A stretch of 63,661 bases of DNA, the filler included, from Circinaria calcarea (taxonomy: Eukaryota): NCBI GenBank assembly GCA_051942165.1. It is 7 parts of 7 records of this genome, joined end to end, with 100 filler letters (N's around TTAATTAATTAA, not from the genome) between each part and the next. Parts side by side here need not be neighbours in the genome. Positions count along the whole stretch, not along the records: positions 18,253 to 27,272 come from JAVECS010001003.1; 6 more parts are not named here. The stretch is one strand, 5' to 3'. Under the pieces are notes generated by a model. The model was not told where the DNA came from, made no database searches, and saw nothing but the letters and a program-made list of their open reading frames with translations. Below are positions 1 through 63,661 of this stretch, one piece after another. Numbering within the stretch: position 1 is the first letter of the stretch; each line of letters begins with the position of its first letter. A program made the translations under genes and the position numbers.

Positions 1-2405
1 GAGACAGCCCCAGCCCACAACCCCTTTAACCTCTCGTACTTTTTCCGATCCCCGACACTCGGCCGCACACTTGGCCTCGCCGTCCAAAAGTCCTCGAGCC
101 GGATATCGTCGTTCCGCTTAATGGCCGCATACCCGGCCCGGCGGCACAGACTCTCCAGGTCGGCGCCCGAGAAGCCCTCGCACGCTTTCGCGACGGCGGC
201 GACATCTTCCGAAAACGGGATTTGGAGGTTGCGGATGAGGGTTTGGAGGATCTCGACGCGTTCATGCTCGCCGGGGAGGTCGACAAAGAGAAGCGTTTCG
301 AGACGACCGGGCCGGAGCATAGCCGGGTCGATGATGTCGGGGCGGTTGGTGGCTGCGATGACGTAGATGCCCTGGCGGTTGCTGAGGCCGTCGAGTTCGG
401 TGAGGAGGGTATTGACGACTCGGGCGGAAGATTCCGAGAGGGCGTCGTCTCTTTTCGGGACCAAGGCGTCCAATTCGTCGAAGAATATGACGCAGGGGAC
501 GGAAGAGCGGGCGCGGACAAAGACCTGGCGGACCGCACGCTCGGACTCGCCGACGTATTTGTTCAAGAGTTCTGGACCTTTGACGCTGATGAAGTTTGCG
601 CGGGACTCGTTTGCAACGGCTTTAGCTAAGAGGGTTTTGCCGCAGCCCGGGGGACCCCAGAGCAGAACACCCGTGGGAGCGGTGATGCCTACTCGGAGGT
701 ATTTCTCGGGGCTTTTGATTGGCTCGACAATTGCGGTAAGGAGTTCCTCTCGGACAGGACCAAGGGCACCAATGTCGTTCCAGGTGGTGTCGGGGATGGT
801 GGCGAACCCTTCCCGCTTCGACGAGGGTTGGATTTTGGGCAAGGCCGTCAGAAAATCTTCATTGGTAATGGCTATTGCGTCCATGTTTTGTACCGTAGGT
901 TCTTTGGCCCGTTTGATAAGACGCCGGAGTTCGGTAACCTTTTCCGATACCATAATGTCATTATCGAGGTCCATGTGGTTTGCTTCTGTTTTGAGAGTAT
1001 CAAGAAACCTCTTAATGGCCATGGAGCCTGCAGTAGAAACCAAATCGTTGAGATCTGCTCCAACAAATCCAGGGGTAAGCTTGGCCAAACGAAGAAAATC
1101 AAAGTTCCCTGACAGGCTCATCTGCCTGGTCAAGGCTTTTAAAATTTGTTCTCGCACTCCTTCACTAGGAACACTAAGATTGATTTCCTTGTCAAATCTT
1201 CCTCCACGCCGTAAGGCCGGATCCAAGCTGTCAGGTCTGTTTGTTGCGGCAATCACAATAACGGCTTTTCCTCCAGTCTTATCTAGCGCCAAGTCATCCA
1301 TACAGGTAAGTAGTTGGGCCACAATCCGCTTCTCCATTTCGCGTTGTGCGCTTTCTCTTTTTGGAGTAATCGCATCAATCTCATCAATAAATATGAGACA
1401 AGGGGCCAGTTTCTTAGCTTCTTCGAAATGTTCTCTTAGAGCCTTTTCGGACTCGCCAGACATGCCAGACACAATTGAAGGTGCCGAAAGTGCTATGAAT
1501 GGTACGCCGAGCTCAGCAGCGAAAGCATTGGCAATCATAGTCTTACCACACCCTGGGGGACCATGCAGTAGGATACCTCTAGGAGGCTGGATCCTCGAAG
1601 TGGTATAGATCTGTGGTTGGAGGAGTGGTAGCACGATCAAATCCTCTAGCTCCTGTATGACCGAGTCAACCCCCCCAAGGTCCGCAAGACTGACGTGGGT
1701 TGGCGGAGAACGGTCAATGTCCGAGATACCCTTCCTCCTTTTCGCTAAAGGCTCACCATTGTTAGAGCGCTTTTTTGATGTTGAAGCTTCTAAGGTTGCT
1801 TCCTTCTTTTCACGAGTAGACAGCTGGGAGTCGTTAGGGCGGGGCGAACCCTTGGCCCACATGCCCACTATACTCCTGTTGATACCATTCGAAGCCTGTG
1901 ATCAGATCTGTCAGAAAATTGCCCCCCACCCCCGAACAGAGGGCTAGATGCTCTCAATATTTCGTGTAGAAACCCACCTTCTCTTCTTGCATCCCAATGT
2001 CGGCAAAATCCCCTTCCATTGATCCTAAATCATCGTCACTGCTAGCTTCCTCCTTCAGAACCTCCAGGACGCGCTCAATGCTATCCTCTAGTAATTTCTT
2101 GCTTTTCCTATTCAAACTCGAATTTGACCGCTTGATTTTCTCATAGACCACCGTCACAGAGAGCCGTGCTCGTTGCTTATCATCGTACTGCGCCTGTTCA
2201 TCTGCCAGTTTCCGAACGATTTGGTAAACCTATAACACGTGCGTGAGCCATTATTGTCCCTGTGCTCGAGGGAAGGAGAGTGAGCTGCTGTAGGACCGCC
2301 AGCCCAATAACGCAATAGAAGGTTACCATCAGCATAAGGTTGACTTACCTCTTTATCAAGTCCATGACCAAGTGTTGCCCTCCCACCCCCGTACCTAGGA
2401 GCCAT
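1..2405 (-). CDS. RIX7: AAA+ ATPase, Rix7/NVL ribosome-biogenesis type (spliced; C-terminus runs off the contig end)
   Basis: Two Walker A motifs on the minus strand (HGPPGCGKT near 1541-1566; WGPPGCGKT near 632-659) and a Walker B IFFDELD. The N-terminus MAPRYGGGRATLGHGLDK is followed by an intron. The frame ends ...VRPSVGDRKKYERLKGLWAGAV with no stop inside the window. Confidence 0.9.
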
Positions 2406-2575
2406 GCTATCGTCTATGTATTCCACTTGGGCTTATGCTTGCCTTTGTATAACTTTTATTTGGTGTAGGCCTTATCGATAAGAGCCCTACGGATGTACTT
2501 GTTTGAGAACCAACGATCCGATGAGCGTGGAACCTTCCACACCTACATCATCAACACCATTACAATCATGCTGCG

Positions 2576-3279
2576 ATGGGGAACACGCCGAGCTCGCATA
2601 AGATCTCGGCGCAAGATAGGTAAAGCTGTCTATCCGGATTATCCTTTTACTCCATACTAACCTCTACAACAGGGCAATCCTTGACATGAAGAACCAGCGC
2701 GACAAGCTCCATCAGTACCAAAAGCGCATTACAGGCCTGACGGATCGTGAAACCGCCATCGCAAAACAATGCCTCGCTCGAGGAGACAAGGCCAAAGCGC
2801 TCCTAGCACTCCGACGGAAGAAGTACCAAGAATCCTTACTAGCGAAAACGGACGCGCAGCTTGAACAGCTACAGAAGCTTACCAGCGACGTGGAGTTTGC
2901 TTCGGTCCAGAAAGATGTTCTATACGGGTTACAGCAAGGCACAGCTGTCTTGAAGCAGATTCACGCGGAGATCGGTGGGATCGAAAATGTGGAGAAGCTC
3001 TTGGGGGAAAACGAGGAAGCTAGAGCATACCAAAAGGAAATAAGCGAAATGCTAGGAGGGCAGATCTCCAACGCGGATGAGGATGAGGTTGAGGACGAGT
3101 TAGATGCGCTACAGAAGGAAATAGAGGGGGCGAAGGAGCCTGAAGTCCCGGCTTTGCCAGAGGTACCGACCACTGGGCTGGAACCAAGCAATCAGCAAGC
3201 CGAGCAACAGAAAGCTAGGGCAAGGGCGAGAGCTAGGGAGCAGGCGCCTGCACGAGCTTCAGAACCTATCATGTCATAG
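2576..3279 (+). CDS. VPS20: ESCRT-III Snf7-family protein Vps20/CHMP6
   Basis: Exon 1 MGNTPSSHKISAQD (myristoylation-type MG start), GT..CTAAC..CAG intron, then AILDMKNQRDKLHQYQKRI...ALLALRRKKYQESLL and an acidic EDEVEDEL segment. Confidence 0.92.
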
Positions 3280-3576
3280 ATGTTTTATCTGCACAGCATC
3301 AGCATAGCGAGGGCGTTTGGTAGTCGGGTTTAGATGGGTAAATCCCTGGCATACTGATACATATTCCAATACTATATCCTGTCAGACTTACTCAGACCAG
3401 GAAGATACCAGAGTCACCTACCTGTTGGCTAATTTCCATAGTCAATTGACTTTAATTAGCCGTAGCATTATCTTAGCTAGATTTTTCTACCCCTCCTAAA
3501 ACAAGTCCCGTTTACTGCTCGAATACCGCCTCACATAGAGCTCCAATCCAGCCTCACTCCCCATATCCACGCAGAC

Positions 3577-4308
3577 TTACATCCCATGGCCCGGTCCCTG
3601 AGCAGCCATATCACTCACCCCGACAATACTCTTATGATCCCTCGGATTCGCTGCCTTCTCATACAAAACCTCCACCGGCTCCCTCGTCAACTTGGTAAAC
3701 TCGCCCTTGAACCCCAAATAATAAACGTTCGTCACTTCCCCACCATGATTATCCTCAAAGAATAGGGTGAGACTGTAAGTGTTGCCGAAGAGAGTCCTCT
3801 TCACGGGGACGTCTTGGATTTCCGAGGTTTGGGACAGGGTGAAGGTTTGCGTGGGCTGGAGGTCACTGGCAGTACCGAAGTCGAGATCGTCGCGGTTGAC
3901 GAAAATCTTAAGGGTGAGCGGGGCGGAGTCGTCGTTGGAGGATCTGACGAGGATGGAATGGAGTTTTACAGTTCCGGCGAATCTAGACAGGTTATGAGTG
4001 GGTGCCCGCCAGTACATATTCCATAATGTACATCACGCCACGTACGGAACGGTCATGAGAAGCTGCTCATCAGCATCGCTGGTCAGAATGGGCTCGGCAT
4101 CTAAACGTTGAGCCCATGTCTTCTGGACGATTTTGGCACCAGAATCGGGAACGCTCTCGTTCAGGGTTGTGATATTCCCGAATTCAATCTGCTTCCAGAG
4201 TAGGGATTGCAAGGCGGGCTCGATATCGTCGCTATGATCATGGCCTTCATGATGGTCTCCGTGACCGTGATCGTGGCCCGAGTGATCGTGCTCATGGGAA
4301 TGGGACAT
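3577..4308 (-). CDS. PITH-domain (proteasome-interacting thioredoxin-like) protein with His-rich N-terminus
   Basis: SDADEQLLMTVP, intron, FAGTVKLHSIL...APLTLKIFVNRDDLDF...YYLGFKGEF...YEKAANPRDH, typical of the PITHD1 family. Confidence 0.88.
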
Positions 4309-4682
4309 GATGGTTGAGAACTAGTGTATGGGATGGTGGGGAAGAGATGATAGAAACTGTAGTCTACTTAACACCATCATTCCCTATCCATTCACGGTAC
4401 TGGGTAGGATATATGGGTTATTCTGAATGACTGGTCGGAGTGCCGGCTCCTTAACACTTTCACAAACAACGCTTGGTATAGAGCAATCTGTCTCGACTAT
4501 AAGGATTGCAACCTCAAGTTAGTACAGGATAAACATCAGACGACATCATAAGCTGAATACTCCTCCATGACGGTTTAATCCTAAATGGTGCTAATATGAC
4601 TGGGAATATGAAAATATATCGGCAAATCTTCACAGCACGATTTGGTTTAGACGGAGAAATACTGTGATACGGGAGATTCCCC

Positions 4683-6808
4683 TTATTTGATTTGGTAATA
4701 GTCTGAGGCGTAATCTAACAACCAGCCTTTCTGAATTTTCGTTACCTCTCGAATGAAGGTCTTGTTCCCCGTTTCCATAACTTCGTTGAAGATAACCCAG
4801 TCAGCCTTACGGTTCTGCAGTCCTGTTAGTCAAGGCTACAAGATTAGAAGTTACTGTGAGAGACAAACAAACATAAGGGAGCTTGGATGAGCATGCAGAA
4901 TGGTTCCTCCACTGATCGTCTTGAAGCTACCGTCGGGCTGCATTCGTGCCGCATGAGCAAAGAAACCTGTGGTTAGGCACCTACTGATCTGCTCTCCCTT
5001 GCTGGAATGATCGTCTCCCTTTCCGTTCACTGTCAAAGATTCTTCCACATTGATACCGAATCGTTCAATATATCTCTTCAGCTGTGTGCGTACACTTACA
5101 GCTCTTACCATAGACTTGTAGTTCAGATAGTTGTCTCTGCACCATTTCGAATCCTTCTTCCCTTTGGTAACGAATGCTTGGTAAACATTGAGCAACGTTA
5201 GGTGATCTCCCTCTTCTGCGGCAAACTTCCGCCGAGCTGTGTCTGTTGCTTTCTTCTCTCCGTCGTGGGAAAACCATACAGCTCCTTGTAAGGAGACCAT
5301 GGCAGCTATGGATAATACCTCACTGAGGCAGCCAAACTTCGGGGACGCTAGGAGAACCTTGGCCATCATTGGCTCAACGGCCAATTCGGCCATTCGCATT
5401 CCAAGAGGTTTTGTGAGTTTAGCGTAGTCATCCAGTGCGCCCAACGAATAGAGGAGTTCAAGAGCACGGATTACTAGCTCCGCTGGCGGAGGAGTAAGGA
5501 AGTCAAAGCGCGCAATGTTGTCGATTCCAAGGGCTTTCAGCTGGAGAATTGCAGGCGCGAGATTGGACCGTTGGACCTCTGGAACGGTGGCCTCTGGCAT
5601 CGAGGCGTAGGCGTTCTCCGTGTATAGTCGATAACACTTGCCCGGTTTCGTTCGTCCAGCTCTCCCTGCTCGTTGCGTCGCAGAGGCCTTAGAAACGGGT
5701 GTTGCGGTGAGAGTTTCAATGCCGGTAATAGGATTGAAAGCCCGTAGCTTTACAAAACCGCAGTCGATAACGTAGACTATGCCATCAATAGTCACAGAGG
5801 CTTCTGCAATGTTCGTAGAGACAATAACCTTGCGGGTGTTTTCTGGCGCTGGCTCAAATACGTACAGCTGTTGCTCGGTTGTTAAGCCTGCATACATTGG
5901 CAGAGGTAGTATTGACGGGGCACGGGGATGCAATGAAGCCGATTGTTCGGAGATCATCTGCATAGCCGTTTCTATCTCCTCGCGGCCGGTGAGAAAAATG
6001 AGAATATCCCCATCGGCCTCGCTGGAATGAATGTCAAAGACCGCCTTGACAGCACGCTCTACGTAGTTTTCTGCAGGTTCTTCGAGGAAAAGCATATCAA
6101 CAGGAAACATCCTTCCTTCCAAGCTGATGATTCGGCCAATGGAGTTGCCACTATCTCCTTCTATGGCTTTCTCATCGGAAGCATTGCCGGTAAAAAATCG
6201 TAGAAAGTCCTCCGCTTGAAGAGTTGCACTACTAACAATCACTCGTAACTCTGGCCTCCGCTTCAAGACTTTCTTGAGTATACCCAAGAGGATATCTGTG
6301 CTGAGTGAGCGTTCATGGGCTTCGTCAACCATAATGACCGAGTAACGTGATAATAAAGGATCAACCAGAGCCTCTCGAAGGAGAAGTCCATCAGTCATAA
6401 ATTTGATACGAGTCGACGCAGAGGTCAAGTCCTCAAATCTGATGGAATAACCCACTTCCTCGCCTAATTTGCATCTCATCTCCTCAGCTACTCTGGTAGC
6501 CACGGTGGTAGCAGCAACCCTCCGCGGCTGGAAAAATGTCAATATCGATTACAAGAGTTGATTCAGGCGTAGGTTAACCTACCTACCTGCGTCACCGCAA
6601 CCACTTTCCCATCTGCACACCATCCTGCTTGCTCCAAGAATTGCGGGATCTGCGTTGTCTTCCCGCTCCCTGTCTGACCAACAACAATGGTAACAGGAAA
6701 GGTCTCGATGAGGTATAGCAAGGTTTCTCGATGACGTGCAATAGGGAGTAAGGCGGAGGGTTTGTGCAGTGAAGGTATGAAAGACGTCGAAACATCAAGA
6801 TCGGCCAT
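4683..6808 (-). CDS. DEAH-box RNA helicase, DHX35-like (2 introns)
   Basis: GQTGSGKTT, TQ/PRRVAA, DEAH, SAT, STNIAEASVT and QRAGRAGR motifs, HA2/OB region. Last exon ends ...DYYQIK* at 4683. Confidence 0.92.
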
Positions 6809-7117
6809 TTAGGCCTCTTGTCTAGAAACACATGTGCATGAATCCAAATGAGAATTAAAGGTCTTGACCACCTGCCCAGCAAACTCCCTATGAATTTCTT
6901 GTAGACTGTGTTGACGTCGCTAGCTTGATATCTCGGTTGGTAGCTCAGCCCTATCGACTATAAACGGCCTGCTCCCCCTCCATTCGTCACCTTTGAGACT
7001 TTTCACCTCACCCATTCATTTCACACCTCCGCTTCGAATAAGACATCACGAACGGTTACTATTCACGCTTTGATCCTCAAACTGTTTGTATCCACAAGAG
7101 ACCTGACCTAGAACGCA

Positions 7118-8681
7118 ATGGCAGAACCTGAGAAGCCAGTACGCTACCGCCTACGTGATAATGATCAACCGGTATACTGATTTAATGGTGGGATAGAAGG
7201 TTGGAGGTCTTCCCGAGTCGCCGACTACTGCAAGAGAACCCGAGTTTGAAGACGAACCACTGGATACCTCAGCGTCGCCTAAGCCAGCAATGCCCAACAG
7301 TGGAATAGATCATTCTTCCACGACTCCGAAACCTGCCAACGAAGACGTACCACCTCCTCAACCTCCGCGCCCACTAAGCCCTCGACAACAAGCAGAGAGT
7401 ACTCTCAGGGAGGCATTCCCCTCAATAGATAGTGCGGTAGTGAGGGCGGTATTGACTGCTAGTGGCGGACAAGTAGAACCCGCTTTCAACGCCCTGCTTG
7501 GTAGGTATATGCTACAGGCTAAAGAGCATTGCTAACCTACGATCAGGCATGTCCGACCCTGATTCTCAACAAGAACCTCCAGCTCCTCCTCAGCCTCCAA
7601 GGCCTGCTTCGACTACCAGACGACCACCTGCAACTCAACAGCAGGGCCAACTTGAAGCTGACGAAGCGTACGCGCGTCAACTTTATGATGAGTACAACGG
7701 TACGTCAACGCTTAGCGGACATCCGAGGAATGTATCGCGGGGCAATCGGCAACCGACTCTACCGAAACCAAAGAAAGAAACTGGTCTAAAGCCTAATGAG
7801 TTATATGACGATCGCGAACACAGTTTTATTGATGGTAAGGATTTCTGATTTTGATCCTTTTCGGATACTAATACATGTGACAGATGACCTGCCTGTGATT
7901 AAGGACCAATTAAAGAAAGGTTTCCTTGAGACGCAGAAAACAGTAAACAGTTTTATTACGAACTTGAAGAAGAGAATTGACGGAGATGACGGAGACGATC
8001 TCCAGGGTCGTTCTTCTTCTCACCAAACCTACCAATCCGATTCGATACAGGGGCAAACACCACATCAATACCCTGGCAGAAGAAGTGACGAATATGCACG
8101 TCGCAGCGGGGATCATGAGAGATATGATGCAGACCCCCAAGTCCTAGGTGATGATTTCACTCGACTTCATCTACGAGACGAGTCAGGTATGTTTTAGTAC
8201 CTATAAATTTACATGTGCAAGTCAGAATCTGATTACCCTAGCCCCGAAACCTCGACCGAACCGCCCACTTGCAAATCCGGATTTGTTCAAACCGACGCCC
8301 AACCCATCATCATCCACTGGCCGCCGAGTGTCCTTCCAAGAGGGTCCACCGGAAGAAATCGACGATCTCTACCGTTCATCTCCAGACCCGACAAAGCGTC
8401 CATCATCCAGCGCCAGTAGGAGCAAGTGGCAACCTTTAGCAGCAGTGGATCCACATCCAGTAGCTGATCATGACCCATTCAGTCTTGGAGATAGTGATGA
8501 TGAGGAATCCAAGAAGAAAGACATCAAGGCGGAAGATAGCGAGCGGCTGAAAAAGGCGGCTGCAGACGCAAAGGCCAGTGATTCGAGTGCGCAGGGTACG
8601 GAAGAGCTGCGACCTCAGCAGACGATTGGGAGCGCGGGGACGAGAGATAAGGACGCGGAGGACTTGATTGGGAAATCGTAG
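7118..8681 (+). CDS. CUE5: CUE-domain ubiquitin-binding protein, Cue5-like (4 introns)
   Basis: LREAFPSIDSAVVRAVLTASGGQVEPAFNALL CUE domain, QLEADEAYARQL, DDLPVIKDQLKKGFLETQKTVNSF. Confidence 0.82.
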
Positions 8682-8924
8682 CGTATTCCCAGAAACGTGT
8701 CTTTGATAGTCTGTGTACGGTAGAGTATCGTCGATCCAACCAAGTATGCCGAGCTTAAAAATCTCGCTCATTCCATTGAACCTTGGTCAATCCCACAGCT
8801 CGACTCACTCCCTTTAAATCCTCCCTCGTAGCAACAAACACCAAACTTGACCGGGTCCCGGGTATGCGTTTTATCCCTCTAAACTCCTAAAATCGTAGAT
8901 ACGTAATCCATCTTCACTCCTAAA

Positions 8925-9025
8925 TCATTCCCCCCTTTTTCTACCCCTCCCTCGCCCTCTCCCTCTCCTCCTCTCCCTCTCCCTCTCCTCCCCTCCTCAT
9001 CTCTATCTCTCCCCATCTTCCTTCG
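8925..9025. repeat. Polypyrimidine (C/T) low-complexity tract at contig end
   Basis: CCCTCTCCCTCTCCTCCTCTCCCTCT... run directly before the first gap. Confidence 0.8.
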
Positions 9026-9030
9026 TGGAG

Positions 9031-9130
9031 NNNNNNNNNNNNNNNNNNNNNNNNNNNNNNNNNNNNNNNNNNNNTTAATTAATTAANNNNNNNNNNNNNN
9101 NNNNNNNNNNNNNNNNNNNNNNNNNNNNNN
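9031..9130. other. Artificial contig linker (N44-TTAATTAATTAA-N44)
   Basis: 100-nt linker with stops in all six frames. The same linker occurs at 18153-18252, 27273-27372, 36389-36488, 45482-45581 and 54572-54671. Confidence 0.98.
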
Positions 9131-12100
9131 GGATCGAGCTATGATAGACTGTTTTAGTGTCTATACATGGCCATATGCAGGCGGGATGAGAGTTACTTAC
9201 ACTATCTCATTGTCTGATGGACTTGATGAATCGGACGACGCCGAGTTGGCAAAGGTGAGGAGAAGTGCAGCATCGGAAGCAACATCTCGCTCTCCTTCCT
9301 CCGTGGTGCTCTGGTTGAGTGCCATTGCCGTTAGTTGAGCGTGATATTGGGGCCTGAAGGTGATGTTGCTAGGAAAGAATGTTGTGCAAAAGTTGGAGGA
9401 GAAGCTGAATTTATACCAAAGGAAGCTCAGATGATTCACACACCTTAACACCTCCCGATAAATGCTAACGACATCATAACTCGCTTGATCGGACTCCTGA
9501 TATATGGCGACGCCATCATATCTCCATCTGTTAATCTCATATATACAAGGCATATCCCCGCACTGATTCGCTGATTAAGCGAGCCCTACCCTTCGTTTTC
9601 TTCACCAGCCAATACCGGAGCAAAACAACGCAGTAGCGTTATGCACTGTTTTTCTCCAGCCGAAAATTTTATAGGATAATGCTCATGTTATTCAAGAGCT
9701 GCATTCTGCAACACATTGCCACCAAATGCAACACCTTTCCCGTGATCCTCGCAGCGCTTATGTACCAAGTTTAGCAGATCACAGCTTTGTGGTATATACA
9801 CGACAACTTTACACCCTGAAGGCTGTCTCCAATTGCTTCATCTGAACTGAGGTTAAGAGCACAAGCTTCGTACCGAGACCTTCATAGCTCCCATTTCAAT
9901 CCATGCCAATGATTGCCAGAGCTCGGAAGGTTCGTCGATAACTCCGCAGGGCCACCGTGTATATCTTTTCGCCTGACTGATTTCTCATAGAGGGCAGCAG
10001 CAGAAGCCTGGTTGATAGCGACGCTATAGCGTTTCACTCAAAGATTGCTCATTGATGTGGTCTCAGAATAGGGTGCTTTGCTAGACCGCTGCAGTATCCA
10101 TACATCGTTATATATCCCAACTATGGCGATCAGGATTTTTCTTGGCTTTGTTGAAAGACTCCTGTATACTATGTAACCTCCGACATGCAGTACTTTTGAA
10201 AAAGTGAGTGGTAGAGAGAAGTATAGTGCTGCTGCAAATGATACTGAGATAACTGCTTTGCTTATGTCCCATTTAATACAAGATGGTGTAAAGACCAATG
10301 TGGTTTTGCTACTGAATGATAGTCAGCATCAGTGAGTGTAGTGATTGCAGAGCAAGGTATAGTTTTTGGTGGGAGTCACTCCAGTTGATGAATTTGAATT
10401 CGAAATGCCTTGAACAGATAATTCATAGCGGATCGGTTGGGGCACTCTGACCAATCGGTCCATTGATCACCCAGCCCGGACTACCACCTAAGTTCCCCTA
10501 ATTCACAAATGGAATCTCTTGGTTAGCTTCTGGGATATTTTTCCACATACAAAGTATTCACGCCTCCAGAAGCCGCTCATAATACAAAGAAGCGACAACA
10601 CCAAGCAGGCGTTGCCTCAGTCCAAGCGCTTAAAGCGGGAAAGCGCCCAGCAACTTATACCCTAGCTGTACTTCTTAGTATCTACATTGCTCTTGCAGAT
10701 ATACCATGGAAACACATACTTCGGAAAGGTTATTCAACATTTTATCGTCTCCCTTCATTCGAGCTTCTCCTGCACCAGCAACCCCCAACAAATGGGCATC
10801 AATCCATTTGTTCACCTCTTCCCTAATCCCCTTCCCTTCTGTTGAATGTTGGTTTGCATACAAGTAGCTTACATTCTTTGCTTGTGCGAAATTCGCCTTC
10901 TATGCTATTGAAATAACACCGTACTTCACCAAACTAAGTGTACAGTGCCAATTCCAACACCTTTGCTCTTGCCTGTCTCAGTTTTTTGGTCACACAGAAA
11001 ATATATATATGAAAGAGTTCCGCCCTGTGTGCAGATTTCTACTGCGGGAAGCATTCAAGCCATGGTGCACTATATTTCTTCTTCTATACACATTAAATCG
11101 CCTTCTCTGCTAGCCATCGGCCTCTCAAGCACCACAACATCAAGTCTTCAACGTCAGAGATACGAAGAGGTAAGAGGAAGACACCGCTACCTTCTAAGCT
11201 TCTGATGCGTATTACCGTAAGGGATTGTCCTTCGTTTTCGTCGCAAAAACATGAGATTATGGAGTTCGTTCATTCGCACAACCTCAGCGGAATTCGCAAG
11301 CTATCCGGACAACCAGCCGGTCTTTCCATCAGACATAGACTACTATATATGTGATGACAAAGAGTGTACGAACCATACTGGAAGAATCGTCTGCGTCGCT
11401 CGTGATAAGACGCGGAACTAAGGGGAAAAGTATTCAAGTATTATGGTTAATACTGCGTTGTCGAGTAATAGGCCTTAGATATTTACTTAATCTAAGACGC
11501 CTCGACCGTTAGTGCTTACCCGATCACTTTATCTAACCCTAAGTTATACTGCGTGCTCAAGTCCAGAAGTACCCGCCGGTATCCTAATGCTACTAAGTAG
11601 ATTTGAAACTTCCCCGTCCACAGTCACAACGAATCTCGGCCCTATCAACATATCAGTCGCACTAAAATCCCCTTTGCCCTCCGCTTCCAAGCCCTTCGTT
11701 TTATCAATCGAAGATGGGTTCGATGTCGTACATTCGGAATCAGCAAAGGTCACACGCGATGGTTCTCAATTCCTCCATCCTCCTAGATTTCAGCCTTGAA
11801 GGCGACGCACAGTCGCGGGCACCTATTGGGCATGCTACGTATCGAAAGGGTGAAGATTCAAGTGATGACAATGAGAATAAATACAATGGCCAAACTGTAA
11901 GTGGCCGACCAAGGGCCAAAGATTTGACGCGCACGGTACTGCCATGGTACATGGGAATTGAGGATGGCCACGAAACGTTAGATACCATAGAGCCAGGTAC
12001 TTTGAAAGAGCTATCCAAGGCACACGGGCCTACATCCTGGATCTCGGTCCCCCTCTGGACTTGCGAATCGATTTGGAGCCTCCCCCTTACCCTTATCAGC

Positions 12101-14235
12101 TGCTGTGCCTGTGACAGGACTGGGAGCTATTTCAAATGCTTTAGTTGGAGAGGGAAGCGTGAACTTGACCGGAGCAGCAGAGACGAGTTATTGAGAGACA
12201 GGGAAGAGATTCAGAAGAATAAAGGCCAAAATTTCTACAGACGGCAGCAGCCGGAGGCCAAAGAGTGTTCAATTGACTCGGCTCAGAAGTTATTGGATAC
12301 GGATTGACAGACGTCAAACATCGAACAAAATTCTTTAAATTCGAACGAGAATTATTCCATACTGCTCGTACTGCCATGGGAATATAAACCCGTTCCTTAA
12401 AGGAACTGGTTGGTATTTTATCTTCATATCGAAATTAATTTACGTAAAATAACGAAGCCTTGCAACTCTGCTCTGATGAAATTACGCAGCGAGAACGGCA
12501 AATTGCAGCTGTTGAAGGAGGAGCAAAACAGAGGCGCCCTGACCTCGATCACGGTGATAGTCTGATCACCACCCGTGAGAATGAAGACAGTGGACTTTGG
12601 AAGCTTGAGTGGGACAGAAATTTCGTCTGAAAAGCCTCGAGCGTGTTTAATGAATCGAGTTTGGTTCCTAGGAAGAGATGATGTGGCACGGAATGAGTAT
12701 CTTGCCGAATGGAAAGAGAAAACCAATGGAGGTCCGCAGGTGCATGGCTCTAATAGAGGATATTGAGCGTCAAGCCTTTCGGAGACAGCCTGCACCTCCT
12801 GCTAGTAACCCAGGGCCGCCGAGAGCATCGAGAAGTGGAAATGTTGCGGAGGGTGGTAAAAGTAATATCGGAGGAACCCACTTCTAGACACCAGCTAAAG
12901 CGCAGGATCATCAGAAGCAATAAAGGGTCCGAAGAAATCATTGCCAATCCGCGGGGCATTTAGAGAGCATGGTTAATGAAAAGGACAGGTACTTAAGTCT
13001 AAAAAAGTCGATCAGTCATCAAAGGCTACGCCTAGCCTAAAGTTTCTATTGCTGCTATTGGTGAGTTCAAAGAATATTAAGGTGTTACTTGTTTCTCTGC
13101 GTATTAAGTTGGCTACCAACAAATTACTTCATTCTAGGTAAAGTTTGATAAGTTCTTACAAATCACTGAGGCATCTATTCCAGCTTTCTTTGCTCTTTTA
13201 TCTTATACCGTAGACCGTGTGTACGGCAAAGCCTAGGATAACTTCTTTAGTCTATTCATATGTGTTATGTTTTCCAATTTGAGACAATATTAATATATTT
13301 AGGATGGCATCTTCAAACACTGTCAAACAACTATTAGCCGGGACCGCCGTAGAATCGCATGTTACGGTTTTAATTATAAGAATCGCCTATTCAACCTGAT
13401 AAGGGAATCCCAGCTCCGCGAATTTATTCCACCAGACGAAACCATCACAGACAAAGATGTGAGACTGATAACCCACTGGAAAATCCGAAATAGCTGTGTG
13501 CGACACCGCTCAAGACCTGGGAGAGAATGGGGAAAAGCGAAGAAAAAAGGAACCACCGGGGATCGGTTCAAGGGATTATACCAGAAGGGGTTTGCTGCTG
13601 GGTATGCAAAAGGTCTTGAAGAGGCCTAACTGGAAATATCCCGCCTTAAGGCGGATGTTGAGGGATTAATCGCAAAGTATTACCAGCTATCCCGAAGCGT
13701 ATTTGGAGCAAAATGAAGTGTCTGATCGCTTTATAGCTATATGAATCTGCTCGAAGCAACCAAAGATGACGCCTGCAGCACAATCTAACCCTAGTTGATC
13801 AGGTTTAATCAGAAACCTGAAAAACAGCATTTACAAACTTTCCTAATCTCATACATCTATCTCTTCGTTGTTGCGAGTGTCAAACACGCCAGGTTTCAAC
13901 TTCGGCTCTTTCCTAAAGACTTCTTTATTTCGACTGGCTCCGTTGTAGAGCTTTCGATTTCAGAGGTTATCTGAGCATTACACGGTTCAAGGGATTTTCT
14001 TAAAAGATACCTATTAACCCTCCGCTCTCTAACATTGCAAAACAAACGAGGTTCCAATCATAAACCTCAATAAAACCTGACAAGAATAACCCCAAATCAA
14101 AAAACGATACCTTCCCGCCTGAGGAAATTGTTCACCACCTACCCCGATTTATATTCCCTCAAAGTCTACAGCATCGAGGAATTCGCTCTTCCCCCCCCCC
14201 CCCCGGGGGATTCGGATTTTGCAAACAGGACACAA

Positions 14236-14401
14236 TAAGAATCTAGAGTAGTCAAGGTAAGACGTCGCCTACTCTTCTTCAGAGAATCGGCTCATAAGAA
14301 ACAGAATATCACTAAGAATTTGGAGTAGTCGAGAACGTGGCATACTCTTCTCCAGAGGATCAGCTCACAGTTTACAGAACACGAGAGAATATAAAGTAAT
14401 C
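14236..14401. repeat. Degenerate tandem repeat, ~72-77 bp period, just over two copies
   Basis: TAAGAATCTAGAGTAGTC..TACTCTTCTTCAGAGAATCGGCTCA at 14236 versus TAAGAATTTGGAGTAGTC..TACTCTTCTCCAGAGGATCAGCTCA at 14313, with a partial third copy near 14385. Confidence 0.7.
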
Positions 14402-15991
14402 TAATAAGAAGTGGATAAGAATCCAGACAAGAGAAGAGGTAAAACATAGCCACGTTAATTCTTTCCTATCGGGAAAATTCACCATGTGGGTCTGTTCTTG
14501 GCATGCATTCCCCACCGGCTTTTCCCCATCCGATCTTCACCCATTATCATTTTCATCTCAGTTCATCCAATTTTCATCTCAATTCATTCAAATTTTATCC
14601 GAGTTCATCAAATTCTCATCTCACTTTGTATTTTTATTTTCCCCCTGATTTTCTGTTCGTTAGGATTTGTTCTAATGCAGAGGAGCAGGACCTATATGCC
14701 CTGGAACGAACAACCTCATGGCGCTAGAAAATCGAGATGTCGAGGTAATCCGAAAGCTCTAGAACGCACATAAGTACCCGCAACGCCGGCAGAACCAAGT
14801 CCTACAAGACGTTGGCAGAGCTTACGGAGTCAAATATCGAGATTGCCATAGTGAATGAAGATGAGAGACCAATTACGAAGATTGATTCTACCACCGAATT
14901 CTCCCCAAGAACCCAGCCAACCAGTCGTAAAGAACCAGTCGACCAGTCGAAGGAGTAAGAATAAGGGGTGCGCATTTAGCAACAGCCAAACGTGCCGTGT
15001 ATACAAACGACTACCATAGTTAGGAACGGCTAATGCAGTACGCCTCGTCTCTCTTTATTTCACTCGACCCTATTGAACTCCGGAATCTACAGGCGCGAAT
15101 AGAATTGGCATGGTTGCTCCAAATAAGCCATCGAAGCTCCCTGCGGTTTTAATAAATAATATCTACGATTTGCATCAACATCTCTACAGTAGAGACTGCA
15201 TGCTTGGCTGGGCATTGGTGCTCCAACGCCCCGGGGCCCGGTTTTGAGCGGGTTGGAAACGGGGTGAAATATCTGCTAACAGTTTAATCGATCAAACAAT
15301 CCGCTTACTGTAAGTAATCGTTTCTCTTTCCTTCTACTTGGCTGGTTCTGCTCGAGTTTTGCCGCTCGTTGGAAACCCTCTCTACGCTAACATAAATCGT
15401 GCACGTATAGGGTCATTACCAACTAGCGACTTTCCGTCTTTATACTATCAAGCGCTCAAGACGACAAGCGGGACTTAATCCTCAAGAATTATAGGACAAT
15501 ACCAATGCTGGGATTACGCCTACAGTTACAGACACTCTGAAAACGAAAAAGAGGCGAGGACTAAAAGTCGAGGGATATATGATGGCATTAGAAGACCGAA
15601 AGCCGGGACCGTATTCTCGACTGGGATCGTGAACCACCTGTTTAGTATTATTAATCTTAATAAATACGTCAATATGATAACAGGTAACCGGGTAAGCCTT
15701 ACAAGGAACTTTTAGTTGGCAACCGGTGTTAGGACATATCTCGGCGTTAAGGCTTTAACCAGCAGGGGCAGCCAGCGACAAATGGACAAGGCATATCTAC
15801 AACGGAGGAAGCAGCGCCGTCAACGTCCGCTGGACGGAACTGCAGTATCGCCAGGCCAAAAAGACGATAGTAATCTGAGCCAATTTATCATCCAGACGAG
15901 GGAAGAAGGTCCAATTGGCATTGACAAAGCCAGGGGCTGATTTATCCATCAACACCATCTAATGACATTTGATTCCAGGCCCATTGGTTGG

Positions 15992-16058
15992 AGTAACTGG
16001 GTTAACTGTGACTGGATTGATTGTGACAGGATTGGCTATAACTGGATTGACCATAACT
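15992..16058. repeat. 15-bp degenerate minisatellite
   Basis: GTAACTGGGTTAACT / GTGACTGGATTGATT / GTGACAGGATTGGCT / ATAACTGGATTGACC units. Confidence 0.7.
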
Positions 16059-17257
16059 AGACAGGTCGGATACCTTAACACTTCCTGTCGCTGTGTGTGT
16101 TCGTTTATGCCTGCGATCGTTGAAGCTTTCTTCACAATCCTATTCGTAAGCCCCCAATACCAGCCCGCCGCAATATACATATGATCGACTGGCACACGAA
16201 ATGGTGTTGCTGTTGGTTGTATAACTGTAACATTCAGTCTTGATTACCATCCTTGATTACTGATTTTCCACCAAGTACTATAGCTTAACTTTTCGTAACG
16301 AGGACCAGTCCACCGGTTTTACATCGAACCTCCTTGAACGAGTTGAGGCCCTAGAACAACAACTCACCACCGCCAAGGCTCACCGAGACTGGGCCAGGCA
16401 GAGGGGCCAATACAGCGATTTGCCCGGTAGTATTACGATAGCGTGGACAATGTGACAAAGTCAGTATGGGAGCTCTCCTCCAAACGGAAATGCACAGAAC
16501 GATTCGAGCAGCACGAGGATGGTCGGCAAGCAAACGCAATGACAAACTTCAACGAGCTCAAGTGAGGAACAGCAATAGTGAAAGAGGATGTCGACAAGGG
16601 AAGAAAAGATCCGAGATGCATTGGGACCAAAACTTCGATGTAATGGTGGCTCAACGGATTAGTGTCTGGCTTAGCCAGTAAGTAGCGAGTAGAGGCTATC
16701 ACTACAAGTCTAGCAAGAGATGGCTATAGGAATTCTACCTTTGAATCGGTGGCTTCGATTCTACAGCGATCAAAAGGGTTCTTGAGAGCGAACCTGAGCG
16801 GGCACTAGCGGCGGGGAACGCTTTTTCGGAAGGGAGGGGCATGTTGTGCGAAGGAAAGAGCTGGTTAGTTGGCTCACCAAGGCCTCTGGGCCTCAAAGCC
16901 TGCCTTCGGGCAGTAAATAGGAATAACCACTTCTATTCACACAGATGCGTGCACTCCCGTGACAGGGAAGGAGAGGAGATGGGACTGCAATGGATGAATG
17001 CCCCTGGTGGCAATTTCACAAGATCCAGTACTCGAGGCTTTCAAGCTTTACTTACAAAGCCAAACCTTTATTAACAGAATACGCGATGCCATTCCATACT
17101 TGAATCTATACAGATAGTGATTGACAGAATATTATTGAATTCTTGTGGAGGATATGCCTTGTTAAAAAGTACGATTTGACTCTGCAACCAGCGGAGATAG
17201 GTCATTCACCACCATGGCTAGCCTTCCAGCTACGGTAGGAGCAAGATTGCTGCAGGT

Positions 17258-18152
17258 CTAGGACTTCACAAAGCAAGTTTCCTTGAGCGCATCCGCCTGT
17301 ATAGCCCATACTGGATGGCCTAGTTCCATCAAACGAGGTCCAAACTCTTCGATTAACCTAGACACTTCTTGCTCACTCTCACACTCTTCCTCAACAATAT
17401 AACTTTCCTGGCTCTGAAAGGTCGCATCGTACCAAGCCCGTTTCCATTCTTGAACCGCCTTCACAGCTTCCGGGTGCTGAGGTTGTACTTGCTTTGCTAC
17501 CAAGTAAAACGACGATCTCATTCTATGAGCTCTGAGCGGCTTGAAGAGTTGAACTTTAGAGAACTTGTCAAAGGCATGGATAACGCTGACAGAGTACCAA
17601 CTGTCGACCTTGTGTAAAAGCATGATAAGAGTGCCACCGGCCTTGATACGTTGTAATGCAAGGATTAGTTGCCCAATGGTTAGCCGAGACGCTTCTTTGG
17701 TCTCCCTGTACTCGTGTCGTGTATGTACGTCCGGTCGGAGTACTTGACCATCACAAAGAACAAGATCGTAAACATTACCAACATAAGGGCGATTGATGGT
17801 GAATCTACTAGCCTCCGGATGACTGTCAGGAATCCCTCGGACTCCGAATTCCGCAGCGAGCATGTTAATGTCGGCAAAGAGGATTCGGACTCTACTGTCT
17901 TTCAACAGCACTTTGTGACCGCCGGACTCGTGGGGGAGCGTGACAGCGTCAATTCTGGCAAAGGGATGGCGCTTTAAGACAGAGTGACTATACCCTCCAG
18001 GAGCCATGCAGAGGTCCAAGACCTTTGGCTTCCAAACACCGAGCTCGTAAGCACCTGTAGCTCGGCTCATGTCGCTTCCAATGTTTGACATCAAAGAGAA
18101 GAAATGCTGACATGCTTTTTCGTCTGCCTTGTCTGCTCGCTGGCGCTGTTGC
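17258..18152 (-). CDS. Fungal FtsJ/RrmJ-like SAM-dependent methyltransferase (5' end lost at contig edge)
   Basis: VLDLCMAPGGY SAM motif, DLVLCDG, LIMLLHK, LFKP..H..RSSFYLVAK. The frame stays open up to the gap. Confidence 0.85.
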
Positions 18153-18252
18153 NNNNNNNNNNNNNNNNNNNNNNNNNNNNNNNNNNNNNNNNNNNNTTAA
18201 TTAATTAANNNNNNNNNNNNNNNNNNNNNNNNNNNNNNNNNNNNNNNNNNNN

Positions 18253-18391
18253 TGCTTATAGACCGTGTTCAATAGACTCCATACTATTGAGCCTAGGGCA
18301 ACAGTTCAACTACACCCTATGTAACCGTGCTATTACCAATCGAGACTTAACATATTCCTCATTAGGCCTCAAGGATTGCAGCGCCCTTACA
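18253..18391 (+). mobile_element. 3' part of an LTR (same family as 44884-45149), truncated by contig start
   Basis: Shares TATTGAGCCTAGGGyAACAGTTCAACTACACCCTATGTAACCGTGCTAT and GGATTGCAGCrCCCTTACA with 45004-45149. Similarity ends at TTACA. Confidence 0.75.
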
Positions 18392-18520
18392 ACCTCCCCT
18401 GCCTAGGACCACCTCTATCGTGCCTGGGACCACCTCCCTGCCTGGGACCACCTCCATCGTTCCTAGCACCATCTCCCGTCGTGCCTGGAACCACCTCCAT
18501 TGTTCCTGTGACCATCTCCC
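18392..18520. repeat. Degenerate 18-22 bp tandem repeat, about six units
   Basis: ACCACCTCTATCGTGCCTGGG / ACCACCTCCCTGCCTGGG / ACCACCTCCATCGTTCCTAGC / ACCATCTCCCGTCGTGCCTGGA etc. Confidence 0.75.
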
Positions 18521-18714
18521 GCCTCAGTCACGAGACGAGATTAAGGCCTTAGCTTACGCTATAGCTACTAGTACTCACCTTAATATTAGCGTAGTTAAAC
18601 AACTTTTGGGGCACTCCGTATAAATAAGCTATATCCAAAAGAAGTTAATTAGATATAATTATTAAACGCTTCATAAACTTTGAAAAAATTAGTTATAGCT
18701 CCGTGTCAGGGTCA

Positions 18715-18855
18715 TAGGGGTTGCAAGAATTCAGTTTATCTCCCTTATCAGCTAAGATTTTGCCTAAACGAATCAACAGCTTAGTTTTTACAATATATTA
18801 ATACACGCCTAAACCTCGGCCGATAGGGGCGGGCACTGAATTCTTGCACCCGCTG
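18715..18855. mobile_element. MITE-like element with ~48-bp imperfect terminal inverted repeats
   Basis: Left arm TAGGGGTTGCAAGAATTCAGT...; the reverse complement of the right arm is CAGCGGGTGCAAGAATTCAGT..., with TGCAAGAATTCAGT matching perfectly. The terminus resembles Tc1/mariner (impala/mimp-type CAGTGGG..GCAA) ends. Confidence 0.6.
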
Positions 18856-18990
18856 TGGGGTCATTGATACTAGCGGCTCCTAGCACTAGACTAACAACAC
18901 TTCGTGCCCGCCCAGCATCTTAACGAGCTTGCGCTTATAGTGGCCTCGGCACGGCTAGTAACTACCAGGCATTATCAGATCAGATCTCCC

Positions 18991-19963
18991 TCAATCCTTC
19001 CACTGCCTTCTTCCTGCATACCACTTCACCAAATACACCAATCCGACTAACACTGGCACTTCTATCAGTGGACCAACTGTCGTTGCTAACGCTTGATCAC
19101 TATCCGCCCCAAACGTAGCGACAGCAACCGCAATCGCCAATTCAAAATTATTGCTAGCCGCTGTGAAACTTTGCGTCGCTTGTCGCGACGGTCGAGTACG
19201 ACACCGCAATACCGCTTCCGGACCGACTGATGATTCGAACGAAGAGGATGGCGAGCGGCGCATACAATACTATTTGAAGTACGGAATTGACGGCCACCAG
19301 GATAGCGCAATACTCCTGGTCGCCTCCAGCAAGACCAGTCCAGATGAGGACCTGACTGATTCAGTATAAGCAAGAGACAGAAGAGAATTGCTTACCATAG
19401 CAATACAACGAGCCAGCCCAACAAAGATTAATCCTTCCCTAAGACCAGGCTCATCTGGGAGAAAAGCCCATGCTAGACCAAGTTGTTGGTCAGTCTCTGC
19501 TTCTCCGATGCGGCATCAGACTCACCATAAGGAGTGGAGCGACGAGCTAGTTTATAATAACACTAAAACCGATCTGAACCCAAATTTCTCGTTCTCTAAA
19601 CACGTGGTGGAGTGTTTCAAATTTCACTTTGCAGAGAATCGGGTACATCATGACAAGAAGGCCGATGGCTGCAATGATTAGCGACATCGTGAGACCGGTG
19701 CACGGTAGCATACCAATAGGGACTGAGACGTTGACGAATTTGCCTATCTGTAATGCTGGCCCAATACTTTCAATAAAGTTCCCAAGCAATATGCCGATGA
19801 CTATGGCAAGCAAAATCCATACAATAAGAAGCCGGTCCAACCATCCAAGACTCTTATATACGGAATGTTTTGTATTGTCTTGCTGCTCGTCCTGTTTCTC
19901 GGAGTAGACGCTTGGAGGCTGACTTTGTGGCATGGTTTGAGATTCTAACGGCGATGACTTCAT
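18991..19963 (-). pseudogene. ACR3: Arsenite efflux permease ACR3, disrupted (premature stop plus internal deletion/frameshift)
   Basis: ACR3 motifs [58 protein letters not shown] replaces the expected Trp of N(W)LVAP at 19547-19549. YSTVATS is joined out of frame directly to [12 protein letters not shown] near 19177. Confidence 0.88.
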
Positions 19964-20409
19964 TTTTAACTAACTGTGGTACTCAGGTCTTCTTTCAGAA
20001 AGGTCGATGGTGGGTGAAAATGGAATGTCTGGGAGAGAAATATTATACAAACACAAGGGCGACCTGGTGAGACGATTATATACTCTATAGATTAGTTCGA
20101 ATAGTGGATTGATGGCGTGGAGACATCTCGAAATGATGGTGGAATTTTGATCTGACCAATCATACCATTTGCGTGACATGGCCAAGACTTTTCCCTCTCG
20201 TGCTAACTCCCGAAGTTTGACGTCCTGCTTTCGCCCTGATTCTAAACCTTGCCACGAAGTTATCCCGAAAAACCCCAAATGATCTAAAATAGTTCAATAT
20301 CTCTTTTCCCGTCGATTTGATCTGGGAACATCCAGTGCCATAATCTGTGCTTCAGGACGTATCCCAATTAGTAGCCATTGAGCTCCCCCGTGAAGCTAGG
20401 GTCAAAACC
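19964..20409. promoter_or_regulatory. Shared divergent promoter region of ACR3 and ACR2-like genes
   Basis: Head-to-head starts ~450 bp apart, the same arrangement as yeast ACR2/ACR3. No specific operator identified. Confidence 0.45.
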
Positions 20410-20990
20410 ATGCCGACTGAGGACAGGCCATGGCATGCAGCGTATCCGAAGCCGAAGAATACTTCTCCAGACTCCATTTCTCGCTCAGATTTGTTGGAGA
20501 GACTCAATCGTGGTGAACAGCCCGGTCGGGATTTCCTATTGATTGACCTCCGAAGGAATGACCATGAGGTGAGATATACCACCACTACGTTGATTGTTAT
20601 ATTCTGCACATAACCACTTGATCGTGTCGGCTAATACGCGGGGAAAGGGAGGGACTATTCGGGGCTCGCTAAACCTGCCAACTCAAAGCCTTTACCACAG
20701 CCTCCCAATACTGTACAATCTCTGTGATGCCGGCAGGATCGATATGATCATTTGGTACTGCAGTACGCACCCTTTCACTTGGAAGTATAGTCGGAGTAAT
20801 GTTTGCAGGTTCTTCTAAGGGACGTGGTACAAGAGCTGCCGGCTGGTTTGATGATATAATCAAGGAACAAGGCCACCACAGCATGAAAAGCGTCACCCTG
20901 CTAGAAGGTGTTTCTGGATGGGCCGCTGCAGGAAAAGAATATTCTGACTTGAAGGATGGCTATGAGAAAGAGGTATGGGAGAAGAAGTGA
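20410..20990 (+). CDS. ACR2: Arsenate reductase, Acr2/Cdc25-rhodanese type (2 introns)
   Basis: Exons ~20410-20568, 20648-20762 and 20809-20990: PWHAAYP..LIDLRRNDHE / GGTIRGSLNLP..IWYC / SSSKGRGTRAAGWF. The C-X5-R active loop is intact after splicing. Confidence 0.85.
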
Positions 20991-21098
20991 CTGAATGTAC
21001 AAAGCCTCACTAGGACAAAGCAAGTCTTATGCAAAGACGGCCAGTCTGGCAAAGCTGTAGATGATTTGCTTCAATAATCTCCTTCCAGCGTTTTCGAG

Positions 21099-22517
21099 TC
21101 AACTCGTGGAATGGTTTCTTGCTGTATCTATACGAGATAGACGCTTCCTGTATCTTCGTAGTTCCCAGAGACATAAACTTGCTAGAATATATGATATGCC
21201 GGAAAAGATTTGAGGGTAGAGATATTCCCGTTTCATGTCAGGCCTTCGCAATTGGAGAGCAATCGTTTCCGAGACTAGATTGGTCACCACTTGATCAAGA
21301 TGCATTGTTGAAAGTTACTCACAAGCGCTCGGGAGAACCGTCGTTAGCCAGCCCAGGGAGAGTAAGGAAGGCAACTCTTTGAGACCTGCCACTTCTACAC
21401 AAAGCGGTCCAATGGTCTGCTGATAGTCAGTACGATCACCCACCAGAACAGGACCACTCACAACCCAAAAGACACCAAGAATAGCGCCATTGATGATAGC
21501 AAAGGCGACAGTGACGGCAAATGACTGAAAAGGTAGCCAGAGGATAAAACAGCACAATCCACAGCCCACCGTGAGGAGACCAGCAATCTCAATCCGTCCA
21601 TAACGATCACTTATGAATCCAATGACTGGCCGCCCCAGGGCTGTCCCGAGATTCAAGTATGCAGTGATTTGGACTGACTGGTCTCTCGACAAGCCAATGG
21701 AGATAGCATAATCTGACATGGAGAACAATAATATAATGTAGCCAAACATACCGACGAATGTCCAGGTAAGTAATAGAAAAACATCATATCGGCGCAATAG
21801 CACAACATCAAAAGGGATCGACGCTGGCTGCACAACGTGATTTCGGCTCCTGATGAAGATGGTCGCAAGTGTATTGGCTGTAACAGCCATTATGCCCACC
21901 AACCGCAACGACCATGCCAGTCCAACATTTTCAATCACTGCACCAGTGCTCAGGGAGAATATGATGCCGCCAATACCTGAACCAGCTGCACTGATTCCGT
22001 TGGCAAGACTTCTTCTGGTAGAAAACCATTGAGACAGGATTGCGATACTTGGAACGTAGAGGAGTCCTACCCCAAGACCCACCAAAACACCTTGAGAGAG
22101 GTAGAGCTGCCATATTCGTCGTGAAAATGATGCAGAAACGTAAGCAATACCCAATACCAAAATTCCCAAAGACATTGGCAGATGAATTTCATAGCGGCGA
22201 ACCAGTGCGGTAACTACAGGCGCCGCAAGCATAGCGATGGCGAAGTTTAGTCCTCCAATGAAGGCAAAGTCGATTGGCCGTGCTTCAGTAAAAGTTTCGT
22301 TTGAAAGGTAGTGGGCAAGATAAATGCCATAAGACTGTTTTCATTAGTCTTCTGTTCTACCAGTAAGTGTATGTCACATATGAAGTACCGCGACCACACC
22401 CCAAGTGAAGCCGTTGATAGTGAAGCAAGCTGCCACGCAGACCCAGCCATATCCACCCTCAGGCTCACTTGGCCTATTCTGTAGAGTATGCTCTAAAGTT
22501 TGCATTCTCCTCACCAT
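21099..22517 (-). CDS. MFS transporter, monocarboxylate-permease (MCH/MCT)-like (about 3 introns; start approximate)
   Basis: PEGGYGWVCV N-terminal motif, SQWFSTRRSLANGISAAGSGIGG, GRPVIGFISDRYGR, many transmembrane segments. No internal stops once spliced. Confidence 0.85.
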
Positions 22518-24178
22518 CTAGCCGTGATTTTCATGTTGGTTCTTGCAGAATGCTGACACCAACTGTCCCCTCGTGGTGGGAGGGCATTTGTCATTGAGCA
22601 GTCCTGCCTTCTATTACGGTAGGAGGCATAAGTATTGTTAGTGTGGGCTAGTAACATGTACGTAGTAGTTCTGCGTACAAGGGCCGCGCGTCCTTCGGGG
22701 CGCTAGCCAGTCTTGACCGCTCAGTAATGATTGTGATTGGCTTGGATCCAGGAGCCAGATATCTATCTGACTAGTACTTCTCAAGTAAGGACCGTCCTGT
22801 TAAGGTGATGTCAGATACAAAGTTTCTAGCTTGGAGCTAACAATACTTATGCCTGGTACCGTAGTATTACGTACAGATGTGGCTCGATCGGAAGCTGCAT
22901 ATTCGGAACAAAATTTGCGATGCCGTTTGCGAAACTAATCCATCTTGAGATAAGTGGAGCCAATCATTCTATGGCAGTGACTAAGTGGTTTACGTAGTAG
23001 TTCGAAGCGGCTCACATGTAGCAGCGACCGCCTGGTCCAGCAAAGACCTTTAATAGCAAAACATCTTTCAATCACTACCATAGCGCCGCACCTTCAAAAT
23101 GGCATAAGCTTGGTAAGACACGCGGGTTCCACTGGCGATCTCAACAATGTGTCAGCTATGCGGGCAACAGAAAAGCCAATGCGAGATCCCGAGTATATAT
23201 ATCGTACTCTGGCAATTCCTGAGGAATCTGAAGTACCCTAGATTCGGCAACGTTATAGGCCGTTTCTATTGGATAACAATGTCCAATCCATAGGCTGGAT
23301 AAGCCGCTTGGAGCTCGCGACAGTTTCGAAAATGGCTGAAGAAAGACTTCCAAAGGACTGGGGAAAGACTTCGAGTGCTTGTGCTATATAGAAGCTTACA
23401 CAAACGGTAAGACAATTTTTTTTCGCTGTTCGTGTACTGATGATTCAGTTCATATTTCAAACTGCTTTCGTACGAAATTTCGCACATTATTTTCAGACTT
23501 GGGTGCGATGTCCGAATAAACCTATAAATACTTATTATTGCGATCGTCGATTGGGATATGTGGCACCAGCTTACTGGTAAGATGAATCTTATAGTAATAA
23601 TACCGCACGGGAAGCCGTTGATGAAGAACTCAGCGACAATATATATCCATTTATATCTATCGTCGAGAGGACTAGACCTAGACAATGGCTGCATAGGCTT
23701 CTCCATGGTACCCATCAAAGAGGGAATTAAACAGGTGTGATACACATTTCAATGGCGTTAAGAGTGAAAACGTTTGAATACGAAAAATTACAAGGGCAAG
23801 GTACCTTATGCAACACTACTGCACTTGTCTGTCTTAAGAGATCCTTTATCCCTACAAGAGCCTTCGACCTCCCAATCATGCAAGGAGAATATATCATCAG
23901 GCGTCCAATCAAATAGTGAGTGTGACATGAAGAGCACCTAATAAACTTTCCCATTTCCCCTTGGATTCACATTCATTGACCACTCACGAAGATGGGGAGT
24001 GTCACTCTTCTGGACCCCACCTGCGCCACAATGTAGTGACTTGTGACAAAGCCGTCAAAACCTCAACAATAAATCACCATAAACTGAAGGCCGTCCTCCA
24101 AATTAATTAAGATATATACTTAACTAGCGACAATCCACTAATCAACTTCCATTTCACCATTTCCTAACATCACTCAGC

Positions 24179-25233
24179 ATGTCTACTCTATCAACCGAAA
24201 CAGCTTATGCAACGATTGAAAGTGCTTACAGCTTCAGAGCCACAAATCAGATCTCCAATGGCCTCCGAACCCGCATCACAGCCGCTCTAGGCTATGATCC
24301 CGTCGAAGCCGCCGCGGCGCCCGAAGCGGCGAATATCGGCGAGGGTTGTGGTAATCCATTGCTGATCGCTAATCTCTCTGAGGTATTGCCTCGTGCACGC
24401 TTTCCAATCTATACAGTCGTAGCCGCTAAATCTAGACGATGCTAGGGCCAATCAGTGCTCGATTTGGGTAGCGGCGGTGGCTTCGACTGTTTCCTAGCCG
24501 CGAACAAGGTCGGCCTAAACGGCCGAGTCATCGGCATCGACATGACCGAAGTACGTTTCTCCGCTACTGAAGCCCTCCCAAAGCTGATGACCTTACGTTG
24601 CAGAAAATGGTTGAACTAGCGCGGCGTAACGCCGCTAACGGCGGTTACTCCAATGTCACCTTCCTCAACTCGCGCATTTCGCAACTGCCCGTCGACGACG
24701 CCTCCATTGACTGCGTGCTAAGCAATTGCGTGTTGAACCTTGTCCCGGCCGCCGAGAAGCCGCGTGTCTTTGCAGAGATCCACCGCGTCCTGAAGCCCGG
24801 CGGCTATGTCGCTGTGTCAGACTTCCTAGCATACAAGCCGCTGCCGCAGGAGATGATCGATGACCCCCGGCTGCAGGCCGGCTGCGTCTCCGGTGCCGTC
24901 GAGACAGCCGTCATGCGGAAATACTTGCAGCAGGCCGGTTTTTCAGATATCCTGCTCATGGATTCAAAGAAGGATTTAGGACTGTACAAGGACGGGGGGG
25001 CCGCGAAGAGCGTGACGCCGTGCTGCGCCGGCGGTGCATGTGAGCCGGAGGACCAGGTCACGGCCTCGGGGAGGAAGGAGCTAGATTACGATATCAATGA
25101 GTGGATTGGGAGCTTCCTGATCTATGCGTTGAAAGGGAAGGAGGACGGGACAACGGCCACGGTGGAAACAGCAGCCGTACCGATTGAGAATTCCAAACAA
25201 TCATGCTGCGGTTGCAAACCGGGAGCATGTTGA
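24179..25233 (+). CDS. arsM: Arsenite S-adenosylmethionine methyltransferase (2 introns)
   Basis: GEGCGNP / [18 protein letters not shown] / [23 protein letters not shown]. The conserved ArsM cysteines are present, plus CCAGGAC and a terminal CCGCKPGAC. Confidence 0.92.
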
Positions 25234-25307
25234 AATATGAGCAACGGTTCTCCGGTAATTATGTGGGATTGGAGCATACAGTTGTCTAAGCTAAACATTC
25301 TCTCCAC

Positions 25308-27025
25308 CTAGCTTCTCTTGGTCCTACCGACTTCATAGTCCGCCCATTTGACTCGTTGAACGCACCGACTCCAGTAGAAGCCGAACTGGCTACCCGGCCA
25401 GACCAATGTATTGCGCCCAGACTGCTTGTTGATAAAATAGGTGTCAACGTCCGTGCTGTATACGAAATCCTGCATCCAGCCTTGGAGCTCTTCATTGTAG
25501 GCATCTTCTGCCGCAGCCTTAACCATTATTGTCGACGATTGGGGGCTCGCCCAGCTGAGAAGGGGTTTCAGAATCCGAAGGATATATACCACCGAGCATT
25601 CTATGCCATGAAGGGTAGAGTTGCCATTCGGTAACGTGTTGGGCCCCGTCAGAACGAAGAAGTTCGGGAACCCAGATACCGCAACCCTATGAATCGTGTT
25701 AAAAGGGTGACACGTAGCGGATAAAGGCGATGGACTCAAACATACCCCATGTATGCTCTTGCGCCTCCTAATTTGTTCCATTGCTGGCGCAAGTCTCGCC
25801 CGTCCTTCCCTAGGATTCGCATTGGCGTCAGGAGCTCCTGAGTCTTGAAACCGTTTGCAAGAATGATAGTGTCAACATCGTGGTGTCCGTCCTGGGTGTC
25901 GATGATGCTGTGCCCGTCGTTTTCTATGGCTCTGATGCCGTCGCCCTTGATAAGCTCGAAATTGTCGAGATTGGTTGCCTGCAAGTAACCATGATCCATG
26001 ACAGGTCGCTTCGCGCCGAACGGGTATTTGGGGATCAGAATATCATGATATTTTTTCGCTGAGGTACTGGTCATATAGTCCTTTATTGAATCTTCGAGAT
26101 TTTTGCGCTGAGCAGCGCCAGAACTAGTTTTCTTAAATGCGGGTAGGCCCATGTCCATTTGGAAAGCCTTCCAAAGGCGGTATGCCCTAGCAGCGAGGGG
26201 AACATTGCGGAGTACCCTATCACCATCAGAAGAGAGGCAACCAAGATACCAAGGGAGTCACAAACCATTTAAATACGTCGATGTGCTGAGAGTTCACCTT
26301 TGCAGCGACCCATTGCTCGCTACGAACAATCTGCACAAGCTTCTTGACACGTCCCTCGTTAAGTAACCAAGGGACAACTTGGTTTGCTGAGCAGCCGTTT
26401 CCGAGCACCAGCACGTTCTTGCCTTGCCAATCAGCATTTCGCCAGTTTGAAGTATGCATCACGTCTCCTTGAAAGGCATTCAATATTGGGACATCCTCAC
26501 GGCCTTTCGGAACGTTGAGGACACCAACAGCGGTGATCAACACTCTGCTTTCCCGCGCGTACTCTTTCCCTGTGGTCAGGTCGCGGAATTGCACAGTCCA
26601 GGTAGAGCTCTGGTCCGACCAGCTTGCATTCAGGCACTCCTGGTTGAGCTTAATGTATGTTTCAAGCTGGAAATGCTCCACGACATTGTCAATGTAGTCA
26701 AGAATTTCGGGTTGCTTTGCGAATGTCTCCGTCCAGTTCGGATTCAGATAAAAGGAGTAGGAATAGTACTACCATCCGGTTACGTTAACAGCGAGGAAAA
26801 GTGCCGCTTCCCCTCAAAAATGACAGTGTTCGATGGGATGGGTCCTACCTGGGAATCAACATCGCAGCTCAGATTAGGATAGATGTTCTGCGCCCACGTC
26901 CCGCCTACGTGAGCGAGCTTCTCAAAAACCGCAAAGGTAACGTTGGGGAATTGTCGCTTCAACTGCACGCCCATTGCAATACCCGCCAAGCCCGACCCAA
27001 CGATAATGACATCTTCCGTCGCCAT
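25308..27025 (-). CDS. Flavin-dependent monooxygenase, type I Baeyer-Villiger-like (about 3 introns)
   Basis: GSGLAG Rossmann motif, GGTWAQNIYP..CD, fingerprint FQGDVMHTSNW, GNGCSA, ANGF, FPNFFVLTGPN. Convergent with arsM, stops ~75 bp apart. Confidence 0.88.
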
Positions 27026-27142
27026 CGCGTCGACGTTCAAGGTTACGCCAATGTAAATCGATTTGCGCAAAGACCTGAAAAATGGGATAAGTAGGACTTC
27101 AAATTGCTGGCGGAGTCGCTGTAAAAACAGACAGAGAATGAA

Positions 27143-27272
27143 AACCTATTTGGAAACCTGTTTGGTAACCTGTTTGGTAACCTGTTTGGTAACCTGTTTG
27201 GTAACCTGTTTGGTAACCTGTTTGGTAACCTGTTTGGTAACCTGTTTGGTAACCTGTTTGGTAACCTGTTTG
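27143..27272. repeat. 12-bp tandem array (AACCTGTTTGGT)n, at least 10 copies, running into the gap
   Basis: Directly visible. The first unit is degenerate (AACCTATTTGGA) and the rest are perfect. Confidence 0.95.
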
Positions 27273-27411
27273 NNNNNNNNNNNNNNNNNNNNNNNNNNNN
27301 NNNNNNNNNNNNNNNNTTAATTAATTAANNNNNNNNNNNNNNNNNNNNNNNNNNNNNNNNNNNNNNNNNNNNTTGTGTCCAAATCAGCGAATGCTGACTT
27401 AGTTGCCAAAG

Positions 27412-28510
27412 GAGCCACGTATTGAGGGACTTAAGACCCTACGTTTGTACTTATGCAGAATGCGCGGAAGCTGATCAACAATACGACAGCTTTAAGCAAT
27501 GGGTCGCCCATGAGACCAACTGCCATAGAACCACTCGGCAATGCCCTGATCATCTGACAGAGAAGTTCTCCTCGTTAAAGGCTTGGCGAGAGCACCTTAG
27601 TGTCCAGCATCATAATGGTTCGAACACCGCTTTGTTTAAAGCCATTGAACCGATTACTACCCGGGGGGCAGTCAACAGATCATGCCCTATCTGTCTTGAT
27701 GCTAATATAACCCTTAATCACATCGCTTTTTCTCTCCAGAAAATCGCGCTTTTCGCTTTGCCTAGATCAACGGGCTCAGAAAATGATACGGGCCAAAACA
27801 GCGCACATTCAGTTAGAACTTATTCCGAGTCTCGAATGGATCAATTCGATGGTCTAGAGGAATTATCGTTCTTCGATGGGGATAATGTTATGGATGATCG
27901 ACCGCTCGGACTTATCCACTTGCTAAACATTAAAGAATCGATCCCGGTGTATGGCTTAAGGCGTCTCGCCTCTAAGATTATACGAATACGGCGAATCAAC
28001 CGAATAATCGAGCGTGTTACAGGTCTGCAAGACCAAGGACATTTACAAGATGCTGGGGAGCTAGCAGAGATTGCCACGAACATGTCTCGAAACCTACTAG
28101 GAATGGAGCATCCAAACACAATGTACAGTATGGCCAAATTAGCGTTAATATACCAGGATCAAGGACGGCTCAAAGAAAGCGAGGAGCTTGCAGTGCAAGT
28201 TTGGGAGGTAAGTACGAGGGTATTAGGATCGGAGCATCCAAATACATTAAAATATGCTGCCCAATTGATATCGATATACCGGAGCACAGAGCAATGGGGA
28301 GAAGCTGAGAGACTAGGGGTATCAATTATGGACAGAAGCAAGAGAGTACTAGGAACCGAGCATGAGGTCACAGTGAACATTATGACCGAATTAACGTTGG
28401 TATATAAGGCCCAAGGGCGGTTGAAAGAAGCCGAGCAGCTAGAGATGGAAGTTTTGCAGACGAGTTCAAAGATCACGGGAACAGAGCAACCCAACGTTTC
28501 TTATGGCTAG
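27412..28510 (+). CDS. C2H2-like zinc finger plus kinesin-light-chain-type TPR repeat protein (5' exons lost at contig edge)
   Basis: DLRPYVCTYAEC..W..HE...H, CPIC, then ~42-aa repeats LGMEHPNT / LGSEHPNT / LGTEHEVT with QGRLKEAEQL. Confidence 0.75.
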
Positions 28511-29444
28511 TGGTCGCTCAGACTTACAAACTTCGGGGTTTCGTCTGGAAGAAGGCCAGGAGCTAGGCGTGCAAGTGATGGACAAAAGGTAGAGGACATG
28601 AAGACTGGAGCGACGCAGGCTCTTCAATTTCACGGAGTAATGGTACATTTATCAGAGCAGCATACCGACGAGATGAAGAATTTTCCGCTGTTTTCCTCTG
28701 CAAAAGATGAGTTCACTCCGTAGCTTCTACCAAAATAACTTCGGAGAAGAAACGTTCGTCAAAGTCAATGACTGGCGATTAGTTGATCACACTGTCGATA
28801 TTGTTGGCGTAAGTGCAAAGTGTCCGCTAAACCGCCAGTTGTAGTGTCCACTGCTCTATACTAATAATATCAAACGGTATAGCTAAAGGTGTAGCCAACG
28901 GTACGACCCGAGCCCTTCGGTTTAACCTTCCGGGGCGGTCACGTTAATTCCGGCCTCCTAGAAATTACCACATCCGGTAATACGCTAACCATATCCAGCT
29001 CCCCTCAACCATCGTTGAAGATCGCGCAGAATGGGATCCCACCCAACTTTCATATGAAAAAAACTCGAGGGTGTGGCACACGTTACTAATTATAATACCG
29101 CTGCTCTTGCGTGGTCTGGTGGTTGCCCCCCTCCTGTTTCTCTTTGTAGGACGACGCATGCTGACGCGCATTGCTTACCATACTACCTCGTCAGCGCCCC
29201 TAAGATTTAATCATGTTCTCCTACAGCATCTATCTGCCTCGGGAGCTCAGCAATGTAACCCATCATATTGGAGATCCTCGGGATCCTCGAGGGGCAAGAA
29301 TGATTGAACATTCATCTTGCCGGTGACTCTCAATCCCCTGGTTTCCCTTCGTCATTCCTTGTATAACCTCATCTGCAATAAGGGATTCCACGGGAAAGGG
29401 GGTATGATCACTGCTACTTACAAAACTGCCAAAATAACATTGCC

Positions 29445-30906
29445 ATGTCGGGATCAGCGCTCGTCGGACAGCCGCCCAGGACTCCTAATGACAGGTTGAT
29501 CTACAGAGCGCTATTGGTGATATCACCCTCCTCAATCAACCCGGACAGGAGATACCCCTTTGGACCTCCTGCTTCACCCGGCGCGAGTCATGACAGCCGA
29601 GAGGCGGGCATAATAGTTGGTTCTGTGTTTGCCATCGCCTTCGTCACACTCATCACAGCAACCCGCCTGATTGTCTGGAAAAGAAACCACTATTTTGGTT
29701 TGGATGACTGGGTCATTATCCCGGCGGCAGTAGGAAACCATCTCGTCCAGATGATTGCGCGCCAGTGGTGGCTGACTCTGCCAGATTGGCTGCGGAGCAT
29801 ATCTGAGTCTCGACATTGCTTCGGCGTCCGCGGGTTGTATAGGGAACCACCTGTATGACTGCACGTATGATGGCCTGGCTACATTCATAGTGGCAAGTTA
29901 TCTCCCGCGAGAAGGAGTCATCCTGTAGCTTCTGGGGGTCGCCTTCTTACTAATTGGGGCTATTGATGCAGCTAGCCCGTATCCAATTTCCCATCTTCTA
30001 CTTTACAGTCTTCTCTGTCAAGATCTCCATCGTCCTGCAGAACCACCGCATAACCGGATTAACCTCCAAAAAGTGGAGGATCGCGCACTATACGTACCTG
30101 GCTCTTCTCGTATGCATCCTCCCGATTTGCATGTTCCTGAACATGTTTTCGTGCTCTCCGATTGCCACTGCCTACACACTACAGTCAATTGGTTCGTTGG
30201 CGGATCCGAGAACAATCAAATGTCTAGACCGAGGTGGTATCAGTCTTGCCACCAGGACAGTGCACGTTGTCACCGACTGGCTTTTGCTTCCGGTACCTCT
30301 GATCATCATCTTTCGCCTCCAAATGCCCCTCAAAAAGAAGCTGCGCTTGGCATTCGTCTTCTGCATCGGCCTCGTCTCATCCATCGCATCGGTAGTCAGA
30401 AATTTCTTGGTCACAGAGGTTACCACTGACCTCCCCTGTAAGTTCTTCTTCTGCTATGTGGAAACAACACCGCTAATCTGGAAGTACAATCAGACGACTA
30501 TTACAATATTTACGCCTGGAATATTGTCGACATTGCCTTCGCCACCATAGTTGCATCTCTCCCAGCCCTGAACTCCTTGGAAGATACACTCGTCCGGAGG
30601 GTGAAGCAGTGGAGCATCGGATTAAATCTCAGCGGTTCGTCGAGCTTCCTCTCCAAGTTCCGCCCCTTGGGTTCGCGAAACACCCAAGGAAGTCCACCGC
30701 CGGAAGATATTGCTGAGTCCAGCATGAACAGCAAGTACTCCAACAAGTCTTCGGATTCCTTTGATCCCATGATCCATCGACAGATTGATGTGGACTTGGA
30801 GACGAGTTCTACGCACACGGGAGTCGAAGAGGCGAACGGAGGTATTTCCATTAGAGCTGTGGATAAGGTAGAGGTACATCTGCTAGAGAGCCAAGATATG
30901 GTGTGA
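29445..30906 (+). CDS. PTH11-like (rhodopsin-domain) integral membrane receptor, with an apparent 1-nt frameshift
   Basis: FGLDDW, GCIGNHLYD, VKISI, C-P, TDWLLLPVP....LQMPLKKK, IVASLPAL motifs; three introns (the second GC-AG). One extra T at 29820-29822 breaks exon 2. Confidence 0.75.
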
Positions 30907-30999
30907 TTACCGAAAATGTAGTTTTAGTCTCTCGTAATCGAAACCTAGCAGGTTAGAAGTTTTAATGGAAAAAATAATGTAATACTCATATTTCCGATT

Positions 31000-32368
31000 T
31001 GCACGAAAGAGGCTCGACTTGCGAATCTATACCCTTGGTAATGGTTAACCCTACACTACTTCTAACCAAACCTACCACCGTCCCGAAGGAGCACCGTGCC
31101 AAATCGTTCAGGAGCTCGTGTCCTACGAATCAAAAGCCCTCTTCAGAAGGAAGTAAAATCTCTCGATTATCATCTCCTTCAAAACAAAAGTCATTCCCCC
31201 TTCCCTTCCCTTCCCTTTCCTTCCCTTCCCACACCCCATCGGTCCGTGTCCTCTCGTACTCGACCCAAATATCCAAATTTGGCCCCCCCGGCCGCCTTGA
31301 ACACGTCACTTCCCACACGGTTCGGCTCGAAAAGTGTCAAACGCTCTACTGGTAGACAACTCCTCTTTCTCGCCTTTCCTTGACAAAGGGAAGGGTGGCT
31401 GAAGCGGGAAAGTCCCCTCGGCTGGATTGCCCCAGATCCTTACCGACGGCAGGTGCCGAGATCGAGTACTCGAAGGTGGCCGGTGATACCATCACGAAGG
31501 GCGCGCGAGAGAGAAGGAGAGTTGTTAGTTGTAGGATGGGTGGGCACGGAGAGGCCAAAGAAAAAGCCAAGGAACCAGAACTCACGCCGATATGGTACAA
31601 CGGCTATGCAAAGAAAAGAATTTCCCTGGCGGTATCACGCTGGGGGGGGAAACAGGGGAAATGGAAACGGAGGCTATATTTTAAGGGATCCTCATTCACT
31701 GGGGGCGTACGTAAAACTCTATAGACGTTGCCCTTCGACCCCTTCTCGAGGGTGCAATCCCACTATACTTTTCCAGCAAAATTCATCGAGTCCACCCAGA
31801 GTAATCCTTACCGCCGAACATCTTTCTTGATATCTACCAAAGGCCAATTCCCTGGAGCAGGGAAAACTATCAAGCTCGTGAGAGTGAGTATTGCGGAGAC
31901 ACATTTCTGTATGTGTAGTGTACTTCTTTCTTCTTTTGGCCGGGGAGGGGGGGGAATTGCAGTGAAGCTGACTGACACTTGTGGGGTGAGTGGAGGGTTT
32001 GGAAATCGACAACAACTTGACAGGTATACCGAGAAAAGGAAAATTTGTTACTTTAACGTTTTCTTGGGGTATGGTAGGTAAGGAAGGCTGACTCAGTATA
32101 GTTGGCCCGTTCTGAAGCAAGCATATATCTCCTATTGGTCCCAGGGGCAGGGGGGGGGGGCTCCTTATGATTGCGCATTAGGGCTTGAGATACGAGTTCT
32201 GTATTGTAAGCCCGTCTTAACCGCAAAGAAGATCCCATTTATCAAAGCTTTCAAAACCATGACTGTATAGATAGAGCCTTCTGACCCTATGAGTCAAGCG
32301 GCGACGAAAGGTGCGGGCGAGGCTTGTATGACTTCTAGGACCTTGACTCACCTTGATATTTTTGCTTA
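31000..32368 (+). ncRNA. Candidate telomerase RNA (ends approximate)
   Basis: TAACCCTA template (31046-31053) preceded by a hairpin; nested long-range helices forming a ~940-nt arm; pseudoknot-compatible segment 32026-32081; enclosing helix 31018-31026/32109-32121; Sm-like ATTTTTG followed by GTACGC. P6.1 was not identified by eye. Confidence 0.55.
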
Positions 32369-32712
32369 GTACGCAAGATTCACGGACGCTCTGGTTTTAT
32401 GAAAACAGGATATTAGGAATAAATATATTGGATTGATTTGTATCAGCCTTGCTAGAATCATCATTGTAACTTGACAACATTTGACAGGGTTCCCTTGCCA
32501 AGTGAGTCCAGCTTGATGACCCTCCAAGCCCATGATGATCATTATCGTTTGGCATATTCCGTAGGAAGCCAATCCGTCATGATCATGGAGAGCCACCCAG
32601 GCCGGCACAGCTTCACGTCCTGCGAAGCTCAATTTTTACGTTCCACAGCAAACCGATCTGCCATGGAAGCACAATTACACAGACGAGCCCCAATGCATAC
32701 CCCGCCTTCCCA

Positions 32713-35492
32713 TTAGCCCAACCTCTCGAATCTCTCCTTGGCCTTATCTTTCGTCCTTTCTAGAAAGTCAGTGTATCCCCCTTTGGTATTCCTCTCCGCC
32801 TCCTCTGTTGCATCTCCTATCTTTCCACCTTGTGCTCCTAACCCGACACCCTGCACATACATATCCGTGGCAATCGGGGCGACCATGCCCGTACCCTGAG
32901 CACCCAGACCTTCACCAGCTGCCCAGCCCATTTTGCCAAGGAGAGAGGCACCCTTGGAAGGCGGAGTTGGTGCATCTTTGGGTTCTGACGCAGGTGGTGA
33001 GGCTTGAGAAGAGGCGGTTTTCTTCATTGGAAGGGAAATCTTCTTAGAGGCACCGAAAGCTGCACGGCGTTCTCTGGCGCGGTCACGATATTCGGGAGTG
33101 TCTTCGGCGGGTGAGATTGGAATACCGGCTTTCGTCATTTTTGCTAGTGCTTTGGTAACGATGTCCTCGTTTTGGAGATTCTCACGATGAAGCTGACTGA
33201 TACGCTCGTGTTTGTTCACTTCGGCTTCGGTCTTGAATTGCCGAGAGCACAAGTAACAGCAGTTTCTAGATGGATCTGCAAAGGATCGAGTCGGAGGATC
33301 ATTGTTCTCTTTCATAGTTGGTTTGCCTTGGGGCTTCGTATTGGGAGCATCTGTGCTTTGTGCATCTTCATCGTTGGAAGTATCCGGCTTAACGCCGTGC
33401 AGCTCAGCATGACGATTGCTCCAGAATTGTAAGTGTGCGGGAGCAGTCTAGGACGTGTCAGCTTCATCCAATCAATCTTTGTCTCTGATGAGCTTACTTT
33501 CTTCTGCTTGGCTGCAGCATTTGCATCAGCTTTGCGTTTCTTAGCTTTGGCATCATTTTCTTTTCCCGGTGCTACTAGGCCCTCTTTTTCCGCTGCGATG
33601 GCGGCTTTGTCTAGAGCACTCATTGAACATGCTTCGCCCATCTTCTTAGCCTTTTCTTCAGTAGGAATTGAGATTACTAATTCGTTGACGTATGCATCTT
33701 CGTCCCAGTAAGCAAGCTTCGTGGCGGTGTTCCCAAGAGGACTAAAGGTGAATCTTTCAGTCCCAGATTCGGCGTTGAAGACCGGGATGAAAACTCCAGC
33801 GTGTATATAGCTGGCTGTGACTGGCTTGGAAGATATGGTGAATTTCTCAAAGGAGTTGAACCTAGTCAATGCAGCTTGTGCGTCCTTTATGAAAACTTAG
33901 TTCGGCCTAGGCGCAGATGCAACGACTACTCACATCAACGGTACCAAATTCCGCAAAGCCATACCGCCAGCTCTCATTACTGCGCCGATCACGAACAAGT
34001 AACACCCTCCGTAGACTGCCATCCTTAGCACCGAGATTGGCATCACCAGTCGTCGAAGCGACCTTGGCATTTCCTTTCTTAGAACTTGCAACCGAAGGCA
34101 AAGCTCGCTCATTAGGCTTGTAGAGTTTTGCAACACCCTTTGCAAGAAGATCTTCAGTTACTGTAGGTTCTAGACCGCGGAGAAGCAAGAACTGGGATGG
34201 TGTCCCATCTGGAGAAACATCACTGTCCCCACTGTTAAGGAATTCTGAACGCTTTGTAGGCTCGACTTTGCCAAAAGTAGTCATATCTAGGCAAGTTAGT
34301 AGAACGAAAAGCACATGACGGCTATCACATACCAATCTGAGGACTCTGGCACTTGTGACATCTTATTCGTCCAGGAAAATTGACAAAAGTACACTTTCGA
34401 TGTTAGTCGTTCCTAATAATACCGAAAAACTATGACTACTTACAATTTTGCAAACCCATTCACCCTCTGCCTTTTCGGGACGAGTTCGGTCATCTCTTTC
34501 ACGACTGAAAGCTATTCGAACTTTTGCTGCTTGATTGTCACCATCCGTTGCGCCTTTGCCATAGAGGTATATTATAGGGTAGTTTCGCTCAAGAAATGCT
34601 TTTGATTTTTCGATGGTTGGAAACCTTAAAAATCCAAATCCTCGTGACAACTCTAGAACAGCATCGTTAGTAAAAACTTCAGGCGGAAAGGGTATGTCAA
34701 ACATTACTTGTTTGTCGGTCTTTTATGACTCGTATATCGTCAAGTTCCTCGACATTGTGGTATTGCTTCAGTTCCTTAGTTATCTGTAATCCCATGCATT
34801 GACCGAAGACCGGCCATATGCTGTATCTTAGCCAGAGTCCGAAATGTTATTTGATGAGAACTTAGGCTCAGCGATATTATGGCAAAGGAAGTTATCTATG
34901 AGTGGTTGAAACTGGGAGGGAGGCCAACGTCTTCTTCGACCATATCCAACGGTAGTCCATCCATCATTATCTCTCGGCTTGGTGGGCCACCGTAGTAGGG
35001 TGACCGGTCTCTCTGAGGGCTTCGACTCCTGCTTCGACTATGATAGCCTGGAGATCTATATCCTTCGCGATCTCTATCCCGATATCCTCCATAATGTCCT
35101 GAACGAGGAGACGGTGTACGCCCGCGACGATCATCGTTGCGGGCTCTAGCATTGTCCCGATCACGTCTTGAGTCCCATTCACGGATGATGGTCTGATCCT
35201 TGGTCCCAGAGGTCATATGGTGAGGAGAAAGCCTGGGCCGTTCTTGGGTAAAGCCAAAATTAGCAGAGGCGCAACACGAAAGAAAGCATCATCCTGTCAA
35301 TCGATTACCATGCGGAGGTGTGTTTCGGCGAGGTGAAGGCGAGCTTCGATGATGTCTGCTTTCTGAAAGAGGTTCAGAGTATTTGTCGTCATATCGTCTG
35401 CCGTTGCCATCACTTTTAGATTGGGCTGGCATAGGTCGGTAGACACCATGTGGGTTCGATGAATTTTCATAAGATCTATAGGGAGGCATCAT
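32713..35492 (-). CDS. RBM5/RBM10-like RNA-binding splicing factor (2 RRM, RanBP2-type zinc finger, C2H2, G-patch; multi-exon)
   Basis: RS-rich N-terminus, SRGFGFLRF RNP1, WVCKI/C, SWRYGFAEF, CYLCSRQF....H...S.LH, KGASLLGKMGWAAGEGLGAQGTG G-patch. Confidence 0.88.
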
Positions 35493-35867
35493 CAAATACT
35501 AGCAACAGCGATAGATGGAAAGTTCGTATCTAGAGCTGGTCAACTATGAGGTGTAAACATGTCGACGAAGCGGGCACAGGTGTGAAGTGATGATCAGACA
35601 GCTCCTCCGGAAATAGCCAATGAAAGAGAGCTGTAATATCTAATCGACATTAATCCGGTCCGTCTATACCGGCGCTAGGCGCGGCAATTAACCGCCGGCT
35701 TCTCACGAACTTCCTCTCTACGAGTGAAATAGAAAACAGCATTGATCCTCAAAGTGCCTAGTATGCGAAAATATGAACTGTAATAGCAGATGAGTGTTTA
35801 CAACCTGGACCTCACGTTTCTTCCCAACTCGTTAGACCAGACCCTGTAATCCTCGGTATCGGGGAAA

Positions 35868-36388
35868 ATGTCTCAGCACCCCGAGCCTCAATCATTAGAG
35901 GAGCAAGGAGCTCATGTAGAGCTTACGTATGACCAGCTTGATGCTCCCTCAATCATGAACAGGGTCAGGAGTCCTCAAGCAGGTGCTATCGTTTTGTTTG
36001 CCGGCATGCCGTCTCCCAACAGTGGTTCTCCCTGAGCACATCTGACCTGCTCTTGCAGGAACAACTCGGGATAATTTTGATGGCAAGCCAGTGAAAGAGC
36101 TTCAGTACTCTGCATATATACCGCTTGCTTTGAGAACGATGCTTGCTATCGCTCAATCCACCAAGAGTAAACATCACCTGACTGGCATCTCCATGGTACA
36201 TCGTCTCGGTGTGGTCCCAATTGGCGAAGAGAGTATCCTCATTGCTGTATCTTCGCCCCACCGTCAGGCCGCATGGAAAGCTGGTGAAGAAGCATTGGAA
36301 GCTTGTAAAGAGAAAGTAGAGGTTTGGAAACTGGAAGAGTTTGGTGGTGAAGAAGGAGGTGTCTGGCGGGCGAATCGAGATGGGGTTG
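35868..36388 (+). CDS. cnxH: Molybdopterin synthase catalytic (large) subunit, MoaE/MOCS2B (3' end at contig edge)
   Basis: AGAIVLFAG / GC-AG intron / TTRDNF..LQYSAY..HRLGVVPIGEESILIAVSSPHR..KEKVEVWKLE. Confidence 0.9.
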
Positions 36389-37555
36389 NNNNNNNNNNNN
36401 NNNNNNNNNNNNNNNNNNNNNNNNNNNNNNNNTTAATTAATTAANNNNNNNNNNNNNNNNNNNNNNNNNNNNNNNNNNNNNNNNNNNNGGGTTTAGGTGT
36501 AGGTAGGGAGGGACATGGGGGAGGAGAGAGGAAAGAGATGTCGGAAGGCATGAGGACTTACCGAGTTCATGTGTTACCTGCGGGTAATGAATGCATGGTC
36601 CATGCTCTACACTCTCTACACAACTCTAAAAGTATCTTTTCGCTATATTGCGAGTTTGATATAGCAAATATACACTTAAATAATAATATGTACCATTATA
36701 TATATTATTCAACAAAAAGGGGGTATTTTACCATCAACGATACCCGGGAAGCTAAAATATCTAGGAGCCGTAGATTATGTTCAGCCTTGTAATTGCTTTT
36801 CGTTATACTTCTCCATGCTTCTTTTCGAATCCTTTCTAGAACAAGATCGGAACTGGTGCTGGAGCTTGGATTGTAAAGCTAAGGCTTCTTCTGTCGAATC
36901 TGCAAAAGTTTCGAATACCGGCTGCCTTGGCTTGGTCTTTGTTTTTGCTCCTCAACGGCAACGGTTGATGCCACGGTTATCTGGTCTCCTCGATATTCAT
37001 TGATGATGATTACTGGTGCGTGGCATTGCGTGTATGTGCCATCGCGTCGAGGGATCAATCCTATATAACCTTGAGCAATTGGGGATTTGTCAGGAACAAG
37101 GTAAAGTCGGGACGAGTGAAAGAAGGGTAAAGTGGAAGTAGTCCCAATCTCCCATGGCTGAATCGGGTGTTTGCAACTCGGGCTTCAGGGAACGGACGAG
37201 GCATTTAAGGGAAAAAGGAAGATACTAAACGGTGAAAAGGAGGATGCAATCAGGAATTTAATCTAGTGATGCAGCGCTATGCGTCTTTTCATAGAATGTA
37301 ATGGTGATGTTTAGTTGAAAAGGTGGTGTATTTTACTATTTCAAATTGCGAATGGAAAACATCACCTGGCCCTAGCGTCTGATCTCTGCCGTAGGTCGAC
37401 GTATCGCCAGAGGTCCCGAAGTGGGCTGGGGAGGACGGTTGTTGATACTGGACTCGGATATATGGTCATCGCCAGACACATAATTATCGCTCCCCACTCT
37501 CACCAAATAATCCCTGTCCACCCTTACCGAACTATCATTGTCCGCCCTCACAGCG

Positions 37556-40500
37556 CTATTGCCGTCCACCCTCACCGCGGTAATACGAATGCTCGCGCCT
37601 ATGGCTATCCGAAAGCGTTGCATTTGATAGTCGTAATGGAATTATTTCTTCCTCACCCTCAATCCGCTCCGGTGGGTTCGGCGGCTCACGTGTTATCGGA
37701 TGACGCTCAGATGATGCCTCACGGCGCTCGCGCAATCTTCTCGTATATTCGAATAGAATATCCTGATCGCCCTCTGGGATCCACTTTTTGATGACAATAT
37801 AATTTGAATCCTCCGCCCATTCCCAGGGTAGCTGGTAGATATCAAGTGTCTCAGTATCTATGTGCTTCCGATGTACTTTTATGTATGTTGGCCTATTCAC
37901 GCCAGAGGGGTTTATGGCATGAGGTAGCTGATTAATTTGGAACTGCGCCTTCGAAGTTGGCAACTCTTCTAACTGATACAGTTGCTTTGTCTTCATATCT
38001 CTGTACCTTTGAAGCTTTGAATTGATAAGTGTGACGCTTTTCCACAAAGTTAATAATCCTGAATAGCTTAAAAGAAATGCCCAGGCAAGGTCGATTAAGT
38101 TGGTACAGACAGTCCGAACATCTGGGTTGAAGGCTAGAAGAAGAGCAAGACCGATTATCACAGTGGAGACACAGACTACCAATAATAATATTAGTATAGA
38201 GGACCAAAGTTTGTATGCTGTAAAGTAAAAAGGGTATATATCGTCATAGCTCCTTACTTAGATATCCTCACCGCGAACGACGGAGTAAGAAACGGCTTAG
38301 AGCAGCAGTTCGTCCGTATAATTTACCAAGAAGATCCTATCACCACAACTCGAAAAAGGAAGGAAGGGAAAGCTAGAGTTCACACCACCGAAGTAAAAAC
38401 TGTAACTTACAAATGATCGGCAAGATTAACCCAAGGCCATAATTAGCCTGATTCAACTCCTTAGCATTCATGCCAAATACTGAGGCGATGAAGGATAGTG
38501 GTAACTATCAACATCAGCAAAAGAAAGACGCTTGCCGATGGAGTAAATGTACGAAAACAATGGTAACGACAGTGAAGAGTAAGATGGACCGCCCTTGCTT
38601 GACAGCCTCTGCTGCCACTTTTGACGACTCTTCAGCCTGTTTTCGTGACGACCAAGCTTCACTCAAGTTTGCTTGCTTTTGCCGTAAGTCGAGAAGATAT
38701 CGGAGCTAAATCTTGTCAATAGAAAGACGATGAGGAGTGAGCGCTCAGCGGAGAGAGCGCCGGAGTAACGTACTGCATCATATGTACGCTCAGCTTGTAA
38801 TATTAACCCTCCGAATTCAAGCTTCCTTTCCTCAATGGCACGAAGTGGATCAATTTCTGCCCAGGCTTCGATGCGCGCGTCGAGATGCTTCGATCCGTTG
38901 CTGACATTCCTTACTGTTAACCCTGCGGCAGAGGTCCTTTGCTCTTGAAGATGGGCAGCAGTATTCTTCCAGCCTTGCTTTTTGGCAAGGTTGACGATTT
39001 TATGATACTCATTTTTCAGTAGTCTAGCAACAACCCCCTGCTCTTTATACACCTTCAATATGCTGTTGAGTTCATCCATTATATCTTGAATTTCTCTGAT
39101 CAAAAATGTTTCGGAGGAGATATTTGAATGGGAGTCAAGGGCACGATTGAGTTCCATTAGAGAAGTAGGATCTGTCGAAGCGCGTAGATTTTCCATTTGA
39201 GCAACTAAGTTATTAAACCTTGTAAAACAGGTGGTTGTTTTGTCGCTCTGTAAATATCTTAGGGCTGCGGAGAAAATGTGCGAAAGGGCCTTACCACGGC
39301 ACTGATGGAGTTGGCGAAGAATTCAATAAATCTCAAGGGGGTTGGCAGTTGGCTACTTTTGAAGAAGAAACCGGACGCATGATCGATAATTAGAGCCGCC
39401 AAGTCCCAAGAAGATTCCAGCGTGGAAACGACGCCTTTTGCCAAATGGCCCAGAATATGTTCTAATACTTCGTCGTGACCATCGGGGTCATCCTCCTGAC
39501 CAAAACTAGTAGGAAATGCCGTGACAATAAGGCCTATAGAGTATCTCAGCAACGTTAAGTTTAGTAAACGGGGATTCAAACCATCATCAAGTATACATAG
39601 CCAGAGCTGATCGACCATCATAATCGGGGGATCTGGGTACCTAAGAATGTCTCGTACATAGCGGTTGACAACTTGATCATCATCACGAGTATGGGTATCT
39701 TTTAACGAGAGATGGAAGTATTGGTCGAGGGTTCTTCGGATATGTAATGGGCTGGGGGATTGAAGGTAGGTGTACATAGCTCTCTCTGGTAATGAGAACC
39801 ATGGTCGAGGTACGAGGTCAATTTCGCCTATGATTCTCCTTCTTTTTGACTGGTCTGATTGACGTTCCCAATGTAAATAAGGCATCTAAATTTCGTGTCA
39901 GTATTTGGCGACTTCGGGATGTATAGATATTCATTACATATAAGAGTAAAGGGCATTGAGCAGGCCTCTGGGGATCTTTTCGACCAGTAAGCCGGTTTAA
40001 CTGCTCGGTCGCTTCATACGGTCAGTACCAATTAGGGTTACCAATTTGAACTTTTACAGTATATCACTCCAGACCAGTGTTCTTTGTACTCCAGCAGCTA
40101 ACGCCAAGAGCGTTGAGTGATATCACGGTGCGAAACGTACTCTCGGAAGGCTGTTATACGACGGTGCATGGAAAACCGTAAATTGGATATAGCTGCTTGT
40201 AGAAATTCCAAAAGCGAGCTCCATTCAGGATCTCCATTCGCAGCCATATCGAGAACTTTCCTTTATAGCCCGCCGTATGATAGCCCGAAGCACCTCACGT
40301 GAATACTATTTCAAAGTACCTTAGATGGACCCCTTAGACGGGGTGGAGTATTGACAACGCTGTTTCTCGCCACAGTAACTGTAATCAAATGTCCATGTGA
40401 CCAACCAGTGTGAGAAGTAAATTACTTACTGATAGGCGTCGCCGAACAGGTAGGTTTCATGAAACGCGTGTGAAACGATCTTCCAGCACTGCTGTGTTGA

Positions 40501-41469
40501 TTCGCAGTCCATTTATCATGCCTCAGAATCAACTCCATATACTCACGACTAGAGCTTCTGATTGACTTTAAGCTTGCCAAACGTTCTTGACATACCATAT
40601 CTATAAGTTTCTTGGTTTATCTATCAGTAAGGTATACCTGGGAGGGGTGTCGGCGACTCACCTCAAACCAATCCATGTTATTGGAGGGTAGATGAATCCA
40701 TCGGAAACTAGGCTCTGCAAGGCTTTTACCTTGAAATAGTTTGGCCTCATGCATCAACATCGAAGGCCCAGTTTTAGATTCTTCAGACGAAAAGTCTCGA
40801 TCCATTCCACCCAAAATCTTATACACGGGAAACCTTCCTATAAAGGGCTCCGGTGATTCCCCACGGGAGTTCAAGAAGTCCACAACCACAGATTGCGCTC
40901 CGAATGCTGTAGATTTATTCCGGTTTTCCGGTGGTGCTGTATGAGAATAGACAAGATGCGTGGAAGGATCTTCGTTCCGAGGCGTACTCCGCAATTGGTT
41001 AGGCGTATCATGTCTCTCATTTGATGTAGGAGATGATCCATGTTGGGACTCCACTTCTGGTATCGATTCTCCGCCAGCGGGCGCCGAGTCAGATTCAGGA
41101 TCTGTGTATACAGAAGTAGAAGTACCGCGCCTGACTGGTAACGTTGATATGGGAAGGGCTTCACTCTTTTGTCTCTCCAATTCTTTTCTATCTTCTTGCA
41201 GCTTTGCGCTCTCGTCAGCGGCAACCGAGACAGCTTCGGCAGGATCTGCCGCTAGGGAAGACTCCCGAGTTCCACTCAGGTCTCCGCTGCTTCCTGAGCC
41301 TTGTGTAGGCTCGTCGTACGGAGACCGTCCAACTCATGTCGATTCGGCCTAGCTGTCTCAGATGTGGAGTCTCCAGGAACGGCATCGTCTGCCAAACGAG
41401 TATCTGGGATGGTCGTCTGTGTTTCCTCATGGAAGTTCTCGACGAACGCTCTGTAGGGACGGTCGGCCA
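37556..41469 (-). CDS. Large fungal protein with CorA-like Mg2+-transporter C-terminal region and a small conserved C-terminal domain; multi-exon, possibly decaying
   Basis: FRWIHLPSNNMDWFE, MPYLHWE, LHIRRTLDQYF, MVDQLW, LLDLRQKQANL, LFTVVTIVF/LPLSFIASVFGMN, then RPTYIKVHRKHIDTETLDIYQLPWEW. Frame breaks near 41336 and 40100-40270 could not be explained by clear introns. Confidence 0.65.
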
Positions 41470-41496
41470 TTGCTACTATAGCACAGCCGTCCGCGG

Positions 41497-41613
41497 ACGC
41501 AAAGAGCAGTAACTGGCGTTGCAAAGAGCAATGAAGACGTTGCAAAGAGCAGTGAGGACGTTGCAAAGAGCCCAGTAATTGTAGTTGCAAAGAGCAGTGA
41601 AGGTCTTGCAAAG
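41497..41613. repeat. 21-25 bp tandem repeat with core TTGCAAAGAGCA, 5-6 units
   Basis: CGTTGCAAAGAGCAATGAAGA / CGTTGCAAAGAGCAGTGAGGA / CGTTGCAAAGAGCCCAGTAATTGT etc. Confidence 0.85.
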
Positions 41614-42384
41614 GATTCTCATTTTCAGCCTCGTCTCTCTATGTAAGTGCAGCACGCCCCACACCATGGCGAACCATACCCAAAGCAGGGATGATGAACA
41701 GTAACATTTGGGGGCTTAAGAGTTATAGCCAATCAGATAGATCCAGCACTTCTAGTCAAAAGAAAAAATCTCCAACTAATTCCGACAGGAAAATCTCACC
41801 AGCTTACCCCTTCTTACCTTATAAACTCCTCAATTGATACTCCAATCGTCAAGTCACTGTCTTACCCATTAGGCACGACCAGCTTCCCCAACGAAATAAC
41901 AATACCGCCTTATCTAGAAATTCAAAAGGGGCCAACCCTAAGCGAGTGGGCGTTCCCACCCCGCGCTAGCCTCTTTTGTCAATGGCTGCCTGGCAGCCTT
42001 GGGTGGATTTCACTCATCTCCAACTCGAGGTAATAGTCCGCGGGAAAGATGGAGCTGTGCCAGAGTAGTAGGAGGAAGGTGATAGGAGGTGATTGTCGTA
42101 GTAGATTGAGGGTATTGAAGGGTGTTTAGAGGGGGGGGGTTTTAATGGAGGAGGCGGAGTTAAGATAAGAGCTTAATTGGATATAGATGGAGTGAATGGA
42201 TTACTAGATGGCGTTTAGATTGAGTGAATATATTGCAAGATGGCGTTTGTAGTATGTGCTCATAGACTAGGCCGCAAAAACACATCGACGGCGTGTATTG
42301 CTTCTGCCCCCAATTCGCCGGAGACAACCCCTCCTCCTCTTTCATTAATCTTCGTTACGAGCAGGCAATGCTTAGATCCAACTG

Positions 42385-42846
42385 TCATTCTTCTTCGTAG
42401 CCTTCAAGTTCTCCTTCCAGGTCATTTTGGGTAAAGTATCCTTCTCTCATAGCTCCCATTGAGAAGGAATCCTCATACTCTGCCCAAAGCCTTTCCATTG
42501 ACACCATCCCATCGTACTTGAGAGTCATGCCGATCAGAAAGTGGTCAGGAACTTCATCGACGCCGAGACTCTGCAACGTGAGACGAAGATTCTGGACCTG
42601 TTCATCGAAATGCCTTTGCTCCTCGTCGAGATCAATGATGGAGTTGAGTTCCCCCTCCTGCTGCTGATTATGCTGGTCAAGATTCTGGGTGGTAAGGGGG
42701 GTAAAGGGGGTCGTAGAGGCTGGGATGGTTATTGCAGCAGCCGCTGTTACAAAGGGATAGTGCTCGGAATGATTCATCAAGCTGTCGACGGTGATGAGGG
42801 TCTGATGAGAGGGAATGTTCGGAGCTCTCGGCGCTTGAGCGGTCAT
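42385..42846 (-). CDS. Hypothetical acidic protein, 153 aa
   Basis: Uninterrupted ATG-started ORF with protein-like composition. No family recognised. Confidence 0.4.
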   Translation of the reverse strand: MTAQAPRAPNIPSHQTLITVDSLMNHSEHYPFVTAAAAITIPASTTPFTPLTTQNLDQHNQQQEGELNSIIDLDEEQRHFDEQVQNLRLTLQSLGVDEVPDHFLIGMTLKYDGMVSMERLWAEYEDSFSMGAMREGYFTQNDLEGELEGYEEE

Positions 42847-43371
42847 TGTGGCTATTGGGTGCGGTGATTAGCATTATGTAGCGGTGCCTATCTTCGAGTT
42901 TGATTATGTGGGGTTGACTCCGGAAGATAGTCCTGATGTAGCCCATGGTATGGAGAGGGCATTGTAGCACAATCCTAGTCAAGGGGGTCTCAGTCCAAGG
43001 ATTTGGCTTACATGTCTGATCCTTGCACGTTACTCAAGTTTCCCTCAGCAGGGCTACTACCCGTATGGTTCGCGGTAGCGAAAGACATTTCCAGAGGCTC
43101 TGCAAGTGTATTGGCTTATGTTGGAAGGTATAGGGGCAGTTGTGGGCGGTCTTGAGTGCTCTCCCATCCTCGCAAAAGCTGGAAGGGGGGTAGCTGTGAT
43201 GGACTGAGAGGTACTTGGAGTGGGCGTACTTATGAGACTAAGTACAGGGCTACATGAAGAAGTAGGATATAGAAACAAATGACAGAACGGATAGCGCAAC
43301 AACGAACTATAACTCGGTTATTGGTGGGATAAGGTTCAAGGAAGTAGAATGAACATGATAGTTGAATTAAA

Positions 43372-43390
43372 TATATATATATATATATAT
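43372..43390. repeat. (AT)n microsatellite
   Basis: About nine AT units visible. Confidence 0.85.
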
Positions 43391-44883
43391 TGGAGGTTCA
43401 ACTCATCAGGAGAGCACTTGCTCCATTTGATCGAGGACAAGTAAGTTCAAAGCAGCCTCTGGCTTCGATCAATGACCAAATGACTTCGGAGTCAAAGGAT
43501 GATGAAAAGCACAGAAGCCAAGTCAGACTGCCGGTAGGCAAGACCGACCAGTCTAAAGGGGAGTGTGCAAATCATGATCAGTAGTAACCGTTACTTTCCA
43601 AAACAGATGAATGGAGATGTGATCGAGTCAGCGTAGAATGATTTCCGAATCTTCTCGAGAGCGCAGGGAAGAAAAAGAAGAGAAGACGGCACCCTCTTAC
43701 CATACGGGCATTGCGGCAATCTGCAATAAGCTGGCGGTCCCAAGAATTCCTAGCACAGTTCCTTTGGGCTCTGCTGATTGGACCAAGGGAATTTGTAGAG
43801 ACATGCAAGACGCCCCGAGGCTCCTGCCGGACGCAAGCGATCCGACTCCGTTACGCAAAGGAGCTTGCGCATGCATGTCGATCTCTCCGTTCAACATGCA
43901 GGTCTGAGAGACGCGGACGCATACCAGTAAATCTCGTAGAATATCAGCGTAATCTATACCCGATGAAGGAGTATCTCCGCTTGCCCATCCAATCTGGGAT
44001 TCATCCCCGGGGCACAGCTGCGCAGCGTGGCAGGAAACACCGAGCTTATGTGTGTCCGTTGGGCTGATTCTCCAGGCTGGCCTATTAGCTTCCTCGGCAC
44101 TACAACCTTGACTTGCGCATATGCACAAGGCTCAAGGGGACGGTAGCTAGTATCTTAGACACTACTTTAGTACCATAGTACCATAGGCTTTCCGATGCAT
44201 CGACACTGACCTATGGGTGTAGATACTGTCCACACCGTTACAAGGGTCCCCCGTATGACCGGTCAACAAACGTGTCGCCGAGCTCGTCCAGTCAGCTTAC
44301 CATAGCTGGTTGAACAGTTACAACTGCTATAACAAAACTAAACCATGCCTCTCACTCGTAGAAAAGCCTACTCCATAACAGGGGCTCCGAGAGATACATC
44401 TGGGATACGTTTAGTTTGATCCCTTTTCTTCCCTCGAATTGTGTATGATTTTCGATGAGTATGCACTCGGAGTAGAGGGGTAGCAATAACCGCGCTAATA
44501 GCTATTATCAATCGCAGAACCATGTACGGGGTAGAGATTCGGGCCAATCGAAAACCGCTCATACTGCGCCCACGAGCTGATCGGAGCAGAATAAGGCCAC
44601 AAATCACGTGCCAGCCTGACTATCCCAAAAACTAGCAGGAAACACCTCTCCAAAGCCTTACTAAATAAAGCCTCCATCAGCCCGACATTTCCTAGGCATA
44701 CACGTGTCACTTCCTCTTACCGTAAGGCTGAAGATACCTCAACACCTTGCATCATCTGACAGACAGAGCCCTAAAATCCGTTTTTGTTATGGCGCCAGCA
44801 CCATAGCATGTACTAAGGACGAAAGGAGTCAGGCCCCGGGGGAACTAGGGACCGGACTCCGGGTTGCTTACACTGCTGTTCTG

Positions 44884-45149
44884 TGTAACCATAGGGAGCA
44901 TAGGGACCACCAGGTTGCTCACTACGGACAGGACGGGAGCATAGGGAGCATAGGGAGCAACCATAGTATATAGGCAGGCTGTTCGTCGCTCTTTAGAATA
45001 GCATGCTTATAGAACCATAACGAGTTCAATATACTCCTTTTATATTGAGCCTAGGGTAACAGTTCAACTACACCCTATGTAACCGTGCTATCACCAATCG
45101 GGGTTTATCATATTCCTCAATAGGCCCCAGGGATTGCAGCACCCTTACA
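44884..45149 (+). mobile_element. Solo LTR, 266 bp
   Basis: TGTAA...TTACA termini, flanks GTTCTG / GTTTTG (possible target-site duplication with one transition), internal CATAGGGAG repeats, second copy at 18253-18391. Confidence 0.78.
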
Positions 45150-45581
45150 GTTTTGTGCTTATGTCCTTGGTACTACTACTTGTCTCAGAAACTCAGACTG
45201 CTTTTGGTTCGCTGCCGCGTATTTTTCGGAATGTCCATATATAGTTAGTAGATGCTAAAAATAACGTGCGCGCGAAAGCGCAGTCTGAGGAATTCATCCA
45301 GCCTTTTTAATGACGAGAGCGAACTTTTTGAATAAAAAGTGGGTTTACTATACTCATTATTAATCAACAACAACACGCCGTATTGAAATTCTGAAAAGGC
45401 TATATTCAAGAGCTTATTAATAGCTATAATCTGTCAGAGCCAATTTTTATTAATATTTCGCGTTAAGGCTCTAGAAGTGTTNNNNNNNNNNNNNNNNNNN
45501 NNNNNNNNNNNNNNNNNNNNNNNNNTTAATTAATTAANNNNNNNNNNNNNNNNNNNNNNNNNNNNNNNNNNNNNNNNNNNN

Positions 45582-46248
45582 CTATCAGCAAGCTCCACGG
45601 ATACAACGGGCCGACAGTATCGATTTCGTAGGCTATTGCCTCGCCTGGCATGACTGTGTCGCGGAGCATCACCACTACGAGGAAACCGAGTTCTTCCCGG
45701 CCATTGACAAGGCTGTTGGCGAGAAAGGTGTGATGGAGAACGCGGTTGAACAGCATGGTCCGTCATCCCTACCCAGCTCGCAAGCAACCTCATGACTAAC
45801 CAACCTATTCATAGCCGCCTTCCACGACGGTTTGGAGCGATTCAAAAACTACCTTCTGGAAAAAGGAGTCAACTTCTCACATGTGGACCTCATCGCCATC
45901 ATGGATTCGTTCTCGGAACCGCTGTACGCTCACCTGAAGGCCGAACCTACGTCGATTCTCGCTCTTTCCCGTTACAACACGCCCCAAACGCCGATTGACA
46001 TCGTAGCAATGGCCTTAGAAGCCGGCAAGAAGTCGGTCACGATCGGCTTCGTTTTTAATGTCCTTCCCGTCTTCCTACTGAACATGGAAACTGTGGACTT
46101 CGAGGGAGGGATGTGGCATAACGTCTTCCCACCCTTTAACAAGGTGGTAAAGTGGATTCTGACCAGAGGCGCTCCGTTGTGGCAGCGACGGCGGTGGCGG
46201 TTTGCTAGCTGTACTCCTGATGGCAAGTTCAAACACCTAGCCGTCTAA
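45582..46248 (+). CDS. Hemerythrin HHE cation-binding domain protein (5' end lost at contig edge)
   Basis: Frame YQQAP..FVGYCLAW....HHHYEETEFFP....EQH / intron / AAFHDGL....HLKAEP shows hemerythrin H/HxxxE spacing. Confidence 0.8.
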
Positions 46249-46882
46249 TAAACGTACCTAGGATCGTTAGCGGAGCAAAAGGTCACCGTTGCTTGTGGCT
46301 GTTCGGGGAAGTTTGGAGTTAATGCCAAGTATGGGAAGGCGAATCGCATGCAATTTTTTATGGCTTTCAGGTCTAGCATTTCAAGCTGGCTTTCTACCAA
46401 GTCCAAGCAGACAAACTATAAACTTGTAGGGATTGTGATAGAAGGCTAAGCGCTAAATCTCGTGATCTATATTCCGGTTTCCTCTCCACCCCCTTCGCAT
46501 TTATTAATTTTGATTACTTCTTTATTATTCGTCTATCTTACAAGTGTTTTAATTTATGGTATAGTTGCATATACTATATCTTATCCTATTCTGTGTGAGC
46601 TGTATACAATTCAGTTGTGTGGATCGAAAACGAGGCGAGGACGCTTTAAGCAGAGCGATATAGGAGAGAGAATGCAAGAAACAATTGAGGTTTAGGATTA
46701 ATCCTGTTCCAAAGCCTTTTCCAGTTCCTCTGTGCCTTATATCCGATTCGAATAACGATATTTTTAAGCCATAGATGTTATCTCGCCCCCCTTGTTTTCG
46801 ACGATGAAAAGTTCTTAGCACAGATAGTTTCCCAAGCTTCTACATTAGCCTCCGTTAAATAGCAATAGCATAATGCAGGAGA

Positions 46883-48621
46883 TTAAACCCCTACTACAGA
46901 CCTTGCCTTGATCATAATCTCAATCTGCTCCTTCTGAACCACGATGTAGGTCTTGAGATCCATCCAATTGATCTGTCTCCCCAGCGCGATAGACAGGTCA
47001 AAATTCCAAACCAAGCGTGCCAGTACCACCCGCAATTCAGCCAACGCAACGGATTTGCCCAGGCAACTACGCGCTCCCAGTCCAAACGGCTTCTGGTTAT
47101 TCCGGTGGTCGTTCTTAAACTCGACTGGTCGAAGACCGTGAGGGAGGAAGCGGTCGGGCAGGAAGTCGTTGGAGCGATGGAAATTGGCGTCTGAGCGGGA
47201 CAAGGCGGTCGAATTGACGGTCACGTGGGTCTAGTATTAGCAAATCCATCAGCACATTACCACCATAGCTCAGGTAATCAACAAAACTCACGCCTCCTGG
47301 CAGGAAATAGCCGCACACGGTATCTCCGCCCTTGGGCACAACTCGAAGAATTCCCCCTGCCACGGGATTACACAGTCGAAGGCCCTCACAGATCACAGCG
47401 TTAAGGAAGGGCAGGTTCTGCAGAGCTCGAAACGTGATATCTAATTCTTTTTGAAAGCTGCTTCGAATCTCCTTTTCTAGCTTCTGTAGCTCAAGCGGGT
47501 TCTGAATAAGATAGTTGGTCGTTCCGCAGAGCACAGTGCTAGTCGTTTCACTACCCGCCAAGAGGAGCAGAGCTGTGGTTGACTCGATTTCGGGGATACT
47601 CATCTTCTCAAAATTCGGGTTATTCTTGAGCATAGGAGTCATGAAGTCGTCCCGCTCTGGGGCAAGGTTCATGCGTCGATGAATTTTATCTAACGCAGTC
47701 GCGTAATGGTCGCGCTGTATTTTGCGTATGCTGGCGGGAATCAACCGTATGAGAAGGGGTTCTAGGCCTACGTAATATCGAGTAGCGGCTGCCAGTGCCA
47801 TCACTAATGATAATTAATAAGAATTCTTGTCAGAGGAAGCGTTAAGGGCATGAACAGGGATTTCGCCATTGTTGGTATACCTTTCAAAGCATTGAAGATC
47901 ATGCTCACCCAGGGGTGATTTCTCGTATTACTCAGGCAGCGAAAAGACTCTCCCAAGGTGAGCTCGCCTGTGACATCGAATGTGTACCAGTTGAACCACT
48001 CTACGATGTTAATGGTGGCTCCCACTTTAGTATTTTCTGGAGCGGTAGCTCGCTCCATAAGTCTGTCCACCAACAATGTAGTGTAGGACTGAATTATAGG
48101 CTCCTGCTTCATGAGTGCACGCTCGGTGAATGCCGGCATAACTAATTGGCGCATCCGAGCATTCTCGTTGGCATCGATGGTGGTGATCAGATTGTCCGGC
48201 TGGCCTGGAGGAGATTTGAAAAAGGTTGGATCCCTAGGAAATGGCTTGTGGCCGGCTCGGCCAGAGAAGATATCGTACCATGCATCTTCCCGGGCAAAAG
48301 AAACTTCATCCGGTGCAGTTCGCACAACATCACCGTAATGCTCGTGAAACTTCTTCACGTCAACAACAAGATTGCCTGACAGGAGGGAACGAACGAAGCC
48401 CAACCGGCTGGCTCTCCACCATAGTGGGCCAGGGATTTGTGCGAGAGAATGAAAGTAAAGATTATAGACAACATTTCCGGCCCAGTACTAATCAAGCTCT
48501 GTTAGCAGAAGCAAGTATGTTCTCGTGTCTACGAGATGCTTACAAGCAAAAACACCGAAACAATGGTATTGGTTAAAGACGGGATATCGAGGTCCTTGCC
48601 GGAGATAGCAAGAACGCCCAT
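46883..48621 (-). CDS. Cytochrome P450 monooxygenase (Tri11/CYP65-like appearance; 3 introns)
   Basis: IPGP, AGSETT I-helix, EGLR, PDRF, heme loop PFGLGARSCLG. Confidence 0.92.
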
Positions 48622-50006
48622 AATGACGGGAACTATGGCAAAGCAATCCCAAGAGCTGATGTGGCTTAGAAGCACAACATCCAGCGTTTGGGTCTTTTAT
48701 CCGCTTCAAGCCTGATATCGTAGCAGGATCTGTGCTTTCGCATTGGCCACCAGAGGTCCACTAGCAGAGTATACAATCGAGCTCCGTAAAGCTAGGCGGA
48801 GGTCTCCTTGTGGACAGGGCGACTGATTGGCCGGGAGGATGATTATTCCGGGCCTGCTTAACATCTTCCGATCATAACAAAGATTCCCAAAACCCCCAAT
48901 TCGTGTGCTCCTCAGCGTGTGCGTCGCGAGTTGATCGAGAAAGCGGATAGTGCACTGACGACCTAAGTGGTCCGGGCTCTAAGGACACCTCATTCCCTTC
49001 CTCGTCATCAAGGAGAAGCGAGAACTGAAGAGGTAAACCCAGGCGCTGTCAGCACGTACAAATACAAAGGATTATGCATGTAAAGATGCTCCTCCCTGGA
49101 GTCTCGGTTCAGTATAAGAACGCGTCAAATACAGCAGGATTACAGAAGCTAGGCAGTGTTACTGTGCCGGATGCCTCCCCAACCTGCAATGCGACACCTT
49201 CCTTTTGACGTACTCGGATAAATCCCCCGACGACTGATTTTGGTTTTAGGAGGCGTATATAATGGCGTTGAAAGGCTGGGCCTAGGACCAAGAGATTGGA
49301 GGTACGCGAGTGAAATTGGGCTCCTACGCCGCGGGGTATGCATGGCCCCCTAATAGACTTATCTATTTATCTAAGATTCAAGGTTAGTCTCGTCCGTGTC
49401 CGCATCAAGTCTACACAACTAAGCCAGGGTGGGGTACATGCAGTGTGAAATACATGGTTAGAGGTGCACGCAGGTCTGATAGCGAAAGCGGAGATACCAA
49501 ATCCTTCGAATGCAACGTTGGAACCGGCTGTTACCGATCGCATTAAGGTAGATCAAGGTCTAAATGTGAGCCCAAGCGCCTCTGCAAATGAATTAGTCAT
49601 TTGAAGGATGTACCTGCACGTACGTCAACAAGTCTGCTGTGGGATTTTGGGGAAAATAATCGTAGTACCGGCGCCACCAACCGGGGACTTCTGGGTATGA
49701 GAACACCAATCAACGGCCTACTGTTTGCAAATCGCACTAGGGTTCAATACCCATCATACGAAGTAGACTGCTCTGGCCAGTAAGGTAAGATAAGCCATAA
49801 GGCTAGAGAGCAGCAGGTAATCGATGATCACACACTCTCTTTCCGTTAATATTCCATGGTCATAGAGTGCTTGTGTTGTTCTCGTCTCACCCAAGCACAT
49901 TCGGTTCTGGAGCGTCTCTTTCTCACACAACTCATGTCGTTCTCGCCCCACCGAAGTTTATTCTGTGCCTGAGTATCTCTTTCAACATCGAAGGCTAACT
50001 TTCAGC

Positions 50007-53000
50007 ATGGACCTTCTCTCGGATATTTTCGTGCATGAGGCCAAAGCTGTGATCAAGCAGCTGGCTTATCAGGTTGAACACAGAGAAAACATTAGCTCTC
50101 TCTCCTCGTCAGTCTATGATACTGCCTGGTTGGCCATGATATGTAAGGGCAACAGCGATACCGCTTGGCTGTTTCCCGAATGTTTTAAATATCTGGTTGA
50201 AACTCAAAGCCACGATGGAGGCTGGCCTGTGTATGCTTTGGAGATGGACGGAATTTTGAATACCATGGCAGCTATAATTGCGTTGAAAAAGCATGAGAGG
50301 AGACCAGCGCTCAATGGCGCTCCTTTCCCGAACGACGTTGCATCTCGGGTTCTTAAAGCTGAGAAGTACTTGAGAGCAACACTGCAAAATTGGGATGTTT
50401 CGTCTACTATTCACGTCGGTTTCGAGATTCTTGTGCCTACTCTACTCGAACTGTTGGAGAAGGATAGTGAGAAATTCGAGTTTCCAGGACGCCAAAAACT
50501 CATGACTCTGAATCAGTCCAAATTATCAAGATATCGTCCTGAGACCCTATATGGCGAGCGTAAGACAACGTTGGTACATTCTCTTGAAGCTTTTGTTGGC
50601 AAGATCGACTTTGATAAAGTGGCCCATCATCTTGACGAGCACGGCTCAATGATGGCGTCGCCTTCCGCTACAGCGGCGTATCTGATGCACTGCTCTAAGT
50701 GGGACAAGTCTGCAGAGAAATACTTGCTGAACGTGGTGGCATTGGGTAGTGGCAAGGGTAATGGTGGAGTTCCTAGTGCTTTTCCATCCTCAATTTTCGA
50801 AACGACATGGGTAGGCACCTATAACCTCAATCGAGTTTACCGGCTGATAACTTTTTGATAGATTACTTCCACCCTTTTGAAGGCCGGATTAACTCTTGAA
50901 GCCCTTGGCCTGGAAGAGGTAGGAAAGATTGGCGCCTTTCTGCAATTGCAGCTTGAGACTCACAAAGGAATCGTCGGATTTGGCAGGTGATTATTGACGA
51001 TAAAAATAATTCAATTGCTAATAGTAAGCAAGATTCTGGACTCTTGGCGGATGCAGATGACACAGCAAAAACAATTCTAACAGCAAACTTGCTTGGATTA
51101 CCTACCGACCCAGATAAAATGATCGATGAATTCGAAGCTTCGAATCATTTTTGTACTTATAAAGAGGAACGAACTGAATCGTTTAGCGCGAATTGTAACG
51201 TTCTTGACGCCCTTCTCCATTCTCCAAACCCAGCAGACTACTGCGGGCCGATTGCCAAGATCACACGATTTCTCTGCAGGGTGTGGTACTCCGCGCGCGT
51301 TCAAGACAAATGGGTTTGTTGTTCCAAACTAGCAAAAGATCAGATGAGTCGTTGACAGATTCAGAACCTCTCCGAACATTATTCGATGATGCTTCTGTCC
51401 CAGGCTTTTATTAAGCTGCTACAAGGCTGGGATAGCGGCCAACTCCTCAAGTTGCCGGAAAACTTGATTCATGATCAAGTGCCACTTGTTCTGTTCCAGA
51501 TCCTTATTCGTACCCTGCAAAAGCAATCTTCAGATGGGTCATGGGCCCTAAGAGTCCCTTCACGAGAGATTACTGCATATGCGATTCTGACTTTGAACTC
51601 ACTCTCGTCACTTCCGTGGCTGGCGCATTTCAGATCTCGACTTCAGAGCGCTATCAAGAAAGGCTCGACATTTCTCGTCATGAACCACGACGAGTGGGAT
51701 CGCGAAGAATATATCTGGGTTGAAAAAGTCACTTATGCGCTGACTCCCCTATCTCGGACTTACTGCTTAGCTGCCCTGTGTGGCAGCACTTCCTTTAGCT
51801 GGGGCGAAAGGGTAGCAAGTTTGGTAACCATTTCAAGTGAGAGAGTCGTCAAGCTCTCAACATTCTTCTCGCAGTTGCCAATGTTCTCTAAAGACGAGCG
51901 CTGGCTGCTTGAAGCAGATGTAGCGGCAGGTTGCTTCTACCTGCCACAGCTTATGCGTGTAAGCTCCAATATATTTCCTCGTCAGGAAAAGGTCAACTAC
52001 AAATATCTCGAATATATTCCTTTTACCTGGATTGCGACGAATCGAAAAAACTGCAACCCTCTTTCCAACAACGTTCTCTGGGAGACGATGGTGATTGCTT
52101 TACTGGACTATCAGCTGGATGAGTTTATGGAAACCGTTATCCGCAAGGACGAACAGCTGAAGGATGTTGAAGCCGTGAAGTCTATAGTGCGACAGCTTTG
52201 CGAGTTTCCCAGTCATGGAGAATCGAAGGTAGGCGGCGATCAATCCCATCTTCCCGTAGGGGCCCCCACCAATGGCTATGTCAACGGGCATGTCGACGGT
52301 TCCGTTAGCGGCAACTCAGAAGGCCTCCGCTCTACCGCTCTTGAGCAAGTTAAACTCGTCTTGTCCCGCTGTACCTCCCACATCCTCCAGCATCCTACGG
52401 TCATCCAGTGCCCGGAGCATATTCGTCGACAGCTTCACAGCGAACTGGCAACTTGTATGCTAACCCACATCGAGCACGAAGAGGACAATGCACGCTTCGC
52501 CGCTCAACAACGGCAGCGAGCCCTCGCTGACTCCACATCCGACTCCTTCTCGGGGGCCGGCACCCAAATACTACCCTTTAGCTCCTCAAGAGGTACATAC
52601 TACTCTTGGGTCCGGACGACTTCAGCTGATAATACGCATTGCCCTTTCACCTTCCTTTTCTTCTCCTGTCTTGCGGCGCCCAAGCCTGGCGAGCCTTTCT
52701 TCAAAGGTGTTCGCCAGCACTACCTGTCCAACGCTTTATGCAGACATCTTGCGAACCTGTGCCGGCAGTACAACGACTACGGCTCTGTGGCCCGAGACCA
52801 AGCGGAGAGTAATCTCAACAGTCTAAACTTCCCGGAGTTCCATGAACCTTACAAGCCGCAAGAAGACGGCGGCCAAGCAGAGATCAGGGATGAAGGTGCA
52901 ATGAAGAATGACCTATTCTTCATCGCTGAATACGAGCGTGAGTGTCTAAACCATGCGATCGACAAGCTAAATGCGGAGATGACGTCCTCGAAACAAGGAC

Positions 53001-53095
53001 TGTGGAAGTCAAATGCCCTCCGGTCGTTTGTAGATACAGTGGATCTCTACGGGCAGATATACGTGGCGAGGGATATTACCAATAGAGTCAAATAA
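50007..53095 (+). CDS. Bifunctional class II/class I diterpene synthase (CPS/KS-type; 3 introns)
   Basis: SVYDTAW, QSHDGGW and QSSDGSW QW motifs, class II DADD, class I DEFME and NDYGSVARD (NSE/DTE). Confidence 0.92.
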
Positions 53096-53781
53096 GGACA
53101 CGGAAAGAAGCAGGGATTTAATAAACAAGATAGCTACGAAAATGAGACTTGATGTTTCTTTCCTCAATGACCCTAACTCCTCTAAAGCTTAGTGATCAGC
53201 CCAGTAACGACAGAAATCTAACCTGTTTTGGCTCACCGGTCGGCAGAAAGCTGCGTTATATAGCTTCTCGCGGCGTCCTTGATCAAATTGTCCCACCTCT
53301 TGATCGACGGTTCTTCTTATTAGACTTCCCTTCCCTTCGATATAAAATACAAGCCTCTGTCCCTGAAAAGACCCCGATAGAAACGGGCGAATATGACGTT
53401 AAGTGATTTCAAAGCATTAGTCGTTGATGGAGGTGTATTGAGCTTTGCCTATTGACTTTTGGGTCCCCACTGTCCAGCATCGACGTTAACCGTCCGCCAG
53501 TAAGTCGGAAGCCCTTATGCATACCTTATTAATAACCGACTCTGAAAAGAAGCAGATATTGAACTTACCATATGATAGTCAGCTACGTTGCTTATTAGCG
53601 TGGATGTTGGCCAGCTCGGTATAAGGGGATATCTATACGTACGCCTCCGAGTTTGCGATGTAGAATTAAATGTTGATAGGATGGTAGTAGTCTATGCGAT
53701 GTAATGCGTGTCTTTGCTCATGTTTCAAGCCAAGTCAGGAGACCGCGTGAGATCAGTTACTGTAAATAACTGCAAGAGTTT

Positions 53782-54571
53782 TCATTCCTCTAGAATGTCG
53801 AATTTCACTACTTCCACCCCGAGAGTGTCTGTATCAAGCAACACCATGTGCCCAGTCTCTTTGAACTTAGGGACTGCTATCACTGTGACTTGCTGCCCAA
53901 CAGGCCCTTCGATCACTGTGGTTTCAAACTTGGGTTGGCCTCCGACAAAGTAGACATGAGGACATTCGTTAATGACGAATGGGTCATCTTCTTGGAAAGG
54001 ATAGCACCCTGGAAACCTCTTCGTCAGCGTTCCTGTAGATGAGCATGTTTGGCAGCGCTTATTCTTACACAAGGTGTCTGGTGCGGTTGGAGCAATGCAT
54101 CTCCACCTTAGCAGGTTCTCCATCATTTCCAGCCTGTCGTCGCCTTCTACATATTTGAAGACATCGTCAATAGGTTGACCTGCAGTACCCATCATTCTCC
54201 ATCCATCGATGTCGGCTTCCCAAGGGTTGGTGGTACTGTCAAACCATCCAGGCTCATTTGACCCTGGATTTGCGGAGTAGGTCCTGCTGTGTGGGAGCAT
54301 GGCTGGATGGATGGGTTGCTGAGGAAGGGATACGTTTGCAGGATCCGAATCTCCCGGAAAAAGTGTTATAGGGATCGAAGGCAAAAGCGTAGCGAGGAAA
54401 TTGTCGAGGTGAGCAGTTGGTGCTGGGTTGTAGGCGGCTGAGTCGTAGCCGTATTTCTTGCTGGCTTTCTTGCCTGACAATTCATCCCGGGGGGCCAATG
54501 GAGATGCTTCTGCTAAGGCATTACCAGCGATGATGAGACGAGATATCTTGCTGACTTCTTGCTTATCGGTG
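53782..54571 (-). CDS. POL31: DNA polymerase delta small (B) subunit, C-terminal half (5' part beyond contig edge)
   Basis: RLIIAGN, PGDSDPANVSLPQQPIH, GQPIDD, WRCIAPTAPDTL / CYPFQEDDPF, PHVYFVGGQ. Confidence 0.92.
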
Positions 54572-54671
54572 NNNNNNNNNNNNNNNNNNNNNNNNNNNNN
54601 NNNNNNNNNNNNNNNTTAATTAATTAANNNNNNNNNNNNNNNNNNNNNNNNNNNNNNNNNNNNNNNNNNNN

Positions 54672-57259
54672 GAATCTTCTTCGCCCTTTGCCGGGATCTC
54701 CACGGCCCACCATAGATGACTCGCAAGATAAACCGCCCTACACTGATCTGGCTTCTTCAGGAGCTTGCTTCCATGCAGAGCGCATTTCGTAATCAAGGTA
54801 TCATAGTTCTCTTTAGTAAACGATCGAGTTCCATGTAGGGCTCCAGCAATTATGCATACGGCTTGAAACTGTGACCGTGAATCACTGATAGCTTCTTCGT
54901 AAATAGTAAAAGCTTGCGCAAAGAACTCATAGGCAACTTCTTCGAAGCCTGTCTGGTCGGCAACTTGACCGCACGAGATAAAGAGGCGCAGGCATAGGTC
55001 TGCGGCGCCGTTGACCCGAGTGTAGAGTGCCGATATAGATGTATGCATGAATTTGTAAAGAGCAGAGGACTGAGATGACCAATTATCGTCGTAATGCTCT
55101 CGGGTCTTATACTTGCGAGCGAGTTTGAGTGATGAGGTAAGGAGGGCGGGAGTCGTGTATTTGATACGTTCGTTGCCGTCTGCAAAAGCTTTACGTGACA
55201 TCTGAAGTAGCTTGAATTGAGTGTCGTTATCAGAGCTCTGGATGAAATGTATTATCCGTGCAAGCCAACCCTGCTCTTCAATCGTCTCATCCGTCTCCGC
55301 ACTTCGTCGTGGACTTGGAACTCCAGGATAACCGCTGGGTTGTTGCATCCCTTCTTTTATTAACACCCTTAGAATCTCGAGGACGCCTTCAAGGTGTTGG
55401 GTAGTGGAGATCTTGGTCTGATTCCGTAGAATACTTCGGGCTACTTCACCAGCAACCGCCCTTCTCGTCGGATATGTCTGCGCATGTAGAAGAGGGATGT
55501 AATTGGGTATGACAAGTATTGTGAATAATGACAGGTAAACTTTAATAGGTGCTAGGAGTAGACCAAGTATATTAGCTTGGGTAGGGGCGGAATGGAGATC
55601 TGGGCTATTCAGATATTGCGCAACTTTTTCGTTGGCATATTGCAGAACTTGATCAATGTAATCTGTCACTAGTTTCAGTAATATACTCCATATTACTCGA
55701 AGAGATATCATACCCAACCGATCGGGATATATGTTACTACTCCGAGGTCAGTAACGTTTCCCGAGAGGCAAGCTACTGGCATACTTACAGCGCCAAGTTC
55801 GCTAAAGAAACAAGAAGTGCAATAGTGTCTTGTATGGGGAGTCGCTGCGCAAGGACAAGATGGGTGACTTGGTTGTAGAATATCTCATATAGCTTGACAT
55901 CTTCCGGAATACCCCTACTGCCTCTTGAGACAGGCTTCTCTGGATCGCCATTAGTAGCAGTCGATTCGGCATCAACCTCGGTCGCACTGCTGTCGTCTAC
56001 CAGACTATTAACCTCTATTGCACCACCATCCTCTGGTGAACTAGCTTTTGTGGTTTTATGACCGTTTGCTTGTTCACCATTGGTCTTCTCAGGTCCCGAT
56101 TTGTTTTCTTTAACTCCAGATAACTTGTTTTCTTTTGAAAGTCGTAGCTTTTCTAATAACTTAGCCGTGGCTTCTTCTTCCAACTTCTGTCGGTCTTCAG
56201 GGGACTCCGATGCTGCCTCTCGTTCAGCATAAGCCGATAATCGATCCATTAAGCCAATGACGATCGCCTTGATATTAACATGTGGGTTCAGACGAGCAAT
56301 AGCTGGGAGAAGCTGATCGAGCGTGTTCAGGTGGAATTCGTCTGGAAAAACTTGAGTGATTACTGTACCAATCAACATTAACCTTTCAAAAATCATGCTC
56401 CAGGACAGCGAATCCTTTACCTTCAAGGAGATATTCTTGCGCAAGAACGTCCCTGCATTGGACGACTTGCTCGAGTAACGGCTGCAAGATGACGGTCCTG
56501 TATGCGTCAAGGTCGACCAATTGACTGAGTCTGACCAAATTACTTCCCACCAGTAGTTGCAGTTCTTGGCGCTCCTTTGTCCTCTGCTCTCGTTCTCTTG
56601 AGTGACCTTGATGCTGTAACCTAACCCACAACTTGTTCATCTCCACAAAGTTCGTCAAGATAAAGCTGATCGAGTCCTGGATATTGCCTTCGGGGCCATC
56701 TCCAGTCCCCGTTGGAAGTGAATCTCGCGCTTGCCCGGAAAGGTAGTACCGTAGAAACAGGCCTCTGATCGGATGTTGTACTCCTCTACTCATTTCCATC
56801 ATGTCCTTCATAATCTCCTTGACTGGCGCATCTTCAATTGCCATATACACCGTACCAACCGTAATCATGAGATACAGGCGGGGCACGATGTTGCCTGCGT
56901 ACTGGACAAGCTCGTAGAGATCTGCGAGGTGGTTGACTGGATGTGACTCGCGGAGGTACACCGAAAGATGCCTTAGCGCGTCAAACACAGCCATGTACAG
57001 CTCGTAGTATTGCTTAGGTCCAAGACTGCTCGTCCGAAGCTCGGATACCAAAGTGGAGCTTTACCAGTAAGCTCGCGGGTCATGGGCTTACAGCAGAGAA
57101 GTTTTGTTCAGTAAGAATTCCTTACCTGCATTTCAATGCGTCCATGAGCTTCCCCGGTGTCTCTAGACATTTGCGCATCAAATGCGTCTGCTGACGTACC
57201 TGACCAAGGGCATCCTCAAGCAGTCGGCCTTGGTCTTCGTTCACTGGTGGTGAAGACAT
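54672..57259 (-). CDS. VPS35: Retromer subunit Vps35 (multi-exon; 3' end beyond contig edge)
   Basis: [60 protein letters not shown]. Confidence 0.95.
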
Positions 57260-58076
57260 GTTCACGCCTAGCCCCAGCTTTTGATTGCCTCCGTTGGATC
57301 TTGTAAAGAGCTCATTTACCCACAGTGATCAGGACCATCTTTGGGGCGTCAGAGTTCCAGCACTACTCCAAAGAGGAAGCTCAGGGCTACTGCAAGGCTG
57401 AAGACGGCGCGGATTAATCTTTCACCTTTGATATCCACTCGCCTCCGCATGTCCCATTGAGTAGAGGATTAGGTAGCCCTAATTATTAGTCTAAGCTCTA
57501 AATGAGCTCGCTTACTACAATCCACCGAGGAATACAGGACATTAGATCAAATTACAAATGTGGAATCTATGGAGTACAGTTGGTCAACACTGAGTTCTGT
57601 TCTTATAGAGATATGGTCGGTCTGCATGATGTTCAAATTGTGTCTTCGTGTTCCCAAGCTCTCATTATTTGCTATACATTATGTCTATATTGTCATCTAT
57701 ATTCCCTTCCAAGCGCAATGCTTCAATATAATGTCGTATCGTAGATGCAGACACATTTCCTCCCACAGAATGCTGCCATTGTCCATTACCCATAATCTCG
57801 TCTCTAATCTATGTATAGAAAACCGGACCCAAAATTAGTAACTCGAAGCGAACTCAATTACAGATTCTGTAACACTCGTACATGTCCCGGATAACGCCAA
57901 CCGTGTCGTATGTGCAAACAGAGCGAAGGAGCATCTCGACATCCGCCGTTCTCATAATGACGCCCTACTGATCGAAGAGGAATCAGTCTTCTCCGGAGTT
58001 TTCGACGGATTGATCTTCGAGGGTGGTGGTGGGATTTTGAAGTGAACGTCTTGTATAGACAGTTTTCCCAAGATGC

Positions 58077-59102
58077 CTATTTTCGACGGTGAATCATCGT
58101 TGTAGGTACGTAAGTCGACCACGCCACTGAACCAGAACCAAAAGCCGATCCCGAGATTCCAGTACTAGTTGAAGTAGCGTTCCAGGGAGGGTAAGTGGTA
58201 TGCCATTGGCTACGATTGTAGGTCCGTGTCTTTGTTGTTGGTTGATAATGGTAGCTCGTGGTTGGGGAACTTGGCGTTGGAACCGCCGCACCAGTACCGG
58301 AAGATGGGATCTCAGTGCTAGTAGAACTAGCATTCCAGGAAGGGTAAGCGGTATGCCATTGGCTATGATCGTAGGTTCGTGTCTTTGTTACTCTTTGGTA
58401 ATGGTGGCTTGTGGTTGAGAAACTTGACGTTGGAACTGCCGCGACGATTGACTTTGGTACAGCCAAGGTAGAGGTCTCAGACGATTTGGTGGACTCTGGA
58501 GCAGGGCTTACTGATGGAGATAGGGATAGGACGGTAGTAGATTTGTGACCGGGTCCTAGCAGCACAACAGACTCAGTCGCTAAAGTCATGGTTGAGGTTG
58601 TGGTTGTGGTTGTTGTTGTTGCTGAAGTAGTAGTGCCTAGAATTAGGAAGGATGGCGTAGAGAGCGACGGAACAGAAACAGGCCCCGGACCGAGAGGAAG
58701 TGCAAGGGAGGCTGTAAATTTTAAAGGGTTCACGGAGGGCATTGAAGGTTTGGTTGAGGAGGTTGAGCTCTCGTGCGCCAGGGTTACAACCACAGTTGCT
58801 GCCGAATCAGACGCAGACACAACCTTGGTTTTGATGATCGTCTTCGTGGTAGGCGGTGCCGTGCTTGGGGCAATGGTGACTGTTTCCGTGACTTCAAGAC
58901 TTTGTGTTACTGTCTCGATTACAGTCATAGGTATGGCTTCAGATGTAGCAGCGGGTCCACCATCAACGGGTACGACAGAGTAGGATACACCTCTCGGCCT
59001 CATCTGCAGTCTGTCATGGTTTTGGGAGTCCACGGGCAAAGCTTGGGTAACAGTGAAGAGAGAGAATAGAGTTGAGACTAGTAAGGACATGGAGATATGC
59101 AT
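58077..59102 (-). CDS. Secreted Ser/Thr-rich protein with a duplicated 51-aa C-terminal unit
   Basis: Hydrophobic signal peptide ending ..TQALP, YSVVPVDGG motif, poly-Thr, two copies of TKTRTYxxSQWHTxYPxWNA. Confidence 0.75.
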   Translation of the reverse strand: MHISMSLLVSTLFSLFTVTQALPVDSQNHDRLQMRPRGVSYSVVPVDGGPAATSEAIPMTVIETVTQSLEVTETVTIAPSTAPPTTKTIIKTKVVSASDSAATVVVTLAHESSTSSTKPSMPSVNPLKFTASLALPLGPGPVSVPSLSTPSFLILGTTTSATTTTTTTTSTMTLATESVVLLGPGHKSTTVLSLSPSVSPAPESTKSSETSTLAVPKSIVAAVPTSSFSTTSHHYQRVTKTRTYDHSQWHTAYPSWNASSTSTEIPSSGTGAAVPTPSSPTTSYHYQPTTKTRTYNRSQWHTTYPPWNATSTSTGISGSAFGSGSVAWSTYVPTTMIHRRK

Positions 59103-59935
59103 GACTAGTGGAAGAATGGGTATAAAGGACAATGGTATGGACAGCTGCTACAGTGGGAGTGTTTAAAGTAAGACACAGCTTGGAATGCGGATGCGCAAGC
59201 TCGCTGGAGATTGGAATGTAATAGATATTGAATTGGTAAAGAAGACATGATCGCTAACATATCAATTGATGGGACTGGAAAATGGAATGGCTGGTGGTCC
59301 TTGAGAGCTGGAGGAGGTTGGGGTGAAGTGTTTATTTCCATCACGACAAATAGTCATGATTGGCTGACACGGCCTCGCTTAACTAGTGCATTGTCGCCGG
59401 GGCTGGGACAATTTCGTAAGGCTGGGACCTCGACCTGCACGCCGAACAACTACTCGCACTGGGAGGCTTAGATAAACTTTCGAGGCTCCTCTTTGACTCT
59501 TCGCCGCTACTTGAATCAGCTTTGCCGTTTTCCAAAAAATTTGAGATACATCGCAATGTTCCTGTCTGAGGTCGCATCGGACAGAGAAACTCGTATCATC
59601 CATCAATGAACTACACATCTCATGCAAACTATCATGTAATAATCCACATAGCCTAACTGTGGGGAAGTTTTGACGGCCCACTTCGTCAGGGAAAAAATTT
59701 GTATTCGCTGGTTTACCGCTTATTCAAGGTCATTTCTCTAGGTGGATACAGCTGGGCATCCCCAGAATTCATCATTTCTTACTTCGTGAATGTCAAATGA
59801 TATCTTCAGTCTTAGCTTCCTTGATGCTGAGAAAGAGTAAGATTACATGGAGGGGTAGAGCGTTCAAACCTAGAACGTGGCCGCGCTTAGTCCGAGCTTA
59901 TACTTAACCAAAATTAGAAGGGTAAAGGAATAATC

Positions 59936-61143
59936 CTATACCACTGTAATGATCCTGTCGCTTTCGCGGACATTAATTTTATGGGACTGATCACAATAAG
60001 CCCTGCCCCCTGACGGTACATGTACTGGCACTTGAATGCAGACAGTCCTGAGCGTAGCTAATGCTGCGCGGACTTGCTCCCATCTGAGCACAACAGTCGC
60101 AGCGGCCGTAATAGCAAGATGGCATGTTTTTAGCAGCGTCATCAGTGTAGGACAATTACATGTACGCTATACACGTACTCGAGTAAAGAACTGTAGGGTT
60201 CTGAGGTCCCACAGTTAAAGTATCGGAGGGTGTTTTCGACTTCAGTTGATGCCATTCTATTTGTGAGCAGTCAAGGTCTGCAGACTTTCCTAGGCCAGTA
60301 TCATACATATAAGTCATCTCGTTAGATAATGGTGAAATGTTTCGCCACCATGGCTGTCGGCTCCCTCGAGTTGCAGCACGAGTGCGCAATTCGTAGTCCT
60401 CAACGTTAGCTGCCAACGCTCGCATGGGAGGAGGGTCTTTGTTTGGGAGACTATCTAGTACCTGCAGTCGAACGAATTTCTTCGCTGCAAGCTGCGCAGG
60501 TACGGCTGGGTCGGTATCTCCTGGTGATAACGGTACAGCTCTTGGTCCACCCGGGGTGATTGTGGGAAACACGGTTAATGAGTCTATACTGGTATCATCA
60601 GGTATTAATCTGAGTTGCGCGACTGTTACGCTGCCTTACTAAATGGAGCAGACACGGTTCTTGTGTCTGTGCTGAAATATGCCACGGGAGCGAAACCTCT
60701 GGTAACGAACCCACCAAGGCCATAGCCCAGAACCACACAACTGAACAAAATTTAGCTATCCCATCATTTCGTTTGATGGCTGCTCCCCTCACTGCGAAAT
60801 GACCCAAAACGTTCTCGCGCGGATTTCCCTCGGCGCAATTCGATGTGTAGGAGGAACGTAGGGACCAGCCGCTTCAACCCTCAACATACAGCTGCTTATG
60901 AGAAAAAGTTAGCATTGACAACGGGCATTGCCGCCTGCTTGCACCTACCTATCGTTATAGTAAATGGTATGGTGTTCGGACCTTCATTTCTGGTGCAGTA
61001 GACTAACTGTTCTGGGTTTGCTAGGATTGGTGATTGTAGATTTGCACGCAATCGCTAACCAACAGTCCAATTCCATACAGCCCGTCGCAGATATAGAAAT
61101 CCGGGTAGACAGGAACTACCCTCGGTGCAAGATTGATTGACAT
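59936..61143 (-). pseudogene. Degenerate gene for an uncharacterised Cys-containing fungal protein
   Basis: Protein-like segments (YICDGLYG...DC; LSPGDTDP; LGKSADLDCSQIEW; TCHLAI...WEQVRAALATL..VC...GGRAY) are interrupted by frame breaks and a stop near 60790. Confidence 0.4.
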
Positions 61144-63125
61144 CGTGTATATGAGAAGCAGAAAATCTGCAAAACATAGATAACCGCTGGATCGACCCCT
61201 TCATGTACAGTTTGAATAACTTAGGAGTTTCTTCCAAAGATTTGAGTTATCTGGCACTAGGACGGTTATCATAGACAAAGATGAAATAAGGTTATCATCA
61301 TTATTTACGAAGCGCATGGATATGCGCGGAGGTAATGTAATGAATCTATACGAAACGAAAGTCGTCTTCAGCCATTCTCCAATCGCAAAGGTCAAGTCAT
61401 TGTACATGGAGTACTCCGTAGCATATGTAAATGCGCTGATATTAGAGATAGAAAAACGCTCAGTTCCGGAGAGCTGCATGAGAGCTCTGACAACCATTCA
61501 ACAACACGATTGGTATGTATGACTTAAGACGAGTCCTACCCCGTGGGTTCAGAATCTACTCAGCCCGGAAACCTCAGCAATGGCTTCGCTTTGCGCGCCT
61601 TTGATAATCGCGCGGTTCCTCGCCAAGGTTTTTATGTATTGCATCATTCGTCAAACGTCAGTGTCAACGTCAGGTAAGGAATGCGTTGGAAGAGGGGCCC
61701 TATTACATAGATGGCTTAATGTCACCACGCCGAGTGTCGAGAAGATTCAGCTGCGGTGTCGTTGTGAGAAACTACCATCATGTTTATATATAGAGGCGGA
61801 GGGATATGCGACGGTCTTCCGCTCTGGACGGTTATGCACTAAATAGAACTGGGCTAGCCCAGTAGAGACTACTTTGAATAGATGCACAAGTCGGTGAGAG
61901 CCGAGGGCGTCAGAGTAAGGGACCATTGCATACTACAAGATCCGTCCAAGTGAGATAAATCCTCAAGAACGAAGGTGGCGGTCGTTCCCTCCCGGGATGT
62001 CGTAAACATACATGGCCAGCGGCTCTTTCTCTGCATTTCTTCCCCTCGTCTATCTTTTCGTCTTTGTTGACTTAACTACCTACCCATTATTCAGCACATC
62101 TTTGGCTAGCCAATTTTCTAGCCGGAATCCTAGCCTTTGTCGTGTCTCATAGCAAAAAATTGGGGCGCCAACCTTGTGTCAGCGGATATATTTGGCCCGG
62201 GGCGTGCTGTGCCGCTGTGGAGATTTCCACTGCTTATCATTTGTTGTTCCGAATGATGCTGGTCGTTGAAATGTGTTGTGGATGATGTAAAGGAATAGTG
62301 AGCTCAGCAAGAGAAGCAAATTTAAGGACCGCCTGCGATATCCTAGCACTTTTGTAAGACTATAACGAAGCCAGCCTTTATAAGGCGGTATCTCCTGTTT
62401 GATGTCGAGTCTAGCGTCTCCTGTCGTTCTGAGATCCTCCTCTCCAGGTGTCATAACCCAGATCGTCTCTGATCGTCATTGAGGTACTCCAACAAGTAAG
62501 GCACACGGTGTATACTGTATACCACCGCTTTCCTACCTGTCATTCCTAGCATATCCTTCACTACACGCATCCTAGAATATGAAACATAAACCCTCTGAGG
62601 GCCACTCATCTTTACTATGAAAAACAATCAGTTTCCGTCAGAAACGCCCTCCCACATCTGCGGGACTTTACTACTGCGAAAGGTGTAATATCCTGGGTAT
62701 ATCTCTGATAATGTGATTCTTGCCTAGCTTGCATTATTCTTAATACATGGAAACCAGCTTTTCTGTTTATTGCCGGGATGTCTTTGATGAATCGGACTTC
62801 GTAGAGACGATTCCGAATCCTCATTGAATGGAATGGGCTAAGTAGGTAACCACGACGAAGGAGCTGCAAGAATTTCCTATCCGTGCAGACTTACGGCGTT
62901 GTCCACCTCATCGATCTGATGTATTGGCATTCTTCGTACATTGCTATGCCAGTATTGAGCCAGGTACTGCTCAATGTACAAAAGAGCTGAGGGTTAAGCA
63001 ACCGAACAAGATCAAGATGTGAAACTCGGCAATCCTTACAAAGCATGCATCTTATTGATGAAGGCATGTAACTGACAAGCCCCGCCGTCCTCGATGATTT
63101 GAGATGTCGCAGTGGAGTTCTCTAT

Positions 63126-63661
63126 TTATTCCTGATCTGAGCACCTTACTACGTCTACCGTATATCGGTACGCCTTGATTAGTCCTCCAAGGTGAGCGCT
63201 GGCTGCAAGGACAACAAACACATGAAATATCTGATGCGAGCTCCCCCAGACGTCAAACGTTCCCGGCTGCCACCTTTCTGGTATTCGAGCCTATTTATGG
63301 TCAGCCTCGGTTTCCTGTACGATTGCTCAAACTTTATGGTATTCGATTGAGAATCTCTTCCTGACTGGCCCAACATACAGCATAGATAGCCGCTCCTAGG
63401 ATATACATCAGTCCTTGTGCCACCACCCATGGAAGTCCAATTTGCTTATTCATCTGCTCGACCCCATAAAGCTTCAAGCCATGAAGGACTGGAAAGACGG
63501 CCGATAAACCCATGGTAACAAACATAGCAGCTCGGAAGGGACGCCATACTGGGGACCGGAATTTAGGGGTGACAGAAATGGTAGTACAGGCAAATCCTAT
63601 ACTAGAAATCTATGCGATAGATGTCGCGGATCAGATGATTGAAGAGCATTCAAGGGGAGTT
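63126..63661 (-). CDS. PAQR / hemolysin-III (Izh-like) membrane protein, 3' part
   Basis: [28 protein letters not shown] / intron / [23 protein letters not shown]. Confidence 0.9.

Follow-up and report, generated by a model that had tools for sequence, protein, structure and literature searches.

The window analysed here is a 63,661-nucleotide stretch from the lichen fungus Circinaria calcarea, made up of seven separate ~9 kb contigs joined by N44, a 12-base all-frame stop linker and N44; the source is an incomplete MAG. The features described below all lie, as a preliminary description of this DNA had it, on one real contig, and their true surroundings end where that contig ends. The remaining six contigs hold unrelated housekeeping genes. 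The five features, namely the remnant of an ACR3 gene and the genes for an ACR2-like protein, an MFS transporter, ArsM and a BVMO-like monooxygenase, were each found where that description placed them, with ACR3 dead and the other four intact (Table 1). All ten introns of the four intact genes are of the GT...AG type and measure 45–80 nt.

Table 1. Features of the arsenic contig, in positions of the window
Feature	Position	Strand	Details
Real contig with the whole finding	18253-27272		9,020 bp; flanked on either side by artificial linkers that lead to unrelated contigs
ACR3 (arsenite efflux permease) pseudogene	18991-19963	-	Four pieces against TIGR00832, plus direct sequence reading
ACR3 deletion/frameshift junction	~19178-19188	-	Flanking pieces in different frames (TIGR00832 profile coordinates)
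ACR3 in-frame TAG	19547-19549	-	Coding otherwise continuous, in frame past the TAG up to a GT donor
Divergent intergenic region, ACR3 remnant/ACR2-like gene	19964-20409		446 bp
ACR2-like Cdc25/rhodanese gene	20410-20990	+	151 aa; 3 exons: 20410-20568, 20648-20762, 20809-20990
MCT/MCH-like MFS gene	21099-22505	-	419 aa; 4 exons: 22389-22505, 21462-22334, 21323-21416, 21099-21274
Intergenic region between divergent MFS and arsM	22506-24178		1.67 kb
arsM, As(III) SAM methyltransferase gene	24179-25233	+	312 aa; 3 exons: 24179-24382, 24446-24550, 24604-25233
Type-I BVMO-like class B flavoprotein monooxygenase gene	25308-27025	-	509 aa; 4 exons: 26849-27025, 26266-26768, 25746-26216, 25308-25686
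Tandem repeat	27143-27272		12-bp unit, 10.8 copies; lies immediately upstream of the BVMO gene and continues into the end of the contig

The ACR3 gene is disrupted, as had been described. Its pieces cover positions 1-80, 93-120, 118-178 and 274-326 of the 327-position profile TIGR00832, positions 179-273 (~95 residues) have no counterpart in the DNA, and an in-frame TAG and a change of frame are also present. There are thus at least two independent lesions, against four intact neighbours. Across the shared intergenic region the ACR2-like gene is intact, in keeping with its earlier description, and its product has the C-x5-R motif. In the ACR/ARR cluster of Saccharomyces cerevisiae (YAP8-ACR2-ACR3), ACR2 and ACR3 are divergent over a short shared intergenic region, and the ACR2-like/ACR3 pair of the window has the same arrangement. 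The window differs from yeast in its dead ACR3, in its three extra genes, in having no bZIP gene on the 9,020-bp contig and in having no Yap8-type or Yap1-type site in the 446-bp shared region. The yeast cluster is cited in passages of PMC7826186 and PMC12256816.

The MFS gene, called MCT-like and intact at the outset and found to be so, is convergent with the ACR2-like gene, with stop codons 108 bp apart. Its product is 88% identical to an Endocarpon pusillum protein over 418 aa and matches the Pfam family MFS_1 (E 1e-25). Among solved structures it is nearest to MCT1, MCT2, MCT8 and the bacterial SfMCT. It shares the MFS fold with the monocarboxylate transporters (SLC16; yeast Mch) and with ArsK and ArsJ, but lies well under the cut-offs of the former (95 against 320 bits for SfMCT; 85 against 586 bits for TIGR00892), and it has Thr in the MCT2-aligned column that we take to be that of the proton-coupling Asp of mammalian MCTs. 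ArsK and ArsJ, likened to it here by description, are linked to ars genes, as the window MFS is to an arsenate-reductase-like gene.

This linkage recurs elsewhere. A search for MFS homologues gave 766 matches at E <= 1e-30, mostly at ~60% identity, and among the 120 listed is P0150, a Penicillium protein annotated as rhodanese plus MFS; P. viridicatum P0252, from the same cluster, is a second such single protein. The ACR2-like protein of the window shares 52% identity with the rhodanese half of P0150, and the nearest solved structures to that half are yeast YGR203W and an Arabidopsis Cdc25-like phosphatase. In Seirophora lacunosa the locus tags of the pair end in 007225 and 007227 and so lie two apart; an MFS homologue from an ENA record and the ACR2-like homologue are each reported on a 6549-bp contig. 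The relative orientation of the two differs in Penicillium. The ACR2-like clade is moreover linked to arsenic independently, for a scan of 26 long representatives showed four to be methyltransferase–rhodanese proteins, with an arsenite methyltransferase family as best NCBIfam match; two ArsM cysteine motifs are retained in one of the four. A fifth long representative carries a phosphate:H+ symporter fragment.

The stretch that separates arsM from the divergent MFS gene holds no recognisable gene: 17 ORFs from it were scanned without a match above noise, and a 149-aa ORF there has no convincing look-alike. The arsM gene, also intact as described, encodes a product that matches NF008823 (249.5 bits, E 4e-74) and is identical (312/312) to a protein listed at NCBI under a Circinaria calcarea MAG, whose database contig likewise measures 9,020 bp. 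It belongs to the three-cysteine (group IV) type, in which the N-terminal conserved cysteine is absent, and the three As(III)-binding cysteines are kept throughout its clade.

The monooxygenase gene is convergent with arsM, as had been noted, with stop codons 74 bp apart. Its product is colinear with eight fungal homologues (49–75% identity). The sequence has the F-x-G-x3-H-x3-W fingerprint as well as both dinucleotide-binding motifs, and its catalytic Arg shares an alignment column with the one in steroid monooxygenase. PAMO, STMO and CHMO are matched by a full-length homologue with E of about 1e-50. By motifs, catalytic residue and family match the enzyme thus looks catalytically competent. 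Compared with the phenylacetone, steroid and cyclohexanone monooxygenases, with which it shares these traits, it has Arg rather than Pro or Asp after the fingerprint Trp, and its genomic partner is arsM. Ketones are the usual substrates of BVMOs. Membership of the ArsO family was ruled out, a homologue scoring 55 bits where the family cut-off is 425.

Adjacency of arsM and the BVMO gene is found in other fungi. We scored 226 candidates in the BVMO search, of which 11 proteins matched at E <= 1e-10; eight of these are named fungal proteins, 48–78% identical to exon 2. Consecutive accession numbers or locus tags could be checked for four of the eight, and in all four (from Psora testacea, Collybiopsis luxurians, Daldinia vernicosa and Lasiodiplodia mahajangana) arsM is the neighbour. 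With the window, the pair is thus present in five genomes from two phyla, spanning Lecanoromycetes, Xylariales, a Dothideomycete and a basidiomycete. The tree of the BVMO agrees broadly with that of ArsM, and Circinaria and Psora group together in both. Both trees also place Lasiodiplodia among Xylariales and the basidiomycete among ascomycetes, with weak support, and the BVMO-linked ArsMs are scattered over the Dikarya ArsM clade. These trees suggest joint inheritance of arsM and the BVMO gene. Among the 80 closest bacterial relatives of the BVMO (31–36% identity), none has arsM, a window-type MFS or a window-type rhodanese within 8 kb (best arsM E = 0.038). The preliminary description had asked whether the BVMO and the MFS recur with ars genes or are unrelated passengers. 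For the BVMO the fungal neighbours and trees speak against a random passenger, while the bacterial neighbourhoods do not extend the link. For the MFS, association with the ACR2-like gene is borne out by Penicillium and Seirophora; association with arsM is not, no Psora or Lasiodiplodia protein being among the 120 MFS matches listed, which places the MFS outside the arsM–BVMO cassette.

The fungal ars clusters described in parts of PMC12256816 and 10.1101/2020.03.06.981548, and in the A. fumigatus gene table of PMC3289889, comprise arsH, arsC, arsB/ACR3, a Pho80-like cyclin and arsM. Those of Eurotiales (on the Starship Hephaestus in Paecilomyces variotii, and duplicated in Aspergillus fumigatus) resemble the window, as far as these sources describe them, in their clustered arsenate reductase, ACR3 and group-IV arsM, their variable accessory genes and their apparent horizontal movement. 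They differ in having arsH, annotated there for a role in organoarsenical oxidation, and a non-pseudogene ACR3, where the window has a BVMO by arsM and an MCT-like MFS by the reductase. Neither BVMO nor MFS is named in the cluster descriptions within these three sources, and the word ‘monooxygenase’ does not occur in the main texts of the first two, although accessory genes are listed in the supplements of PMC12256816. The absence of arsH noted earlier holds for the 9 kb of the contig, where neither the main ORFs nor 20 others, taken from intergenic regions and contig ends, proved ArsH-like in Pfam scans. Set against the published arsM–arsH pairing, a BVMO beside arsM without arsH fits the pattern of non-orthologous enzyme replacement. 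Bacterial ArsH, ArsV and putative ArsO are likewise NAD(P)H- and flavin-dependent and ars-linked; ArsV oxidises MAs(III), and arsO encodes a putative flavin-binding monooxygenase, according to passages of 10.1101/2021.08.12.456183. Oxidation of MAs(III) to MAs(V) by ArsV and ArsH is the role we propose for the BVMO, which differs from them as a 509-aa type-I BVMO-like enzyme (from ArsO by score, from ArsV by description) and from ArsH, of FMN reductase fold, whose counterpart is absent from the contig.

We give about an even chance (roughly 0.5) to the reading that the locus is a compact arsenic island of two separable cassettes which happen to adjoin on this contig, with the BVMO oxidising methylarsenicals and the MFS exporting an arsenical. 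One cassette would be the classical divergent ACR3/ACR2 pair plus the MCT-like MFS, its ACR3 decayed and its other genes intact; the other would be arsM plus the NADPH/FAD-dependent monooxygenase. We infer all substrates and transport directions in this scheme from sequence. The ACR2-like protein would reduce As(V) to As(III), and ArsM would methylate As(III), MAs(III) or both, giving trivalent methylarsenicals. The flavin-peroxide of the BVMO might then oxidise these As(III) species, which are soft nucleophiles, to MAs(V), DMAs(V) and TMAsO, which are pentavalent and much less toxic, so that the BVMO would stand in for ArsH. Finally the MFS may export As(III) or a methylated oxyanion in place of Acr3 or ArsK, which would make the loss of ACR3 tolerable. 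Chen et al. 2017 reportedly found that an A. fumigatus enzyme of the three-cysteine type methylates MAs(III), not As(III); a direct ‘reduce then methylate’ chain would be weakened if the same held here. Trivalent methylarsenicals also oxidise non-enzymatically in air, as stated in part of PMC5552862, so an oxidase is not strictly required.

It is unlikely, on balance, that the arsM–BVMO pair is instead a biosynthetic or non-arsenic module, acting on another soft element (Se, Te or S) or making a specific oxidised organoarsenical (TMAsO, or an arsenobetaine or arsenocholine precursor) rather than detoxifying. BVMO-type enzymes typically do tailoring work in fungal clusters, the pair resembles a mobile fungal cluster with trees that depart from the species tree, and exon 2 of the BVMO is also similar to trimethylamine monooxygenase, a heteroatom oxidase (E 2e-13). 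However, ArsM keeps its three As(III)-binding cysteines across the clade, the ACR2/ACR3/MFS group 1.7 kb away provides an arsenic context, and ORF scans found no further biosynthetic gene on the 9,020-bp contig. A Pseudogymnoascus BVMO model fused to a bZIP-like N-terminal extension, as found beside cluster regulators, would suit such a module, but fungal arsenic clusters, too, often have bZIP genes among their accessory genes (PMC12256816).

Gene order is not generally expected to be conserved between such distant fungal classes and phyla. The adjacency nevertheless persists at ~50–57% protein identity, with congruent BVMO and ArsM trees; the MFS and the ACR2-like gene are paired again, independently, in Penicillium and Seirophora, the orientation in Penicillium being different; and the BVMO and MFS genes are both intact beside a decayed ACR3. 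We therefore consider it improbable that the BVMO and MFS are passengers without an arsenic role that lie beside ars genes by chance or because one small block of the genome was passed on as a whole, despite a huge and generic MFS family, the 0/80 bacterial result, an arsM neighbourhood verified for only 4/8 homologues and a short contig from a MAG. Conserved arsM–BVMO adjacency could still reflect in part a few joint transfers, not selection for shared function. An adaptive switch in which methylation, oxidation and export took the place of Acr3 efflux, with ACR3 lost as a consequence, also seems improbable. The lesions in ACR3 beside four intact genes would agree with it, but another ACR3 copy may exist beyond this single 9-kb contig, the six housekeeping contigs being silent on the matter; the arsM–BVMO pair is found in other fungi, whatever the state of their ACR3 may be, and redundancy alone, with a second ACR3 or the MFS for instance, is a simpler reading.

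Since both pairings recur in other fungi, we regard the BVMO and the MFS as good candidates for a role in arsenic handling. If the two-cassette reading is true, this monooxygenase and this transporter would be new genes of arsenic handling in fungi.

All five features of the arsenic locus lie inside the third contig of the window (18253–27272, 9,020 bp). As the preliminary description had it, coordinates included, a broken ACR3 shares this contig with intact genes for an ACR2-like protein, an MFS transporter, ArsM and a BVMO-like monooxygenase. Features were determined by direct reading of the DNA and by spliced gene models; all 10 introns are of the GT...AG type and 45–80 nt long, and the ArsM model is identical to the NCBI protein model at 312 of 312 residues. 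The window itself joins seven separate contigs, ordered by size from 9,030 down to 8,990 bp, each joint consisting of N44, a 12-base all-frame stop linker and N44, and features apparently crossing a linker, such as an FtsJ-like ORF at 17258–18196, are artefacts. The other six contigs carry unrelated genes (including Snf7, a DEAH helicase, FtsJ, Vps35, a DNA polymerase subunit, a P450 and a TPR protein) and are no context for the arsenic locus. The protein database gives 9,020 bp as the length of the contig that encodes an identical ArsM, which NCBI names for a metagenome-assembled genome (MAG) of Circinaria calcarea, a lichen fungus. In this incomplete MAG the locus is known from this one contig; the tandem repeat at its right end probably caused the assembly break there.

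Features of the arsenic contig, and linkers of the window
Feature	Coordinates	Strand	Description
Degenerate 21/43-bp repeat	18392–18522		near left contig end
ACR3 pseudogene	18991–19963	-	four pieces matching TIGR00832 positions 1–80, 93–120, 118–178 and 274–326 of 327
ACR3 in-frame TAG	19547–19549	-	coding sequence otherwise continuous around the stop
ACR2-like Cdc25/rhodanese gene	20410–20990	+	151 aa; C-x5-R loop
MCT-like MFS gene	21099–22505	-	419 aa; convergent with ACR2-like gene
arsM	24179–25233	+	312 aa
BVMO-like gene	25308–27025	-	509 aa; convergent with arsM, 74 bp between
12-bp tandem repeat	27143–27272		10.8 copies, 98% matches; reaches right contig end, 117 bp upstream of BVMO start codon
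Linkers	9031–9130, 18153–18252, 27273–27372, 36389–36488, 45482–45581, 54572–54671		

ACR3, divergent from the ACR2-like gene across 446 bp, is a pseudogene of the TIGR00832 family, dead through at least two independent lesions. About 95 positions of this ACR3 profile have no DNA at all, the pieces flanking the gap being in different frames and meeting at about 19178–19188, and the in-frame TAG falls elsewhere. No full-length match in a single frame exists, and the top-scoring piece reaches 79.6 bits where the cut-off is 282.8. No solved Acr3 structure was found on which to align the TAG position. The contig also lacks arsH, as had been noted: Pfam scans of the ORFs over its 9,020 bp found none resembling ArsH (NADPH-dependent FMN reductase fold). 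In a search for a hidden gene or arsH remnant in the 1.67-kb spacer between the MFS gene and arsM and at the contig ends, none of the 20 ORFs scanned had a Pfam match above noise. One ORF of this spacer, ATG-started and 149 aa long (23269–23715, minus strand), has no Pfam match and a best Atlas score of 0.87, with recognition under the stated threshold; it is probably not a gene. Yap8- and Yap1-type promoter sites number zero in the contig and stand at chance level window-wide (20 versus 21.8 expected, and 9 versus 6.85).

The methyltransferase was recognized by a SAM-binding fold and three cysteines equivalent to C72, C174 and C224 of CmArsM. Its best family is arsenite methyltransferase NF008823 (249.5 bits, E 4e-74), far ahead of other families and slightly below the curated cut-off of 263 bits, which belongs to a model designed for bacterial sequences; the protein has Pfam methyltransferase domains, and the three As(III)-binding cysteine motifs align with those of solved ArsMs and of fungal and planctomycete relatives. 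ArsMs with three cysteines may prefer MAs(III). The fourth, N-terminal cysteine (CmArsM C44 equivalent) is absent: no Cys stands at the site that aligns with this residue in Chlamydomonas ArsM. Since it is missing in all 24 of the group-IV sequences aligned, fungal and bacterial, this is a trait of the clade. The clade is the fungal–planctomycete group IV of Chen et al. (PMC5552862). At 57%, the coding G+C of arsM exceeds that of the contig (48%) and of the spacers on either side (44%), which is compatible with the bacterial origin that has been proposed for fungal arsM, despite two introns of spliceosomal type.

The ACR2-like protein is placed among rhodanese/Cdc25 proteins by its C-x5-R loop; its single exons have no Pfam match. 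For its Penicillium homologue P0150 (52% identity), yeast YGR203W and the Arabidopsis Cdc25-like phosphatase are the nearest solved structures, and its neighbours in the Atlas belong to Rhodanese clusters. The context is that of a putative arsenate reductase, with the ACR3 remnant adjoining here and fusions of ArsM to rhodanese in other fungi. These fusions came from a library-wide search with the rhodanese part, which returned 803 relatives, of which 150 were listed and 26 long representatives scanned. Four of the 26 join a methyltransferase, with arsenite methyltransferase as best family, to an ACR2-like rhodanese; all are basidiomycete proteins of ∼340 aa (P0312, P0325 and P0381, from Pisolithus, Pluteus and Astraeus, and P0362). 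The ArsM cysteine motifs are lost in the first three, and two are kept in P0362. They link the ACR2-like clade to arsenic by evidence separate from our contig. A further relative, P0271 of Recurvomyces mirabilis, combines the rhodanese and the C-terminal portion of a phosphate:H+ symporter in a single gene model, which suggests that the two genes are adjacent there; arsenate usually enters cells through phosphate transporters.

By its sequence, the monooxygenase is best described as a type-I BVMO-like class B flavoenzyme. The hallmark of type-I BVMOs is two GxGxxG motifs and the fingerprint FxGxxxHxxxW[P/D]; both glycine dinucleotide-binding motifs and F-x-G-x3-H-x3-W are present here, the next residue being Arg rather than Pro or Asp. 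An Arg in a K-R-P stretch of exon 3 aligns with the active-site K-R of steroid monooxygenase and is invariant in our alignment of homologues (A1), and a full-length homologue hits phenylacetone, steroid and cyclohexanone monooxygenases with E values between 1e-50 and 1e-44. Ketones are the usual substrates of BVMOs. Membership of the bacterial ArsO family (NF040505; 346 positions, curated cut-off 425 bits) was rejected: P0004 and P0002, two homologues, reach 54.8 and 53.7 bits and match just the N-terminal half of the profile region, and the exons of the window gene reach 28 and 23 bits. The enzyme resembles ArsO without belonging to that family.

Gene neighbourhoods elsewhere were judged from the locus tags, accession numbers and contig sizes of database proteins. 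The BVMO search gave 11 proteins among 226 candidates, namely eight named fungal homologues and three others at 32–35% identity; the arsM search gave 660, the best 120 of which entered the linkage comparison. ArsM and BVMO have consecutive accessions in four species: Psora testacea (KAL9126730/31), Collybiopsis luxurians (KIK68790/91), Daldinia vernicosa (KAI0848040/41) and Lasiodiplodia mahajangana (KAJ8128130/29). The linkage count is therefore four of the eight BVMO homologues, the others (Xylaria cubensis, Nemania abortiva, Tricladium varicosporioides and Pseudogymnoascus sp.) having no ArsM among the matches listed. The Pseudogymnoascus BVMO model (P0008) has an N-terminal extension of ∼290 aa with a bZIP-like basic region, most simply explained by the probable merging of an adjacent gene into the model; fungal arsenic clusters often carry bZIP genes as accessories (PMC12256816).

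Two origins of the arsM–BVMO pairing can be weighed, assembly within fungi and import of a ready-made bacterial operon. The ArsM and BVMO trees are broadly congruent, with Circinaria beside Psora in both, and the BVMO-linked ArsMs are scattered across the Dikarya ArsM clade. Both trees also place Lasiodiplodia among Xylariales and the basidiomycete among ascomycetes, each placement weakly supported. Such congruence would fit inheritance or transfer of the two genes as a unit. Lasiodiplodia mahajangana is a Dothideomycete, yet its BVMO (P0004, 82–85% identical to those of Xylaria and Nemania) and its ArsM (P0061) both group with Xylariales, which suggests either that the two genes were transferred horizontally together or that the assembly is mislabelled.

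A profile search of bacterial genome contigs with alignment A1 found at least 591 pattern-matching stretches and at least 583 relatives, and the best 80 loci were kept, at 31–36% identity and from hosts such as Zhongshania, Marinobacter, Acinetobacter and Paraburkholderia. These loci were searched by tblastn (E ≤ 1e-5) with one fungal and three bacterial ArsMs, the MFS protein and the rhodanese–MFS protein; none of the 80 has arsM, the MFS gene or an ACR2-like rhodanese gene within 8 kb, the flank being shorter at some because of contig ends, and a control tblastn with the BVMO recovered all 80. On this ground we rejected both an origin of the BVMO in bacteria and its linkage to bacterial ars genes, so the pairing looks like a fungal assembly, not an imported operon.

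The transporter matches Pfam MFS_1. Its 88%-identical homologue P0132 falls far below the curated cut-offs of TIGR00892 (85 versus 586 bits) and of SfMCT NF049980 (95 versus 320 bits); the protein is MCT-like, not a demonstrated MCT (SLC16). The search gave 766 proteins at E ≤ 1e-30, the best 120 of which were compared: the top match is Endocarpon pusillum at 88%, followed by hundreds of fungal proteins at ∼60%. No MFS of Psora or Lasiodiplodia is among the 120 matches listed, which places the MFS gene outside the arsM–BVMO pair. Its partner appears instead to be the ACR2-like gene. One listed match is a Penicillium sp. protein, which shares a 90% cluster with one of P. viridicatum and carries the annotation rhodanese plus MFS, its rhodanese half being the 52%-identical homologue of our ACR2-like protein; this annotation implies that the two genes lie next to each other in that genome and share a strand. 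The locus tags of the MFS and ACR2-like genes are two apart in Seirophora lacunosa, and an MFS homologue (ENA record) and the Seirophora ACR2-like homologue are each reported on a 6,549-bp contig; among the 16 ACR2-like representatives looked up, 15 of them named, this is the only species shared with the named MFS matches listed. From the ACR2 side, MFS_1 occurs in none of the 26 long representatives scanned of the 150 listed. Endocarpon belongs to Eurotiomycetes, whereas arsM (84%) and the BVMO (75%) are closest to Psora (Lecanoromycetes); an MFS identity of 88% is unusually high across classes and hints that genes have passed between lichen fungi or that the contig was mis-binned.

The monooxygenase and transporter had earlier been proposed as unrecognized fungal counterparts of bacterial arsenic genes, or else as passengers. 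The monooxygenase gains an arsenic link from adjoining arsM in four other species, its proposed oxidase role drawing on analogy and conserved linkage. The transporter gains one from recurring beside the ACR2-like gene in Penicillium and Seirophora; it does not recur beside arsM. The adaptive switch from efflux to methylation suggested by the preliminary description is, on a single contig of an incomplete genome, no more than a possibility. Published fungal arsenic clusters (PMC12256816, 10.1101/2020.03.06.981548 and PMC3289889) hold arsH, arsC, arsB/ACR3, a Pho80-like cyclin and arsM. The word ‘monooxygenase’ has no occurrence in the main texts of PMC12256816 (Starship) and 10.1101/2020.03.06.981548 (Hephaestus), whose accessory genes are listed in supplements. 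Our literature search for a link between a BVMO or flavin monooxygenase and an arsenic methyltransferase in fungi found nothing relevant, and in the literature searched the conserved arsM–BVMO and ACR2–MFS pairings appear to be undescribed.

In Eurotiales arsM is paired with arsH, whereas here and in other fungi it is paired with the BVMO gene; in yeast ACR2 is paired with ACR3, whereas in some fungi an ACR2-like gene is paired with the MFS gene. The simplest synthesis would be a swap of partners, BVMO for arsH and MFS for ACR3, by analogy plus conserved linkage and short of proof. The ACR2-like protein would reduce As(V); ArsM would methylate As(III), MAs(III) or both; the flavin peroxide of the BVMO would convert trivalent methyl species to pentavalent ones; and the MFS protein would export an arsenical. 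Bacterial ArsH and ArsV oxidize MAs(III) and arsO encodes a putative flavin monooxygenase of ars operons (10.1101/2021.08.12.456183); methylated As(III) also oxidizes spontaneously in air (PMC5552862).

Lichens and mushrooms accumulate arsenobetaine- and arsenocholine-type compounds. A bolder reading reaches beyond detoxification: arsM–BVMO would be a mobile fungal cassette making defined oxidized methylarsenicals, for example trimethylarsine oxide, that feed such compounds, with ACR2–MFS supplying As(III) and moving the products. We consider this very unlikely, at somewhat under one chance in ten; if true, it would give the first genetic handle on an arsenobetaine- or arsenocholine-type pathway in fungi.

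Bacterial arsO and arsV are described on the basis of their location within ars operons and gene islands (10.1101/2021.08.12.456183), and the same neighbourhood logic points to the BVMO beside arsM and to the MCT-like transporter beside the ACR2-like reductase, two concrete candidates for new fungal arsenic genes. If the BVMO oxidizes trivalent methylarsenicals, it would represent a new eukaryotic family of arsenic-resistance enzymes and a non-orthologous replacement of ArsH; should the MFS protein export arsenicals, fungi would have in it a counterpart of Acr3 or ArsK. Both candidate roles bear on arsenic speciation and volatilization by fungi and lichens.
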